Shown one piece after another: positions 1 through 59,482 of a stretch of DNA of 59,482 nt. Each line of letters opens with the position of its first letter. Position 1 is the first letter of the stretch. Below the pieces are notes generated by a model that was not told where the DNA came from, did not search any database, and saw only the letters and a program-made list of their open reading frames with translations. The DNA is from a virus (taxonomy: Duplodnaviria; Caudoviricetes), in IMG/VR virus record IMGVR_UViG_3300037851_000299, positions 1-59,482 of that record. The stretch is one strand, 5' to 3'. The position numbers were made by a program, and so were the translations under genes.

Positions 1-738
1 GCATGGCCAGCCAATCTCCTCCAGTTGCTCTAAGCGAGAGGCTTCGTTTTTTCTCAGCCTCTCGACCTCGGCATGGAGTTGCTCGCACCTCTCAGCGGCG
101 GACAGCCACTCCGACGACCGCTGGGCTTGCGGGAGTGCGTAGATGCGATCTTCAGACCACCCCGACAACTCCAGCAGTTCGATGAGTTTTGCTCTGCTGA
201 TCGCATCCGCATCAGCGGCCATCAGCGCCACCTGTGCCACCTCATCGCGCATCGCGTCGTCTCTGGCATCCAACTCAGTGACGCGGGCGCGGAGCCTCTC
301 GTTCTCGGCGCGGGCCTCAAGCGCGAGACATCCCCACCCCTTCGCCGTGGTCGCCTCACCGGTGTCGGGGTTTTGCCAGACCACATCGCGCCCCAGGGAA
401 TCCACGTCTTGCTGGAGCTGCCGCATCATCCGCACCGCGATCGGTCCAACGTCGTCGCCGATGTGACCCCCAACGGCCTTGGCGAGGGCGCGGTCATCGA
501 ACGAGACGTACTCGGTCACATGGCTGATGCTGGCGGCGAGCTTGCGGCTCGTCGCCTTCTCGACCGCGAGATCCTCGCGGAGCCTCACCAGCTCAGCGTC
601 CCTCTCGGCGAGCTTATCGCGCAGCTCGACAGCCCGAGCAGACAGCTCGCAATTGGCGTCCGTCAGCGCCACAATCTCGCACTCATGACACCGGTCATCG
701 ACGACCCTGCCGTGTTCACACCGCTTGATCTCACTCAT
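1..738 (-). CDS. Coiled-coil hypothetical protein, 3'-truncated by window edge
   Basis: ATG at 738 overlaps the resolvase stop; frame is open to position 1 (MSEIKRCEHGRVVDDRCHECE...AENERLRARV...); missing from ORF track because it has no stop. Confidence 0.75.
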   Translation of the reverse strand, partial: MSEIKRCEHGRVVDDRCHECEIVALTDANCELSARAVELRDKLAERDAELVRLREDLAVEKATSRKLAASISHVTEYVSFDDRALAKAVGGHIGDDVGPIAVRMMRQLQQDVDSLGRDVVWQNPDTGEATTAKGWGCLALEARAENERLRARVTELDARDDAMRDEVAQVALMAADADAISRAKLIELLELSGWSEDRIYALPQAQRSSEWLSAAERCEQLHAEVERLRKNEASRLEQLEEIGWPC

Positions 739-1291
739 CGGCGTCGACCTTCCTGTACCGCGGCTTGAGCCGCAGCTCTGCGAACGCCAGCCCGATCCCC
801 AGCGCGTCAAGCTGGTCCTGGTTCGTGCCTGAGTCGAGGCCCGGGAAGCGCCGCAACAGCGCCACCCGCACCTCCGGTTTCTTGGCGTTGCCGTTCCCGC
901 AAAGAGCCTTCTTCCACGTCCCAATTGGGATGGCGTCGATGTCGGCTCCGGTGCGGTAGGCCGCCAGCATGAGCATCGCCCGTAGCTCGCCGTGCTGCAT
1001 GAGGTAATCCATGTTCGAGTCGGCGCGCCCGGCTGAGTGGCGGATCAACTCCCACACGAGCGTGATTGGCGGCGGGTCCGGGGCTCCATCGTGAGCCGCG
1101 GTCACCGTCGCGATGACGCAGTCGAGGAACCGCTGCAGGGTGTGCCCGCGGTGGATGTCGTCGGGGTGGGTCAGGGTCAGGTCCGTGCCGTCAATGGCCA
1201 GCGGCGAGCCACCGACGCAGTCGAGCCTCGCGATGCCGCAGCGCTCTCCGAGGTCGAAAGCGAGAACGGTGTGGAACAGGGGGTCATGCAT
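731..1291 (-). CDS. RuvC-like Holliday junction resolvase
   Basis: VLAFDLG, WE, TWKKALCGNGNAKK and DQLDALGI match RuvC acidic-motif spacing; start taken at MHDPLF. Confidence 0.85.
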   Translation of the reverse strand: MHDPLFHTVLAFDLGERCGIARLDCVGGSPLAIDGTDLTLTHPDDIHRGHTLQRFLDCVIATVTAAHDGAPDPPPITLVWELIRHSAGRADSNMDYLMQHGELRAMLMLAAYRTGADIDAIPIGTWKKALCGNGNAKKPEVRVALLRRFPGLDSGTNQDQLDALGIGLAFAELRLKPRYRKVDADE

Positions 1292-1808
1292 CGGAGTCCT
1301 CGCCTTCCTGGGCTCGCTGCTGCGGGATGTCCCTTCGTAGCGCGATGAACACGCGGCCCATCGCCTGGTCATCAACGATGGCCTGGATGCGCTCTGTGAT
1401 GCGGCGGCGGTTCGCCAGAATCTGGCGCCGGCGGCGGGCGGCCCCGAAGGGTCCACCAGTCCGCAGCCACCACTGCAACCTCCACCAGCGAGCGGCGAGT
1501 GGTGGGCCCGGAACGAGCAGCAGGTCACGCCGGATGTCACCGAAGGTGTGGTGGTACGTGTCGCGGCCGTTCAGCGAATCGCTCTCGAGGAAGCCGCGGA
1601 AGGCGTGTCGCAGCCACTCGTCGCTGAGGTGTGCGCCGGTGCGAAGAACGCGCCGCCTCCATGCGCGCCTGCGCCACCACGTCAGCAGCGCCGGCCCAGC
1701 GATGGCTCCGGCCCGGATCCACCCCCACAGGTAGGCGGCGGCGGCACACGCGATGAGCCCGCCGAGGGCGCAGGCGACGATCAGGTCGAACCATTCCGTC
1801 GATACCAT
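1284..1808 (-). CDS. Hypothetical membrane protein
   Basis: GGAGG RBS; hydrophobic N-terminus followed by Arg-rich stretch. Confidence 0.7.
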   Translation of the reverse strand: MVSTEWFDLIVACALGGLIACAAAAYLWGWIRAGAIAGPALLTWWRRRAWRRRVLRTGAHLSDEWLRHAFRGFLESDSLNGRDTYHHTFGDIRRDLLLVPGPPLAARWWRLQWWLRTGGPFGAARRRRQILANRRRITERIQAIVDDQAMGRVFIALRRDIPQQRAQEGEDSDA

Positions 1809-1929
1809 TGAATTCCTCCAGTCTAGAAACGTCGCCCCTCGCGCCTGGCTGGGGGCGCTTTGAACTTTCGCGCCCCGGGCCGCGGAGTTCTACAGCCCCG
1901 GGCTCCGACGAATCCTGGGGCGTCCTGGG

Positions 1930-2154
1930 TCACAATTTGAGCGCGCCCTCCCCGGCCGTCGAATCCGCGGTCAGGGTGAGCTGGGCAGGCGGGCCGACCC
2001 GCACGAACGCAAGGTCGGCCCGATGACCGCAGTAGTCACAGCAGTAGGAGCGCAGGGAGTATCCCGAGAGCTGCAACACGGTGCCCTGCGGGAGCCCCAA
2101 GAGCAGTTGCCCGAGGCACTGGTCGCAGAGCGTAGGGTGCGTTGCCGCTTCCAC
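1930..2154 (-). CDS. Small Cys-rich hypothetical protein
   Basis: GGGAGG then GTG; CDQC and CCDYC. Confidence 0.55.
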   Translation of the reverse strand: MEAATHPTLCDQCLGQLLLGLPQGTVLQLSGYSLRSYCCDYCGHRADLAFVRVGPPAQLTLTADSTAGEGALKL

Positions 2155-2155
2155 G

Positions 2156-2383
2156 TCAACCTCCCCTGATCTTCCGAACGACCTCCTGAGCCACGCACAG
2201 GCGGCACGTGTCCGCGCAGTGGTCCTCAATGGGGTCCTCCTCCATCTCGTGCCAGCGATCCGGGTCCAGGTCTGCCGTCTCGAGTAGCCCCTCGAGTGCA
2301 GCAAGCAGCTCGGGGCCGTGTTGTTTGGCGCGCTCGTCGATGATGAAGTGCTTGGCTGTTTTCCGCTCTGCGCCTCGCGGCAT
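2156..2383 (-). CDS. Hypothetical protein
   Basis: GGAGGAG RBS; PELLAALE phage small-protein motif. Confidence 0.65.
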   Translation of the reverse strand: MPRGAERKTAKHFIIDERAKQHGPELLAALEGLLETADLDPDRWHEMEEDPIEDHCADTCRLCVAQEVVRKIRGG

Positions 2384-2384
2384 G

Positions 2385-2564
2385 TCACTCCTCCTTCGGG
2401 TATACCGCCTTGACGTGTGCGGCGGTCGTCATTAGCCCCGTGCGCTTCGCGTAGCGCTCGGCGAGGCGTAGGGCCTCGGCTTTTGCGGGAACGTCGTCAT
2501 GGAGAACGCGGTAGTTCGGTGCGTCTGCGCGGCCCGTCGTGACGAGCACCATCCAGCGCTTCAT
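2385..2564 (-). CDS. Hypothetical protein (59 aa)
   Basis: MKRWMVLVTTG...YPKEE fills the gap between flanking genes; below ORF track cutoff. Confidence 0.6.
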   Translation of the reverse strand: MKRWMVLVTTGRADAPNYRVLHDDVPAKAEALRLAERYAKRTGLMTTAAHVKAVYPKEE

Positions 2565-2568
2565 GGTC

Positions 2569-4176
2569 TTACTCCCACCTTTCCAGCCAGACCTCCCGGC
2601 AGAAACCGTCCAGCCACACGCGGATCCGAACCGGGACGGACCACGTCGCGCCGAGGATGAGGCCGCAGGCCGACGCCTCGTCAGCCCCGGCCGGCGCGCC
2701 GCGCTTCGAGAAGGCTTCGATGACCGACCGCACCTCGTGGAGCTTGGAGGAGAGGATCTCGGGGAACAGGCACATCTCGCTCGCCGAGAGATCGCGTGCC
2801 CCCTCGAGCACGAGCATCAGCCGGGCTCCGTGCTGGGTGTAGCGGGACGGCTCCACCCACTCGTGAGGACCACGGCAGACCGCGGTCACGGGGCACCAGG
2901 AGTTCGTCTGGAGGCCCCACTTGGCAGGCCGCGACCCTCCGGAGTAGACGTACCAGGAGAACGGATTCCGGTGGTCCTCACGGTCCCACTGGATGATCGG
3001 GGGTGCTTCGGGGTTGACGGCCGTCAGAAGCGCCCCGTAGGATTCCGGCCGGCTTGGCAGCCACACGGCCAGCTTCTGGGCGACTGGGAGGATGTCGCGG
3101 AGGAATCGGGTGGTAGTCATGGGCTCCGGCGGCGGCGTCTGGAGCCGGGGAAGCGTCTTCTTTCCCCGCCGCCGGCCCTTGGTCGCGATGCCGGCGAACA
3201 CGCTGCCGCCGCCAGCCGCCGGCGCCTTAGCCTGCGGCGCCCGCCACAACGCCGTGATGATCTCCTCGACCCGGGCATACCGCCGTTGCAGGGACGGCTC
3301 GATGCCGAGCGTGGCGACGATGCGCTCGGCGCGCTTGACAGCTCCGGCGGAAGGCGCCGCCTGCGGGCGCTGGTATTGCAGCGGGTGCATCTTCGCGGCG
3401 AAGCGGGCGGCGCAAGCCTCGAATGGCAGGCCGGACGCGACGTCCGCGAGCAGCGTTCCGATCATCGTCGTGCGCGGATGGCAGAACCCTGGCGGGGCGG
3501 TGGCGACGGCGCGCCACACCCGATTGCGTTTCGCCTCGTGATGCTTGGTGGCTGCCAGGTCGCGCTTCAGCTGCAGCAACCACCGCGCCGGGGCGATGAC
3601 GTGTTCGGAGCGGTACAGCGAGTTGGACTCCAGCAGGAACACGGTCTGCGCCAGCTGATCGACGGTGACCTCGACCAGCGCCATGCTCAGCGTCTTGTAG
3701 TCCTCGCGCTGCGCTGCCATCGCCTGGTGTGCGGTCAGCAGAGGGTGGTGCCAGACCGACGTAAGCGGCGGGGTCACGTGCATGTGGTGCCAGCCGCCAG
3801 CCTCGGGCGTCCCCCACACGGAAGCAGAGGAGTGGAACACGCCGGTGACGTGCGCCTTCACCACCTCGGCCGCGAGAAGCTCGAGGGCGCTGTGCTGCTC
3901 GCCGCCGTTGTCGCCGCACCACCAGATCAGCGGGACGATCCCGTCGGACGCGTCGAGCACAGCCAGGTGGCCGAACGTCTCGACGAACCTGCGGCAGGCG
4001 TTGCACGTGTAGTGCTGGACCCTGGCGGCCGGTAGGGCGGAGAGGTACAGCTCCCACAGCCCGGTTGCGTCCGTCGTGTAGATGGGGCCACGGCACCGCG
4101 CCAGGAACGCGGTGTTGAGGCGCTGCAGAAATGTGTCGTAGTAGTCGTCGGGGTGAATCGTGGATGTCGCTTTCAT
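2569..4176 (-). CDS. Large phage protein of unknown function
   Basis: 535 aa, AGGAGG RBS, HYTCNACRRF metal-binding-like motif. Confidence 0.8.
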   Translation of the reverse strand: MKATSTIHPDDYYDTFLQRLNTAFLARCRGPIYTTDATGLWELYLSALPAARVQHYTCNACRRFVETFGHLAVLDASDGIVPLIWWCGDNGGEQHSALELLAAEVVKAHVTGVFHSSASVWGTPEAGGWHHMHVTPPLTSVWHHPLLTAHQAMAAQREDYKTLSMALVEVTVDQLAQTVFLLESNSLYRSEHVIAPARWLLQLKRDLAATKHHEAKRNRVWRAVATAPPGFCHPRTTMIGTLLADVASGLPFEACAARFAAKMHPLQYQRPQAAPSAGAVKRAERIVATLGIEPSLQRRYARVEEIITALWRAPQAKAPAAGGGSVFAGIATKGRRRGKKTLPRLQTPPPEPMTTTRFLRDILPVAQKLAVWLPSRPESYGALLTAVNPEAPPIIQWDREDHRNPFSWYVYSGGSRPAKWGLQTNSWCPVTAVCRGPHEWVEPSRYTQHGARLMLVLEGARDLSASEMCLFPEILSSKLHEVRSVIEAFSKRGAPAGADEASACGLILGATWSVPVRIRVWLDGFCREVWLERWE

Positions 4177-4253
4177 CGTTCCTCCTGAAGCTCAGAACAG
4201 GGAGCCCGGCGCCGCGGGCGCGCCGGGCGGGTTGTGCGGAGCGGCCCTGGGGG

Positions 4254-4637
4254 TCACGTCTTCGGGAGCCCGAGCGGCTCGCCGTCTTCATCGCACGGCT
4301 CACCGTCGTCTGCGGGGTCGGCGTCTTCAGCGCTGACGGGCCGGGGCGGGGTGGGGTCGTCGGTGATCAGCGCCCAGTTCGTGGGCGCGTCGAGGTCGCC
4401 GACCGCCACGCGGCCGCCTTCCGCGCCGTCGAAGTCGATGTTGGCCTGCTCGCCGCTGTTGTCCCGCATCTCGGAAAGCTGCCGAAGGATCTCGGTCCGG
4501 GTCGCCTCCATCCCCTTCAGGCGCTCGCTGTGCTTTGCGGCGGATCGCTTCTTCGCGTCTTCCTCGGCATCGATGTCGCGGTCGACCGCCTCCAGGCTCT
4601 GCAGCAATCCCTTCTCGGTTACCTGGTACTCATTCAT
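4254..4637 (-). CDS. Acidic coiled-coil hypothetical protein
   Basis: Start overlaps initiator stop (TGATG). Confidence 0.7.
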   Translation of the reverse strand: MNEYQVTEKGLLQSLEAVDRDIDAEEDAKKRSAAKHSERLKGMEATRTEILRQLSEMRDNSGEQANIDFDGAEGGRVAVGDLDAPTNWALITDDPTPPRPVSAEDADPADDGEPCDEDGEPLGLPKT

Positions 4638-5761
4638 CAGGTTGTCTCCTCTCGTTGGTGTAACCATTCGTCGAAAGTGGGCCACGCCCTCAGCTCAGCT
4701 TCCATCCCGAGCGTGCCGGCGTGACGGTCGATGTACTCCTCCCACAGGCGGTGCTTGGTTGGAGATGCTTGCGTCCCGTACTCGGGGCCGCCGTACTTCT
4801 CGGCGTCGTCTCGGCTCCAGCCCCACCGCCACTCTGGTTTGGCTGTTGGGTCGTGGCCACCAACCGCGAGTTCTGCGCGGCGTTGGGCCTCGGCCCGCTC
4901 TTGCGGCGTGAGGGGGCGCTTGCCCGCCCCCCAGCGCCGGTACTTCCCCTCAAGGACCTTCGCCGCGTTGTTGGGGTTGAGCACCCAATCGACGTCGGCT
5001 TTCCATTCCCGGTCGTTGTGTCCCCGTAAGCCGGGTGAGGCAAGCACCTCATCGATGATCGCCTGGAGGCACCCGGAGCCGTGCTCGACCAGCCTGGCGT
5101 GTGCGGCCGCGCGCCGCTTCGGGGTGATGACGCGGAGCGTGCCGAGTTTTTCGGCCGACCAGCGCTTGAAAAACGCCACGATCTCTGCACCTTCGCGAAG
5201 GCTTCGGTCTGGCGTGGAGGGGGTAGGGGGTGGTATTACTTCTTCTTCTACCTCTTCACTATCTGTAAAGAGAGAAGAGTTCCTCACTACGCGCGCGCGA
5301 GGGGCGAAGGCTTCGAAGACTTCCGCGAAGGCTTCCCAGAACGACGGTCCAAGGCCCTGCAGGTATGTCAGCAGGTCTTGCTGGATGCGCTGCTTGAGGT
5401 CGCATTCCGGCAACTTCTTGAACGTCTTTCCCCAGGCCCGCACGACGTTGGGGCTGATGGGTGGATTGAGACGCGGGCCGGCTGGCAGCCAGATGAGGCG
5501 GGAAGACCAGTCGGCCACGGCCATGCGCTCGCGCTCCAGCTCCGCGAAACACTCCTCAAAGACCGCGAGATCCCATTCGAGGATCTCAGCCATCGCGGCC
5601 TTTCCGTCGATGATGACCCCGGGCAACGGGGTGGATTCTGGCGAGGTGGTGAGGTAACACCAGAGGGACTGCCCGGACGGCGGAAGGCGCGTCAGCCGAG
5701 CGAAGCTCCCGTTCCGCCACATGCGGACGTAGACCCTCCGCCACATGCGTTCGGTCGCCAT
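4637..5761 (-). CDS. Phage replication initiator (lambda O/DnaD-like replisome organiser)
   Basis: N-terminal wHTH-like region (MW..F.RL...QSLWCYL..PESTPLPG), low-complexity linker with internal repeats, C-terminal WKADVDWVLNPNNAAKVLEGKY. Confidence 0.8.
   Translation of the reverse strand: MATERMWRRVYVRMWRNGSFARLTRLPPSGQSLWCYLTTSPESTPLPGVIIDGKAAMAEILEWDLAVFEECFAELERERMAVADWSSRLIWLPAGPRLNPPISPNVVRAWGKTFKKLPECDLKQRIQQDLLTYLQGLGPSFWEAFAEVFEAFAPRARVVRNSSLFTDSEEVEEEVIPPPTPSTPDRSLREGAEIVAFFKRWSAEKLGTLRVITPKRRAAAHARLVEHGSGCLQAIIDEVLASPGLRGHNDREWKADVDWVLNPNNAAKVLEGKYRRWGAGKRPLTPQERAEAQRRAELAVGGHDPTAKPEWRWGWSRDDAEKYGGPEYGTQASPTKHRLWEEYIDRHAGTLGMEAELRAWPTFDEWLHQREETT
5197..5335. repeat. Iteron-like repeats plus AT-rich tract inside initiator gene (putative origin)
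   Basis: GAAGGCTTC at 5197, 5306, 5327 and GAAGACTTC at 5315, flanking an AT-rich tract at about 5233-5285. Confidence 0.6.
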
Positions 5762-5768
5762 GTGGCGC

Positions 5769-6539
5769 CTACCGCTGGACGGTCGTGGAAAACTCGACGG
5801 CGCGGACGCCCGGGATGTCGAGGGTGGACTTCCACTCGCGAGCGAGCCGGTTCAGGACCGGCGCGAGGCCGTCCAGTGCCCCCTGGATGAGGTCGTCCAG
5901 GTGACGCCCCTTGCTGTCGGGGCTGCTGATGTAGCCGAGAAGCTGCTTGGCGTCCACGACCTCGGCGGCCCAGGTTGGGCGGAACGAGGCCCCGGCCACC
6001 CGGACGACCACCTTGGGCGTGACGGTGACGGGTTCCGGCGCCACGACCGGCGCCGGGGCGGTGATAGCTGCGGTGAGCATCTCCTCAGCAGCGGCGTTGT
6101 CGCCGGCGTCCTGCGCCGCGGCAGCGGCGCGGATCGCCTCCTCTTCAGCGGCCCTGCGCTGGCGCTCGGCCTCTTCTCTCGCGCGCTCCTCGGCGAGAGC
6201 GCGGAGCCGCTCGCGCTCCTGCTGCTCGAGGCGCTTGCGCTCGGCGTCGGCCCAACTCGCCAGCGCCCCACGCAGGGCGCCCTTGGCGCGGTTGAGCGGG
6301 TCGACCACCCGCTGTTTGAGGGCGATGGCTTCCTTGTGCGCCGCGTGCTTCTCGCGGATGTCCGCGTCGAACTCGTCGTCGGCCTGGCGCATCAGGGTCT
6401 GGATGTCGGTCAGCATGTGGCCGGCCTCGTTGGCGGTGATCGCGTCCCTGATTGCCACGGCTTTGACACGCTCGGGCCACGCTGCTGCGGCCGTGATGAG
6501 GCCGGCTTGTTGCGGTGTGAGTTCGGTTGGCATTCTCAT
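5769..6539 (-). CDS. Coiled-coil protein of recombination module
   Basis: Long E/R/A-rich helix; C-terminal IPGV motif common in phage recombination-region proteins. Confidence 0.7.
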   Translation of the reverse strand: MRMPTELTPQQAGLITAAAAWPERVKAVAIRDAITANEAGHMLTDIQTLMRQADDEFDADIREKHAAHKEAIALKQRVVDPLNRAKGALRGALASWADAERKRLEQQERERLRALAEERAREEAERQRRAAEEEAIRAAAAAQDAGDNAAAEEMLTAAITAPAPVVAPEPVTVTPKVVVRVAGASFRPTWAAEVVDAKQLLGYISSPDSKGRHLDDLIQGALDGLAPVLNRLAREWKSTLDIPGVRAVEFSTTVQR

Positions 6540-6592
6540 CCCTCCTGAGTTCTAGTTTGGTCGTGATGGTGTGCGAGACGCCGCGCCACGGT

Positions 6593-6883
6593 TCACCTCG
6601 CCCAGTCGTCGCTGGTGGGTTCGTCCGGCACCGGGGCGTCTTCGGAGTCCTCGCGAATGTTCATGAGCGCCGGCGCGTCCGGAACCGGCTCAAGCCCCGG
6701 AAGCGGCGGCTGATCGGCCGGAAAGAGCTTCAGGTGATTGAGCAGGCGAGTCCGCGTCTTGCGGAGCCGCAAGCGCTCGGCCCTGGCCCACTCGCTGATC
6801 CGACGCTCCTGGGCGTCGATGGCGGCGAGGTCGCGAGCCAGAGCAGCGAGCGCGTCCTTCAGGTGCTGCTGAACCTCGGTCAT
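6593..6883 (-). CDS. Hypothetical protein
   Basis: GGAGG RBS, ATGA overlap. Confidence 0.65.
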   Translation of the reverse strand: MTEVQQHLKDALAALARDLAAIDAQERRISEWARAERLRLRKTRTRLLNHLKLFPADQPPLPGLEPVPDAPALMNIREDSEDAPVPDEPTSDDWAR

Positions 6884-7131
6884 GTTGCGTTCCTCCAGTC
6901 GGCGCCTACGGCCGGAGCTACCCAGCCGTCCGCGGCGCTGGGCTGCCCGATCGCGATGTAGCAGGACGTGCAGCAGAACGTGTTTGTCTCGGAGTTGTAC
7001 GTTCCCTCCAGTCGGCGAACCGCCGCGTCGGGGTGACAGTCGGACCCGAACTCCTCTGCGATCTCGCGGTACTCGGCGAGCTCGGCGGGGAGCTTCAGGC
7101 AGCGAAAACAGCGGGGGCTATTGGCGCCCAT
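6880..7131 (-). CDS. Small Zn-finger-like protein
   Basis: CFRC and CCTSC. Confidence 0.65.
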   Translation of the reverse strand: MGANSPRCFRCLKLPAELAEYREIAEEFGSDCHPDAAVRRLEGTYNSETNTFCCTSCYIAIGQPSAADGWVAPAVGADWRNAT

Positions 7132-7132
7132 G

Positions 7133-8164
7133 TCACCCCCCTAGCTTGGTGATGCTCAGGAACCGCTTGACGGCGCCCGGCTTCCCCCTCGCTTCGACCT
7201 GGGCCATGTGCCCGTTGGCGACGATGGTGACGACGCGGCCGACCTCGTCGGGCCAGTTGCCGGTGCGCTCGAGGTAGGCTTTCGCCTGGGCTTTCGCCGT
7301 CGCGTGCTCTGCGGCCGAGGCTTCGTTGTTGGCGACGTCCGCCAGCAGCGCGCCGAAGCCCGGGTTGTCGTCGAGGTTGATGCTGCCCTGCCCCTGGAGG
7401 GTCAGCGTCGTCGGACACACCGCGGCGGCATCGCAGCGGTTGCACCACACGCTGTCATAGGGGATGGGTTGCGGCGCCTGGCCGTCGCGCAGCGCCCGGT
7501 TGACGTCACCGAGGGTTTCGCCGATCCGCACTAGCTCGTCGAACCACGGCTCTGTCCACTCGAGGATGGGCCAGGTGGCGTTGTTGCCCTTGTTTCTGAC
7601 CACCATGCAGACGAGCGGTGAGGGCGGCTTGCCCATGTAGCCGTAACACAAGAGCTGTCCCGGGTACAGCCGCACCCAGGGCATGTTGGATTCCTTCATC
7701 GCCGCGAAGCTGGTGCACTCGTCGGCGTAGCTCGCCGCCAGCCCCTTGATCTCCATCGGGATGCCGGGGAAGCGATGATCCACGGGAATCCCAGCCTCCG
7801 CGAACAGCTGCTCGAAGTCCTCGTGCCAGATGTAGCCGTCGATCCTGCCCCGGAGGTTCAGCTGCTCATCCTCGAACGCGACCTGCTGGTGGGTGACGCG
7901 GTAGCCGGCGCGCTTCAGTGCGCTGATGACGGATTCCTCCAGTTCGCTGCCGGCGGCGAAAATCCGCCGGAGACCAAGGTCAGGAGTTGGGAGGTCCTGC
8001 CAGTGAGCGCGCAGCGCCCACAGGTAGAAGCGGCAGGCGTGGCCGGCCTTGCTGGCGTAGTGGGATTGCGGGCGCCACCGGGGACGCTCCGGGGCCGCAA
8101 TCGCCACGTCCAGACGGTCGATCATCGCCTGCCGGACGGTCTCGAGGGAAGGGTAGTTGCCCAT
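7133..8164 (-). CDS. PD-(D/E)XK exonuclease, Cas4/RecB-like, with probable Fe-S cluster
   Basis: GRIDG, EIKG, QLLCY motifs; one N-terminal Cys (HAC) plus WCNRCDAAAVC. Confidence 0.85.
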   Translation of the reverse strand: MGNYPSLETVRQAMIDRLDVAIAAPERPRWRPQSHYASKAGHACRFYLWALRAHWQDLPTPDLGLRRIFAAGSELEESVISALKRAGYRVTHQQVAFEDEQLNLRGRIDGYIWHEDFEQLFAEAGIPVDHRFPGIPMEIKGLAASYADECTSFAAMKESNMPWVRLYPGQLLCYGYMGKPPSPLVCMVVRNKGNNATWPILEWTEPWFDELVRIGETLGDVNRALRDGQAPQPIPYDSVWCNRCDAAAVCPTTLTLQGQGSINLDDNPGFGALLADVANNEASAAEHATAKAQAKAYLERTGNWPDEVGRVVTIVANGHMAQVEARGKPGAVKRFLSITKLGG

Positions 8165-8167
8165 CGC

Positions 8168-9202
8168 CTACTCCCCCCCGCCGTTCGGCGGCCCCGCCTG
8201 CTGCGGGATGGTTGCCCCGAGGATGTTGGTGTACTCGCCCGACTGCTGGAGCAGGACGTTGCACTGGACGCCGAGGGTCTGCGCGTTGGACAGCACGTCG
8301 CCGATGGCCGAGTCGAAACACGACGCCTTGACCTTGCCCTTGGGACCCATGAGGGTGGCGACCACCCGGATGAACGTCTTGCCGCCCTTGCCAGTGCCCT
8401 GGCTCTCGGATACCTCGAGCACCTCGAACGGAGTCCCCCCGGGCTTACCGGCGGTGGTCAGGTTGGTGTTGTGCTCGCGGTCAACAGTGGCCACCGGCTT
8501 GCGGGTGCTGGCGTAGCCGACCGACTTGACCTTGGACCAGTCGATGCCGGCCTCTTCCAGCTCGGCCCTGGTCAGGGAACCCAGTCCGAGGACCGCCCGC
8601 AGCGCCTCGCCCCAGAGGTTTGTGAGCGCCGACTTGAGAACGTCGCCGGGGTCGATGGGCTTGAAGTGGCCTGGGTTCTCCTTGTCCGGGTGCTGGAAGA
8701 ACCCGTCGCCGGACCAGCGGGAGCCGACGATGTCGACCCAGATGTCAGAGAGAGCAAGGCAGCGGGCGCGGGTCTCGCGGACGTACATGTACGTCCCGTC
8801 CTCCAGGTGCACGAGCCGGAACTGCACGTCTCGGCCGCCGTCGATCTCGATACCGAACATGTGGAAGAGTTTGACGCACCCGTGGCCCTGGATGTAGGGC
8901 ACGGGCTCAGCGTTGGTGTCATCCTCCATGTTGACGATATCGTTGTGGTTAAGGTGAGACAGTGCAGCGGCGCGCACCTGTTTCCAGGCAGCGACGCGAG
9001 CCTTCAGGAGGCGCACGATCTCGAGAACCCGGTCGGGGTCCGCCGCGCCAGCGACCGGGACCATCGCGCCGCCCAGGGCGCGGCGGACGGCCTCCTCGGC
9101 GGATTCTGGAGTGAGGGGGGCGATCCTGCCTTCGGGCGGGATCGGGTTGGCGACGGCCTCCGCCACGATGGCGTCGACCACGGGTTGCTGGTGATGCTCC
9201 AC
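8168..9202 (-). CDS. ssDNA annealing protein, Sak/Rad52-like, with extra C-terminal domain
   Basis: YIQGHGCVKL...GSR...DVLKSALTNLWGEALRAVLGLG pattern; adjacent to exonuclease. Confidence 0.6.
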   Translation of the reverse strand: MEHHQQPVVDAIVAEAVANPIPPEGRIAPLTPESAEEAVRRALGGAMVPVAGAADPDRVLEIVRLLKARVAAWKQVRAAALSHLNHNDIVNMEDDTNAEPVPYIQGHGCVKLFHMFGIEIDGGRDVQFRLVHLEDGTYMYVRETRARCLALSDIWVDIVGSRWSGDGFFQHPDKENPGHFKPIDPGDVLKSALTNLWGEALRAVLGLGSLTRAELEEAGIDWSKVKSVGYASTRKPVATVDREHNTNLTTAGKPGGTPFEVLEVSESQGTGKGGKTFIRVVATLMGPKGKVKASCFDSAIGDVLSNAQTLGVQCNVLLQQSGEYTNILGATIPQQAGPPNGGGE

Positions 9203-9203
9203 G

Positions 9204-9461
9204 TCAATCTCCCTTCACGATAGTGTCGTTGAGTCCGCAGAGGCGGACGATGGTCTTGAGGGTGATCGAGACCTTCCGGGCCTCAAGCATCTTGTGGAGG
9301 ATCGGGATGTAGCTGGGCTTCCACTTGCGGTGCCCGTGGACCATGAGGGACACCGCCGCATCGCTGACGCGCTTGCCGCTGAGCCGGCCGAACGCCTCGG
9401 CCAGGTCGCGGTTCGTTACGGGCGGTTTCCCGCGGTTCATCAGCTCCCGGATCGTTGCCAT
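9204..9461 (-). CDS. Cro/XRE-like HTH regulator
   Basis: TNRDLAEAF...VSDAAVSLMVHG; GGAGG RBS; first gene after promoter at 9519-9547. Confidence 0.7.
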   Translation of the reverse strand: MATIRELMNRGKPPVTNRDLAEAFGRLSGKRVSDAAVSLMVHGHRKWKPSYIPILHKMLEARKVSITLKTIVRLCGLNDTIVKGD

Positions 9462-9518
9462 GAGACCTCCTTCGTTTGTCGTCTGACGGGATCGGCCCGC
9501 CGCCGGGGGCATCTCGTT

Positions 9519-9547
9519 ACGTTACGCTGGACGTTTCATAGTGTCAA
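9519..9547 (-). promoter_or_regulatory. Sigma70-type promoter for recombination/replication genes
   Basis: TTGACA-17 bp-TAACGT. Confidence 0.75.
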
Positions 9548-9571
9548 GCCATAAGCGATTGAGAACCGCGC

Positions 9572-9910
9572 CTACAGGATCTTGGGGTCGATCCGAACGG
9601 GCCGCTCCGCCGGCTTGCTCCACCAGCGCAACAGGTCGTCGATCGCGTGGGCTCGCTCCCGCAACAGGTTCGCCTCGGTCGTCCGGTCGGCCAGCGCCAG
9701 TTGGAGCTGCTCCACCTGCTCCGTGAGCAAGTCGCGTTCTTTCATCACGGCGTAGAGCTTGGCCTTCGATTCCGGTTGCACCGCGGGCACCTCGCCGTAG
9801 AGCAACGCTGCGGTGAGCCGCCTCTCAACATCGGCCCGGAACAGCCACGATCCCGTCCGGCCTTCGGCCGGGACCATCTTGCCTTCGTGGTTGAGCGTAA
9901 ACGTCTGCAT
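9572..9910 (-). CDS. Hypothetical protein
   Basis: AAGGAG RBS before MQTFTLNHEG. Confidence 0.65.
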   Translation of the reverse strand: MQTFTLNHEGKMVPAEGRTGSWLFRADVERRLTAALLYGEVPAVQPESKAKLYAVMKERDLLTEQVEQLQLALADRTTEANLLRERAHAIDDLLRWWSKPAERPVRIDPKIL

Positions 9911-10016
9911 GCGCTTCTCCTTTCGCGTTTCGTCGTTGAAGAAATGAGCGGGGGGCGCGGCCCCGCTCACCCTGTCCACGCGCTGCGTTGTTGGTCCCGC
10001 CGGCCCGGTGCATTCG

Positions 10017-10484
10017 CTACTCCTGCTGCTTCACCTCCCGTTCTATCATCGCGCTCAACCCCGCCCAGGGGTCAGCTCCCCGCGTGAGCGGGACGAGGCA
10101 CCAGCGCTCGCCGCGCTTCGCTTCGATCTCCGAGACGATAGAGAGCCCGTGCTGGACGCAGACGCAGCCGCCTGGGTTGACGGCGCCATCTTCTGCCAGC
10201 AGCCACAGGCAGGCCGAGCGCGGAAGGCGCTGCCCCTGCCCGGCGCACGTCACGCACGGAGCGGTCGACCCGACCATGTAGGTGACGTCGAGTTGCGGGT
10301 GCGTGAGCCGGCCGGCATAGACGTAGCGCCTCACCGGCACCACATCCCCGCTCGGCAGGATCCACGGCTGGAGCACCTCGCACCACGCGGCGGCGAGGCC
10401 GACGCTGGCGGTGGCGATCATCGCGACGTGGCCGTCCGGGCAGCGGACAAGCTCGAGGGGCTTGAAGGACGCTCGAGTCATCAT
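10017..10484 (-). CDS. Cys-containing hypothetical protein
   Basis: GGAGG RBS, ATGA overlap, CVTC/CVQH. Confidence 0.6.
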   Translation of the reverse strand: MMTRASFKPLELVRCPDGHVAMIATASVGLAAAWCEVLQPWILPSGDVVPVRRYVYAGRLTHPQLDVTYMVGSTAPCVTCAGQGQRLPRSACLWLLAEDGAVNPGGCVCVQHGLSIVSEIEAKRGERWCLVPLTRGADPWAGLSAMIEREVKQQE

Positions 10485-10882
10485 GCGGTAGCCTCCGTTC
10501 TGCCTGATGTCTCGAGCAGCGCTCTGAAATCGAGTGGCTGCAGAACCCCGCGGCCCTGACGGATCAGCGCGTCCGCCACGCCTGGTATCGCGGCGCGCAC
10601 GGCAGTGGGACTGAGGACCGCGAAGCGGCCAGTCGGGTAGAGCGCAGCAGCGCCGGTGGCATCGGGGCAGATGGGGAACATGTCGGGCCGCCAGGGTGTG
10701 GCGTCGGCTTCGACGATTACGATGCCCTGCGCCCAGAGGCGAGCGCATGTCGGACACGGGAGGTAGTCGACCACGAAAGGCTTCCCGGCTTCGGCCGCGG
10801 CGTCAAGATGCTCCTCTCCTGGCCGCGGTTGTTCGCACCAGAAGCACAGGACTGGATGCCAGTGCTCAGATTCCAAGGTCAT
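10481..10882 (-). CDS. Zn-ribbon hypothetical protein
   Basis: CFWC...DYLPCPTC...YPTGR; GGAGGAG RBS. Confidence 0.65.
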   Translation of the reverse strand: MTLESEHWHPVLCFWCEQPRPGEEHLDAAAEAGKPFVVDYLPCPTCARLWAQGIVIVEADATPWRPDMFPICPDATGAAALYPTGRFAVLSPTAVRAAIPGVADALIRQGRGVLQPLDFRALLETSGRTEATA

Positions 10883-11010
10883 GGGCTCCTCCATCTCAGC
10901 TGGCGCCGCACGCGCAGCCACCGCCGCCAGCAGCGGACGCAGGAGTAAAAGGGGCGGTTGTCGCCGGCGCGCTTCGCCTCGGCTTCCATGTTGCAGAACG
11001 TACACGTCAC
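10879..11010 (-). CDS. Small basic Zn-finger peptide (43 aa)
   Basis: GGAGG RBS, GTG start, CTFC...CVRC, ATGA overlap with next gene. Confidence 0.55.
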   Translation of the reverse strand: MTCTFCNMEAEAKRAGDNRPFYSCVRCWRRWLRVRRQLRWRSP

Positions 11011-11020
11011 GGGGGCCTCC

Positions 11021-11056
11021 AGAGAAGAAGCCGGGGAGCCCCGATGGGCCCCCGGC
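11021..11056 (-). terminator. Probable intrinsic terminator
   Basis: GC hairpin GCCGGGG/CCCCGGC followed by TTCTTCT on the minus strand. Confidence 0.55.
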
Positions 11057-11092
11057 CGGTGTCAGTCGCTAGGCTTCTGCCTGACCAGCGGT

Positions 11093-12208
11093 CTACGCGG
11101 CCTTCGCGAGCGCGTTGACCTCAGCCGGCGCCATCATCAGCTTGCCGGCTTCGGTCTCCAGCTCGATCTTGCGGTCGTAGTCGGAAAGGTCGCGAGCGGT
11201 GGCGGTGAGGGCGTTCAGCATCCCCCACACCGAGAGGTCACCGCCCCGGGTCAGGTTGGCAAGCACTCGCTCCTGCTCCGGCTCCCGCAGCCCGATCCGG
11301 GAGGTGAGCAGCTCGGCGGCTGCGATGGGGTTCTGCACCTCGATGCTAGCGGCGAGTCGGGCCTGGTCCAGGATCTTCTGGAACGACGCGGGGTTGACCA
11401 GGCCGGCCAGGGTATCGCCGACTTTCATGAGGAACGCTTTGTCGTCCTGGCGGAGCGTCTCCTCCCGAAGGAAAGACAACTCGTTCTCCTGGGCCCGCCC
11501 CAGGTGAACTTTGCGGATCCCGCCCACGGCCACCACCATGCCGTTGACGCAGGCGAGCCGGTGCAGAAAGGGCTCGATGGCGAGAGCGCCAGCACCCACC
11601 TCGGAGTTGCGGATGATGAACCCCGCCGCGACCTCGTCGCCCTTCTTGACCTCGCCGCGCCGGTCCCACAGCACGGCCCGAATGTACAGGCGGCGGTCGG
11701 TGAGGCCGGCTTCCTGAAAGCGCCACTGCAACCCGGTGTCCGCCAGGGTTGGGAGGGTCGCGGCCAGGATGTCCACGTTGTCGAGGCGGTGGTACCGCTC
11801 CGACAACACGGACCGGACGACGCGGTCGGTGGTGCGGACCATGCGACGCTGGGGCTCGGCGTGCAGCCAGTGGTTCACGTTCGCTGCCCACAGTTCGGGG
11901 GCGTCGTGGCGCATCCTGTCGTAGTACGCCTTCGGCACGCCGGTCTCCCCGGCGATCTGACCGTGGGCGTAGTCGTTGATTGGAAGCGCGGCGTTGGCGG
12001 CGAACCACTCGGCGCTGCCTTCGCGGACGAGCTGGCTCTGTTCGGGGTGGTGCTCGAGCTCTCCGGTCGGCGCGACGGATAGCTGGCGGGTGTCCGTGAT
12101 GAAGTCAACGCTGGCCTCGCTGCGGCGCTGGATCTCCTGCACCAGCCGGCCGAGGTCGTAGCGGTCACGGGCGCGGTCGAACATCGTCGAGGTCGCTTCG
12201 GTCGTCAT
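11093..12208 (-). CDS. DUF932-like phage/plasmid protein
   Basis: VLSERYHRLDN, IRNSEVG, RLACVNGMV, KVHLG, VWGMLNALTA. Confidence 0.8.
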   Translation of the reverse strand: MTTEATSTMFDRARDRYDLGRLVQEIQRRSEASVDFITDTRQLSVAPTGELEHHPEQSQLVREGSAEWFAANAALPINDYAHGQIAGETGVPKAYYDRMRHDAPELWAANVNHWLHAEPQRRMVRTTDRVVRSVLSERYHRLDNVDILAATLPTLADTGLQWRFQEAGLTDRRLYIRAVLWDRRGEVKKGDEVAAGFIIRNSEVGAGALAIEPFLHRLACVNGMVVAVGGIRKVHLGRAQENELSFLREETLRQDDKAFLMKVGDTLAGLVNPASFQKILDQARLAASIEVQNPIAAAELLTSRIGLREPEQERVLANLTRGGDLSVWGMLNALTATARDLSDYDRKIELETEAGKLMMAPAEVNALAKAA

Positions 12209-12524
12209 GGGGTCCTCCTGATGGAGCTTTTGCTCCGGGTTGTGGCCGCGAGGCCTGGTGGGTTACGAGGTGCGGTGGAACATGGCGAGTCGCGCCGCCA
12301 GCTCGACGGCCGCCCACGTTGCTCTCCGGCCGTCTCCTGCGTCGAGGTGTTCCCGAATGGTAGCCGCCAGCTGCCGGACGACAGCGGCGTCCAGGCTCGT
12401 CCTCAGCGCAATGGCCGTTGTGTCGTGGCGACCGTGATCAGGATGCTGTTCCCCGAGGTGACGCAGTCCCATCCTGGCGTGGAGGCTGCGACCACCGTGC
12501 GCTCGTAGTCAGGTGAAAACGTGG

Positions 12525-12788
12525 TCATGGCTGGTTGGCTCCCTTCATCTCCGAGTACACGAGGATCGCGGTCGGGTGCAGGCGTCGCACGGATCGGATA
12601 GCGCTCGGCCGCGGGACGTCGGTGCCGTCCACGCTCGGCGCAGCATAGGCGGCGATGAGCCGGCCCTCGCACCGGCAGTTGAACCAGGCTCGCGCTCCGC
12701 AGGTACAGGTGGGGGTCAGCACGAGGATCTCCGTTTCGCGTTGCGCGAGTGGACCGCAGACTGGCGGCTGGCCGTGGTGTTCGGTCAC
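12525..12788 (-). CDS. Hypothetical protein
   Basis: GTGA overlap, CTCG and CRC. Confidence 0.55.
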   Translation of the reverse strand: MTEHHGQPPVCGPLAQRETEILVLTPTCTCGARAWFNCRCEGRLIAAYAAPSVDGTDVPRPSAIRSVRRLHPTAILVYSEMKGANQP

Positions 12789-13072
12789 GCTTCACCTCCG
12801 CTGTCTGCCGATCGCGGACCCAGCCGGCACAGCTCGACGCCCTCCCATTGGGCTTGGGAATCGCGCCACAGCCGGTTGGCGAGTTCTGGTCGCGCCGCAA
12901 CGCTGCGCCACCGCTCCTCACTCAACAGGTCCGCCCCGGCACGCAACCGGGCCGCCGTGATCGGACAGCCCGCGTTGTCGGCTCTTTCGGCGCTTTTCAG
13001 GATGCACCGCCGGGCTTTCGCGGCGTCTCCCGCCGTCTTGATGGCTCCCAGGTAGCGTTCGGTGGCGCTCAT
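12785..13072 (-). CDS. Hypothetical protein
   Basis: AGGGAG RBS before MSATERY, ATGA overlap. Confidence 0.6.
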   Translation of the reverse strand: MSATERYLGAIKTAGDAAKARRCILKSAERADNAGCPITAARLRAGADLLSEERWRSVAARPELANRLWRDSQAQWEGVELCRLGPRSADSGGEA

Positions 13073-13398
13073 GGTCGACTCCCTTTTCCTTTCCAGAGCA
13101 GGTGGTCGAGCGTTCTGTGGGCGATGGCCTCGACGTTCCACCAGCCCTTGTGGATGACTCGGTCGCCCTGCCGGAGCGGTTCTTGCACCCACTCGGCCCG
13201 GCAGAGGTACTCCCCATCCTCGAGCAGGCCCCCGCAAACCACGTCGAAGCGGATGGCAACGTCGAGTTGCTGGAGCATGTCCACCGTCAGCCGGCCCTGA
13301 ACGCCACAGATGCAGAGGTCGTTGCCACCATTGGAGACGGCGACGACCAGTTGGATGCCAGCGTGATCCGTCGGCCAGGTTTCGCGCCTCATGTTCAC
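13069..13398 (-). CDS. Hypothetical protein
   Basis: GGGAGG near start; fits gene tiling. Confidence 0.6.
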   Translation of the reverse strand: MNMRRETWPTDHAGIQLVVAVSNGGNDLCICGVQGRLTVDMLQQLDVAIRFDVVCGGLLEDGEYLCRAEWVQEPLRQGDRVIHKGWWNVEAIAHRTLDHLLWKGKGSRP

Positions 13399-13441
13399 CT
13401 CCCCAGGTTGCGCTTCGCCAAGGCGGGGCAGTCGTTACAGT

Positions 13442-13582
13442 TCATGTCGGCTTCCATCTTCCCCTCCCCGCGCACTGGTCGCACAGCCCGTCCTTCGACT
13501 TCGCCGCACTCGCCTTGCGCTGGTTGCACGACGGGCATACCGCCGTGCGGGGTTGCTCGGAGGCGCTCGATGAACGCGTCAC
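13442..13582 (-). CDS. Small Zn-finger-like protein
   Basis: GTGA overlap; CPSC...CDQC. Confidence 0.5.
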   Translation of the reverse strand: MTRSSSASEQPRTAVCPSCNQRKASAAKSKDGLCDQCAGRGRWKPT

Positions 13583-13767
13583 GGCACCAACTCCCTTCTG
13601 GCCTGCACGAAGCACAGATTGACGTCGGTGTGCCAGCCGAGGCGGGCCTCGGCCTTGCATCGCTCGAGCTCCGCGTGGAGCTGAGCGGCGGTCGGTCCAG
13701 GTTGGGTGGTCGCGCACCCGGTGAGGGCCGCGACCAGGATGGCGATGGTGAGGATGCGGGGGGTCAT
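13579..13767 (-). CDS. Small lipoprotein
   Basis: MTPRILTIAILVAALTG-C signal II lipobox. Confidence 0.7.
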   Translation of the reverse strand: MTPRILTIAILVAALTGCATTQPGPTAAQLHAELERCKAEARLGWHTDVNLCFVQARRELVP

Positions 13768-14006
13768 GATTGCCCCCGAGTCGCGTCCCGCATGACCTGC
13801 TCAAGGTCTACGGGGGCGATTTCCCCGTCCGTAGCCAGGACGGCGTGAGCCGTCCAGTAAGCGATGTGGCGGTCTCCGCCGGTCTGGCGGAGAACTTCGC
13901 GGGCCGCCGCCACTGCGGCTCTTACGATCGGGCATGTGTCGTACATGGAGGTTTCCATCTTCCTCTCCTCCCGTTGGTGCCGCGTCCACTCGCGGCGGGT
14001 CGTCAC
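13764..14006 (-). CDS. Hypothetical protein (start uncertain)
   Basis: Tiles between neighbours; alternative start at METSM after GAGGAA. Confidence 0.5.
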   Translation of the reverse strand: MTTRREWTRHQREERKMETSMYDTCPIVRAAVAAAREVLRQTGGDRHIAYWTAHAVLATDGEIAPVDLEQVMRDATRGQS

Positions 14007-14155
14007 TCAGTGATCGACTCTTCCTCTTCAGGCGACAGGTCATCGCCTACTGGAAGAGTATCGAGGTCATCCTGTGTCGCGAGTCTGGTTTCCTCGGTCT
14101 GGCAATTCCAGACAATGGGGCCGAACGAGCCAAAACGTATCACTTCCTTGCACAT
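14003..14155 (-). CDS. Small acidic hypothetical protein
   Basis: GGAGAGG RBS before MCKEVIRF; acidic tail. Confidence 0.5.
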   Translation of the reverse strand: MCKEVIRFGSFGPIVWNCQTEETRLATQDDLDTLPVGDDLSPEEEESITE

Positions 14156-14440
14156 CGTCCTCTCCCCTCGTTTGTGCCGCGTTGACTCGCGGCGGGTTCG
14201 ACCGCTCCGGGCGACGGGGCGCACCCCGCAAACGAATGTACCGGCCGTGGGTCGGGCGGTTGGGTGTGTGCGTCACGTCCATTCCTTCCCGACCCACGAA
14301 CGCTACGCTCGTAGGACCTCAGACCCGGCGTTCTTCCCAACCGGCGTGGCGTGGCGCGTTCCGGGGGCACCGAGCCAGGGTCACCATGGCGATCACCTCC
14401 CTTCATCGCGTTGCATCGCTGAAACATACGCTCCTCATAG

Positions 14441-14471
14441 AAAAGGCCCGGCCACCTGAGGCGACCGGGCC
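14441..14471 (-). terminator. Intrinsic terminator
   Basis: GGCCCGGTCGCC/GGTGGCCGGGCC hairpin plus TTTT. Confidence 0.75.
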
Positions 14472-14488
14472 AGGCGTGGAGTGGGCGG

Positions 14489-15697
14489 TCAGGTCAGCTG
14501 CTCAACCGCGAGCAGCCGCTCGTGGAGGGACGGGGCGTCGAGCAGGCCCTCCGCCCGCCCGTTGCGCTGCTGCCAGAGGAACGTCGCGGTGTAGCCGTGG
14601 GAGCGCGAGCCGCCGAGGCTGAGCACTTCACCGTGCCGCGCCTCGATGGCACTGATGAGCGTGGAGGCGTGGACGTCTGCCTTCGTCATGACCAGCCACA
14701 CGTCCTTGGCCGCGGGCTGCGTCGTGGATTTGGGCTCTTTGGGCGCGGCCGGAGTCTTCGGCGCCTTGGGAGTCGTGGCGGGCTTGGGGGACTTCGCGGC
14801 CTTGTCGGCGCCAGCCGCGCGCTCCTGCTGCGCGAGCCGGAGGTAGTCGCCCTGGGGCAGGCCGGCGCGGGCGCCCTTCAAGCTGACGCTCAGCTCACCG
14901 GCGAGAATGCTGCGCTCCGCGTCCGCCTTGGCGATGCCGTGGCGCTTCGCGATCGTCGTCACCAGGTAGTTCGCCAGCCCAACGTCGTCCGCCCTGAAGC
15001 CGAACACCAGGCGCATCTCCTGGGTGCTCTTGTACTGCGTAGTGGTCGCCGGTCCTTCGACGCGCGTCTCACACTCGGCAGCAACAGGCTCGTTGGCGGG
15101 GGTGGCGTCTTCGCTCTCAGCCGGCGGCAGCGCCGACACGGCGCCTGTGGTGCGAGAGCGCTTCTTCTTGGCGGGCGCGGGGGTAGGAGTCGGCTCCTCG
15201 GTGGCCTCGCCGAACCGGCTGGGGTACACCTTGGGGGGCTGGCCGTCCGACTCAGGCTCCGGCTCGGGCTCGTCCTGCTGCTCGGCGGACTTCGCGCTCG
15301 GCTTCGTCGCACTCAGGTAGTCGAAGCGGACGGTGGCCTTGCCGCCATCCTTGACTCGCTCGACCGTGACTTCCGGCTCGGCGATGGAGAGCACTCTGAC
15401 CACCGAGCCGCCCTTGGTGTAGACGGCCGCGCCGACCTGGATGAACGAGTAGTCGGTGGCGGGGGGCTCGGCAGGGGGCTCGGGCTCAGCGGGCGCGGCA
15501 GCCGGGACGGCCACCTTGCGGCCGGTGCGAGCCTTCTTCGCCTGGGCTTTCGCGGCGGCGACTGGCTCCTCGGGCGCAGCCGCGACCTCAACAGCCGGAA
15601 CGGGGGCGACGGGTTCCTGCGCGTCCACCGGGGCGACGGCAGCGGCCAGCGAGGCCAGGTCAGTCTTCGGGGCGATGGTGTTGCTCTTCCGTGCCAT
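14489..15697 (-). CDS. Ala/Pro/Lys/Glu-rich early protein with small folded domains
   Basis: GGAGG RBS before MARKSNT; central SH3/KOW-like segment FIQVGAAVYTKGGSVVRVLSI. Confidence 0.75.
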   Translation of the reverse strand: MARKSNTIAPKTDLASLAAAVAPVDAQEPVAPVPAVEVAAAPEEPVAAAKAQAKKARTGRKVAVPAAAPAEPEPPAEPPATDYSFIQVGAAVYTKGGSVVRVLSIAEPEVTVERVKDGGKATVRFDYLSATKPSAKSAEQQDEPEPEPESDGQPPKVYPSRFGEATEEPTPTPAPAKKKRSRTTGAVSALPPAESEDATPANEPVAAECETRVEGPATTTQYKSTQEMRLVFGFRADDVGLANYLVTTIAKRHGIAKADAERSILAGELSVSLKGARAGLPQGDYLRLAQQERAAGADKAAKSPKPATTPKAPKTPAAPKEPKSTTQPAAKDVWLVMTKADVHASTLISAIEARHGEVLSLGGSRSHGYTATFLWQQRNGRAEGLLDAPSLHERLLAVEQLT

Positions 15698-15810
15698 GTC
15701 TCTACCTCCAGAGCTTCCCGGGTCCCGCCGGGTCGGTCCGCACGATGGTGCTGGACGTGGCCCGCAGCCGCGGAGCGGCTCGGCCACCTCCAGTACGATC
15801 GGACTTCTGG

Positions 15811-16176
15811 TTATCTGGAATTGGACAGATGCCCCACGTGCGGCCCGACGATCCACTCGCGCACCGCATCGAGCGCCGTCTCCTGCTTGGCCGGTGCGGC
15901 GATCAGCGGTCGCATCGCCTCGATCTGTCCGGCGAGGACGGTCACGTCGTGGATCAGCGACGTGCTTGTGATCGACGAATACACCCGGCTGGGTCCGGAC
16001 TCGGCCATCCGGTCGTGCTCCTCCTGCAGGATCCGCGCGAGCCACGCGAGCTTCTTCAGCAGGTCGTCGTGCTTGCTCTCTACCTGACGGCACAGCTCGA
16101 AGAGCCCCGAGCTGAACGCCTCGTCACGCTGTGCAACGGTCATCTCCTGAAGCGCTGCGAATGTCCTGGTCGCCAT
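15811..16176 (-). CDS. Hypothetical protein
   Basis: GGAGG RBS; helical. Confidence 0.7.
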   Translation of the reverse strand: MATRTFAALQEMTVAQRDEAFSSGLFELCRQVESKHDDLLKKLAWLARILQEEHDRMAESGPSRVYSSITSTSLIHDVTVLAGQIEAMRPLIAAPAKQETALDAVREWIVGPHVGHLSNSR

Positions 16177-16231
16177 GTCCTACCTCCGTGGTGTGGTTCG
16201 CTTCGTTGATCGTCGGGGTTGAAGTCGGGGC

Positions 16232-16843
16232 TCAGGGGTTGGGGTCGCCCATCTTCGCGTCGGCTGCCTGCCACTCCGCGAGGGCGTTGTGCTGCTCGGC
16301 GACCCAGTCGCAGAAGAGAGCATCGTCGCCGCAGCATCGGATCGAGTCCGCGTAGGTCGCGACCGCTTTCGCGTAGAGGCGCTGGCGCTGGTCCGGCGCG
16401 CCCCAGGTTTCGTCGTCCAGCAGGTCGACGCACCACGCGGCCGCTTCTACGGCAGCCGCCTGGGCTCGGGTCAGCGCCAGCTCGTCGCGCTCGTACAGCT
16501 CGTCGAGTTCTCTCACGTACGGCCCGAGCAGCCGCAGCGTGGAGTCGTTGCCGGTGGTCATCACGTCGAGCACGGTGCGGATCACGTCGGGGCGGTCGGC
16601 TTCGTGAAAGGAGAGCATCTCAACCTCCAGCGGGGTGGTCACGAACGTTGCGAGGTGGGTCATCCTGCGGCAGCGGTCACAGGTGACCTCGGCGAGAGTT
16701 CCGGCGCGGTAGTCGCGCCCACGAGTGGGGCGGCGGTTGCCATCGACTGAGCAGGCGGTTCCGGGGGACCAGGCGATGTGGACCTTGGTGCCGCGTCCGA
16801 CGTTGCACACCAGAATCTTCGCGTCGGCCTGTTGAGCGGTCAT
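16232..16843 (-). CDS. Hypothetical protein with H/C metal-binding motif
   Basis: KVH...AC...VTCDRC; GGAGG RBS. Confidence 0.7.
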   Translation of the reverse strand: MTAQQADAKILVCNVGRGTKVHIAWSPGTACSVDGNRRPTRGRDYRAGTLAEVTCDRCRRMTHLATFVTTPLEVEMLSFHEADRPDVIRTVLDVMTTGNDSTLRLLGPYVRELDELYERDELALTRAQAAAVEAAAWCVDLLDDETWGAPDQRQRLYAKAVATYADSIRCCGDDALFCDWVAEQHNALAEWQAADAKMGDPNP

Positions 16844-16845
16844 CG

Positions 16846-17232
16846 TTACCTCCCGGTCGCCGAGACGCGCTCGGCGATCATCTGCTTGGCCTGGGCGAGC
16901 GGGACGGCCCGACGCCGCAGCCGGTTGACGTTGCGGACGATCTCGTCCGCCGTGCGCGAGCCGTTCAGGTACCCGGCGACCGCCTTGGCGAAAGTCGCGA
17001 CCGGCCGGTCACCGCGACTGCTGTTGCAGCGCGAGCAGCAGGTCACCAAGTTGGTCGAGCCGTTGCTGCCGCCCTTGCCGGCGGGGCGGATGTGGTCGAG
17101 CGTGAGCTGGACCCCATCCTCAACCGCCGCCCCGCAGTAAGCGCAGGCGAGCCCGTCGCGAAGGTAAAGAGCCAACCTTCGCTCCTTCCGGATCCAGTTC
17201 ATCCCGTTCCACGCTTGCTGCCGCTTCGTCAT
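16846..17232 (-). CDS. HNH endonuclease
   Basis: RDGLACAYCG...LTLDHIRP...GGSN..NLVTCCSRCN; AGGAGG RBS. Confidence 0.92.
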   Translation of the reverse strand: MTKRQQAWNGMNWIRKERRLALYLRDGLACAYCGAAVEDGVQLTLDHIRPAGKGGSNGSTNLVTCCSRCNSSRGDRPVATFAKAVAGYLNGSRTADEIVRNVNRLRRRAVPLAQAKQMIAERVSATGR

Positions 17233-17251
17233 ACTGTACCTCCTGGCGTGT

Positions 17252-17792
17252 TGGTGGGCGTTGACCGCGTCCCCTGCCCTGCGCGGGGGACCTGGCCAAC
17301 GCCGGCCGGAGCCGGCGTCGCTGGGTTGTTAAGCGATCTTGGCAGCGGCGCGGAGCTGCAGTGCAGTGCCATCGTGGACCTCCGGTGCGCCGCCTGGGCG
17401 CTGTGCTCGAGGGCGTTGAACCGGTCGGCCGCGCCCATCGCAGCAGACCGGATCAACGCCGACTTGCGTCGGCGTTGTCGTTGTTGTCGTTGTCGTTGGA
17501 GTCTGTCCCGGCATCAGCCGCCGGTGCGCTTGGCGGTTCCACCCGCCGTCTGTAGCCTTTGTCGCCGTCGCCGCTTTCCGTGTGCCCCCCGCTCCCCTTC
17601 CCTTGCAACCTCTCCGATCCATCCAACCGGCTCCGCCCGGCTGGCCCCTCGCCCCTCCCCTGCACTGCATCGGTTCGGCCCACACGACCCGCTGCCGCTT
17701 CGGTTCGCCTAAGTTGTCAAAGACGCCGGGCCTGATGCCCCGGCTGCAGGGTCAGAGTCGACCGGATGCCCGGCCAGCAGCGGTCAACGTCC
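17252..17792 (-). ncRNA. Putative large structured RNA in early leader
   Basis: Four nested long-range helices, GCAA and cUCCGg tetraloop hairpins and two potential H-type pseudoknots on the minus strand; no ORF with an RBS. Confidence 0.6.
17713..17744 (-). promoter_or_regulatory. Hairpin plus boxA-like antitermination signal
   Basis: Hairpin GCCGGG...CCCGGC directly followed by GTCTTTGACAAC, resembling rrn boxA. Confidence 0.5.
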
Positions 17793-17883
17793 GCCCCGAG
17801 TAGCTCTCCCACAGGCGGCAAGTGCCCAGCGGTGCTCCCTCGGGGGTTCGGTTGGCGGCTTGGTGCTTGATAACCACAACTTC

Positions 17884-17912
17884 ATGATCGCTCCACCTTT
17901 TCAGTTTGTCAA
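17884..17912 (-). promoter_or_regulatory. Main leftward early promoter
   Basis: TTGACA-17 bp-GATCAT with upstream A-tracts; shares GGCTTGACA with the 9547 promoter. Confidence 0.7.
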
Positions 17913-17995
17913 GCCCTTTTTGTGAAGGCGGCCAACTTTTTTTGTAAAGCCACCAGCCCCTCCCCTAACTCATCCTCCGCCTCGCCGTTGCGTCG

Positions 17996-18004
17996 TGGTA
18001 TGCT
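17996..18004 (+). promoter_or_regulatory. Extended -10 promoter for modification/packaging operon
   Basis: TG-G-TATGCT upstream of AGGAGG RBS; no clear -35. Confidence 0.45.
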
Positions 18005-18027
18005 CGCGAACAGGAGGTGAATGACCA

Positions 18028-18759
18028 ATGGCGCGCACAAACCAGAGCAGAAACCGGGCCGCCGAGATCCCGCCGGCTCCAGAACCGCACATCGTCTACA
18101 TGGTCGCGGACCAGCTTCAGCTCGCCCCGCGCAACCCCAAGGAACACGACCTGACCAGTATCATGCAGTCGCTTCAGCGGTTTGGGTTCGTGGCGCCATG
18201 CGTCCTCAACGAGGCTACTCAGCGCATCGTGGTAGGACATGGTCGTGTCCGCGCGGTACTTCAGCTCCGCGACCAGGGCTGCGAACCTCCGACGCGTGTT
18301 CGAGTTGACGAGGAAGGGCGATGGCTGGTCCCGGTGCTGGCGGGAGTGTCGTTCGCCACGCCGGGGGAGGCCGAGGCGTACTTGGTAGCCGACAACCGGC
18401 TGACGGAGCTGGGCGGCTGGGACCAGGCCGGGCTCTTCCGTGTTCTCGATGAGCTGGCGGAGCTGGGTCCCCAGGCGCTGGAGGGTACGGGCTACGACCC
18501 TGACGACCTGGACACGATGCGGTTCCTGTTCCAGGGGGACGGGGCGGAGGGGCCGGCAGGGGCGGGGGCGGACCCGGCTGGGCAGTTGCACGGCGAGACC
18601 ACGCCTGACCAGCTCCGGGTCATCGTCGTCTTCAAGACCGCGGACGACCGCACCGCGTTCCTGGCCGAGCACCTCGGAAAGACCGGGAAGGACGCGGAGG
18701 CGGTGACGCACCGCTGGGCGCGGCCGGTCACGGAGGAGCCGCAGGAGCCTGCGGCGTGA
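18028..18759 (+). CDS. ParB/Srx N-terminal domain protein
   Basis: RNPKEH, SLQRFGF, IVVGHGR, YLVADNRLTELGGWD. Confidence 0.9.
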   Translation: MARTNQSRNRAAEIPPAPEPHIVYMVADQLQLAPRNPKEHDLTSIMQSLQRFGFVAPCVLNEATQRIVVGHGRVRAVLQLRDQGCEPPTRVRVDEEGRWLVPVLAGVSFATPGEAEAYLVADNRLTELGGWDQAGLFRVLDELAELGPQALEGTGYDPDDLDTMRFLFQGDGAEGPAGAGADPAGQLHGETTPDQLRVIVVFKTADDRTAFLAEHLGKTGKDAEAVTHRWARPVTEEPQEPAA

Positions 18760-19784
18760 GTCGCTCGCTCCTGCTCTGCGGCGACGCGTCGGACAAGCTG
18801 CGAGGCCTACCGGCCGAGTCGGTCCATGCGTGCGTGACGTCGCCTCCGTACTTTGGACTGAGAGACTACGGCACCGCGACGTGGTCCGGCGGGGACGCGG
18901 AGTGCGACCACGTCAACGGGACTGACAGGAACGATAGCGGGAAACGTGAAGGCTTGATGACCGGAGGACCAATGCCGGGTGGTGTTCGGTATTATCGCAA
19001 CACCTGCGGCAAGTGCGGTGCCACCCGTCAGGATCGCCAGCTCGGTCTCGAGTCCACGCCCGAGGAGTACGTGGCCCGCATGGTCGAGGTGTTCCGCGAG
19101 GTGCGGCGGGTGCTGCGGGATGACGGGGTGCTGTGGCTGAACATCGGGGACACGTACAACGCCTACAATGGCAACCGAGGAACCGACTCGCCTTACGCAG
19201 GTGACCGCGGTGTGAAGGAGCCGCTTCCCCCAGGAGGTAGTGGACTCCATGCCAAGGGGCTCAAACAGAAAGACCTCGTCGGCATCCCGTGGCGCGTTGC
19301 CTTCGCCCTCCAGGCCGACGGTTGGTACCTGCGTTGCGATGTGATCTGGGCGAAGCCCAACCCCATGCCGGAGTCGGTCACCGATCGGCCTACCAAGGCG
19401 CACGAGTACGTGTTCCTGATGACGAAGGCGGCGCGGTACTTCTGGGACGCTAGGACGGTGGCGGCGCGCGAAGTCTCTGCCGGCCAGCCTGGGAACGGCA
19501 CCCGCAACCTCCGTACCGTCTGGACCATCGCCACCGCACCGTACGCTGGAGCCCACTTCGCGGCGTTCCCGCCCGAGTTCGTGCGCCGCTGCATCCGCGC
19601 GGGCTGTCCGTATGACGGCGTGGTGCTAGACCCGTTCATGGGCAGCGGCACGACCGGCGCCGTGGCCGCCCAGATGCGTCGGCGCTTCATCGGGATCGAC
19701 TTGAACCCGGAGTACGTCGAGATGGCGAAGGCCCGCATCAGGGACGCCAGGGCTAAGTACCTGTTCCGGGCGCCAGCGCAATGA
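18756..19784 (+). CDS. DNA amino-methyltransferase, beta class (N4-C or N6-A)
   Basis: TSPPY precedes DPFMGSGTTG; IWAKPNPMPESVTDRPTKAHEY; Cys-containing insert. Confidence 0.93.
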   Translation: MSRSLLLCGDASDKLRGLPAESVHACVTSPPYFGLRDYGTATWSGGDAECDHVNGTDRNDSGKREGLMTGGPMPGGVRYYRNTCGKCGATRQDRQLGLESTPEEYVARMVEVFREVRRVLRDDGVLWLNIGDTYNAYNGNRGTDSPYAGDRGVKEPLPPGGSGLHAKGLKQKDLVGIPWRVAFALQADGWYLRCDVIWAKPNPMPESVTDRPTKAHEYVFLMTKAARYFWDARTVAAREVSAGQPGNGTRNLRTVWTIATAPYAGAHFAAFPPEFVRRCIRAGCPYDGVVLDPFMGSGTTGAVAAQMRRRFIGIDLNPEYVEMAKARIRDARAKYLFRAPAQ

Positions 19785-21028
19785 CCATCAAGGACAGCCT
19801 CCCCGCCTACGCCTCGCCCCGCTGGTCCGGCGAGATCGCGGACTGCTCCATGCCGATGACGTTCGACACCTACTCCCGCTGCTCGTACGGCTGCCTCTAC
19901 TGCTTCGCCGCCTACCAGCAGGACATCAACCGGTCGGGGAAGGCGGGGCTAAAGGCCGTCAACGTCGAGCGCGTCAGGCGCATGTTCACGGACCCCGACA
20001 CCCATGGCGGTCAGTTCGCCCCATTCATCCGAGCCCGGAAGGTCATGCAGTGGGGAGGCCTGGCCGACCAGTTCGACGAGTTCGAGCGGAAGCACGGGCG
20101 GACGCTGGAGCTCCTCCGCCTCTTCAGAGAGCTCGAGTACCCGCTGTCCTTCTCGACGAAGGGCACCTGGTGGACCAAGGACGAGCGCTACATGGAGCTG
20201 TTCCGCGGCGCGCCCTGGCACGTCAAGGTCAGCATCATCACGCTGGACGCGGCGAAGGCGACCAAGATCGAGGTCGGTGTGGACAGCCCGGCGGAACGCC
20301 TGGCCGCCATCGCCAGGATCCGGACGTGCATCGACCACGTCACGCTCCGGCTCCGCCCCTTTCTCATTGGAGCGACGAACCCGCGCCATCGTGAGCTGAT
20401 CGCTGCCGCCGCGGACGCCGGGGCCGACAGCGTCTCCACCGAGTACTTCTGCCTGGAGCGCCGTTCCCCGGCGGGCCGCGCCTACCGCTACGACCGCATG
20501 AGCCGCGTTCTCGGCTACGACATCGTCGAGTTCTACAAGCGGCACAGCCCCGGCCAATCTGGTTACCTGCGCCTCTCTCGCCCGGTCAAACGACGGTTCG
20601 TTGACGAGATGGAAGAGGAGTGTCGGCTGCGGGGCCTGCGCTTCCACGTCAGCGATTGCGACTTCAAGGAGCGCGGGTGCACCGGCTCCTGCTGCGGTCT
20701 GCCGGAAGACTGGGCGTGGTGCCGGGGCCAGCTGACCGAGGCGCTGCTGGTCGCCAAGCGGGACGGTCTCGTGCGGTGGTCGCAGCTGAGCCCACACCTG
20801 GAGTACGCCCAGCAGTTCTTCTGGCGAGACGCTGCCGGATTCAACACCGGGGACGCCGAAGCCCGGGCTCGGCACTACTTCCACACGATGTACGACGTGC
20901 TCCACAACGCATGGAACAATCCGCACGAGGCGCACGGACCGTTCCGGTACTTCGGCGGGGTGCTGAAGCCGGTTGGTCTGGACGAGGCCGGCGACCTGGT
21001 GTACCAGTACGACGAGGGGGCGACGTGA
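19781..21028 (+). CDS. Radical SAM enzyme, spore-photoproduct-lyase-like
   Basis: DTYSRCSYGCLYC (CxxxCxxC), STKG, IEVGVDSPAERL, LRPF; extra CTGSCCG. Confidence 0.88.
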   Translation: MTIKDSLPAYASPRWSGEIADCSMPMTFDTYSRCSYGCLYCFAAYQQDINRSGKAGLKAVNVERVRRMFTDPDTHGGQFAPFIRARKVMQWGGLADQFDEFERKHGRTLELLRLFRELEYPLSFSTKGTWWTKDERYMELFRGAPWHVKVSIITLDAAKATKIEVGVDSPAERLAAIARIRTCIDHVTLRLRPFLIGATNPRHRELIAAAADAGADSVSTEYFCLERRSPAGRAYRYDRMSRVLGYDIVEFYKRHSPGQSGYLRLSRPVKRRFVDEMEEECRLRGLRFHVSDCDFKERGCTGSCCGLPEDWAWCRGQLTEALLVAKRDGLVRWSQLSPHLEYAQQFFWRDAAGFNTGDAEARARHYFHTMYDVLHNAWNNPHEAHGPFRYFGGVLKPVGLDEAGDLVYQYDEGAT

Positions 21029-21765
21029 TCAGGGGCGACCTCGGCGGGGTGTGGTTGGCCGTCATCTCGGCAGGGCGGCCTGGCAACGTGGGGGCGATGC
21101 AGGCGATGACTGGACCCGCGACCTGGTACGTGGCCGCTGGCCAGGGGGCTGAGTACGCCTCGGCTGGAGCCGCCGCGGTCGTGGAGGCCGGAGCGCTGTG
21201 TCGGGCCCGGAACGCGGCGCTGGACGAGGGTCACGCCGCCGGCGCCGCGGTCGTGGAGCTGAGCGATGACCTCCGCGGGTGCAAGCTGGCTCAGCACCAG
21301 GGTGACAAGGTCATAGGGGCGCCCATCCCGTTCGCCGCCGCGGTGCGCGCCATACGTGGCTCGGCCTCGCTCTACGGAGCGAAGTTAGCTGGCGTCGCGC
21401 CGACCTCCAACCCGTTCTACAGCAATCCCAAGCACCCGGTGCGCCTCGCGGCGTTCATCGTCGGCGACATGATCTGCGTGGAGCCGTGCGCGCTGCGTTT
21501 TGATGAGCGCTTCCGCCTGAAAGAGGACTACGACTACACCCTCCAACACCTCGCCAAGTACGGTCGGGTAGTGCGGTGTGACACCGTCCTTGCCACCTTC
21601 ATTCACCGCTCGAACGCCGGCGGCGCAGTTACCGTCCGTACCCCCGCGCTGGAACAGGAAGCCATCGCTCTGCTCAAGGCTAAGTGGCCGCACCTGGTAG
21701 CGGACAACCCGCGGCGCGCGAACGAGGTGCTGCTCCGCCTACCGACAGCGCTGAGGCGCCGGTAG
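21025..21765 (+). CDS. GT-A glycosyltransferase, TAGT/GREB1/JGT-like
   Basis: ISAGRP, ARNAAL, SDD (DxD-like), KEDYDYTLQHL, SNAGG, LKAKWP; GTGA overlap start. Confidence 0.8.
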   Translation: MIRGDLGGVWLAVISAGRPGNVGAMQAMTGPATWYVAAGQGAEYASAGAAAVVEAGALCRARNAALDEGHAAGAAVVELSDDLRGCKLAQHQGDKVIGAPIPFAAAVRAIRGSASLYGAKLAGVAPTSNPFYSNPKHPVRLAAFIVGDMICVEPCALRFDERFRLKEDYDYTLQHLAKYGRVVRCDTVLATFIHRSNAGGAVTVRTPALEQEAIALLKAKWPHLVADNPRRANEVLLRLPTALRRR

Positions 21766-21766
21766 C

Positions 21767-22429
21767 ATGTACCGCAACAACGCGGCCGTCGAGCACCGCC
21801 GACGCCAGGTGGCTCTCATCATGCTGACGATGTCCGCTCCCTCTGTCCGCAAGGTCCGGGAAGCGCTGGCCAAGGGGCCGTCCCCCATCGCGGTGAGCGT
21901 CGGCACAGTCGAGCGCGACATGCAGGCTCTCCGAGCGGAATGGAAGCAAGAACGGTTCCGCGACATGGACGAGTTCATGGGGCAAGAGCTGGCGGGCCTA
22001 GCCCTCGCCGAGTCGAGCGCGTGGCGCATCCTGGACCAGCAGCGCCAGCCGATTACGCGGACAATCACGCGCACGCGCCAGGTCCCAGTGCGCGTCCTGC
22101 GCGAAGTTGAAGGCCAGGCCCCGGTGGTCGTCGATGAGATCCGCACCCTGACCCACACCTACACGGAGCAGTACACGCCGCCCCCGGATGCACGGACGCT
22201 CGACACCATCGTCCGCATCAAGGAGCGCCGGGCGAAGATGCTAGGCTTGGATCCACGGGAGCCCGGCGTAACGGTCAACCTCATCCCCGTGACCGTGCTC
22301 GAGCAGGCGTCGCTGGAGGAACTCGATGAGATCGAACGCGGCCGAATCCCCAAGCGGATCGCCCAGCTGGCTACCGGCTCAGCCCTGCCAGCAGGTCCAG
22401 GCGATGCGGGAGAAGGCTCGCAGGCGTAA
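21767..22429 (+). CDS. terS: Terminase small subunit
   Basis: N-terminal HTH (VSVGTVERDM), ERRAKMLGLD; directly upstream of terL. Confidence 0.75.
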   Translation: MYRNNAAVEHRRRQVALIMLTMSAPSVRKVREALAKGPSPIAVSVGTVERDMQALRAEWKQERFRDMDEFMGQELAGLALAESSAWRILDQQRQPITRTITRTRQVPVRVLREVEGQAPVVVDEIRTLTHTYTEQYTPPPDARTLDTIVRIKERRAKMLGLDPREPGVTVNLIPVTVLEQASLEELDEIERGRIPKRIAQLATGSALPAGPGDAGEGSQA

Positions 22430-23804
22430 CGAGTACCGCAAGTCGCTCGGCCTCGTTGACCTGATTCCCGAGCTGTCTCCCCACCTCGACGCGCCGCACC
22501 ACCTTGCGCCCATCGCGGACCTCATCCAACGGTCGCTGACCGAGCCGCTCGAGTTCGTCTCCAACACCCCGCCGCAGCATGGGAAGACCGAGCTCATCGC
22601 TCACGGCTTCGCCTGGCTGGCGAAGCAAGCGCCGGCCCGCCGCCACGTCTACGCGACGTACTCTGCGGAGCGGGCCTGCGACGTCTCCGACCACTACCGC
22701 GCTATCGCCCGGGAGTACGGACTCGAGCCCCGGGGGCGGCGCACCAGGCTGTCCCACGCCGGCGGCGGTAGCGTCCAGTTCGTCGGCCGCGACGGGCTGC
22801 TCGTCGGCTCCCCGGCTGACGGCCTGATCATGGTCGATGACCCGATCAAGAACCGCACGGAGGCGGAGAGCCCCGCGGTGCGCTCCTCGACCGTCAACTG
22901 GCTCCGCGAGGTCGTGCTGACCCGGCGGCACCCGTCCGCGACGGTCGGGATCAACATGACCAGGTGGCACGTGCTGGACCTCGCCGGCGAGATGGTCCGC
23001 TCGGGCTGGCACCACGTCAACCTCGCTGCGCTGGCTCTGCCCGGCGACCCGCTGGGGCGGCAGGTGGGCGAGCCGCTGTGGCCAGAAGGCCGCCCCCTCG
23101 ACTTCCTCTCGAAACAGCAGGACGCGCTGGGTGGGGAGAACGGGTTCTCCTGGGTCAGCCTCTACCAGGGCGTCCCCCGCCGGCGCGGCGGATCCGTCTT
23201 CGACGGCGTCGCCACCTACGACGCGCTACCAGAGCGAGCGGGCCTGCGCTTCAGCCTCGGGGTTGACCTGGCCTACAGCACCACCACGCGGGCTGACTGG
23301 AGCGTGATCGTAGCCGTCGCGATGGACCGGGAAGGGACCGCCTACGTCCTGCAGGTCTGGCGGGAACAGAAGAAGGCCGAGGACTTCGCCCCGGTGCTGC
23401 GCCTCGCCCGCCTCCAGTACCCGACCGCGAAGATGCGGTGGTACGGCGCCGGGGCTGAAAAGGGCGTGGCTGGCCTGCTGAACGCACTCGCCAAGCTGCC
23501 GACGAACGGCGGACCCCCGCCGCCGCAGCTGCGCCTCGACTACATGCCAGCGACGACCGACAAGTTGGTCCGCGCCCTCCCGGTTTCCGCAGCCTGGAAC
23601 CGGGGCCGGGTGCTCGTCCCGCAAGATGCGCCGTGGCTCGAGGCGTTCCTGTCCGAGCTCGCTGACTTCACTGGCCTGGGCGAACAGGACGACCAGGTGG
23701 ACGCACTCGCTGCCGCGTACGACCTCGTCGAGACGGTGCCGATGGCGGGACATGGAGCTGTCGTCTTGGGTCAGCGCGCGATCCCGCGGAACTCCATGGT
23801 GTGA
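22404..23804 (+). CDS. terL: Terminase large subunit
   Basis: Walker A PPQHGKT, Walker B IMVDDP, MTRWH, nuclease GVDLA and DDQVDA. Confidence 0.95.
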   Translation: MREKARRRNEYRKSLGLVDLIPELSPHLDAPHHLAPIADLIQRSLTEPLEFVSNTPPQHGKTELIAHGFAWLAKQAPARRHVYATYSAERACDVSDHYRAIAREYGLEPRGRRTRLSHAGGGSVQFVGRDGLLVGSPADGLIMVDDPIKNRTEAESPAVRSSTVNWLREVVLTRRHPSATVGINMTRWHVLDLAGEMVRSGWHHVNLAALALPGDPLGRQVGEPLWPEGRPLDFLSKQQDALGGENGFSWVSLYQGVPRRRGGSVFDGVATYDALPERAGLRFSLGVDLAYSTTTRADWSVIVAVAMDREGTAYVLQVWREQKKAEDFAPVLRLARLQYPTAKMRWYGAGAEKGVAGLLNALAKLPTNGGPPPPQLRLDYMPATTDKLVRALPVSAAWNRGRVLVPQDAPWLEAFLSELADFTGLGEQDDQVDALAAAYDLVETVPMAGHGAVVLGQRAIPRNSMV

Positions 23805-24141
23805 CCGCGGCGGGCCGCTCGGGCTCACCGCCTGAACGCTAATCGGAAATGCCTCGAAATTCGCCCTAGGATCGCGCGGGGCGGTCGGGACGTGACCCCG
23901 CCCCCTGGGTGCGAAACGAAGGCACAGGGTCACCAGCGCTCGGGGCGGGCTATCCTAGGGGGCGGCTATATACGCCGGCGGCCGGGCCGGCGACCCGATA
24001 CGCTCCGCCAGCTGGTCCGCATCCTCGCCCGGCGGGGTCTTCCCAGAGCCACCGCGCGTAAGTTGACGTCCTGCTCGCCGCACGTAAGTGAGGTGGTGCT
24101 ATATTATAAATGCGCTCCGCAGATCCCTGCAACTACACGCC

Positions 24142-24528
24142 TTAACCCGGTTTGGGAAGCCTTCCACGAAAGGCTTCGAGTAAGCCTTCCGCGGCGCTCT
24201 TAACTCTTGCTCGGCCAGACACTTCCAGACGTTGCGCTAAGTATAAGGTGGAGGTGCAATGGTTGCCGACACTTAGCCAGCGACCGTCCGGAAACGCCAT
24301 GCTGAAATCCGACGGAGTGGAAGGCTTTCGCCAGGCACCTAACAACCGCAGTACCATGGCATTAGGTAGGTGGTCGCTAAGTATCGCAGCTAAGTTGCGC
24401 AACCCCCCCGAAACCGCGATTCTGTGTTTTGTAAAGGTCGTCACGGCAAGGTATACATAGAACGTGTGTTAACCGGGTTTCGAAAGCCTTCCGGAAAGGC
24501 TTCCACGGAAGGCTTTCGGTAAGGCTTC
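24142..24528. repeat. Two degenerate direct-repeat clusters of AAG(C/G)CTT boxes
   Basis: TTAACCCGGTTTGGGAAGCCTTCC at 24142 and TTAACCGGGTTTCGAAAGCCTTCC at 24469, each with 3-4 boxes at 12-13 bp period. Confidence 0.8.
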
Positions 24529-24679
24529 CAAACTACCAGAAACAAAGGGGAACGAGCTAAGTTACAGGGTGGTCGAGAAAGGCTTAATGAGGGGGTAGGG
24601 GGAGTCTTCTAGACTCTATCAAGAGAGTACTACTAAGAGAGTATAACAAGAGACTCAAACCTCTACTTCTGGAGGGGAG

Positions 24680-24709
24680 TTGACAGAGGGGAACCACGAG
24701 GGGTAGCGT
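24680..24709 (+). promoter_or_regulatory. Promoter for head genes (probably leaderless mRNA)
   Basis: TTGACA-18 bp-TAGCGT, ATG 6 nt downstream. Confidence 0.55.
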
Positions 24710-24715
24710 TGAGGC

Positions 24716-26464
24716 ATGGCTCGCCGCCGAAACGCGCCGTCCCCGGGCCGTGAAACGCCCACATTCGACGCTGCGGAAGTGAGCCAGGCGCCACGGGACG
24801 CAGAGGGTCGTTTACAGGGGGCGCCGCAGTCCGCCGACCTCAAGGTCCACTACACGCTCGGCCGCCTGTTCCAATCCTGGGTGGACACCACCACCTACAC
24901 TCCGGCGAACATCACGTCCGTCCTGCGCCGGGCGGACGCCGGCGAGCTTTGGCCGCAGCTCTCGATGTTCCGCAAGATGATCGAGATGGACGGGGCGCTG
25001 GGGAACGCCGTGGAGACGCGGCGCGAGTCCATCATGCGAACCGAGCCGATGCTATTCCCGCCGCGAGGCATGGACGGGGACAAGCGGGCGAACTACGCCT
25101 GCGACTACGTGCGCGACGTGCTCGACCAGATGGCGGGCTACCCCGACTGTCTGGAGCTAATGCAGGACGGTCCCATCCTGGGCTTCTGCGGGCTGGAGCT
25201 GGAGTGGTGGCAGACGTTGCCGGTGGCAATTTCGGCGACGCCGGACGAGTGCTGGCGGTGGGGCTCGTGGTCCACGCACCCGACATGGGAGGTGCCAACG
25301 AGCGGGGCCTATGCCACGGCTCTGCTGAACACCCGCAAGACGGGGCTTGGGCTGCAGGTCATGGACGACGGCGGCAACTGGCACGACGTGCCGGAGAACA
25401 AGTTCGTGATCTACGCGCCGGTCGGGTCCTCCCGCAACTTCACGCGGCGAGGAGCGATGCGCGGCTGCGTGTGGCCCTGGTCGGTGCGCAACCTTGGCGT
25501 GGCGGACTGGGCAACCTACACCGACATCTTCGGGGTGCCGCCGAGGATGCTGAAGACCTCGCGGAACGAGGATGACCCCGTCATCGCCGAGGTGTTCGAG
25601 GCGCTCAAGGCGATGGCGTCGGCCGGGGTGGCGATCATCCCCGAGGGCTTCGAGCTGGTGAACCTGGCGTCGATGACCGGCGCCAGCGGGTCCCCTCACC
25701 CCGACATCATCCGGTGGGCCGAGCACGCCATGACGCGCCGGATGCTCGGACAGGTGCTGACGGCGGATACCGCCGGCGCCACCGGGACGTTGTCTGCCGC
25801 CATCGTCGCGAAGGACGTCAAGCTGGAGAAGCAAAAAGAGGACGCCCGCGGGGTCGGCAATGCCTTTCGCCGTGACGTCGTCTGGCCAACGGTCCAGGTG
25901 GGGCTCGGTCCAGACTGGCCGGTGCCGGACTTTGTCCTGGTCGTGGACGACATCGAGGAGCGTAAGGCGCGAGTGAGCTTCTTCGCCTCCGTGGTGAACG
26001 AGCTTGGGATGCGGGTGCCCGCCGGCCCGCTGTACACCGCGTTGCGGGTCCCGAAGCCGCACGACCTCAGTGAGGACGAGCTGCTGCACGGGAAGCAGGT
26101 GCCTCCACAGTGGGTGCCCCAGCAGCCGCTGCTCGCGAGCGGGCCTCCCGCGGCCGGTGCCAGCCTCGTCACGGCGGCGGCCTCGGCGCCGGTCTTGCCC
26201 CCGGGCGAGCAAGAGGCGCTGGACGCCCTGGCGACGTTGAGCGACGACCAGTGGGAGGACCTGCGCGACGAGTCGCTGACGCTGCAGGTGGCGCGCATCC
26301 TGGAGAAGAATCCCAAGATCGGGCCGGAGCAGCTGGCGAAGCGGCTTACCTGGCTGTACCCGCAGCTCGAGCACGAGCACCTGGCTGAGGTGATCGAGCA
26401 CGTCTTGCTCGCGGCCGAGGCGAACGGGCGCGCTGCGGTCGCGAACGACGCAGCCGGGGGCTGA
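24716..26464 (+). CDS. Portal protein, Mu gp29/DUF935-like
   Basis: ADAGE, GFCGLELEW, DWATYTDIFGVP, GVAIIP, LGQVLT. Confidence 0.92.
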   Translation: MARRRNAPSPGRETPTFDAAEVSQAPRDAEGRLQGAPQSADLKVHYTLGRLFQSWVDTTTYTPANITSVLRRADAGELWPQLSMFRKMIEMDGALGNAVETRRESIMRTEPMLFPPRGMDGDKRANYACDYVRDVLDQMAGYPDCLELMQDGPILGFCGLELEWWQTLPVAISATPDECWRWGSWSTHPTWEVPTSGAYATALLNTRKTGLGLQVMDDGGNWHDVPENKFVIYAPVGSSRNFTRRGAMRGCVWPWSVRNLGVADWATYTDIFGVPPRMLKTSRNEDDPVIAEVFEALKAMASAGVAIIPEGFELVNLASMTGASGSPHPDIIRWAEHAMTRRMLGQVLTADTAGATGTLSAAIVAKDVKLEKQKEDARGVGNAFRRDVVWPTVQVGLGPDWPVPDFVLVVDDIEERKARVSFFASVVNELGMRVPAGPLYTALRVPKPHDLSEDELLHGKQVPPQWVPQQPLLASGPPAAGASLVTAAASAPVLPPGEQEALDALATLSDDQWEDLRDESLTLQVARILEKNPKIGPEQLAKRLTWLYPQLEHEHLAEVIEHVLLAAEANGRAAVANDAAGG

Positions 26465-26465
26465 C

Positions 26466-27128
26466 GTGCCGGCGTACACCTACTCCGACGTGCCGATCGA
26501 CCCTGCCGAGGCGCGGCAGGTCCTCGTCGAAAGCGGGCTGTTGACCATCGAGCAGTACAACGCGCTGACAGCCGAGCTTCGCGGGATCGCATTCTCGATG
26601 GCGCGGATTCGAGACCTCGCGGGGCTGGCTCGGATCCGCGCACAGCTGGTCACGGCGCTCAGCGAGGGCTGGAGCGCGGGCGATTTCATCCGCTGGTGTC
26701 GCACCGAGGGGCACGCATGGGAGCGGGCCTACAGCGAGCTGGTGTTCAGGAATGCGGTATCCGGGGCGTACTCGAGGGGTCGCTTCGTTCAGATGATGAC
26801 CCCGGCGATGGCGCGGCGCTTTCCGGTGCTGTTCTATGACGCCGTGCGAGACGCTCGGACCACTGAGCTGTGCCGCAACTTGGATGGTAAGTGGTGGTTC
26901 CGCAATAAGTTCCCGATGCGGTTGTGGCCCCCAAATCACCACGCTTGCCGGAGCGTTGTGCGCCAAATGACCGCGCAGCAGGCGCGGATGCGGTCTCCGC
27001 AGGGTGGGCCACAGGGCGGGATGGTCGGCGATGCGCCGCCGGCTGGGTGGGATGGCAACAGCGCCGAGCTCTGGCAGACGTCGCTGGACAACCGGGAGTT
27101 GCTGCTCCGCAGAGCTGTGGGGGTATGA
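26466..27128 (+). CDS. Head morphogenesis protein, Mu gpF/SPP1 gp7-like
   Basis: YDAVRDARTT, PPNHHACRSVV. Confidence 0.9.
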   Translation: MPAYTYSDVPIDPAEARQVLVESGLLTIEQYNALTAELRGIAFSMARIRDLAGLARIRAQLVTALSEGWSAGDFIRWCRTEGHAWERAYSELVFRNAVSGAYSRGRFVQMMTPAMARRFPVLFYDAVRDARTTELCRNLDGKWWFRNKFPMRLWPPNHHACRSVVRQMTAQQARMRSPQGGPQGGMVGDAPPAGWDGNSAELWQTSLDNRELLLRRAVGV

Positions 27129-27490
27129 TGGGCGAGCACAAGCGCGGATCGACGATCAAGCGACCCCGAGCCATCAAGGGGCTGCAAGCGTGTCCAGCCT
27201 GCGGGCAAGGCTGCTGGGTGCTGATGACACGCCGCGACGGGCCGATGCTGGTCCAGGGGATGTGCGAGGCGTACACTCCGCGCCTGCTGGTCCGCGGCCT
27301 GCGCAGCCAGCCGACGCTCAACGACGTGATGGAGTTGGCTGAGTGGGACCGCGGCATCGTGTTGGTCCCGCACCAGCTGGTGTGTCTGGCGCGGGCGACG
27401 ACCGAAGGGCCGCCGCCGCTCCTGCGGTGGCAGACGATCGCGCCTCCGGTGGCGGGAGAGGAAATCGACCATGGCCGTGCGGCTGAATGA
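27125..27490 (+). CDS. Hypothetical Zn-binding protein
   Basis: ATGA overlap; CPACG...PHQLVC. Confidence 0.55.
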   Translation: MMGEHKRGSTIKRPRAIKGLQACPACGQGCWVLMTRRDGPMLVQGMCEAYTPRLLVRGLRSQPTLNDVMELAEWDRGIVLVPHQLVCLARATTEGPPPLLRWQTIAPPVAGEEIDHGRAAE

Positions 27491-29144
27491 CAGCGGGCGC
27501 TCCCACGCAGCCGAGCTGATTGCAGCCGGCGAGATCGACAAGGCATCCCCGTGGTCGCTGACCGCCGAAGAGGAGAACGAGTGGCTCGGCAGCGACCCGG
27601 ATGCGCCGGACTGGAAGACGTACGCGTCGTGGCACCTGGGCATCAAGACCGGCATCGAACGGGCGACGAAGGGCGCCTACGTCTACCCGTTCGGCAAGGG
27701 CGGGAAGGTCTACCGCTCGGCCCTGATCGCGATTCGGCAGCGCGCCTCTCAGCAGGCGGCCGGGGCCGTGTTCGAGGCGGCCGGGCGGTTGCTGCAGGAC
27801 ATCGACGGCGACGCCGAGGTGAGCGCAGCTGCGTCAGTTGCGTCGATCGGGATGTGCGTCGGGTCCGAGGCAGCCATCGAGGTCGCGCCATGGGAGAGCC
27901 TGCCGGAGAAGGTTCTGCAACTCCTGCCCTACGGCACGGTGCGCGGTCAGGACCAGTACGGGGCGATGCACGCCTACGTCGTCAACGACCGCTCGCTGCG
28001 AGAGATCGTCGAGCGCTGGGCGGCCCGCGAACACCAGATCTCGTTCGACTACAGACACACGACCTACAAGCCCTCGTCTGAGCCCCTCTCCGGCCTTGCC
28101 TCCGGTTGGTTGTGGGACCTCTGGGTGGTTCACCCTTCCGCCCTGGAAACCGGCGAGAACGGCAGTTCTCCGGTCCTCGATGCGCTTGCCGCCATGTGGG
28201 GGTCAGAAGCCCGGCAGGCGGCGGAGGAGTGGGGGGCCGGCGTGTACGGGCTCGTCAAGCTGACGGCCCGCGCTGCCCAGCTCATCGCCGATCGCGAGTT
28301 CGGGTACTTCAGCCCCGTGTTCTCGGTCGATGACGAGACGTCCGAGGTGCTGTCCATCGAGGGCGGCGCCCTATGCAACGATCCGGCTAACGGCGGACTC
28401 ATGCCGCTGGCGGCCTCCGACAACCCCGTGACCGTGACGCTGGCAGCTCGGCCGCAGCCGCCCGACCACCAGCAGGGAGCGGCGACCGAGCCCCCTGCGC
28501 CGACGACAAGGAGTAAGACCATGGGCAAGATCGACGGGGTCGACTCCGAGGCCCTCAGTGGGCTCACGGGGAAGGCCATCACCGATCCGAACCAGCTCGT
28601 GGCGGCGGTTGGCGAGCTGGCTTCGGAGCGTCAGACCGTCACGAGCGAGCGGGATCGCCTCGCGGCTGAGAACGCCGCCCTGCGGACCCGCCTCGCGAAC
28701 GAGGAGGGCGCGCGGCAGGCCCTCCAGATGAGCACCGAGCGTGCTCAGCGCGAGGCCGCCATCCACGCCGCCATCGACTCCGCCATCAACGACGGGCGCA
28801 TCCTGGCCTCCAGCCGTGACAGCGTCCTGGCCGTCATCGACGGCGACCAGACGAAGGCGGACCTGTTTCTCGCGTCGCTCCCGCCCGCCAGGCCGGCCGC
28901 TCCGGTCGCCCCGGCGCCGGGTCGCATCACCCCGCCAGTCGGCAGCCAGGTGCGCAGCGCCTCGGCTGCAGCCGGCCACGGCAGCTCGCGTATCGCGTGG
29001 GCGAGTGACGTCGCCCCCATGGTGCGGCGCGATGAGCAGGACGCGCTCGACGCCGAGCTGGCCTCCGACAACCCTGACTACCGCGGCAGCGAGGGCTTCA
29101 AGCTCGCCTGCCGATCGGCCGCCGTCCGGCTGGGGAGGTCCTGA
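27471..29144 (+). CDS. Prohead protease/scaffold, Mu gpI-like, with N-terminal extra domain
   Basis: LLPYG, FDYRH, ASGW, YFSPVF, ALCNDPA; coiled-coil C-terminus. Confidence 0.88.
   Translation: MAVRLNDSGRSHAAELIAAGEIDKASPWSLTAEEENEWLGSDPDAPDWKTYASWHLGIKTGIERATKGAYVYPFGKGGKVYRSALIAIRQRASQQAAGAVFEAAGRLLQDIDGDAEVSAAASVASIGMCVGSEAAIEVAPWESLPEKVLQLLPYGTVRGQDQYGAMHAYVVNDRSLREIVERWAAREHQISFDYRHTTYKPSSEPLSGLASGWLWDLWVVHPSALETGENGSSPVLDALAAMWGSEARQAAEEWGAGVYGLVKLTARAAQLIADREFGYFSPVFSVDDETSEVLSIEGGALCNDPANGGLMPLAASDNPVTVTLAARPQPPDHQQGAATEPPAPTTRSKTMGKIDGVDSEALSGLTGKAITDPNQLVAAVGELASERQTVTSERDRLAAENAALRTRLANEEGARQALQMSTERAQREAAIHAAIDSAINDGRILASSRDSVLAVIDGDQTKADLFLASLPPARPAAPVAPAPGRITPPVGSQVRSASAAAGHGSSRIAWASDVAPMVRRDEQDALDAELASDNPDYRGSEGFKLACRSAAVRLGRS
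28521..29144 (+). CDS. Nested in-frame scaffold protein (Mu gpZ-like)
   Basis: AAGGAG RBS before internal in-frame ATG (MGKIDG). Confidence 0.65.
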   Translation: MGKIDGVDSEALSGLTGKAITDPNQLVAAVGELASERQTVTSERDRLAAENAALRTRLANEEGARQALQMSTERAQREAAIHAAIDSAINDGRILASSRDSVLAVIDGDQTKADLFLASLPPARPAAPVAPAPGRITPPVGSQVRSASAAAGHGSSRIAWASDVAPMVRRDEQDALDAELASDNPDYRGSEGFKLACRSAAVRLGRS

Positions 29145-29872
29145 TGGCCACCCAGAACGTACTCGGGCGGTGGAATCCTGCCGATGCGGCTGAGGACATC
29201 ACTCGCGGCATGGGCGTCGACTACTCCGGTGCGAAAGCCAGCACCGGCGAACAGATTGCGGGTGTCGCGGAGTTCGACGTGAACTCCGGCTACGGCTGCG
29301 ACCTCGTGTGGGGTCGCGTGTACGTCCTGACCTCGGCGGCTGTCGCCATCGGGGCCGAGATCACCATCGGGGCCACCGCCGGCAAGTTCCGCACCGCCGT
29401 GGCGGGCGAGCGCGTGCTCGGTCGCATGGCAGAGACCGCGGGCGGCGCTGGCACCTACCTGGCCGACATCTACCCGCCCGGCGTGGGCGCGGTCAGCCTC
29501 GGCTTCCCCTCCGGCATGGGCGCTGTCGGGCAGATCCCCGACGGTCAGTCCGCCTATGTCCCGCTGTCGTCCGCGGCGCAGGTCGCGGCCACCATCACCT
29601 CCGTGACCGTCCGGTTCGCCGCCGCGATCGTGGCGGGCGGGACCGGCGTGATCGCCGACCTGTACCGTGTGCGGGCTGGCACCGCGACCAAGATCTACAC
29701 CAAGACGGCGTTCACCGCGGTCGACTACGTCGCATGGGCCGACTGGGCCCTGACGGTCGAGGCGGGGGCGGGCAACAACGCGCTCGTCGCTGGTGACCAG
29801 CTGTTCCTGGTCGTCACGAACAACACCGGAATCGCCATCGACCCGGCGCTCGCCGCCGTGGCGTTCGCGTAG
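29144..29872 (+). CDS. Capsid cement/decoration protein, DUF2190-like, with C-terminal extension
   Basis: AAEDITRG, IAGVA, AAVAIGAEIT..TAGK; between scaffold and capsid. Confidence 0.7.
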   Translation: MATQNVLGRWNPADAAEDITRGMGVDYSGAKASTGEQIAGVAEFDVNSGYGCDLVWGRVYVLTSAAVAIGAEITIGATAGKFRTAVAGERVLGRMAETAGGAGTYLADIYPPGVGAVSLGFPSGMGAVGQIPDGQSAYVPLSSAAQVAATITSVTVRFAAAIVAGGTGVIADLYRVRAGTATKIYTKTAFTAVDYVAWADWALTVEAGAGNNALVAGDQLFLVVTNNTGIAIDPALAAVAFA

Positions 29873-29887
29873 GGGAGGGGGTATACC

Positions 29888-30883
29888 ATGGACAGACTCA
29901 CCGAACTCAGCGGTGGAATCAGCCCCTTCCTGACCTCACCCACCATCGGCTTCGCCGTGCCGGGGACCATCGGCACGGACGTGATGCCGTTCCACGCCAT
30001 CGAGGGCGACCGCGGGACCGTCCTCGATCGGTCTCAAGACATCGAGCCCCGCAAGATCCACGACACGAAGATGGGTATCCGGTCCGAGCCCCGGGACGTA
30101 TCGTGGGGGGCCGCGACCAAGGACGTGCTGCTGGTTCTGCGCGGGCTGAAGTCCGCCTACGGCACGCAGGAAGCGGAGCGCGGCGCCACCATCGGATTGG
30201 ACGTCGCGAGCGAGGCCGTCAACGCAGCCCAGACCGGCGTGCTGGTCGAGCGTGAGAAGACCATCGCCGACAAGGTCCAGGACGCCACCAACTACGCTGC
30301 CACGCACAGCGTGACCGTCCTCGGCGGCAGCGGCTGGAACGAGATGACCGGCACAACCAGCAACATCGACCCCATCACCCACGCCATCTACGGCCTGATG
30401 CCTGGGTACTCGGCCATCCGGGCGAAGATCGGCACTGGCCCCAACCAAATCGTGTTTGGCTGGGAGGCCTGGCAGGCGTTCATCAACAACACCTACGTCA
30501 TCGCCCGCCTCGGCCAGAACATGCTGGTGCGAGAGGTCGACGTAGCAACTGGGCTGGCCATCCTGCAGAAGACGATGCCCAGCATCAAGCAGCTCCTGAT
30601 CGGCGAGTCCACCTACCACAACGGAACCACGTTCGTGGACTGCTGGGGCGACTTCTGTCGCCTCGCATACGTCGATCCCAACCCGCAGCCGCGCCGGCCG
30701 ACCCCGACCTGGGGCTATACCCTGGGCCGCCGGTACGCAGTCCAGGACGGCGTCCCGCTCCTCGGTGTCGCCGGCAGCTGGAAGCAGAACGACTTCGTGT
30801 CCTACGGCTGGTACACCGAGCAGCGCCTGGAGTGGGTGGCCTGGGAAGACGCCGGCTACCTGATCTCCGACATCGTGCAGTAG
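29888..30883 (+). CDS. Major capsid protein (HK97 fold)
   Basis: 331 aa; position; GPNQIVFGWEAW, WGD, TWGYT, DAGYLISD. Confidence 0.85.
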   Translation: MDRLTELSGGISPFLTSPTIGFAVPGTIGTDVMPFHAIEGDRGTVLDRSQDIEPRKIHDTKMGIRSEPRDVSWGAATKDVLLVLRGLKSAYGTQEAERGATIGLDVASEAVNAAQTGVLVEREKTIADKVQDATNYAATHSVTVLGGSGWNEMTGTTSNIDPITHAIYGLMPGYSAIRAKIGTGPNQIVFGWEAWQAFINNTYVIARLGQNMLVREVDVATGLAILQKTMPSIKQLLIGESTYHNGTTFVDCWGDFCRLAYVDPNPQPRRPTPTWGYTLGRRYAVQDGVPLLGVAGSWKQNDFVSYGWYTEQRLEWVAWEDAGYLISDIVQ

Positions 30884-30907
30884 GACGGGGGTGACGAGTG
30901 AACAGCG

Positions 30908-30941
30908 CGCGGGGCGGGGGGCTGCGGCTTCCCGCCCCGCG
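30908..30941 (+). terminator. Hairpin after capsid gene
   Basis: 11-bp stem CGCGGGGCGGG/CCCGCCCCGCG; weak U tract. Confidence 0.45.
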
Positions 30942-30959
30942 TTCGATTGGAGCTGACTC

Positions 30960-31304
30960 ATGTGGCTGATCCACGACCGCACCAAGTACGGGCCGCTTCC
31001 GCCGGGGACGCCGTTCGAGATCACCAACACGGCTGAGATTGAGCGCCTGCTGCGTTACGGCTACCGGATCATCCCGGGGCCGCCGGAGCAGATCGCGGAG
31101 CCGCAGACGCCGCCACTCGGCGAGGAAGCCGAGAAGAGCTCAGCCCAGGCAAGCCTCGGCGACGGCGCCCCCATCGCGCCAGAGCTTCAGCCGGAGTTCC
31201 AGCCGGAGCGCCTGCACAATCCCCGACTCGATGAACTGTCCGGCGGAAGAGCCGGCAAGACCACGGCGCGCTCTCCGCATGGTGGGCGGCGCCACGGAAA
31301 GTGA
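30960..31304 (+). CDS. Hypothetical protein
   Basis: GGAG RBS; typical post-capsid small gene. Confidence 0.6.
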   Translation: MWLIHDRTKYGPLPPGTPFEITNTAEIERLLRYGYRIIPGPPEQIAEPQTPPLGEEAEKSSAQASLGDGAPIAPELQPEFQPERLHNPRLDELSGGRAGKTTARSPHGGRRHGK

Positions 31305-31312
31305 GGACACCC

Positions 31313-32311
31313 ATGCGACGTACCATTGCCATCGCCGCGCTCTTACTCGTGGCGCTCGCCTTCTCGGCGATTGCTGATGCCCAGTACGCGACCGACCAGC
31401 TGGGGCCGCTGGAGCGAATCAAGGCCGGGGTGTACCTCGGCGGGACGTCACTGACGGGCACGAGCTGGGCCTGCGACCTGACGACCTTAGCCTGCGAGTG
31501 CAACAACGGCACTGGCGACGCGATCAACCAGCTGGCCGCCGGGGACTCCGTGGTGATCTACTGCGGGTCCGACTACTACCCGGTGGTTGTGGCTGCCGAG
31601 CCCTCTGACGCCGACGAGTTTGCGATCGGCGCAGGCGCACTCAGGATCCCGGCATCACTGACATGCGCGGCGGCTGCGCCGTACCTCATCAGCGCACCAG
31701 TGGGGGCGACCCCGCGGCAGCTCTACGACTGGACCGGCGTCTCGCTGGGCTACTACGCCGGCACCGGAACGCGAGCCCTCGGGGACGACTACGGAGCCGA
31801 GGCCGCGAGCGGTAACGTCTGCATCGACTACTGCGCCGGGGGTATCTGCCAGACGCAATGCACGCTGACCGCGGTCGCCATCACTATCACTGACCCGACC
31901 GGGGCCGCCGGATACGGAGGCGTGAAGCTCTACGACTTCCCGGCTGGGCGGATCAACCGCCTCGGAATCGTAGCGGACCTCACGGCGACAGCTGGAGCCG
32001 GAGGGCTCGCAGACGCCTGGGACGGAGACATCAGCTTCGGGTCGACGGTCGCGGACGCGACCGCTACCCTGCATGATCCGACGACCAATGACGACTGGGT
32101 GCTGTCCACCGCAACCACGCAGGCCGCCGCTGGTGTTGCGGCAACCGACTGCCAGAACGCGGTCACCGAACAGACGCTGTGCGACGGGCACACCACGGCG
32201 TGCGACGTCTTCCTGAATTACGAGACCGACGACGCCGACACCAGCTCTGGGGACACCTTGGCGGTCTCCGGGACCGTCTGGATCAGCTGGATTAACCTCG
32301 GCGACAACTAG
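31313..32311 (+). CDS. Cys-rich beta protein with N-terminal signal-peptide-like sequence
   Basis: MRRTIAIAALLLVALAFSAIADA-Q; acidic, Gly/Ala/Thr-rich. Confidence 0.75.
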   Translation: MRRTIAIAALLLVALAFSAIADAQYATDQLGPLERIKAGVYLGGTSLTGTSWACDLTTLACECNNGTGDAINQLAAGDSVVIYCGSDYYPVVVAAEPSDADEFAIGAGALRIPASLTCAAAAPYLISAPVGATPRQLYDWTGVSLGYYAGTGTRALGDDYGAEAASGNVCIDYCAGGICQTQCTLTAVAITITDPTGAAGYGGVKLYDFPAGRINRLGIVADLTATAGAGGLADAWDGDISFGSTVADATATLHDPTTNDDWVLSTATTQAAAGVAATDCQNAVTEQTLCDGHTTACDVFLNYETDDADTSSGDTLAVSGTVWISWINLGDN

Positions 32312-32387
32312 TCGTCTGATCATGCAGCTACCACGCCGGCCCTGAACACCATCGGGGCCGGCGTTCTGCTATCCTGAAGGGGGGTTA

Positions 32388-32753
32388 ATGATGGCCAGGC
32401 GGAAACCAGGGGTCTACAACACCTACATTGCCCGCGGCCGGACGTGGAATCCACCCGTCACCCTCATCGTCAGCAGCACTGGCCTGCCCAAAGACCTCAC
32501 GGGGTGCTCTGCCTACGTGAAGGCGGTCGTCGGAACCGACTGGACGGCAACGCCGCTGTTCGAGCTGTCGAGCGCGACCGGCGGCATCACGATCACCCCG
32601 GAGAGCGGCCGTATCGTGCCGAAGCTCAGCGAGACCACGACCCGCGCGATGGCCAGGTGTAAGGGCCACTGGTTACTCGACGTGCGGTTCGCTGACGGCG
32701 AGCCGAAGCCGATTCTTGAGGGCACATTCGAGACCTCGGAGTCCGTGCGATGA
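32388..32753 (+). CDS. Virion structural protein, BppU-N-like Ig fold
   Basis: RGRTW...DLTGCSA...GGITI...ILEG pattern. Confidence 0.6.
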   Translation: MMARRKPGVYNTYIARGRTWNPPVTLIVSSTGLPKDLTGCSAYVKAVVGTDWTATPLFELSSATGGITITPESGRIVPKLSETTTRAMARCKGHWLLDVRFADGEPKPILEGTFETSESVR

Positions 32754-33508
32754 GCGACGAACTCTCCGTGTTCGTTGAGGACGAACCGCTCGAGGTGGTC
32801 ATCACCCCGGACGGGTGCAACGTGATGATCGGGGACGCGCTGGGCATTACCTGGCGCGGGGCCTACGCCGCGGGCGCAACCTACAACGTGCAGGATGCGG
32901 TGCAGTACAGCGGGGACTCCTACATCTCGCTGGTGAACGCGAACACCGGGCACACGCCGGACTCCTCTCCGACCTACTGGAGCCTCATGGTCGAGGGTGG
33001 GAGTGGTGGTGGTGCGGAGCTGTCCGACGCCGACCCGCAGCCCTTGGGCACGCCTTCCGCTGGGACGAGCGACGAGGCCAGCCGCGCCGACCACGTCCAC
33101 GGGATGCCGAGTGCGGCGGATGTGGGGGCGGCGGCAGCTTCCCACGCGCACGTAGCGGCGGACGTGACGGACCTGGGCGGGGCGGCAGTGCTGGACGTGG
33201 GCACGACTGCCGGCACGGTCGCTGCCGGCGACGATGCGAGGCTGTCGGACGCCCGCACGCCAACGGCGCACGCGGCCTCGCACGCCACGCTGGGGGGCGA
33301 CCCTATCGCAGCTGCGGACATCGGGGCGGCTCCAGCGAGCCACGGGCACGTCATCGGCGATCTCAGCTCCGGTGCGGCGACGGTAGGGCAGGTGGCGACG
33401 GCTGACGGGGCCGGCGGGACGGCGTTTCAGGATGCCGCGGGTGGCTCCGCTGATCCGCAGTCCGGGGCGCTGGCGTTCGGCCTGCTGGCCTACGTAGGGG
33501 GGTGGTAG
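32750..33508 (+). CDS. Fibre-like protein with CBM5/12-like module
   Basis: WRGAYAAGATYNVQDAVQYSGDSY, ASRADHVH, GTVAAGDDARLSDARTPTAH. Confidence 0.7.
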   Translation: MSDELSVFVEDEPLEVVITPDGCNVMIGDALGITWRGAYAAGATYNVQDAVQYSGDSYISLVNANTGHTPDSSPTYWSLMVEGGSGGGAELSDADPQPLGTPSAGTSDEASRADHVHGMPSAADVGAAAASHAHVAADVTDLGGAAVLDVGTTAGTVAAGDDARLSDARTPTAHAASHATLGGDPIAAADIGAAPASHGHVIGDLSSGAATVGQVATADGAGGTAFQDAAGGSADPQSGALAFGLLAYVGGW

Positions 33509-33877
33509 ATGGCACAGACGATCTCGCGGATCATCCTCTCCGGGTCCACCAACGGACTCGGGATCAAGGTCACGGGCACGGGCACGGGCTCGACCGTCAC
33601 TGTCCACACGGCGATCGCCGGGGTCACGAGCTACGACCTGGTCACCCTGTGGGCGGTCAACAACGACGGGGACGGGGAGACGCGGACGCTGACGGTCGAG
33701 TTCGGCGGCGTCACCGACCCTGACAACCTCATCGTCCTCCCCGTGCCCTGCAAGGTGGGGCCGGTGCTGGTGTGCACGGATCTGCCGCTGCGGAACACCC
33801 TGGTGGTGAAAGCGTTCGCCGACGAGGCCAACGACGTGCAGGTCTACGGCAGCGTGCTGCGGGTGACGGAGTCGTGA
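33509..33877 (+). CDS. Virion-associated beta protein
   Basis: All-beta composition; abuts fibre gene. Confidence 0.65.
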   Translation: MAQTISRIILSGSTNGLGIKVTGTGTGSTVTVHTAIAGVTSYDLVTLWAVNNDGDGETRTLTVEFGGVTDPDNLIVLPVPCKVGPVLVCTDLPLRNTLVVKAFADEANDVQVYGSVLRVTES

Positions 33878-34746
33878 TGCGTTCGGCACCACCCATCGGG
33901 CGACCACTGTCCGAGTACGTGAGGCGTCCGTACCTGCCAGCGACCACAGAGGTGCGGTCGTCGTACAGCCCCTCTACGGTGCTGCCGATCCAGACGACGG
34001 TGACGACTGGCGGCACCGCGCACGTCATGGGAGCGTGGAGCGAGGTGGTAGCAGCGGCGGCGTACGACATCGCCGCGATCGATGTAAGGGCACCTGGAGC
34101 GTATCTCGTTGGATCGAGCGGACGCGCCCTGCTGGATTTTGGTGTTGGGGGGGCTGGAGCTGAGGTAGCGATTGTGTCGTCCATCGACATCGGTCAAATG
34201 CAAGGCAGCGGAGGCGTGAACACGATTACCGTACCGGTGTTCATTGCACGCGGAACTCGGATCGCGATCCGCGTACAGAGCGTGCTGACGGCGACGGCTT
34301 GTGTAGCCTCTATCCGATTGTGTCCGTATGTCCCCCGCGAGGGCGTCATGGTCCCGAAGTTTTCGGTGACCTACGGCGCGAACCGGGCGGACTCCACTGG
34401 CACGCTGCTGACACCAGGGGCAGCCACCGCGAAGGGCGCGTGGACGCAAGTAGTCCCGGCAACGACGCAGCCATTGGGTGGGCTGGTCCCCGTGGTGGGA
34501 TGTGGTGACTACGGCAACACCGCGAACCGCTACGGGCTGGTGGACGTGGCAGTGGGTGCCGCTGGCGCAGAGGTTGTGATCGCCGAGAACCTGTACTGGT
34601 ATGTTACGTCTTCCGAAGTCTTTTCCTACCAGGGTGCAATGATTCCGATCGATCTTCCAGCCGGGGTGAGACTGTCGGCGCGCGCGTCGGTGCAGATGGC
34701 CACTTACATCCCGAGCATCATCCTGCACGGCGTTCCAAAGCTTTAG
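33877..34746 (+). CDS. Putative receptor-binding protein with tandem duplicated domain
   Basis: Two copies of GAW..VV...D..VG.AGAEV.I...P....G.R...R. Confidence 0.65.
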   Translation: MRSAPPIGRPLSEYVRRPYLPATTEVRSSYSPSTVLPIQTTVTTGGTAHVMGAWSEVVAAAAYDIAAIDVRAPGAYLVGSSGRALLDFGVGGAGAEVAIVSSIDIGQMQGSGGVNTITVPVFIARGTRIAIRVQSVLTATACVASIRLCPYVPREGVMVPKFSVTYGANRADSTGTLLTPGAATAKGAWTQVVPATTQPLGGLVPVVGCGDYGNTANRYGLVDVAVGAAGAEVVIAENLYWYVTSSEVFSYQGAMIPIDLPAGVRLSARASVQMATYIPSIILHGVPKL

Positions 34747-34754
34747 GAGGCCGC

Positions 34755-35279
34755 ATGTCCGCTCTCGTCGTCGTCTACACCACAGCCACCGGGGGGGCGG
34801 TCAGCCTGGGCTCGGTGGAGCCCCCGACGCTGCAACCGGGCCTGTCCGTGGTGACGTTCGCCTCGCCGTCATGGGAGGAGTTCCGCGGCGGCGGCTGGCG
34901 CTGGGACGCGGGGACGCTCGCGCCGGTGGTGGTGCCGCCGGGGCGGGATGTGGCGGGCGAGCTGGTCGCCGCGCTCGCCGCCGACCCGCCGGTACAGGAG
35001 GAGATCCTGGTGCTGCTCGCGGAGACGAGCGGTGGGGTGGTCGCGGCTGCGGCCCCGGACGTGAGCACGCGCCGCCAGCAACTGCATGATGACGTGGCGC
35101 TCCTGAGGACGATGGCGGCGACGGCGCGGGCGGACATCGCCGCTATGCCAGCGACCGGGCGCACGGCGGCGCAGCGGGAGCAGGCGAAGCTCCGGCGTTA
35201 CCTGCTGGCGCTCACGCGGCTGCTGTCGAACGCCGTGCTGCGCCCGATCGCCGAGGACCTCGGCGGGATTCCGGAGTAA
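34755..35279 (+). CDS. Putative fibre assembly chaperone
   Basis: AGGAGG RBS; WRWD motif then helical C-terminus. Confidence 0.5.
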   Translation: MSALVVVYTTATGGAVSLGSVEPPTLQPGLSVVTFASPSWEEFRGGGWRWDAGTLAPVVVPPGRDVAGELVAALAADPPVQEEILVLLAETSGGVVAAAAPDVSTRRQQLHDDVALLRTMAATARADIAAMPATGRTAAQREQAKLRRYLLALTRLLSNAVLRPIAEDLGGIPE

Positions 35280-35283
35280 CACC

Positions 35284-35802
35284 ATGAGCACAGGGCTGAT
35301 TACGATCCTGATCCTCGCTGCGCTCGCGGTGGTGGCGCTGCTCACTTTCCGACGGCGCAAGGCCACCGACACCGACGGGCGCTATCTGATCAAGCGCCCA
35401 GGCATCGCTGGCCTGCACTGCCACCCGTCGATCCCACGGGCGACCGCGGAGGGGATGGCGGACCTCCTCGCCGAGGTCTACCGCGAAACGTGGCCCGTGG
35501 TCCGCGACAACTACGCCGACGCCTGTCGGGAGCGCGGGAGGCCCGTATCGCTGGGATTGCCGCGCTGGCACACGACTCGCCTCGAGCCGGGGCAGATGAG
35601 CGACGGACGCTGGACGGCCTACGGGGTGTCCTCGGGCATCTGGACGCTGTCTGTCGGATGCGCTCCGGCGCTCATGGCTGAGGAGATCCACAGTGTGATG
35701 CGCGCCTACCTGGGTAACGACGTGTACCGGGATCATCGGCTCTACACCGTGGAGGGTGTGACCGTCTCCGGGTGGATCAGGGAGCGGTACGAAGCGATGT
35801 GA
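35284..35802 (+). CDS. Membrane-anchored hypothetical protein
   Basis: N-terminal TM helix then RRRK. Confidence 0.65.
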   Translation: MSTGLITILILAALAVVALLTFRRRKATDTDGRYLIKRPGIAGLHCHPSIPRATAEGMADLLAEVYRETWPVVRDNYADACRERGRPVSLGLPRWHTTRLEPGQMSDGRWTAYGVSSGIWTLSVGCAPALMAEEIHSVMRAYLGNDVYRDHRLYTVEGVTVSGWIRERYEAM

Positions 35803-35803
35803 G

Positions 35804-36277
35804 GTGTCGAGTGGAGGGCAGATGGCAGTACCGAGACAACCGACCGGCCTCGTTGTCTGCGCCGCGCACGAGCAGATCGTCCAGGTGCAAGGAGAGCTGA
35901 TGGCACAGGTAGCGCAGCTCGAGCACATGTTGGAGCGAGGGTTCTCGGCAGCTGGCGAGGCGGTCCAGGACGCGCGCGAGGCCGCGACGTCACAGGTCGC
36001 GCTCGTCGAGGGGCACCTCCAGGGGATCGAGCGGACAAACGGTCAGATCCTCGAACACGTCCTGGCCCTCAAGCGAGAGGGGAGCGGGCCGCAGACATCA
36101 GTGGATGCAAGGCCGCGCCTGCCTCCGCTCTGGCTGCTGGCGATCCTGTTCGCGGGTGCGATCATCGTCGGCATGGCCCTGGGGGCTCTGCTCGGGCCTC
36201 AGCGGTCTGCCAACCTCGTCGAGGATGGCGTGCGCGGGCGCGTGATCCCGCGCTCTACTCCGGTGGTGGTACCATGA
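35804..36277 (+). CDS. Coiled-coil protein with C-terminal TM (holin/antiholin candidate)
   Basis: One TM segment; directly upstream of endolysin. Confidence 0.5.
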   Translation: MSSGGQMAVPRQPTGLVVCAAHEQIVQVQGELMAQVAQLEHMLERGFSAAGEAVQDAREAATSQVALVEGHLQGIERTNGQILEHVLALKREGSGPQTSVDARPRLPPLWLLAILFAGAIIVGMALGALLGPQRSANLVEDGVRGRVIPRSTPVVVP

Positions 36278-36762
36278 CCCCGCTACTCAGCTCCCCGCTC
36301 GAGCCGCTGCGCGTCCGTGGTGGTGGTGGTGGCTCTGGGCTCTTCGGCCCCGTCCGCCGCAATGCGGACGGCAGCGTAAAGTGGCACTACGGGCTGGACC
36401 TCGGCGGCACGCCCGGCGCTCACGTGGTCGCTCCTCTCGCCGGTCTGGTCGTCCGGCACGGGTGGTGCTACCCGAGGGACTCGCACTATCGGCTCATCGA
36501 GCTCTACGCCGGCGGCTGGCACGTAGAGCTGCTCTACCTGCGGCCGATCGCGCCGACGGCTCGACACGTTGAAGTGGGGGAATGGATCGGCGAGCTGCTC
36601 GACGTGTCATCGAAGTACCCCGGCATGGAGATGGATGCGCACCTCCACCTCCAGGTGTGGCGGCGGCTCGACGATCCGGCGACTGAGTGGGCCGACGTCG
36701 CGACAGCCGAGCACAAGGGCCGACGGTGGTATGACCCAGCGCCGCTGCTGGGAATCTCGTGA
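36274..36762 (+). CDS. M23 metallopeptidase, probable endolysin
   Basis: HYGLD (HxxxD), VVAP..G, HLH. Confidence 0.85.
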   Translation: MTPLLSSPLEPLRVRGGGGGSGLFGPVRRNADGSVKWHYGLDLGGTPGAHVVAPLAGLVVRHGWCYPRDSHYRLIELYAGGWHVELLYLRPIAPTARHVEVGEWIGELLDVSSKYPGMEMDAHLHLQVWRRLDDPATEWADVATAEHKGRRWYDPAPLLGIS

Positions 36763-36801
36763 TACACTGATCTCGGACGACGACACACCTCCCCTCCCTT
36801 A

Positions 36802-36830
36802 GCCCCGGGCTCACCACCCGGGGCACTTTT
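36802..36830 (+). terminator. Intrinsic terminator
   Basis: GCCCCGGG/CCCGGGGC hairpin plus ACTTTT. Confidence 0.6.
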
Positions 36831-36834
36831 GCCC

Positions 36835-36863
36835 TTGACGTCATGACACCGAGATACTATCAT
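36835..36863 (+). promoter_or_regulatory. Internal sigma70-type promoter (moron)
   Basis: TTGACG-17 bp-TATCAT followed by GGAGG RBS. Confidence 0.7.
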
Positions 36864-36881
36864 TAGGTGCGGGAGGTGGAC

Positions 36882-37151
36882 ATGCGCGAAGTAGAGGGGA
36901 TGACTGTGGAGGAGATCGAGGAGTGCGCTAAGCGAGCCTGGTGGAAGGTACACGAGATGGCCGCTATCAAGCGGCTCGGGATCGCGGGGACATTGACTGC
37001 TCGGGCGCTCGGGATAGAGCTTGGGCGCTCGACGCAGCGGGCGCGGCGCATCCTCCAGCGCGTCCAGGCAGCCGGCTTCGTCGAGCCGACGACAGACCTC
37101 GAGGAGACCGGGGAGCCGGGTCGCCCGGCACGGCTGTGGCGGCTGCGATGA
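36882..37151 (+). CDS. Winged-HTH regulator
   Basis: LTARALGIELGRSTQRARRIL...GFV...GRPARLWRL. Confidence 0.75.
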   Translation: MREVEGMTVEEIEECAKRAWWKVHEMAAIKRLGIAGTLTARALGIELGRSTQRARRILQRVQAAGFVEPTTDLEETGEPGRPARLWRLR

Positions 37152-38365
37152 CCCGGAAGATCGACTGGCCTGCGGTGCTCTTCGGCATCGTCGTTGGGTT
37201 GGGGCTGGCGCTCACCGCCCACTGTGAGACGCATCTCGAGTACGTGCCGCCTCTGTGGCACGACACTTCGGACAACCAGGCGGCAGACCCAAACAACCCG
37301 CGAGCGATGGGGGCCTCGATTCTGACGTGGCGGGGCCAGCCGTACCTGATCTACTCAGACGGTAACGAGCTGCGGCGGCGCACCATCTACGGCGACGGTA
37401 GCCTGGGACCTTACTCGCAGTCACACTTCGATGTCCCCCCACCGTCAGACCAGGACTACATCCTGATGGGCTGGTCGCAGTGCGACGACTGTCGCTACGG
37501 GATCGCTGGCTACAACACGCAGGGCACGGTGCTGTGGGACGCTGGCACCGGCAACAGCCCCCTCTTCGGGGATTCGAGGCGCTACCAGGATGCTGGCACC
37601 CTCGGTGGACTGACCTGGATGTACGGTGGCAAGCAGTACGTGGTGAGCAGGGTGCCGACAGCGTGTCAGGGCTGGAGCGTGGCAGAGATCACGGGCATCG
37701 AGGCTGCGAACCTGAGGCTCGTAGAGTGCGTGGCAGACTTTACTGGCACGCCAATCTCAGTGGACGGCGGCTTCTGGATGCCGGAGTCGGCGACTACCGG
37801 CTGGGTCTACCTGCTCGACAGCGGGTTGAGGCGAGTCCACCCGTACAGGGTCACTCAGCAGGGCACTGACCCTCACTTGACTGCCTTCCCGTGGGCAATC
37901 AACGCCGTGTGCATCAGGGACTGCGGGCTGTCTGTGGCTTGGCCTGAGCGCATGGCTGTGAGCGCCTTCAACGACGGCATGAGGGTGTGGAACATTTACA
38001 ACCCGACAGCCCCCGTACTACTGAGCACGACCGCGCTGCCCATCACAGCAGCAGGCATGAGCGCAGAGGTCCGCTGGCCCTACGCATACGTGTCCACGAT
38101 GGCTGGGGTGAGTACGGGCAGCACGCACCTGTTCGACCTCACGGACCCGGCGCACCCGGTTGAGGTCAATTCCGGCTTCTGGGACTCAAGCCAGCCCTGG
38201 AACAGCTTCAACTGGATGAGCAACAAGGGGGGGACGTGGTGGGGAGACAACCTGTACCTATCCCGTTATTCAGTCGGGGAGCGGTTTCTCTTAACAGTGG
38301 AACAGCCTGTTCAGCTCATCTTTACTGATGGGTTTGAGTCCGGCGACACAGGAGGATGGAGATGA
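37148..38365 (+). CDS. Secreted beta-propeller (LVIVD-like repeats) with C-terminal IFxDGFE motif
   Basis: Signal peptide; VWNIYNPTAP, YAYV...LFDLTDPAHP; ends IFTDGFESGDTGGWR. Confidence 0.75.
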   Translation: MTRKIDWPAVLFGIVVGLGLALTAHCETHLEYVPPLWHDTSDNQAADPNNPRAMGASILTWRGQPYLIYSDGNELRRRTIYGDGSLGPYSQSHFDVPPPSDQDYILMGWSQCDDCRYGIAGYNTQGTVLWDAGTGNSPLFGDSRRYQDAGTLGGLTWMYGGKQYVVSRVPTACQGWSVAEITGIEAANLRLVECVADFTGTPISVDGGFWMPESATTGWVYLLDSGLRRVHPYRVTQQGTDPHLTAFPWAINAVCIRDCGLSVAWPERMAVSAFNDGMRVWNIYNPTAPVLLSTTALPITAAGMSAEVRWPYAYVSTMAGVSTGSTHLFDLTDPAHPVEVNSGFWDSSQPWNSFNWMSNKGGTWWGDNLYLSRYSVGERFLLTVEQPVQLIFTDGFESGDTGGWR

Positions 38366-38565
38366 CACAAATGCGGCGCGTGTGTCATTGTTGTTTCGAA
38401 CGGAAGCACGTCTGTCCGCAGTGTGGGTGGTGCATGGAGTGTGCGGCAACTGACGATGCTGAGTTTGCGCTCGAAGACCCTGCGAATACCCCGTGTGATG
38501 GGCCAGTCTGCGTGAGGTGGAGAGCCGAGAGAGAGCCGCAGGCGGTACGTGAGCGCAGACCATGA
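38362..38565 (+). CDS. Small Cys-rich protein
   Basis: CHCC, CPQCGWCMEC; ATGA overlaps. Confidence 0.55.
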   Translation: MTQMRRVCHCCFERKHVCPQCGWCMECAATDDAEFALEDPANTPCDGPVCVRWRAEREPQAVRERRP

Positions 38566-38768
38566 GCATCACGATCCGCAACGACGACGAAGGGAAGCTC
38601 GACGAGGTGTTGACCGGGCCTGCCATGCACGTTCACCTCGAGCGGCTCGATGTGGGGCTGTGGTGGCTCGGGATCACGACGGTGGATGGCGAGCTGATCA
38701 ACATCGATCTCCAGACCTCGAGGCCAGGGAAGACCCCGATCACGGGGACGGTGGAGCGGGAGGGATGA
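38562..38768 (+). CDS. Hypothetical protein
   Basis: VHLERLD..WWLG; ATGA overlaps. Confidence 0.65.
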   Translation: MSITIRNDDEGKLDEVLTGPAMHVHLERLDVGLWWLGITTVDGELINIDLQTSRPGKTPITGTVEREG

Positions 38769-39508
38769 GCAACAGCCTGTTTGGTATCTGGAGCTGCCCG
38801 GAGTGTGGCGCGACCGCGCTCGAGGGACGGCTCTGTGAGGAATGTGCAGCAACCCGCCGCCGGAGTCTGCTCGGCGGCACAACCGAACGACGGGAGGACA
38901 CGATGATAGATGATTTGACAGCGGATCAGGAGCGACGAATCAGGGAGATCGCAACCGAGGTGATTGACGCCCGCATCGCCGGATGGCAGCAGGAGCAGGT
39001 GGAGAGCGTCGAGGCCGAGATGGGGGCGGAAGACGCCGCCGCACCACCCCCGACGCTACAGCATCCGGCGGTGGACCTGCCCCGGGGGGTGATCGCCACC
39101 CTCTGCAACCAGCTCGCGGAGGACCTTGGGGCCGAGGAGCTCGACAAGCTCCAGGCCGGGGTCGACCACTACGTGGCCCTGTACCAGGCGCAGCACCCGG
39201 AGGAGCCGGTCTCGACAGGGGAGCGGGCGAAGGCGTGGACCATCGCGTTCGTGATCGGGACGAAGTTCGGGCAGTGGCCCGTGTCGCCGGCTGGGAGCGC
39301 CATCCGCGAGTGCCTGCTCGACAGCGCCACGAAGGGCGTGGGCGCGCCCCGCATGTGGGAGGAGCACCCCGTCACCCACGAGCGGCGTCTCGTCGGCATC
39401 CCCGCCTCGATGCAGTGGCTCTCCGATCTCGAGGCTGGCACCCACACGGGCGGGTCCGGCAAGATCCCCGAGGGGACTCCGGTCACCCCGAAGAAGAAGG
39501 AGGAGTGA
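38765..39508 (+). CDS. Hypothetical protein (second start at 38903)
   Basis: ATGA-coupled start with CPEC/CEEC segment; in-frame ATG at 38903 after GGAGG. Confidence 0.65.
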   Translation: MSNSLFGIWSCPECGATALEGRLCEECAATRRRSLLGGTTERREDTMIDDLTADQERRIREIATEVIDARIAGWQQEQVESVEAEMGAEDAAAPPPTLQHPAVDLPRGVIATLCNQLAEDLGAEELDKLQAGVDHYVALYQAQHPEEPVSTGERAKAWTIAFVIGTKFGQWPVSPAGSAIRECLLDSATKGVGAPRMWEEHPVTHERRLVGIPASMQWLSDLEAGTHTGGSGKIPEGTPVTPKKKEE

Positions 39509-39512
39509 CCCG

Positions 39513-39677
39513 ATGAGCTGGGCATTCGCGGGCGGCCTCGGTGCCGCCACGGCGTTCTGGCTGCTGCTGTTCTCGGTCATCCCGGGGGTGGCGGTGCGGC
39601 TCGCCGAGCAGCGGCTGCGTGCCATGGAGCGGTTTCACAACTGGGTTCAGCGGAAGCTGGAGGGGAGGATGGTGTGA
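39513..39677 (+). CDS. Small single-TM protein (54 aa)
   Basis: GGAGGAG RBS; MSWAFAGGLGAATAFWLLLFSVIPG. Confidence 0.6.
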   Translation: MSWAFAGGLGAATAFWLLLFSVIPGVAVRLAEQRLRAMERFHNWVQRKLEGRMV

Positions 39678-39925
39678 GCGATGCACTCCGTGGGCTGCGG
39701 ACGTTCCTCGTCGATCTCGCGATGGTCATCGGGCTGGGCGCAGTCGCGATCTTGGTCGCCCTGAAGGACCCTAGCTCAGGGCCGGAGCTGCTCATTCAGC
39801 TCGGCATCGGGTACGGGGCGATTGCGGCGAAGGGCTACGCCGGGAAGAAGCGCGCTGGCGATGTCGAACTGGCGAAGGGGGCTCAGGCCGCCGCTCGGAT
39901 CGAGACAGATGGAGGTGGAAAGTGA
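39674..39925 (+). CDS. Holin candidate
   Basis: 83 aa, two hydrophobic segments, charged tail, upstream of spanins. Confidence 0.6.
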   Translation: MSDALRGLRTFLVDLAMVIGLGAVAILVALKDPSSGPELLIQLGIGYGAIAAKGYAGKKRAGDVELAKGAQAAARIETDGGGK

Positions 39926-40374
39926 TCTACCTGAGGCTACTCAAGTGGGGGATCCCGATCCTGCTCGTGATCATCGCCGTGGCGTTCGCGGCGGATGCCA
40001 GAGCCCGAGCGAAAAAAGCGGACGGAGAGCGGCTCCAGCTCGTCGTCGAGAAGGCGAAGCTCGAGGAGCAGCTCGCCACCACGCAAGCCGAACGCGACGG
40101 GGCGAGGGATGCAAGGGCGGCGTGCGAGACCTCGGTCAAGGACTTCGTGGCGCGGGAGAAGCAGAAGGACGACGCCTTCGTGATGGAGCAGGAAGCGATG
40201 CACGCCCGCGAGTTGGAGCGTGAGCGGCAGCTCTTCGACTCGGAGCGCCAGGTGATCGACCTGCACCGCCGGCTCGAGGCGTTGCCCGAGGGGGACCGCT
40301 GCGAAGCCGCGGCTCTGGAGACCGGCGACTGGTACCGGGCCGTGCTCCTAGGGGAGGTGGCCGATGCGCCGTGA
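39922..40374 (+). CDS. i-spanin (Rz-like)
   Basis: N-terminal TM, long coiled coil, Cys residues. Confidence 0.7.
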   Translation: MIYLRLLKWGIPILLVIIAVAFAADARARAKKADGERLQLVVEKAKLEEQLATTQAERDGARDARAACETSVKDFVAREKQKDDAFVMEQEAMHARELERERQLFDSERQVIDLHRRLEALPEGDRCEAAALETGDWYRAVLLGEVADAP

Positions 40375-40708
40375 CACCATCAGCCCCGACGACCGGCGCG
40401 ACGTGCTGATCGCGCTCGCTTTCGTCGCGCTGCTGCTCGTGATCTCGCTGCTCGCCGGCTGTGCCACTTGCCCACCGCAGCGCCCGTGCCCACCCCCGGA
40501 GACCACGACTGTGATCGCACACGGCGAGTGCAAGGCGCCGCAGGTCTCGGCCGTGAAGTACCCGGAGCTGCCCAGTGAGGCGCCTTCGGAGGTCATCGTC
40601 ACGACCCTACGCATGGCCCTGGCACGCTGCATGGCGGGCATCAGCGCCCGCGACGAAGCGCTCGTGGCCGTCGAGAAGACGGGTCTTGCACCCGCTCTCC
40701 CGCCCTGA
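40364..40708 (+). CDS. o-spanin (Rz1-like lipoprotein)
   Basis: LLAG-C lipobox, Pro/Cys-rich, overlaps i-spanin end. Confidence 0.72.
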   Translation: MRRDTISPDDRRDVLIALAFVALLLVISLLAGCATCPPQRPCPPPETTTVIAHGECKAPQVSAVKYPELPSEAPSEVIVTTLRMALARCMAGISARDEALVAVEKTGLAPALPP

Positions 40709-40738
40709 TATCCTGACCTCGCATTCGTTCCTCCTGAA

Positions 40739-40771
40739 GGCCCGGGGGTCGCGCCCCGGGCCGACCCTTTT
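40739..40771 (+). terminator. Probable terminator
   Basis: GGCCCGGGG/CCCCGGGCC hairpin then CCCTTTT. Confidence 0.5.
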
Positions 40772-40825
40772 CGCCCCGACTTGACACCGCAGGCCCCGGA
40801 GGGTGTAGCATCGAACCGGGGACCC

Positions 40826-41275
40826 ATGGGCAACTACCTCATCTACGCTCCACCGGCGACCAACGACCTCAAGGACCACCTGTCGGCTACGGTCCTGGCG
40901 TCCATCCTCAGCGACCTCTCGACGGACGCCGAGAAGCTCGCAGCCGTCAACGCCAAGCTCGACGCTGCCGAATCTGAGGTCGACTCCTACCTGGCAGCGC
41001 AGTACGCGGTTCCGCTCACAGCTCCGCCCGAGGCCGTCGTCGAAGCGGCTGCGACCCTGACGGTCGTGCGGCTCTATCAGCGCACCTCGTCGATCCCCGA
41101 GGACGCGTGGGAAGCGGCGAAGGCCACGAGGGTGTGGCTGGCTCTGGTAGCCGCCGGAAAAATCTCCCTGGTGCTGGCGGAGGCCGACGTAGGGGCCCCA
41201 GCCGCGACGACTGGCGTGGTCATGAGTGATACGCAGGAGCGTCAGTTCTCGCGGGCCACCATGGGGATGGCCTGA
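40826..41275 (+). CDS. Head-tail adaptor, Mu gp36/DUF1320-like
   Basis: AESEVDSYLAAQYAVPL...WLALVAAGKISL...FSR. Confidence 0.88.
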   Translation: MGNYLIYAPPATNDLKDHLSATVLASILSDLSTDAEKLAAVNAKLDAAESEVDSYLAAQYAVPLTAPPEAVVEAAATLTVVRLYQRTSSIPEDAWEAAKATRVWLALVAAGKISLVLAEADVGAPAATTGVVMSDTQERQFSRATMGMA

Positions 41276-41739
41276 TGGCCGTCTTTCGTCTCGACGCCCG
41301 GAAAGCCCTCGCTGAGCTCCAGCAGGTCAGCGACTACCTGGTGATCAACGAGGCCCTCGATATCGCTGGCGAGATGGTCCTCGATTCCTCGCAGCAGGCG
41401 TTTCGCGACTCGCAGGATCCCGTCACCGGGGCGCCCTGGCCGCGGCTGAAGGCTGGGACGATTCGTCGCCGGCGCAAGCGCGGACGTGGCGCGCAGATCC
41501 TCATGGACACCGGACTGCTACGGCGATCTCTAGGGCGCGGCGGGCCGCAGAGCGTGTGGCGCCGCACGGGCAGCGAGCGGCTCGAAGTCGGAACTGTCGT
41601 CAGGTACGGGGTGTACCACCAGAGCAACAAGCCGCGCAAGGTGATTCCGCGCCGTCGCTTCCTCGGCGTCAACCGCCAGGTGGGCGAGGCTGTGCTATCG
41701 GTCGTTCGCGTCGCCGTCGAGCGGCGCCTGAGGGGGTGA
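41275..41739 (+). CDS. Virion morphogenesis protein, Mu gpG-like
   Basis: DPVTGAPWPRL, ILMDTGLL, VGT..YG.YHQ, IPRRRFLG. Confidence 0.9.
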   Translation: MAVFRLDARKALAELQQVSDYLVINEALDIAGEMVLDSSQQAFRDSQDPVTGAPWPRLKAGTIRRRRKRGRGAQILMDTGLLRRSLGRGGPQSVWRRTGSERLEVGTVVRYGVYHQSNKPRKVIPRRRFLGVNRQVGEAVLSVVRVAVERRLRG

Positions 41740-42218
41740 GCGTGGCGCTGGTATTCGACCCCGGCCCCGTCGAAGACGAGCTGGTCGCTCTGCTCAAGGC
41801 CAACATCGCCGAGGTGCACGGGGAGGTGTACCCGACGACGGATCCGCACACGGACATGCAACACGTGGTGCGGCATCCGCCGAGCCTGCTCGTGCAGCAC
41901 ACCACCCTGGCCCTCGCCCCGGGCTCGCAGCCGGCGGGCCGGGCTCCCATCACGCGCCGGTGCATCGCGGGCTTCCGTGTCGTGGTGGTGCACCGCAACC
42001 TTCGGCGCACGGAATCCGATCGTGAAACGGCCGGCCTCTACGAGATCATGGACCTGGTGCTCGACGAGCTGTTCGACTTGAGGCTCGCCCGGTTTGACGG
42101 ACCATTCGACCTGGACGATCCGCCGTGGGAGGCGATCGAAGACGACGAGGCCAAGCGGCTGCAGGCGTGGGCCGTAAACGTGGCCGCCCCGCTGACCCTG
42201 CGGTCAACGATAACGTGA
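41736..42218 (+). CDS. Tail terminator-like protein (Mu gp37 position)
   Basis: Size, position, GLYEIMD. Confidence 0.6.
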   Translation: MSVALVFDPGPVEDELVALLKANIAEVHGEVYPTTDPHTDMQHVVRHPPSLLVQHTTLALAPGSQPAGRAPITRRCIAGFRVVVVHRNLRRTESDRETAGLYEIMDLVLDELFDLRLARFDGPFDLDDPPWEAIEDDEAKRLQAWAVNVAAPLTLRSTIT

Positions 42219-42237
42219 CGAACAAGGGGGTTTGACG

Positions 42238-42621
42238 ATGCGCTGCATGAGGTACATCGGGGGTCAGTCGGGCCAGGGGGGCGCGATGCGGGCGTTCGGC
42301 TACCGCTTCGTGCTCGGTCAGGCGACCAAGATCAAGGACGCGGACGTGCCGAAGTTCACGGTGCAGCGGGTGAAGCGCGACGCCGACGGGGTGCAGCTTC
42401 GCGACCCCGAGACGAAGCAGCCAATCGTGGAGGCAGTATTCCTGCCGGGCTACGAGCTCTTGCCGGAAGACTTCTCCCCGACGTCCACCGACGAGATTGC
42501 GGTGCAGCTCGAGGCCCCGGCGACCCTGAGCGGCGACGCCGTTGAGGCGAGGCGCGAAGGCCGCTCCCGGAGGGTGCGAACGTTCCACGATGACGCGGTA
42601 GAGGAGGTGTCCCATGGCTGA
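42238..42621 (+). CDS. Hypothetical protein
   Basis: Tiles between terminator-like and tube genes. Confidence 0.6.
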   Translation: MRCMRYIGGQSGQGGAMRAFGYRFVLGQATKIKDADVPKFTVQRVKRDADGVQLRDPETKQPIVEAVFLPGYELLPEDFSPTSTDEIAVQLEAPATLSGDAVEARREGRSRRVRTFHDDAVEEVSHG

Positions 42622-43594
42622 GCACAGCGGCTCCGAGTTCGCCCTGGTTCTGATCGAGCAGGAGACGGATCTGTTCACGAAAGAGGTGGCCCCGGCCGGC
42701 ATCCGTCTGCCGTTCGACTCGTGGGACGGCAACCCCGGCATGTCGTCCGAGGAGCACGTGCAGATCACGGGGACGCAGATCCCCGCCGGGCCGCTCGATG
42801 GGTTCTTCGACCCCTCAGCGAAGGTGACGGCAGCTGCGAATCTCGACTCGTTCGGATGGTGGCTGCGACACGCAGTCGCGATCCCGACCACGGCTGGGGC
42901 CGTGGACCCCTACAACCACACCTTCGGGCTCGGCAATGCCAACGGGATGCCGATCGCCGCCGAGATCGCGTTGCAGTCGAACGAGACCGGGCCGACCAAC
43001 ATCAGCCGCCTCTGGTGGGGCGGACGCGTTGCGTCCTTCGGTGGCTCGCTCGAGGCCAAGGGCGCGATCATGCTCGACATCGGCTGGGAGTTCTACCGGC
43101 TGGACGGGTGGGCGGCAGCGCACGCCGTGGCAGCTCCGACCGAGTACGATTCCGAGGTCCTGGTCGACTGCGGCATCGGGGTCTGGAATCTCACCGGCTC
43201 TCCCGTCAGCTACCTGACCAGCTTCAAGTGGAACATCGACCGCCGTGTGACCGCGCGTCATCCCGCCGGCGTCGGCGGACTGCGGAGCACGGTCAACCGC
43301 GGCGTGCCCAGCTGTTCGGGCAGTCTCGCCGGCTTTGCCAACGACGACGCGATCGACGACATGATCGACGCGGCCGAGGCGAAGACCCCCGTCACGATGT
43401 CGTGGGTCTACACCATTTCTGCGGGACCGCCGCTGCGACGCCTCACGGTGACCCTGACCGACGCCCGTCTCTACCTGACGTCCGAGAAGATCGCGATGGA
43501 AGGCGTTGATTTCTCGTTCGACTGGAAGGCTGCCGGCGCTGCCGACTGCATCACTTTCCGGCTGGACAACAGCGTCGTCGCTTACGCTCCGTAG
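42614..43594 (+). CDS. Major tail tube protein
   Basis: 326 aa beta-rich, YNHTF; upstream of chaperones and tape measure; no sheath gene. Confidence 0.75.
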   Translation: MAEHSGSEFALVLIEQETDLFTKEVAPAGIRLPFDSWDGNPGMSSEEHVQITGTQIPAGPLDGFFDPSAKVTAAANLDSFGWWLRHAVAIPTTAGAVDPYNHTFGLGNANGMPIAAEIALQSNETGPTNISRLWWGGRVASFGGSLEAKGAIMLDIGWEFYRLDGWAAAHAVAAPTEYDSEVLVDCGIGVWNLTGSPVSYLTSFKWNIDRRVTARHPAGVGGLRSTVNRGVPSCSGSLAGFANDDAIDDMIDAAEAKTPVTMSWVYTISAGPPLRRLTVTLTDARLYLTSEKIAMEGVDFSFDWKAAGAADCITFRLDNSVVAYAP

Positions 43595-43610
43595 TCGTAG
43601 GGAGGCATCC

Positions 43611-44309
43611 GTGGAAGGACTCGAAAAAGACGAGATGGGGCTGGCGATCATCGAGGCGCGCAAGCTGGAGAGCGAAGCCGCGAAGCGCGTGGTGGATGAC
43701 ATCCAGGCCGACCAGGCGGAGCAGGAGAGGTTGCGGGACGAAGCCATCCAGAAAGCCGCCGACGCCGCGGCTGCTGCCATCGACTGGGGCGTTCCGGCCC
43801 TGGTCGGGCGGGATGAGCCGCTGCCGGTCGAGATCCCGATGACTCGGGACGGGGCTCGCAAGGCGACGTTCTACCTGCGGCGCGCCTGGGACGTCCTGTT
43901 CATGATCGAGATGGAAGAGGCGGGCGTTCCGTCCGACATCAACCTTCAGCTCGGCGGCGCGCGGACGAAGGAGGCGATGATCGAGTTCAACAAGCGCGTG
44001 GTCGCGCAGAACCGGCACGCTGCGGCGCGCCTGCTGGACGAAGCGCACGCCTGGGATCCGTTCGAGCGTGACGACGGGACGACCTGGACCTACCGGCCGC
44101 CAGCTCCCGACGAGGTGGGAACGTCGAAGGACGACCGGGTCAGGCTGGCCTGTGGCCTACTGCGTCAGTTCGGCAACCTCAAGTCCAAGGCGTTCATGCT
44201 CGGCATGGGCATTCGCGAGGTCGTTGAGGGAAACTCCGAGCCCTCGTCCGCTCCCGGGGAGTCGACCGCTCTGCTTCCCAGCGTGCCCGAGACGCCGCTG
44301 CCCAGCTGA
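43611..44309 (+). CDS. Tail assembly chaperone (gpG analogue)
   Basis: GGAGG RBS, GTG start; contains slippery G GGA AAC at 44228-44234. Confidence 0.7.
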   Translation: MEGLEKDEMGLAIIEARKLESEAAKRVVDDIQADQAEQERLRDEAIQKAADAAAAAIDWGVPALVGRDEPLPVEIPMTRDGARKATFYLRRAWDVLFMIEMEEAGVPSDINLQLGGARTKEAMIEFNKRVVAQNRHAAARLLDEAHAWDPFERDDGTTWTYRPPAPDEVGTSKDDRVRLACGLLRQFGNLKSKAFMLGMGIREVVEGNSEPSSAPGESTALLPSVPETPLPS

Positions 44310-44680
44310 GGGCGCAGGGACTGGACGAGGCGGCCCGAGACATCGAGGAGCGCCATGTTGACCCACGACGAGACCAGGCCCGCCCGCTCGGATGCAACGT
44401 CCTGGCGTGGCGGGCCTACCGCCTTGTGGACGACTGTCGCGTCGGCGCTGGTCTCGGTCTCATCTCGCTGGACTGGCAGGCAGTGGGCAGGGTACTCGGC
44501 TGGCACGGGATCGCCATGACCGGCGCGCTCCACCTGGCGCTCCGTTGCTGCGTTGACGAGCAGCTGACGCTCGAGGGCGAGCGCAGCAAGAAGACGCAGG
44601 AAGCGAACGCCTCCGCCCAGCCGGCGCGTAGTCAGCGCGTCCGCAGACTTCCGCGGCGCGGCGGAGCGAGGTCATTCTGA
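44228..44680 (+). CDS. -1 frameshift extension of chaperone (gpGT analogue)
   Basis: The -1 frame is open from the slippery site to 44680 and contains GLISLDWQAV. Confidence 0.7.
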   Translation, partial: GKLRALVRSRGVDRSASQRARDAAAQLRAQGLDEAARDIEERHVDPRRDQARPLGCNVLAWRAYRLVDDCRVGAGLGLISLDWQAVGRVLGWHGIAMTGALHLALRCCVDEQLTLEGERSKKTQEANASAQPARSQRVRRLPRRGGARSF

Positions 44681-47600
44681 TGGCCGGCCAGAAGACAGAG
44701 CTGACCCTCGAGATCCTCGCTAGGGTGCAGCAGTCGATCACCGACCTCAACGCGGTGAAGGAATCCATCCGGCAGTTGGATCAGTCCACCGGCACTGCCG
44801 CCATGACGTGGCAGAGCGCCGAGGACGGGTTGCGGAAGATGGGGACCGCAGCCACCGTCGTCTTCGGTTCGCTCTCCGCCGCCGCCGGCCTCAGCGTCAC
44901 CAAGTTCGCGGAGTACGAGCAGGCCGTCGTCAACGTCCAGAACATCACCGAGATGTCCGACGCCTCGATGCAGGGGTGGGTCTCCACCATCGGCGAGCTG
45001 CCGCCAACGCTTGGATCCTCGACCGACCTCATGCGCGGCCTTTACATGACGATCAGCTCGGGAATCACCGAGCCGGCCGCTGCGATGGAGGTGCTCGTTA
45101 CCTCAGCCAAGGGCGCGAAGGGCAACCTGGCCGAGTTGGTGCCTACACTCAGCGGATTGACCTCTGTTCTCAACGCCTATGGCCTCGAAGCTGAGGACTC
45201 CACCGCCGTCATGGATGCGATGGTCAAGACAGTTGACCTCGGGAAGCTGACGTTCTCCGAGCTTTCCAATTCCATCGGGCAGGGTATCTCGGTAGCCTCA
45301 AGTGCCGGGGTGAGCTATCAGGAGCTGCTAGCCGTCATCGCAACCCTCACCCTTAACGGGCTCGATGCATCGGAGGCGATGACCTCAGTCCGCAACATCC
45401 TGATGGTGGCCCTGAAGCCGACAGACCAGGTTCGAGAAGGAATGGCGAAACTTGGCGTCGACATCTCTGCCGCCGCCATGGCTGAGAAAGGCCTCGCAGC
45501 CTGGATGGCCGACGCCGCGGCCAAGACCCAGGACAACGCCGAGATGACGGCGCTGCTGTTCCCAAATATCCGGGCGCTCAACGGCGCCCTGAAGCTCACG
45601 TCAGAAGAGGGCGGCGAGAAGTACCGCCAGGTCCTGAATGACATCGAGAACTCCCAGGGTAAGACCGAGCGGAACTTCGTCCGCATGTCGGCGACGTTCA
45701 AGGCCGGCTGGGATGCGATGGTCGTCGAGCTGAACGGAGTCCGGCGCGAGTTCGGCGACACGATCGCGCAGGGACTTACGCCGTACGTCGCGAAGATCAG
45801 CGAGGCGGCGCGGGCGATGGCGGCCATGAGCCCGGAGGCCCGCCAGAGCATCGTCGACGCCGGGGCCTACACCATGGCCCTTTCCGGCATTGTCATCGTC
45901 CTGCCCAGGGTGATCGCCGGTGTGCGCGCCCTGGCTGCCGCCAACGCTGCCACGACCATCGCGGTACAGGGTGGGACGGTAGCCCTCGGTGCCTGGGGTG
46001 TTGCCCTGGCTGCAGCCTACGTGGCCGGCAAGGGCATCGAGGCGTGGCTCAACAACATGAACCAGCTCACGAGTGAGTACGCCCGCGGGCTCGAACAGTC
46101 CACCGCGGAGCAGACGCGGTGGTATGCGATCCTGCGCGAGTCCGGCGCAGACATCGACGCCATGCTCGCCAACTACTCGGAGCTGACAGACTCCCAGGTC
46201 GACCTCGAAACGGCGTTCCGCCTATCGGCGCGCGGGATCGGCGAAGGCGCGTGGGCCTATGCCTACATGCGCGACGAGATCGCCTTGACCGGCTCGAGTA
46301 CGAAGGAGCTCGCCAAGGACCTGGACCTGTGGCAGGCGGTGCTCGACCACAACGGACTCGTGATCGCCAGCACCGGGGACAAGTACGGCGACCTCAAGAC
46401 CGCGATGGATCTGGCCGCTCAGGGGCTCGGTCCCCACGCCGCGGCTTACCAGCAGATGACGCAGCTGCTGGAAAAGACCAACGGCAAGCGGGAGCGCGTC
46501 ATCCAGCTGATGGCCGCAGAGGCGCAGCAGACCGCGGCGATGAACCGGGCGTCCGAGGAGTCTGCGCGGCTGATGGATGAGCTGTCCGGGGCCCAGGACA
46601 GGGTGACCGCGGCTCTCGCCGAGGCTCGAGACGGCATGACTGGCGACGAGCGCATTCGACTCCTCGCCGAGCTGGCGGACTTGGAGACGCAGGAGCAGAC
46701 GCTGACCTCGGCGATCAAGGCGCAGAAGAACCCGACCGAAGAGAGTCGGCTCGGGCTGGCGCGGCTCAAGGACGACACCGCCAAGCTGAAGAAGGAGTTG
46801 GGGGAGACCAGCAAGAAGGCCAAGGACATCATCTCCGACTTCACCGGCTGGATGCGCGCGACCGTCGCGGCCGGGGCGGCCGCCACCAGCTTCGGTCTCG
46901 TCACCGGAGACCTGGTGACCGGTCAGGCGGCTTTGCAGCGCGGGCTGGAGTCGGTTGTCACTCAGCAGGTGGCGACGGGGCGCGCCGCGGACGTGCTTAC
47001 GGGCCTCATGGATGAGCAGACGCGATCCGGAGCGAACCTGCAAAAGGCGTGGGGGGACGCCGGCATCACGGTCGGCGACTTCGGCGGCGCGCTGGTCGCT
47101 TCTGGGCACAACATCGACGAGGTCGTCGGCAAGCTCAACGGCGCGGGGCTGTCGGCCAGCAACATGCGGCTCTCGATGGACGACGCCCGCCTCATCGCCG
47201 GCGAGCTCGGAATCGCGTTCGGCGGCCCCGGTGGTCTCGCCCAGGCCCTCATCGAGGCGGCTAACTCGGGAATGGACCTCGAGACCTGGCTCAAGAACAA
47301 GCTGCCGCCCGCGACGGATACGGCCGGGCGCGCTCTCCTCGAGCTGCAGGGCCAGCTCCTCGGGGTGTTCAGCGGCGGAATCCGCGACCTGCTCGGCGGG
47401 CAAGTCGAAGACCTCGGCGACTTCCTCGGAGACCTGTTCACCGACATGGGCGGGAACCTCGCCAGCGCGATGGGCGAGGCGTTCGTCGCGGGACTCGACA
47501 CCGGGGACTGGTCGGGGCTCGGCGCGCTGTTCGGGGGTGAGGCCGAGGGCGTCTCCATGGCCGACCGCGTGAGCGGCATCGCCTCCGGCCTCGGCATGGT

Positions 47601-49134
47601 CTACGCCGCCACCCAGCAGGCTAACCGGACGATGGCAGCGCTCGGCGGACTGATGGGCGGGGCCTCCGCTGGCGCTCAGATTGGCTTCATGGTCAGCGGC
47701 GGGAACCCCCTGGGCGCAGGGGTTGGCGCGGTCATCGGCGCGATCGTCGGCGGCATCGTCGCCTACATGGCCAGCGGCACGGAATCCCCGGAGACGCAGG
47801 CCGCCCTCGGCTTCGACGCCGGCGGCTACTACGCCTCGTCGGCCTCGCGCGGTCATCAGGGGATGGGCGCCGAGGAGCACCGGCTGTACCAGCAGAAGCT
47901 GGTCTCGGCCTACCAGCAGCTGAAGCTCGGGTACTTCGACCTCGTCGCGATCCTCGACGACCCGGCGCTGTTCGACCTCGTCGGCGCCATGCCGGAGTTC
48001 GATTCCTCCGGGTGGGTCGGCATGTCGGCGCAGGAGCTGGCGCAGTGGCTCACTGAGTCGTTCCTGCCTTCAGAGTTTGAGGACACGTTCCACGACGCGC
48101 TCTGGGCCGGCCTGTCGTCTCGCGGTGTCACGTCGGCGACGTTTCAGCGGCTGTACGCGGAGCTGGAGCAGATCTCCGGCACGCAGCGACTCGAGGGGAT
48201 GGAGACCTACCTGCGCGCCGTCGTCGGTGGAGCGGAGCTGATCGCGGCGATGGACTGGGACGCCGTCATGGCGTCCGCGACGGAGACGCCACGGGAGGCA
48301 TTCGTCCGCACCCTCTCTGCGGGGCTCCAGGACATCGACGTCCAGCTGGCGCAGTTCGGGCAGCTGACGCTCCTCGAGCAGGCAGACACGGCGCTGGGGA
48401 TCTACGAGCGAGGGCAGCAGGCGCTGTCAGCGATGGTTCAGAACCTGGCGCAGCTCGAGCAGCTGTCAGACGCGATCGCACGGTCTATCGGTCAGCAGGT
48501 AGAGGGCCTGCGGCTTGGCGGGATGACCGAGTACCAGCAGGCGACCTACGTCGGCGGGCAGATTGGCGACATTTTCGCTCAGCTTCAGGCTGGCGGGCTC
48601 GACGCCTCTGCGGTGTCGCAGCTCACGGGAGACGCTCAGAACTACATCTCGATGCTGACCCAGCTCATGGGCGGCGATCTCGACCGGCGCTTGCCGGATG
48701 TCCTGGCGACCGTGTTCGGCAACCAGGACTGGCTCGCTGAGATGGGGCTCGATATCGGGGCAGGCTCAGACATGACGGGCCGCGAGTTCATGATCGCGCT
48801 GCTCGAGAGCCTCAACGAGACGGCACAGGGGGCAATCGAGGAACAGGTAGACGAGACGCGACTCCTACAAGAGGAATACCTCGCTCGCATGGAAGCGGTC
48901 AATGCCTCTCTGACCAACTTCCAAAGTGGCGTCGATGTCGTTCCGGCGCTGCTGGAAGGACTCGGAGATCCACTCACCGACCTGTCGGCCAAGTCCGCCG
49001 AGGCCGCGGGGAGCATCGCCGAGCTAGCGGCAGCAGCGCGGGAGGCCATCGCGGCGCTCGCTGCTCTGACCACCGGCTCGTCGTCGCTCGCCCCGCTGGT
49101 GCGCCTGATCCGGAGCGTCGTCTATGCAAGCTGA
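44680..49134 (+). CDS. Tail tape measure protein (TP901-type core)
   Basis: 1484 aa helical Ala/Gly-rich; LNAYGL, VDLGKLTFSEL. Confidence 0.95.
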   Translation: MAGQKTELTLEILARVQQSITDLNAVKESIRQLDQSTGTAAMTWQSAEDGLRKMGTAATVVFGSLSAAAGLSVTKFAEYEQAVVNVQNITEMSDASMQGWVSTIGELPPTLGSSTDLMRGLYMTISSGITEPAAAMEVLVTSAKGAKGNLAELVPTLSGLTSVLNAYGLEAEDSTAVMDAMVKTVDLGKLTFSELSNSIGQGISVASSAGVSYQELLAVIATLTLNGLDASEAMTSVRNILMVALKPTDQVREGMAKLGVDISAAAMAEKGLAAWMADAAAKTQDNAEMTALLFPNIRALNGALKLTSEEGGEKYRQVLNDIENSQGKTERNFVRMSATFKAGWDAMVVELNGVRREFGDTIAQGLTPYVAKISEAARAMAAMSPEARQSIVDAGAYTMALSGIVIVLPRVIAGVRALAAANAATTIAVQGGTVALGAWGVALAAAYVAGKGIEAWLNNMNQLTSEYARGLEQSTAEQTRWYAILRESGADIDAMLANYSELTDSQVDLETAFRLSARGIGEGAWAYAYMRDEIALTGSSTKELAKDLDLWQAVLDHNGLVIASTGDKYGDLKTAMDLAAQGLGPHAAAYQQMTQLLEKTNGKRERVIQLMAAEAQQTAAMNRASEESARLMDELSGAQDRVTAALAEARDGMTGDERIRLLAELADLETQEQTLTSAIKAQKNPTEESRLGLARLKDDTAKLKKELGETSKKAKDIISDFTGWMRATVAAGAAATSFGLVTGDLVTGQAALQRGLESVVTQQVATGRAADVLTGLMDEQTRSGANLQKAWGDAGITVGDFGGALVASGHNIDEVVGKLNGAGLSASNMRLSMDDARLIAGELGIAFGGPGGLAQALIEAANSGMDLETWLKNKLPPATDTAGRALLELQGQLLGVFSGGIRDLLGGQVEDLGDFLGDLFTDMGGNLASAMGEAFVAGLDTGDWSGLGALFGGEAEGVSMADRVSGIASGLGMVYAATQQANRTMAALGGLMGGASAGAQIGFMVSGGNPLGAGVGAVIGAIVGGIVAYMASGTESPETQAALGFDAGGYYASSASRGHQGMGAEEHRLYQQKLVSAYQQLKLGYFDLVAILDDPALFDLVGAMPEFDSSGWVGMSAQELAQWLTESFLPSEFEDTFHDALWAGLSSRGVTSATFQRLYAELEQISGTQRLEGMETYLRAVVGGAELIAAMDWDAVMASATETPREAFVRTLSAGLQDIDVQLAQFGQLTLLEQADTALGIYERGQQALSAMVQNLAQLEQLSDAIARSIGQQVEGLRLGGMTEYQQATYVGGQIGDIFAQLQAGGLDASAVSQLTGDAQNYISMLTQLMGGDLDRRLPDVLATVFGNQDWLAEMGLDIGAGSDMTGREFMIALLESLNETAQGAIEEQVDETRLLQEEYLARMEAVNASLTNFQSGVDVVPALLEGLGDPLTDLSAKSAEAAGSIAELAAAAREAIAALAALTTGSSSLAPLVRLIRSVVYAS

Positions 49135-49275
49135 GGCGCTCGACGCCACGGTCGGTGCTGGCAGCGCGTGGCGCCGGGCAGGCGTCGTCGGAAGACTGGC
49201 AGCTGTCGGCAGCCGCGCTCAAGTGGCACAAGCGATCCTAGGGGCGCTGGTGGGGTATTCTGAAACGGGGTTTCA

Positions 49276-50100
49276 ATGCCGCGTGTAGTTCCTGCTGCCA
49301 CCCTCTCGGACCTCCAGGCCGCCAACGTGGCCCGGGCGGAGCTGCTGAGCCTGGACACGACTCCGGTTACGCGCTGGTGCAAGACGTGGTCTGGTCGCCG
49401 GCGCCTCATCGTAGACGGCTACACCTACCTGCCCCGCAACTTCAGCGTCAACGCCGTCGTTCCCGGCGACCCCGCTCGAGCAGGCGGCACCTTCGTGGTG
49501 GACAACCGCGACAAGGCGGTGTCGAACATCTTCAAGGCTGGGGTGGATCCCTACGCGTTGACGCTCACCTACACGGTGCTGGTCAAGCGCCACTGGGAGG
49601 ACGACTGGCAGGAAGCCTACGTTCCCCTGGTCGCCGCGGTCTGCGACGCCTCGGGAATCCTGGCCGGCTGGACGCTGGTCGTTGGTGTGAGTCGCGGCCT
49701 GCATCGCCGGGCGTGGCTGCGGGAGGGGGAGCGCTACTGCCAGCATCGGTACAAGGGCGTGTGGTGTCAGTACGTCGGGATCGAGGTGGCGTGCCCGCGA
49801 ACGCGAGAGGCGTGCATTGGCCGCGACTCCGGCTCCAACTACAGCCACTTCGGCGGGTTCGACGATGCGCTCGACGCCGGAGCCGTGATCCAAATGTACG
49901 GCGGCGGCGCCTCCACGGTCAGCGGTGATCCCTATGGCGGGGCCTACCACCCCGGCCGCGACGATGACGGCGACGATGACTCTGGTGGGGGCGGGACCAG
50001 TCGGCGCCGGGCGTGGCGGGATGGGCCGGCTCCGGTCGTGGATGGTCCCCCGCCCGCTGGCGGTGGTCACCAGCAGTCCGGCGGGATGCAGGAGTCGTAG
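49276..50100 (+). CDS. Tail tip protein, lambda gpL-like
   Basis: CQHRYKGVWCQY...CPRTREAC...HFGGF four-Cys motif. Confidence 0.75.
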   Translation: MPRVVPAATLSDLQAANVARAELLSLDTTPVTRWCKTWSGRRRLIVDGYTYLPRNFSVNAVVPGDPARAGGTFVVDNRDKAVSNIFKAGVDPYALTLTYTVLVKRHWEDDWQEAYVPLVAAVCDASGILAGWTLVVGVSRGLHRRAWLREGERYCQHRYKGVWCQYVGIEVACPRTREACIGRDSGSNYSHFGGFDDALDAGAVIQMYGGGASTVSGDPYGGAYHPGRDDDGDDDSGGGGTSRRRAWRDGPAPVVDGPPPAGGGHQQSGGMQES

Positions 50101-51144
50101 ATGGGGACCAGACATCTTTCGTGGCCAGCGGCCGTGCGCCCCGTGGACAACTTCGATCGCGCCAACCCTTACGCAGACGAGGTCACGACGACGCTGGGCG
50201 GTACCAACTACGGTCACGGCTACTGGGACCGGCCGAAGCAGCAGTACCAGCTTGCGTTCGCGCTGGACAGCCAAGACGCAAACCTCGCGTTGCTCCAGGA
50301 CATCCTCCAACGACTACTTGGACGCATTGGCATCGTGTGGGTCCCTGAGCCAACCTCGCGGCTACACCGCGACGTGCACCTCGGGGATGGCGACGGTACG
50401 CGCAAGACGTTCGTGGCCCCGTGGCTCGATGCTGCTGCAGCGCCAACGGTGACGGTTGCCAACGTGCCGACCACAGTCGCCTGGGAGGCGCGGGCAAACC
50501 TGCTCGACGATGAGGATGCGCTGCCCACATCCGTCACCGGGTGGAGCGCGGTCGTCGGGGGCACGGTGGCCCTCGATGCGACCTACGCGATGCTCGGCGC
50601 CTACGCCGCGAAGATGGATCCAGGCGGGGTGCTGACAGGCTACGGGGCGCGGTTGCCGAAGGTGACTGGGATCACGGTCGGTCGCTACTACACGGGGCTG
50701 GCGTTCTGCCGTTCGACTCTCGCGGCCCTGAAAGCGCGCATTACCTGGTACACCGCGGGGGACGGCGTCATCAGCCAGAGCGCCGGTGCGGCGATCACCC
50801 TCGGCTCGGGTTGGACCTGCGTCTACGTGCGAGCCGCAGCCCCGGCCACGGCGGCCAAAGCGGCGCTCGATGTCTTCTTCGACGGGGAGGACAACGAGGT
50901 GTTCTGGATGGGGTGCGCGTCGCTCGGGGCGCTCGAGGACTACTGGTGGTTTCTGCCCTCCGCCTGCCCGGGCGTGACGATCCATTCCGTCGCGCCCGCG
51001 GCCGGCCAGGAAATACTTGCCAGCTACACCGGGCGCCTCATCCTGCCGTGCCACCGGACGCGACAGGAATCGCAGCGCGTAGATGGCGCCGGCAACTTGA
51101 CACTCCCGCTGGACGTTGAGGAGTGGTGGGGAGAGCTGGACTGA
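50101..51144 (+). CDS. Distal tail protein-like with inserted carbohydrate-binding-like module
   Basis: LGDGDGTRKTF (DUF2460-like); NLL...jelly-roll-like insert. Confidence 0.6.
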   Translation: MGTRHLSWPAAVRPVDNFDRANPYADEVTTTLGGTNYGHGYWDRPKQQYQLAFALDSQDANLALLQDILQRLLGRIGIVWVPEPTSRLHRDVHLGDGDGTRKTFVAPWLDAAAAPTVTVANVPTTVAWEARANLLDDEDALPTSVTGWSAVVGGTVALDATYAMLGAYAAKMDPGGVLTGYGARLPKVTGITVGRYYTGLAFCRSTLAALKARITWYTAGDGVISQSAGAAITLGSGWTCVYVRAAAPATAAKAALDVFFDGEDNEVFWMGCASLGALEDYWWFLPSACPGVTIHSVAPAAGQEILASYTGRLILPCHRTRQESQRVDGAGNLTLPLDVEEWWGELD

Positions 51145-54100
51145 TGCCGCGAGGAGTAGGTGGTAGGTACGGATCCCCAGGCCATAGGATCATCACCGTT
51201 CCCGTTCGCACTGCGGTCAGCGCCGGGGTAACTGACGGCGAGCCACTCGATCCGGATGAGCCGCGGCACTGGCAGTTCCTCGCGCCTCCGTGGGCGTGGA
51301 AGCGGAAGCGCTCGGCTCCACTCCCCGCTGACTACACCGTCTCGGCGACGGTCCTCCGCAACGTGATCCCCGTGGTCTACTGCGACCTCGCTGCGGGTCT
51401 CCCGGTGACGGGCCTGCACTCGATGTGGTATCCCGCCAACCCCTACATCATCCTCGGCTACACGTTCGCCTGGGGCGAGATCGGCGCGGACCTTTCAGAC
51501 GTCACGCTGGACGGGCAAGATCCCGACGACCTGGACTGGGTCATCAACTGGGCCGTGTTCAAGGGCACGGCAGCGCAGAACCCGTGGGCTACCTGGGGCA
51601 CGATCATCCCCGCTCTCGCCGGCAAGCCGCGCCACACCGGAGAAGTGTTTCTGGCCGTCATGGGCTACCGCTACGCATTGCCCAACATCCCAACCGCGAA
51701 AGCGAAGATGACACAGGGCCGGCTCGTCACGGACTTCCGCACGGCCGCGACGAACGCCGGGGGCGGAAACCCTGCGCTGTACGCCTACAACATCCTGACC
51801 GACGCAGAGCTGGGGCTGGCCATCCCGACGGCCAGCGTCGATGCAGGGGTTGGCGGAAGCTGGCGCACGGGAGCCGACCACTACGATGAGGACCCCGGCG
51901 ACGGATCCACCCGCTACGCCTTCCACGGCGCGATCAGCAGGCGCGACCCCTACCTCGCAGCGTCCGAGATCCTGAATCACGGCGGCTACTCAGAGCTCGT
52001 GTACTTCGAGCACCTCTACCGCCTTCGCACGCGGCAGTGCGTCGTGCCCAGGGCCGACGTGGCGATCGGAGCCGGGGATTGGATCCAAGACCCCAAAGTC
52101 GGGTTCGTCAAAGACGCCCCCAACCAGGTCATCGTCAAGTACCAGACGCCGGATGGGACGCCCGGCTCAGCGCAACCGGACTACGCCGCTTTCGTCGCAG
52201 CTGAAGATGCGGTGCCCGAGGAGATCACGCTCAGCGGCTGCGTCACCCAGGGCCACGCAAAGCGCATGGCCACGAAGCGCTACAACTGCCACGTGCTCGA
52301 GAACATCATGGCCAAGGGCTACGTCCCTCGGGCGCTGGTGGCCGACGTCGTGAAGGGCGACATCATCCCCGTGACCGAGCCGCAGCTTCTGCTCGACGAG
52401 ACTCCCTGCTGGGTTGAGGAGCTGAGGGAAGACGGGATCCAAGCGTACGTGGAGCTGCTCCGCTACGACGACGACACCGACAGCGATGTGGTGGCGGTAG
52501 ACGATGATCCGCTGTGGGATCTTGACCCGCCGGGGATTCCGGTCCCCCCGGCCACCTGCACGCAGACGCTGCTGCTGATCGGCCCGTGGGAAGCCAACAC
52601 CCTGTTGCCGGACGCCGACGACCTGACTGCCTCGGGATGGGTGGACGATGGCGGCCACGACGTTGCGTACAACGGCGGTGGAGACTATTCGACCCTCGCC
52701 TGTGACAGCGCCGCCCCCGGAGACTTCTACGCCGTGATCGACCCAGGCACCGCCGCGCAAGTTCTGCTCACGCTCTGCATCGCCCTACACCAGGCTGGTG
52801 ACGTCACCGACCCCTACAACGTCTTCGTGCGCTACCAGAGCCGGCCGACGGCTGGGGCGTGGACGAATCGCGGGAGCCGCCAGCTCTATCCGAACGCGAG
52901 CGTGGGGCGCTTCCTCCCGTGGGTGGGTGCCATCGACGTCTACCAAGCGGACGACGAGCACCGGATCGTGCTCGAGGTGCCACCGCTGGATGGCGGGGCC
53001 ACCGCGACGGCGGTGCGGCTCAAGCGGTTGTTCGTCCTGCCCTGGAGCGAGAATCCAGAGGAGCGCCCGCCGGGGATCGACCTGCGTGAGCGGTGGACGT
53101 GGGTCGAGGGCGCCGGCGCCGACACCACGGTCGAGGGGTACAGGCTGGTCCGCAAGCGGTTTGCGAACCCCTCGCAGTGGGAGGTTGTGGGCCAGGTGCC
53201 GCGGCCGGAGACCTCGCTCGAGGTGTCAGCCCTGTTCATCGCCCCGGGCAGCGGAGGCGGAGGGCCGGGGAGCGGAGGCGGAGGGGAGGGCCCCGACCCC
53301 AGCCTCGTGCCCATCATGACCTTCCCGATCACGCTTGTGGCTCGAGGGCTCAACGGGCAGACCGTGGACGCCCCGGACCCGACGCAGACGTTCCGGGGAT
53401 CGCTGGCTCCTACCGCGCCGTCGAACGTCACGCTGGCCTATCGCCGCAACCACGACCACTCGACGACCAACTCCGACAAGGTCGACCAGTGGGACACCAA
53501 CGGCTCCGTCACGTTTGACACGGACGTGGAGACCGCGCCGGACGGAGACGCGAACGCCGACGCCATCGAGGCGGGGTCGAGCGGCCAGGCGCAAAACCTC
53601 GACGCTTTCGTTCCCGATTGGGTGATGGACCGCGTCACCGGCTACTACTACGGGCTCGTCTGGATGAAGGTCGCGAGCGGATCCGAGGAGATCGAGCTGC
53701 GGAACTCGGCGGTGGAGTTCAAGACGAAAACCGTTCTCGTGCGCGATCACTGGCGGCTGTTCCGAATGCCGCTCACCACTATCGAGAACGACACCGGCCC
53801 CAAGATCGCCGTGGACAGCCTACCGCAGGACCTTTATGTTTGCGGCGGGCTCCCGTGGCCGCAGGACGAGGACCTCAACCATCGGTATTACTTCCTCATG
53901 GAGTGGTCGGCTTTCGACGATGAACGCGTCGATGGGTACGAACTTCAGTACCGGACTCGCAATGCGCAAACTGGCCTGATCAGTAGGTGGCAGACGCACA
54001 TCACCAAGGGGCCGACGGCGTCGTCGATCTCCTGGGGCGATCACCCGACCGCGGACGGGCCTTCGTTACCGCACGACAAGAACTCAGGGCCGACCGGAGA

Positions 54101-55700
54101 GCAGCTCTACGACTGGCGCGTCGTCGTGGTCCGCGGCGGTCTCTACACCGAGTTGGTGCCTGGTACCGTGACCGAGGAGAGCATCCTCATCGGCGGGCGT
54201 CTTCAGCAGCAGGAGGACGTGGACATTACCGCGGGGCTGAGCGACGGCGATGCCCTGCTGTGGGATACCGGCGACGAGAAGTTCAAGCCTGGCGGCGTGA
54301 CTGATTTCGGCGCCGACTACCTCCACGGTTTCGAGAACCGCACCGACAGTACGCTGGCCTTCGACAAGGATGAGCACATCCTCACTATCGGCGAGGCAAC
54401 ACCGAGCGTGTGGTTCGCTTACTGGTACAAGGGCGCGCGAGTGTTGATCCCAGAGACCACGATCGACTTCGACGAGGTTGTCGAGCTGTCAGAGGGAATC
54501 TGGTACGTCTACTTCGAGGACGCCTCGGGCGTGCCTGTCGCGTCGCAAACGCCGTGGGACCTCCTCGAGCACGTCCCGATCTGTACGGTGTTTTGGAACG
54601 GCTCGGGAGCGGCGATCGGCGATGAGCGGCACGGCTACCGGCGCGACCTCCAGTGGCACGCCTGGGCGCACATGACCGTCGGCACCCGCTACCAGTCGGG
54701 CCTCGAGATCACCGCTCCATCGACCGGCTCCTACTCGACGATCGACTTCAGTGCCGGCACGCTCTGGGACGAGGACATCCAGCTCACGATCGCCCAACAG
54801 ACCAACTGCCGGATCTTCTACCTGACCGACGCCTCCACCTACACCTGGGAAGCCAGCACTCGGGCGCACCTGTGGAGCGGCTCGGCGATCCAGTACATCG
54901 ACACCGACACCTACGCGAAGACCGCGCTCTCCGGCGGCCAGCGGATCAACACCTGGATCTACGGCTCCAACGACACCGCCTACCCGCTGTACGTGGTCGT
55001 CGAGGCGCGGTCCGCTCCGCACTCCACGACGGCGCAGGCTCGGGAGATCACGCCGCCAGACCTGGCGGCACTCGGGCTCACCCCTGAGCTGAAGCTCCTC
55101 TACCGCTGCATCTGGGGGGCGACCTCGCTCGAGGAGGTCACCGACTACCGCAACGCCGCAAGCCTGCCTGCTGGCGGCAGCTCCCAAACGGCGGCCACCA
55201 ACGTGACCTTCGCGCCCGCCGGCAACATCGCCGCGACCAACGTCCAGGCCGCTCTCGAGGAACTCGACACCGAGAAGCAGGCCGCCGGCAACTACCTCGA
55301 GTACCGAGCCACCGGCACCAAGAGCGGGTTCAACCTCACCGGGACGGCGTTTACGATTGCCGACTGGGCGATTCCGTCAGGACAGCAGCACGATGGCGGC
55401 GAGGTCCACATCGAGGTTGGCGTCACCGACGCGACCGACAACAAGGCGCAAGCGCTCACGAGTCGCTGGATTTGGCAGATTGCGCGCAAGGGTGCGGCCC
55501 CAGCCATTACCGTGTATCAGCTCGGAACCCCCGCTCCAGCCGACCCCGACAGCGGCACCCTCACCGTTGCGCTGGACGTGTCATCCCTTGGAACCGTCAA
55601 GGTCGCCGTGACCTCGAGTATCTCCGGCGGCAGCGCCCCGGTCGGGGGGCTGACCTGGAGGATGACCGGCGAGGGAGTTGCCGTGATCACGCCGGCATAG
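51144..55700 (+). CDS. Central tail tip/host-specificity protein (gpJ-like)
   Basis: About 1518 aa; IPVVY, FAWGEI, NPALYAYNILTD, PNQVIVKY; C-terminal ATNVQAALEEL fibre motif. Confidence 0.85.
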   Translation: MPRGVGGRYGSPGHRIITVPVRTAVSAGVTDGEPLDPDEPRHWQFLAPPWAWKRKRSAPLPADYTVSATVLRNVIPVVYCDLAAGLPVTGLHSMWYPANPYIILGYTFAWGEIGADLSDVTLDGQDPDDLDWVINWAVFKGTAAQNPWATWGTIIPALAGKPRHTGEVFLAVMGYRYALPNIPTAKAKMTQGRLVTDFRTAATNAGGGNPALYAYNILTDAELGLAIPTASVDAGVGGSWRTGADHYDEDPGDGSTRYAFHGAISRRDPYLAASEILNHGGYSELVYFEHLYRLRTRQCVVPRADVAIGAGDWIQDPKVGFVKDAPNQVIVKYQTPDGTPGSAQPDYAAFVAAEDAVPEEITLSGCVTQGHAKRMATKRYNCHVLENIMAKGYVPRALVADVVKGDIIPVTEPQLLLDETPCWVEELREDGIQAYVELLRYDDDTDSDVVAVDDDPLWDLDPPGIPVPPATCTQTLLLIGPWEANTLLPDADDLTASGWVDDGGHDVAYNGGGDYSTLACDSAAPGDFYAVIDPGTAAQVLLTLCIALHQAGDVTDPYNVFVRYQSRPTAGAWTNRGSRQLYPNASVGRFLPWVGAIDVYQADDEHRIVLEVPPLDGGATATAVRLKRLFVLPWSENPEERPPGIDLRERWTWVEGAGADTTVEGYRLVRKRFANPSQWEVVGQVPRPETSLEVSALFIAPGSGGGGPGSGGGGEGPDPSLVPIMTFPITLVARGLNGQTVDAPDPTQTFRGSLAPTAPSNVTLAYRRNHDHSTTNSDKVDQWDTNGSVTFDTDVETAPDGDANADAIEAGSSGQAQNLDAFVPDWVMDRVTGYYYGLVWMKVASGSEEIELRNSAVEFKTKTVLVRDHWRLFRMPLTTIENDTGPKIAVDSLPQDLYVCGGLPWPQDEDLNHRYYFLMEWSAFDDERVDGYELQYRTRNAQTGLISRWQTHITKGPTASSISWGDHPTADGPSLPHDKNSGPTGEQLYDWRVVVVRGGLYTELVPGTVTEESILIGGRLQQQEDVDITAGLSDGDALLWDTGDEKFKPGGVTDFGADYLHGFENRTDSTLAFDKDEHILTIGEATPSVWFAYWYKGARVLIPETTIDFDEVVELSEGIWYVYFEDASGVPVASQTPWDLLEHVPICTVFWNGSGAAIGDERHGYRRDLQWHAWAHMTVGTRYQSGLEITAPSTGSYSTIDFSAGTLWDEDIQLTIAQQTNCRIFYLTDASTYTWEASTRAHLWSGSAIQYIDTDTYAKTALSGGQRINTWIYGSNDTAYPLYVVVEARSAPHSTTAQAREITPPDLAALGLTPELKLLYRCIWGATSLEEVTDYRNAASLPAGGSSQTAATNVTFAPAGNIAATNVQAALEELDTEKQAAGNYLEYRATGTKSGFNLTGTAFTIADWAIPSGQQHDGGEVHIEVGVTDATDNKAQALTSRWIWQIARKGAAPAITVYQLGTPAPADPDSGTLTVALDVSSLGTVKVAVTSSISGGSAPVGGLTWRMTGEGVAVITPA

Positions 55701-55710
55701 CGTCCGGCGG

Positions 55711-55749
55711 AAACAGAAAAGGCCCCGGCAGGACAGCCCGCCGGGGCCT
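55711..55749 (-). terminator. Terminator between convergent arms
   Basis: GGCCCCGGC/GCCGGGGCC hairpin with TTTTCTGTTT on the minus strand. Confidence 0.75.
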
Positions 55750-55768
55750 CGGTGTCTGTGGGCGCGGC

Positions 55769-55978
55769 TCACTCCGGGGTCAGGATGCGCTCGAGTCGGA
55801 CGCGAATCCTGTAGACGACCCGCGCGATCTCCATCACCGACTCCTCGGTGACTTGGGTGTTGACGTACTCGGTCGCCGCTTCCTTGGCTTGCAGGAACGT
55901 CATCCCGCGAGCGATGACTTTGACGCTGCCGGCCTTGGTGGTAAGCAGCACGACGTACTCGACCTCCTCAGTCGTCAT
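55769..55978 (-). CDS. Hypothetical protein
   Basis: Last gene before terminator. Confidence 0.6.
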   Translation of the reverse strand: MTTEEVEYVVLLTTKAGSVKVIARGMTFLQAKEAATEYVNTQVTEESVMEIARVVYRIRVRLERILTPE

Positions 55979-56291
55979 CGTCGTTCACCGGCTGCGGTCT
56001 CACGTAGCGCCCGAGCACGTCACGGGTCCACCCGGAGCTGACCCTGTTACGCACCGCGTTGAGGCGACGCCTGAGCGCGAGCCGCTCCTGCTCCGGATCT
56101 CCGACCCACGGTCGCTCAAGAACGAGCCGCTCCAACTGCCCGAGGTAGCGCCGAAAGTCGCGGCACCTGGGGCAGAACGCCGGCGGTCGTCCTTCGCGCT
56201 TGCCGGGCCGGCGAATCCACTCACACCCACAGACGCGACACGTGTTCGCGTTTGTGCCGCTGCTGCCCCTGAGACGCTGCGGAGAGTGCAT
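55968..56291 (-). CDS. Basic Zn-finger protein, possible regulator
   Basis: CRVCG...GRPPAFCPRC. Confidence 0.55.
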   Translation of the reverse strand: MHSPQRLRGSSGTNANTCRVCGCEWIRRPGKREGRPPAFCPRCRDFRRYLGQLERLVLERPWVGDPEQERLALRRRLNAVRNRVSSGWTRDVLGRYVRPQPVNDDDD

Positions 56292-56328
56292 TCATCCATC
56301 TCCTTTCCCATTTCCTGTAACCGCCGTC

Positions 56329-56583
56329 CTAGGGGCGGCGGCGTGGCAACGGTGATGTGTCGCGTTTGAGCTGGTCGCGCAGCGGGCAAGTCGCCCAGTG
56401 GGAGACCCGCACCAGTAGGCGGCCGCGGACTACGACGCCGTTTCTGTTGTCGGGTCCACAGACCACCACTGCGCCATCGACCGGGATCTCCACCTCCCCT
56501 CTAATCTCACATGGCATTCGCTTTCCGCTCGCCATCGTCACCCATTCGACCATGGCGCCGCAGCGGCACATCGACGCGGCCAT
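56329..56583 (-). CDS. Zn-binding hypothetical protein
   Basis: CRCGAMVEW...GKRMP...SHWATCP. Confidence 0.65.
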   Translation of the reverse strand: MAASMCRCGAMVEWVTMASGKRMPCEIRGEVEIPVDGAVVVCGPDNRNGVVVRGRLLVRVSHWATCPLRDQLKRDTSPLPRRRP

Positions 56584-56602
56584 GCTCGCCGCCCTTCGCC
56601 GC

Positions 56603-56893
56603 TTAGTCCGCGTAGAGCTCGCGGACGACGAACGTCCATCGCGAGGCCCACCCGTACTGCGGATCCGGGTCAACTGGGGAGAGGCGCTCGATGACCGGGC
56701 TCGGCCACTCCTTTGGCGTCGGCTCCACCACCGACTTGAGGTAGCGGAGGAAGCACCGCGCACGGTTCTCAGTGACCTGGTGGGGGAAGATCAGCGTTCC
56801 CTCGTAATACGAATCGCCGTACCGCTTCTTCTGGCCCGCGTGTGTCCACTCCACCTCGACGCTCACCGTTTCTTTGTGCACGCTTTCCTCCAT
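56603..56893 (-). CDS. Hypothetical protein
   Basis: Plausible composition; start uncertain. Confidence 0.55.
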   Translation of the reverse strand: MEESVHKETVSVEVEWTHAGQKKRYGDSYYEGTLIFPHQVTENRARCFLRYLKSVVEPTPKEWPSPVIERLSPVDPDPQYGWASRWTFVVRELYAD

Positions 56894-57096
56894 CCGTTCA
56901 GCGGGGAAGACGGGGCCTGGCGGCCCACGCCACGACGAGACGGGATGGCCCGCTGGTCCACCCAGCCCATGCGAGTTGCGGCCCTGCGGAGCGCCGGCAG
57001 GGTCACGGCTTCAAAGTCCTTCATCGCTTGCGCGAGGTCTGCAAACGCAGCGAGCACTGCCCCCATTACCGCCGCCGTAGTCGTGTGCTTCGTCAT
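56863..57096 (-). CDS. Hypothetical protein
   Basis: GAGGAG RBS, ATGA overlap. Confidence 0.5.
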   Translation of the reverse strand: MTKHTTTAAVMGAVLAAFADLAQAMKDFEAVTLPALRRAATRMGWVDQRAIPSRRGVGRQAPSSPLNGWRKACTKKR

Positions 57097-57311
57097 GCTG
57101 GTGGCTCCTCACACAGCACTGCCCGGACCCGATCTCGCCAGCCGAGCGGGACGACGAGGTTGACCACCTCGCTCGCCGGCGAGAGGGCGCTCACGATGGC
57201 CTCTTGGAGCAGGGCCTCCAACTCCGCGATGCGGTTGCGGAGGAAGTCAACGCAGTCGATGGGGTCGTCATGGTCCTGGCCGCCTCGATACCCGCAGGTT
57301 GTACAGCTCAT
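57093..57311 (-). CDS. Hypothetical protein
   Basis: GGAGGAG RBS; CTTC, RIAELE. Confidence 0.6.
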   Translation of the reverse strand: MSCTTCGYRGGQDHDDPIDCVDFLRNRIAELEALLQEAIVSALSPASEVVNLVVPLGWRDRVRAVLCEEPPA

Positions 57312-57511
57312 CGCTCCTCCCCGAGCGCCTTCCGCGCCCGCTCGATCCACTCGCGGCTGATCACCGTCGCGTAGGGAACGCCATTGTCGGCCATCTCGCG
57401 CTCGGCGGCGAGCACCTCACGGAGGAGGGTGCGGAGGTCGGCAATCTCCTGACTTCGTGCGATGCACATCGGACACCAGTACGTCATTCCCGCGCCTATC
57501 GGCTCTGGCAT
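57308..57511 (-). CDS. Hypothetical protein
   Basis: CPMC; ARKALG C-terminus. Confidence 0.55.
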   Translation of the reverse strand: MPEPIGAGMTYWCPMCIARSQEIADLRTLLREVLAAEREMADNGVPYATVISREWIERARKALGEER

Positions 57512-57512
57512 C

Positions 57513-57788
57513 TCACTCCCCCATCCCGAGCGCCGCCCTGGCGTACACTCCGCAGTCGTCGGCAACTCCCTTGCGCCACGCCCCCTTGTCGTCGGTGTAG
57601 ACGCGTTTCCAGTGGTTCGCAGAAGCGTAGAAGCCGAGTGCTGCTTCCAGCTTCTTGACGCGGGCGCGGAGCGCCTCCACCTGCTTGACCGCGTTGGCTG
57701 CGACCTCGGCGTACCTTGCTGTGATCTGCCGCTCGTCCACGGACTCCCGTCCGGTTCCTCCGCACAGTGGACATCGCTCCTCAATCAT
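57513..57788 (-). CDS. Hypothetical protein
   Basis: CPLCGGTG; ALGFYA...ARAALG. Confidence 0.6.
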   Translation of the reverse strand: MIEERCPLCGGTGRESVDERQITARYAEVAANAVKQVEALRARVKKLEAALGFYASANHWKRVYTDDKGAWRKGVADDCGVYARAALGMGE

Positions 57789-57789
57789 C

Positions 57790-58371
57790 TCACCCCTCCC
57801 ATCCAATGACCCACGCCCACGCCGTCTCCCAGGGGTGGTCGTGCTTGTAGCGGTAGGTCCATACGACCTTCGGCCACGCCCCCACGAACCCCGCCAACCT
57901 CCACGTCTCCTCGCTGATCTTCGGCACGAACATCGCTTCGACGCTGGTCACCTTCCGACGGTGTCGGGCCAGCGCGGCGGGCATGACCGAGGGTGACAGT
58001 GGCCTCGTCCAGTCTCCACCCCGGGGGTCACCGTCAGCCCAGTACCAGACGTTCGGCAGGCCGAGTAGACGGCCCGTGACTTCATTTGTCCCGTCGCGCT
58101 CGAGGTAGCTGAACTTCTCCCGCAGGACAGCCACGTCACCGGGGACGCAAGGGGCTTGATGGCGCGTCACGTCGATACAGGGTCCGTAGCGAGTCTCTGT
58201 GCGCCACCGGATCACTGCGTACCCAGGGCCTGGCATGACGACGCTCTCGACCACAGCGAGGCATGTTGGCGGCGTGGGCTGAAGTGAGAACGGCTTCACC
58301 AACCTCGTCGCCCCCGCCAGCGCGGCGCGAGCTTCGTGGTCGCTCAGGGACAGGCAGCGGTCACTTCCCAT
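57790..58371 (-). CDS. ASCH/PUA-like phage protein
   Basis: PCVPGDVAVLRE, SPSVMP..LAR, ISEE, terminal WAWVI. Confidence 0.6.
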   Translation of the reverse strand: MGSDRCLSLSDHEARAALAGATRLVKPFSLQPTPPTCLAVVESVVMPGPGYAVIRWRTETRYGPCIDVTRHQAPCVPGDVAVLREKFSYLERDGTNEVTGRLLGLPNVWYWADGDPRGGDWTRPLSPSVMPAALARHRRKVTSVEAMFVPKISEETWRLAGFVGAWPKVVWTYRYKHDHPWETAWAWVIGWEG

Positions 58372-58543
58372 CGTCCACCTCCAGATTCCACAGGTCAGCC
58401 CACACCCAGCGCTTGCAGTGGGGGCACCATCGACTGGCGGTGCGCCCCTGTTCGCGTCGCCTCTCCACGTCCTGGTACCACGCCGTGTAGTTCGCTCCGG
58501 TCCCGTCTGACAGCGGGTCCGGGCGGTGCTGGCAGTCACTCAT
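58361..58543 (-). CDS. Small Cys-containing protein
   Basis: CQH...CPHC; overlaps neighbours. Confidence 0.5.
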   Translation of the reverse strand: MSDCQHRPDPLSDGTGANYTAWYQDVERRREQGRTASRWCPHCKRWVWADLWNLEVDDGK

Positions 58544-58746
58544 CACGGCTCCACCTCCAGGAACTGCACCGACGGTTGTTTCGGTCCAGTGTTGTGCAGA
58601 AATCTGACTAGCTGCATGACGAGGTCTGCGGCCTGGTCGCGGGACAGTACGACGTGGGACCGACAGAAGTACAGCGCGGCTCGCGGCTCCTCGCCCAACG
58701 GAGAGCACCACGACAAGGTCAGCGGAACATCAGGCTCGTACCTCAC
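58543..58746 (-). CDS. Hypothetical protein
   Basis: GGAGG RBS, GTGA overlap. Confidence 0.5.
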   Translation of the reverse strand: MRYEPDVPLTLSWCSPLGEEPRAALYFCRSHVVLSRDQAADLVMQLVRFLHNTGPKQPSVQFLEVEP

Positions 58747-59129
58747 GGTGTCACCTCCAACGCCGGACAGCCCTCGAAGTGGTAACCGGCCTCGAGCCGC
58801 TCTGCCGCTCCCTCGGGGTTGTGCATACCGTCGAGCGCTGCCTCTCGCAGCCTCTCAGCACAGGTACACCGCTTCGGCTCCACCTCCAGCGCGGCGAGGG
58901 CGTGGCGACAGATGCTCTGCGCCCATTCCTTGAACGCCTGAGCGTCTCGCAGTTCCTCTACCCACTCTCGCTGGTTGGCAGTTGCAATCCCACGCACCAC
59001 CTTCCGCAGCCTTACCAACTCCTGCTCGGCGCGACCAGCTAGGCAGGTATGCTCCTCGAGCGTGTCAGGCGCGTGCTCGCACTCGCACCCAACCGACGCG
59101 ATCAGCTTGCCAATGTGGCTGTCACTCAT
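58743..59129 (-). CDS. Cys/His-rich hypothetical protein
   Basis: GGAGG RBS before MSDSHIG. Confidence 0.55.
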   Translation of the reverse strand: MSDSHIGKLIASVGCECEHAPDTLEEHTCLAGRAEQELVRLRKVVRGIATANQREWVEELRDAQAFKEWAQSICRHALAALEVEPKRCTCAERLREAALDGMHNPEGAAERLEAGYHFEGCPALEVTP

Positions 59130-59482
59130 GGTCAGCCTCCAGTGGGTGCATGGCGACGAAGTCTCCGTCCTCATCAGGATCTCTGAGAGCCGCCGACGCT
59201 GCGGCCTCAACGCGATCCCACTCCTCCTCGTCAAGGAACGTCCTCGGCTCGCGGCCCATGTCCTCGTCATAGGCGTGGCAGTCGCGCCTATGAGTTGCGA
59301 TTCCGCACACCACCTTCCGCAGCCTCTCGTTCTCGGAGTGGAGGCTCTGATATCGCCTGTGCCATCGACTCTCATAGGCCCGCCTATACTGAACACGAAT
59401 CGCAGCCTTCAGCCGTTCACAACGGTCGCGGAGCCTCCCGTTCTCGGCGCTTATACCTGCATACTTGGGAATAATCTCATCC
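59122..59482 (-). CDS. Coiled-coil hypothetical protein, 5'-truncated by window edge
   Basis: Frame is open from the edge: DEIIPKYAGISAENGRLR...SENERLRKVV...EADHE. Confidence 0.65.
   Translation of the reverse strand, partial: DEIIPKYAGISAENGRLRDRCERLKAAIRVQYRRAYESRWHRRYQSLHSENERLRKVVCGIATHRRDCHAYDEDMGREPRTFLDEEEWDRVEAAASAALRDPDEDGDFVAMHPLEADHE

Follow-up and report, generated by a model that had tools for sequence, protein, structure and literature searches.

Two diverged double-hairpin modules in the predicted leader of an HNH-led operon of an uncultured phage

What occupies the long stretch of DNA that separates a stand-alone HNH endonuclease gene from the putative promoter of its operon in an uncultured phage? 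The original prediction had seen there, at positions 17252-17792 and on the minus strand, one highly structured RNA of about 540 nt held together by four nested helices (P1 to P4). It had proposed a new class of non-coding RNA, serving either as partner or guide scaffold of the HNH protein, or in cis as an antiterminator of the operon. The region is here described as a structured orphan leader, of a generally known kind. For practical purposes the main outcome is negative: the nested fold does not go beyond ordinary coding windows, and the link to the HNH gene is positional only.

The gap between the divergent operons

The window, that is the whole stretch of DNA analysed, is an entire IMG/VR virus record of 59,482 bp, derived from freshwater metagenomes and rated linear and 87% complete, with a GC content of about 67%. 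PHROG scans of the window proteins reveal a siphovirus-like layout. The leftward arm, on the minus strand from 17232 down, opens with the HNH endonuclease gene, followed by genes without known function, and encodes also Cas4-like and RecE-like exonucleases, a DnaD/O-like initiator and a RuvC-like resolvase. The rightward arm, from 18028, encodes a ParB-like domain protein, a DNA methylase and a radical SAM protein, and in it the large terminase gene is followed by portal, protease, capsid, tape measure and tail genes. The cultured-phage terminase nearest to that of the window is at most 32.5% identical, and the phage is therefore an orphan to which no host can be assigned. The portal protein found no relative among viral contigs, and the 203-aa gene adjoining the HNH gene has one relative (28% identity), which shares nothing else with the window.

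16846..17232, minus strand: stand-alone HNH endonuclease, 128 aa, first gene of the leftward operon (Pfam HNH_5, E 9e-13; HNH, E 5.6e-11)
17233..18027: non-coding gap of 795 bp between the leftward and rightward arms
22326..23804, rightward arm: large terminase gene (PHROG scan)
24716..26464: portal, a 582-aa protein (PHROG scan)

The interval 17233-18027 is non-coding. Most intergenic gaps in the record are shorter than 100 nt, and a non-coding stretch of about 600 nt is unusual in so packed a genome. Genes of the record have GC3 values of 0.75-0.95 and GC2 values near 0.5 (0.90 and 0.54, respectively, in the HNH gene). The corresponding values of all the ORFs inside the gap are 0.62-0.78 and 0.61-0.74, and none carries the coding signature of the genome by this composition. 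A 75-aa ORF of the gap has no homolog among the length-matched proteins of a 5.8-billion collection. A 118-aa ORF found a single match among 1.84 billion representatives, a 767-aa protein in which 13 repeated stretches align to the Gly/Arg-rich residues 9-45 of the ORF, and this lone match is read as low complexity.

A sigma-70-like site faces the HNH gene, and is the only one in the interval 16500-18500 (1 found, 0.1 expected in shuffles). From its position transcription is predicted to start near 17877, which would give the HNH-led operon an untranslated leader of about 645 nt. The region lies hence between promoter and HNH gene as originally described, with the predicted promoter at 17912-17884 on the same strand. 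Two AT-rich direct repeats next to the promoter are candidates for an UP-element-like or regulator site. About 2.8 kb downstream of the leader is found a terminator-like hairpin; terminator-like sites in the operon are as many as in shuffles (11 vs 10.2), and this one is distinct only by stem length and T tract.

17917..17949: a pair of AT-rich direct repeats of 11 nt, 22 nt apart, close to the -35 hexamer on its upstream side
17884..17912, minus strand: sigma-70-like promoter of the leftward operon (TTGACA, 17 nt, GATCAT; 10 of 12 matches)
near 17877, minus strand: predicted transcription start of the leftward operon, from the promoter position
17233..17877, minus strand: predicted untranslated leader of the HNH-led operon, about 645 nt, delimited by promoter and HNH start and devoid of coding signature and homologs
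14445..14471, minus strand: strong intrinsic-terminator-like hairpin, 12 pairs (10 G-C) followed by TTTTCT, after the fourth gene of the operon

The nested fold and the repeated motif

The single elements of the fold originally proposed are found in place. P1 is part of a 16-nt inverted repeat (17253-17268 and 17780-17795) with 14 of 16 positions, or 88%, complementary; P4 pairs 17357-17366 to 17660-17669 at ten of ten positions, and P2 (6 bp) and P3 (8 bp) can be read from the sequence. A 10-bp hairpin with a GCAA loop is found at 17454-17477. The UCCG-loop hairpin is present as well (17297-17320), its stem being 10 bp long with one G-U pair, and not 9 bp as first given. The CAA/GAC repeat and the G-rich tract, with one canonical G-quadruplex motif, are also there, and stable tetraloops, of the GNRA and UNCG classes, are indeed formed by the minus, transcribed strand alone. 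Seven G-quadruplex motifs occur in the window, and the one found here is unremarkable.

17636..17660, minus strand: G-quadruplex-type motif within the G-rich tract; no other is found on the minus strand
17474..17498, minus strand: CA-rich repeat, (CAACGA)n, predicted to be unpaired and immediately 5' of the hairpin unit called B below

What did not stand is the view of the whole stretch as one exceptional nested fold. The 541-nt stretch folds below dinucleotide shuffles, as expected by the original prediction, but does so about equally on both strands (z -3.47 on the minus, -3.02 on the plus), so that the excess belongs to the DNA rather than to one strand. Windows of 541 nt taken from this record (219 in all) served as background after regression on GC; among them the minus strand comes 15th (z -1.46), the plus strand 111th. 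In a self-comparison of 941 nt, P1, P4 and P3 have E values of 0.38, 1.3 and 16, all at chance level. P3 and P4 have an ensemble pair probability of 0.00 in each of three transcript contexts. P1 and P2 depend on context: they reach 0.80-0.89 and 0.63-0.64, respectively, in the two shorter transcripts, and fall to 0.02 and 0.01 upon addition of 330 nt of HNH coding RNA. An autonomous 540-nt class of folded RNA is thus not supported by the modelling, while the local hairpins contained in the stretch are real and exceptional.

It is of note that several coding windows of the record fold better than the 541-nt stretch.

The apparent large nesting is produced, in a sequence of 70% GC, by a repeated 10-nt motif. 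Six copies fitting GGCGTTGRYC, or similar to it, occur in alternating orientation:

17257, 17412 and 17470, plus strand; 17303, 17460 and 17791, minus strand: copies of the GGCGTTGRYC motif

Sense and antisense copies can pair in any combination, and this gives rise to P1 as well as to the cross-matches I1 and I3. Distances between motif centres, measured on the alignment of the two hairpin units described below, are about 17 bp and 40-42 bp.

Repeated segments are a feature also of the P4 CI RNA and of P1 c4, leader-encoded immunity RNAs in which mutually complementary segments are repeated in the leader of an early operon. The sense/antisense motif alternates here six times and alternative pairings are similarly possible; unlike in those RNAs, each motif has here a local partner, with which it forms hairpins. 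P4- or P1-like genes were not found among the window proteins.

Two modules and a 5' hairpin

The only well-supported structure predicted in the leader is local, and consists of a 5' hairpin, H1, and of two diverged copies of a double-hairpin module, called units A and B.

17747..17798, minus strand: 5' hairpin H1, folding on the minus strand only, which uses the motif copy nearest the 5' end (GACGUUGACC)
17409..17477, minus strand: unit B, made of the 10-bp GCAA hairpin (17454-17477) and a 22-bp imperfect hairpin (17412-17460)
17254..17320, minus strand: unit A, made of the 10-bp UCCG hairpin (17297-17320) and a 21-bp imperfect hairpin (17257-17303)

Units A and B measure 67 and 69 nt, are paralogous, lie in direct orientation 157 nt apart, and are 68% identical over 73 nt (47 of 69 alignment columns). 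The HNH ribosome-binding site (17239-17244) follows 12 nt after the end of unit A. In both, the small hairpin overlaps the base of the long one by 7 nt. Each unit begins with the 10-bp hairpin, the 3' arm of which ends with GGCGUUG; the same heptamer starts the 21-22-bp hairpin, which closes with CAACGCC. Having GGCGUUG in common, the two hairpins may either compete or stack end to end; in local minimum-energy folds they divide the shared bases and abut. A covariance model built from the two units only scores 94.4 bits on unit B and 83.4 bits on unit A, and detects no third copy in the window; after the units and their mirror images, the next best site, outside the rightward leader, scores 18.2 bits (E 0.057).

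The units stand out in the genome by folding energy. In a scan of 60-nt segments (23,770 windows, both strands) they occupy ranks one to three, with scores of -43.5 for unit A on the plus strand, -42.6 for unit A on the minus and -41.2 for unit B on the minus. The palindromes, 47-49 nt long, were found in self-comparison with E values of 1.4e-6 and 1.7e-5. The local z value of unit B is -4.26 (minus strand), and that of unit A is -2.65 on the minus strand and -3.32 on the plus; the local fold of unit A is -49.7 on the plus vs -43.1 on the minus. The long stems have 21 and 22 pairs, with 2-4 mismatches; mismatches summed by hand on the alignment are 5 on the minus and 6 on the plus strand. The palindromes fold therefore about equally well on both strands, and pairing alone does not choose RNA over DNA.

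The two hairpins of a module differ in predicted stability and in the way they have diverged. The small hairpin of unit B keeps a probability of 1.00 whichever of the three transcript contexts is used. When long contexts are folded, other pairings replace the long hairpin of unit B (0.00), and the long hairpin of unit A varies between 0.18 and 0.78. All the 20 cells of the small hairpin are paired across the two units, in spite of an A-U to G-C double change and a G-U to A-U change, and loops differ at three of four bases. A two-sequence covariation test has no power with two copies, and the observed score was reached by 233 of 500 shuffles. In the lower part of the long hairpin, three pairs differ between units; each is broken in one unit, and none is compensated. 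The occurrence of GNRA and UNCG loops on the transcribed strand only has a chance of about 0.002, as estimated from base composition. H1 is similarly strand-specific: the 86-nt segment including it folds at -45.6 kcal/mol (z -2.68) on the minus strand and at -31.8 kcal/mol (z 0.02) on the plus, and its pairing needs G-U pairs. As far as folding models tell, the tetraloop classes confined to the minus strand, the intact small hairpin and the strand-specific H1 speak in favour of a role at the RNA level. The GCAA hairpin was considered also as a terminator, and rejected, because it would work as such only on the plus strand, where no predicted transcript enters.

Motif copies and palindromes could alternatively be binding sites, or cruciform-type signals, for a DNA-binding protein of the phage or of the host; candidate functions are those of an operator or roadblock for the leftward promoter, a replication origin, or a packaging-recognition site at the divergent junction. 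The position between two divergent transcription units fits this view, as do the equal quality of the palindromes on both strands, with unit A more stable on the plus, and the clustering of the motif: exact GGCGTTGA occurs eight times in 59.5 kb, and three of the eight lie here within 204 bp, while all the six occurrences of [G/A]CGTTG in the 951 bases scanned (17150-18100) are inside the region. However, the motif does not mark other control regions in the genome, half-site spacings of about 17 and 40-42 bp are awkward for a dimeric binder, and the genes for replication initiator and terminase are located 12 and 4.5 kb away. Stable tetraloops confined to the transcribed strand in both units, and the minus-strand G-U pairs of H1, would moreover be left aside. 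A DNA-level element is rated as improbable.

Relatives of the HNH gene and role of the leader

Pfam matches of the HNH protein are restricted to HNH_5, HNH, HNH_4 and Endonuclease_7. The protein matches 31 PHROG families at E <= 0.001; the best 25 of the 31 comprise 20 families of HNH endonucleases, 2 of endonuclease VII and 3 with no known function. Relatives were collected from 15 viral-contig and 70 metagenome-contig loci, to which 5 ParB-like loci were added to make 90; in the genome collection, none of 266 pattern matches was confirmed. The 795-bp region has no counterpart in the 90 loci (best blastn E 0.25, no nhmmer hit), and the module covariance model found none in the 82 loci searched with it (best 16.2 bits, E 0.89).

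The closest syntenic relative, L003 (same contig as L038), carries an HNH protein 74% identical to that of the window, and the same divergent ParB-like and methylase functions, fused as one 397-aa protein. Its HNH promoter (TTGACA, 17 nt, TATATT, at 2876-2904) shares with that of the window the 11-nt block TTGACAAACT (cTTGACAAACT). In L003 this block is only 77 nt before the HNH start codon, which leaves a leader of about 42 nt. In L045 too the divergent gene is of the ParB-like/methylase type, about 280 nt from HNH. Other HNH relatives have unrelated upstream genes, mostly across short gaps, and their neighbours vary, including methylase, small and large terminase, nicotinamide phosphoribosyl transferase and an Erf-like protein. 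Since the relatives lack the region and have varied neighbours, the long leader is lineage-specific, and is not carried along with the HNH family.

Searches were extended to larger collections. The region 16800-18100 has no blastn match in 50,697 phage records, and two freshwater DNA runs yielded only contig pieces identical to the window, with no sequence variant of the region. Neither the exact hairpin pattern nor the degenerate module pattern was matched exactly in 2.9 million viral contigs, and the module pattern was likewise unmatched in one genome each of 185,579 prokaryote species. A loose pattern of the palindrome ends retrieved 45 stretches, about the chance estimate, with model scores of at most 24.8 bits; the two inspected, L092 and L123, are inside long ORFs and were rejected as chance. 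A six-frame comparison of the region to 135 loci and to the rest of the window yielded only dispersed fragments, not colinear and of 33 bits at most, which were attributed to noise from base composition. L003 and L022 carry an endonuclease gene at the junction, and no remnant of it matches in the region. No Rfam model reached its gathering score anywhere in the window; when 16700-18100 was scanned permissively, six matches came out, with E values of 0.49-5.4, none to HEARO or to other known guide-RNA families.

These data bear directly on the proposal that the stretch of about 540 nt is a trans-acting partner or guide scaffold of a RuvC-less HNH protein, in analogy to omega RNA and IscB. Position is what recommends it, as a structured region is found, as in IscB/omega RNA (HEARO) systems, directly upstream and on the same strand of an HNH-domain gene, under the same predicted promoter. 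IscB effectors are proteins of about 400-500 aa, in which a RuvC fold is interrupted by HNH; the protein encoded here has 128 aa, with HNH-type matches only. Neither HEARO nor another guide-RNA family is recognized, the global fold is not robust, and the co-conservation seen between IscB and its RNA has no parallel, as similar sequences were found in 0 of 90 loci and similar modules in 0 of 82. A promoter block 77 nt before HNH in L003, and the lack of a homologous region beside the other relatives, most with short upstream gaps and unrelated neighbours, leave an HNH ribonucleoprotein without support. The proposal, one of the two alternatives of the original prediction, is hardly credible.

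By the same absence from L003, the element is dispensable for expression of the HNH operon, and could be neutral. It might be debris, either a recent insertion between promoter and HNH gene, such as a gene-less derivative of IS200/IS605- or REP-type elements, or a tandem duplication of a short ancestral leader, tolerated because free of terminators. IS200/IS605 derivatives and REPs are hairpin-ended mobile elements that do not duplicate their target, with stems shorter than those found here. The region resembles them for two similar imperfect palindromes in direct orientation, the lack of target duplication and an apparently lineage-specific insertion. Its ends form the 16-nt inverted repeat (14 of 16) mentioned above, a 12-nt copy of HNH codons 2-5 is found at 17691-17702 and a second TTGACAACTT at 17711-17720, and no collection searched holds a homolog. 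Yet the terminal repeat is at chance level (E 0.38), and the sequence reads no target-site duplication at its flanks. Unlike mobile elements, the region is not accompanied by a transposase gene among the window proteins scanned, and has no other copy in the phage or, as exact module pattern, in the 185,579 species genomes and 2.9 million viral contigs; single-copy status refers to the phage. Also, units that are only 68% identical both keep the small hairpin intact through pair-preserving changes. Debris without function is on the whole unlikely, though it deserves consideration.

The reading preferred here is that of a lineage-specific, non-coding, cis-acting leader of the leftward operon, the hairpins of which would set the HNH-operon message. 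The reading is tentative, with a probability of about 0.45, and takes up, as plausible, the cis element that was one of the two alternatives of the original prediction. It is preferred because the hairpins are located in the predicted leader, loops are stable on the transcribed strand only, and a terminator is found 2.8 kb downstream. That the leader is transcribed, folds in vivo and exerts any regulatory effect is what we infer from these features. Hairpins would arise while the transcript is being made and affect, in cis, the mRNA of which they are part, setting how much of the HNH-operon message is made, processed or translated. Within this class, the first choice is that the two long hairpins are sites of RNase III-type processing and stabilisation.

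Stems of 21-22 bp with internal mismatches have the size of substrates of double-strand RNases. In the leader of lambda N and in the early region of T7, RNase III hairpins are known, with an imperfect hairpin of about 20 bp just upstream of the ribosome-binding site of the first gene. The leader of the window is similarly long and untranslated, as predicted, and has imperfect stems of about two helical turns, one of which immediately precedes the HNH ribosome-binding site; cuts of the RNase III type could trim the long leader off the HNH message, as in those phages. Differences are that no nut-like boxA/boxB was identified here, and that the modules occur twice, each joined to a tetraloop hairpin.

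A further version of the cis-acting leader is that the modules are a new, tandemly duplicated class of protein-independent elongation-control RNA, following a put-like logic though unrelated in sequence. The put RNAs of HK022 (putL and putR) are described as factor-independent antitermination elements of about 70 nt made of two stem-loops; each phage has two copies related in sequence, located downstream of early promoters, with putR at a distance of about 270 nt (PMC9378689). The modules compare well to put so described: they are 67-69 nt long, feature two adjoining stem-loops in predicted local minimum-energy folds, and are found in two related copies downstream of the leftward promoter of an operon with a strong terminator 2.8 kb further on. 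In this version they would modify RNA polymerase leaving the leftward promoter, allowing read-through of the hairpin at 14445-14471 into the recombination and replication genes. Unlike in HK022, where each divergent early promoter has its own copy, both modules are in one leader, at about +401 and +558, and none is in the rightward operon. The modules have no detectable sequence relation to any Rfam family, and are likened to put in size, two-stem layout and duplication; put RNAs feature also a triplex, binding to the beta-prime zinc-binding domain of RNA polymerase, and suppression of terminators downstream. This version is very doubtful.

If the modules are functional, they would be one more case, unrelated in sequence, of control by hairpins in the early leader of a phage, in an uncultured high-GC lineage in which, to our knowledge, nothing is known of gene timing. 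The overlap of tetraloop and long hairpin, kept in two diverged copies, could then represent a compact switch or a processing signal.

A short frame may finally connect unit A to translation of the HNH gene.

17229..17383, minus strand: 47-codon frame through unit A, with GGAGG at 17379-17383, a 6-nt spacer and ATG at 17370-17372

The GGAGG comes 3' of unit B, and the TGA of the frame overlaps the HNH ATG. The frame has a GC3 of 0.69 and no coding composition, and its peptide is for this reason probably not selected. Translation of the frame, if any, would open unit A and bring ribosomes to the HNH gene.

Methylase and radical SAM neighbours of the HNH gene

In the window, in the closest syntenic relative (L003) and in a third locus hosting an HNH relative (L045), a ParB-like domain and a DNA methylase are encoded divergently from the HNH gene (3/3). 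The two moieties are encoded by two overlapping ORFs in the window (18028-19784), and are fused into one protein in both L003 (828-2021, 397 aa) and L045 (1608-2702, 364 aa). In another locus, L004, a methylase is located immediately upstream of the HNH gene. The arrangement of these loci hints that the pairing of HNH and methylase genes is recurrent.

The methylase is followed in the window by a radical SAM protein (19781-21028), whose Pfam match, at E 3e-5, falls short of the curated cut-off. In L005, the 410-aa protein encoded two positions upstream of the HNH relative (934-2166) likewise resembles a radical SAM enzyme, as read from its translation; PHROGs gave it no family. Methylase and radical SAM genes may constitute a DNA-modification module.

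Repeats and reading frame around the leader

Two features flank or enter the predicted leader separating the leftward promoter from the HNH gene:

17229-17383, minus strand: 47-codon upstream reading frame whose ribosome-binding site is good (GGAGG, 6 nt, ATG)
17917-17949: pair of AT-rich direct repeats of 11 nt, 22 nt apart (plus strand: TTTTTGTGAAG, TTTTTGTAAAG)

The stop of the 47-codon frame overlaps the HNH start codon (ATGA). The frame lacks coding composition, and no homologs were found when it was searched as part of the 75-aa ORF. The direct repeats are located immediately upstream of the leftward promoter's -35 hexamer, and mark the most AT-rich spot in the 17233-18027 gap between the divergent arms.

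HNH codons 2-5 (17217-17228) recur exactly in the leader at 17691-17702 (12 nt, CGAAGCGGCAGC, minus strand), a match at chance level alone (self-comparison E 0.11). A second TTGACAACTT, similar to the -35 block of the promoter and likewise at chance level alone, is found in the leader at 17711-17720. The two stretches may be leftovers of a local duplication.

Organization of the leftward arm and the terminase-portal gap

Outside the leader, the following features were identified:

14445-14471, minus strand: strong intrinsic-terminator-like hairpin (12 pairs, 10/12 G-C, then TTTTCT)
24376-24401: tandem repeat, 13 nt x 2
24482-24529: tandem repeat GAAAGGCTTCCG, 12 nt x 3.9, the unit itself palindromic

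The hairpin is located directly after the stop of ORF 14489-16093, and is followed by a 482-bp gap. This layout suggests that the leftward arm consists of two units divided at this point, an immediate one of four genes and a later one.

Both tandem repeats fall within a 911-bp gap (23805-24715) separating the large terminase gene from the portal gene. The gap, overlapping the lowest-GC kilobase of the record (24001-25000, 0.585), may serve as a second control region, or host small genes.

Three short contigs of low depth, found in X2, a second freshwater run that belongs to a different study, are identical to the window (15989-16139, 17819-18070 and 18320-18470); the same phage is therefore present in at least two data sets.
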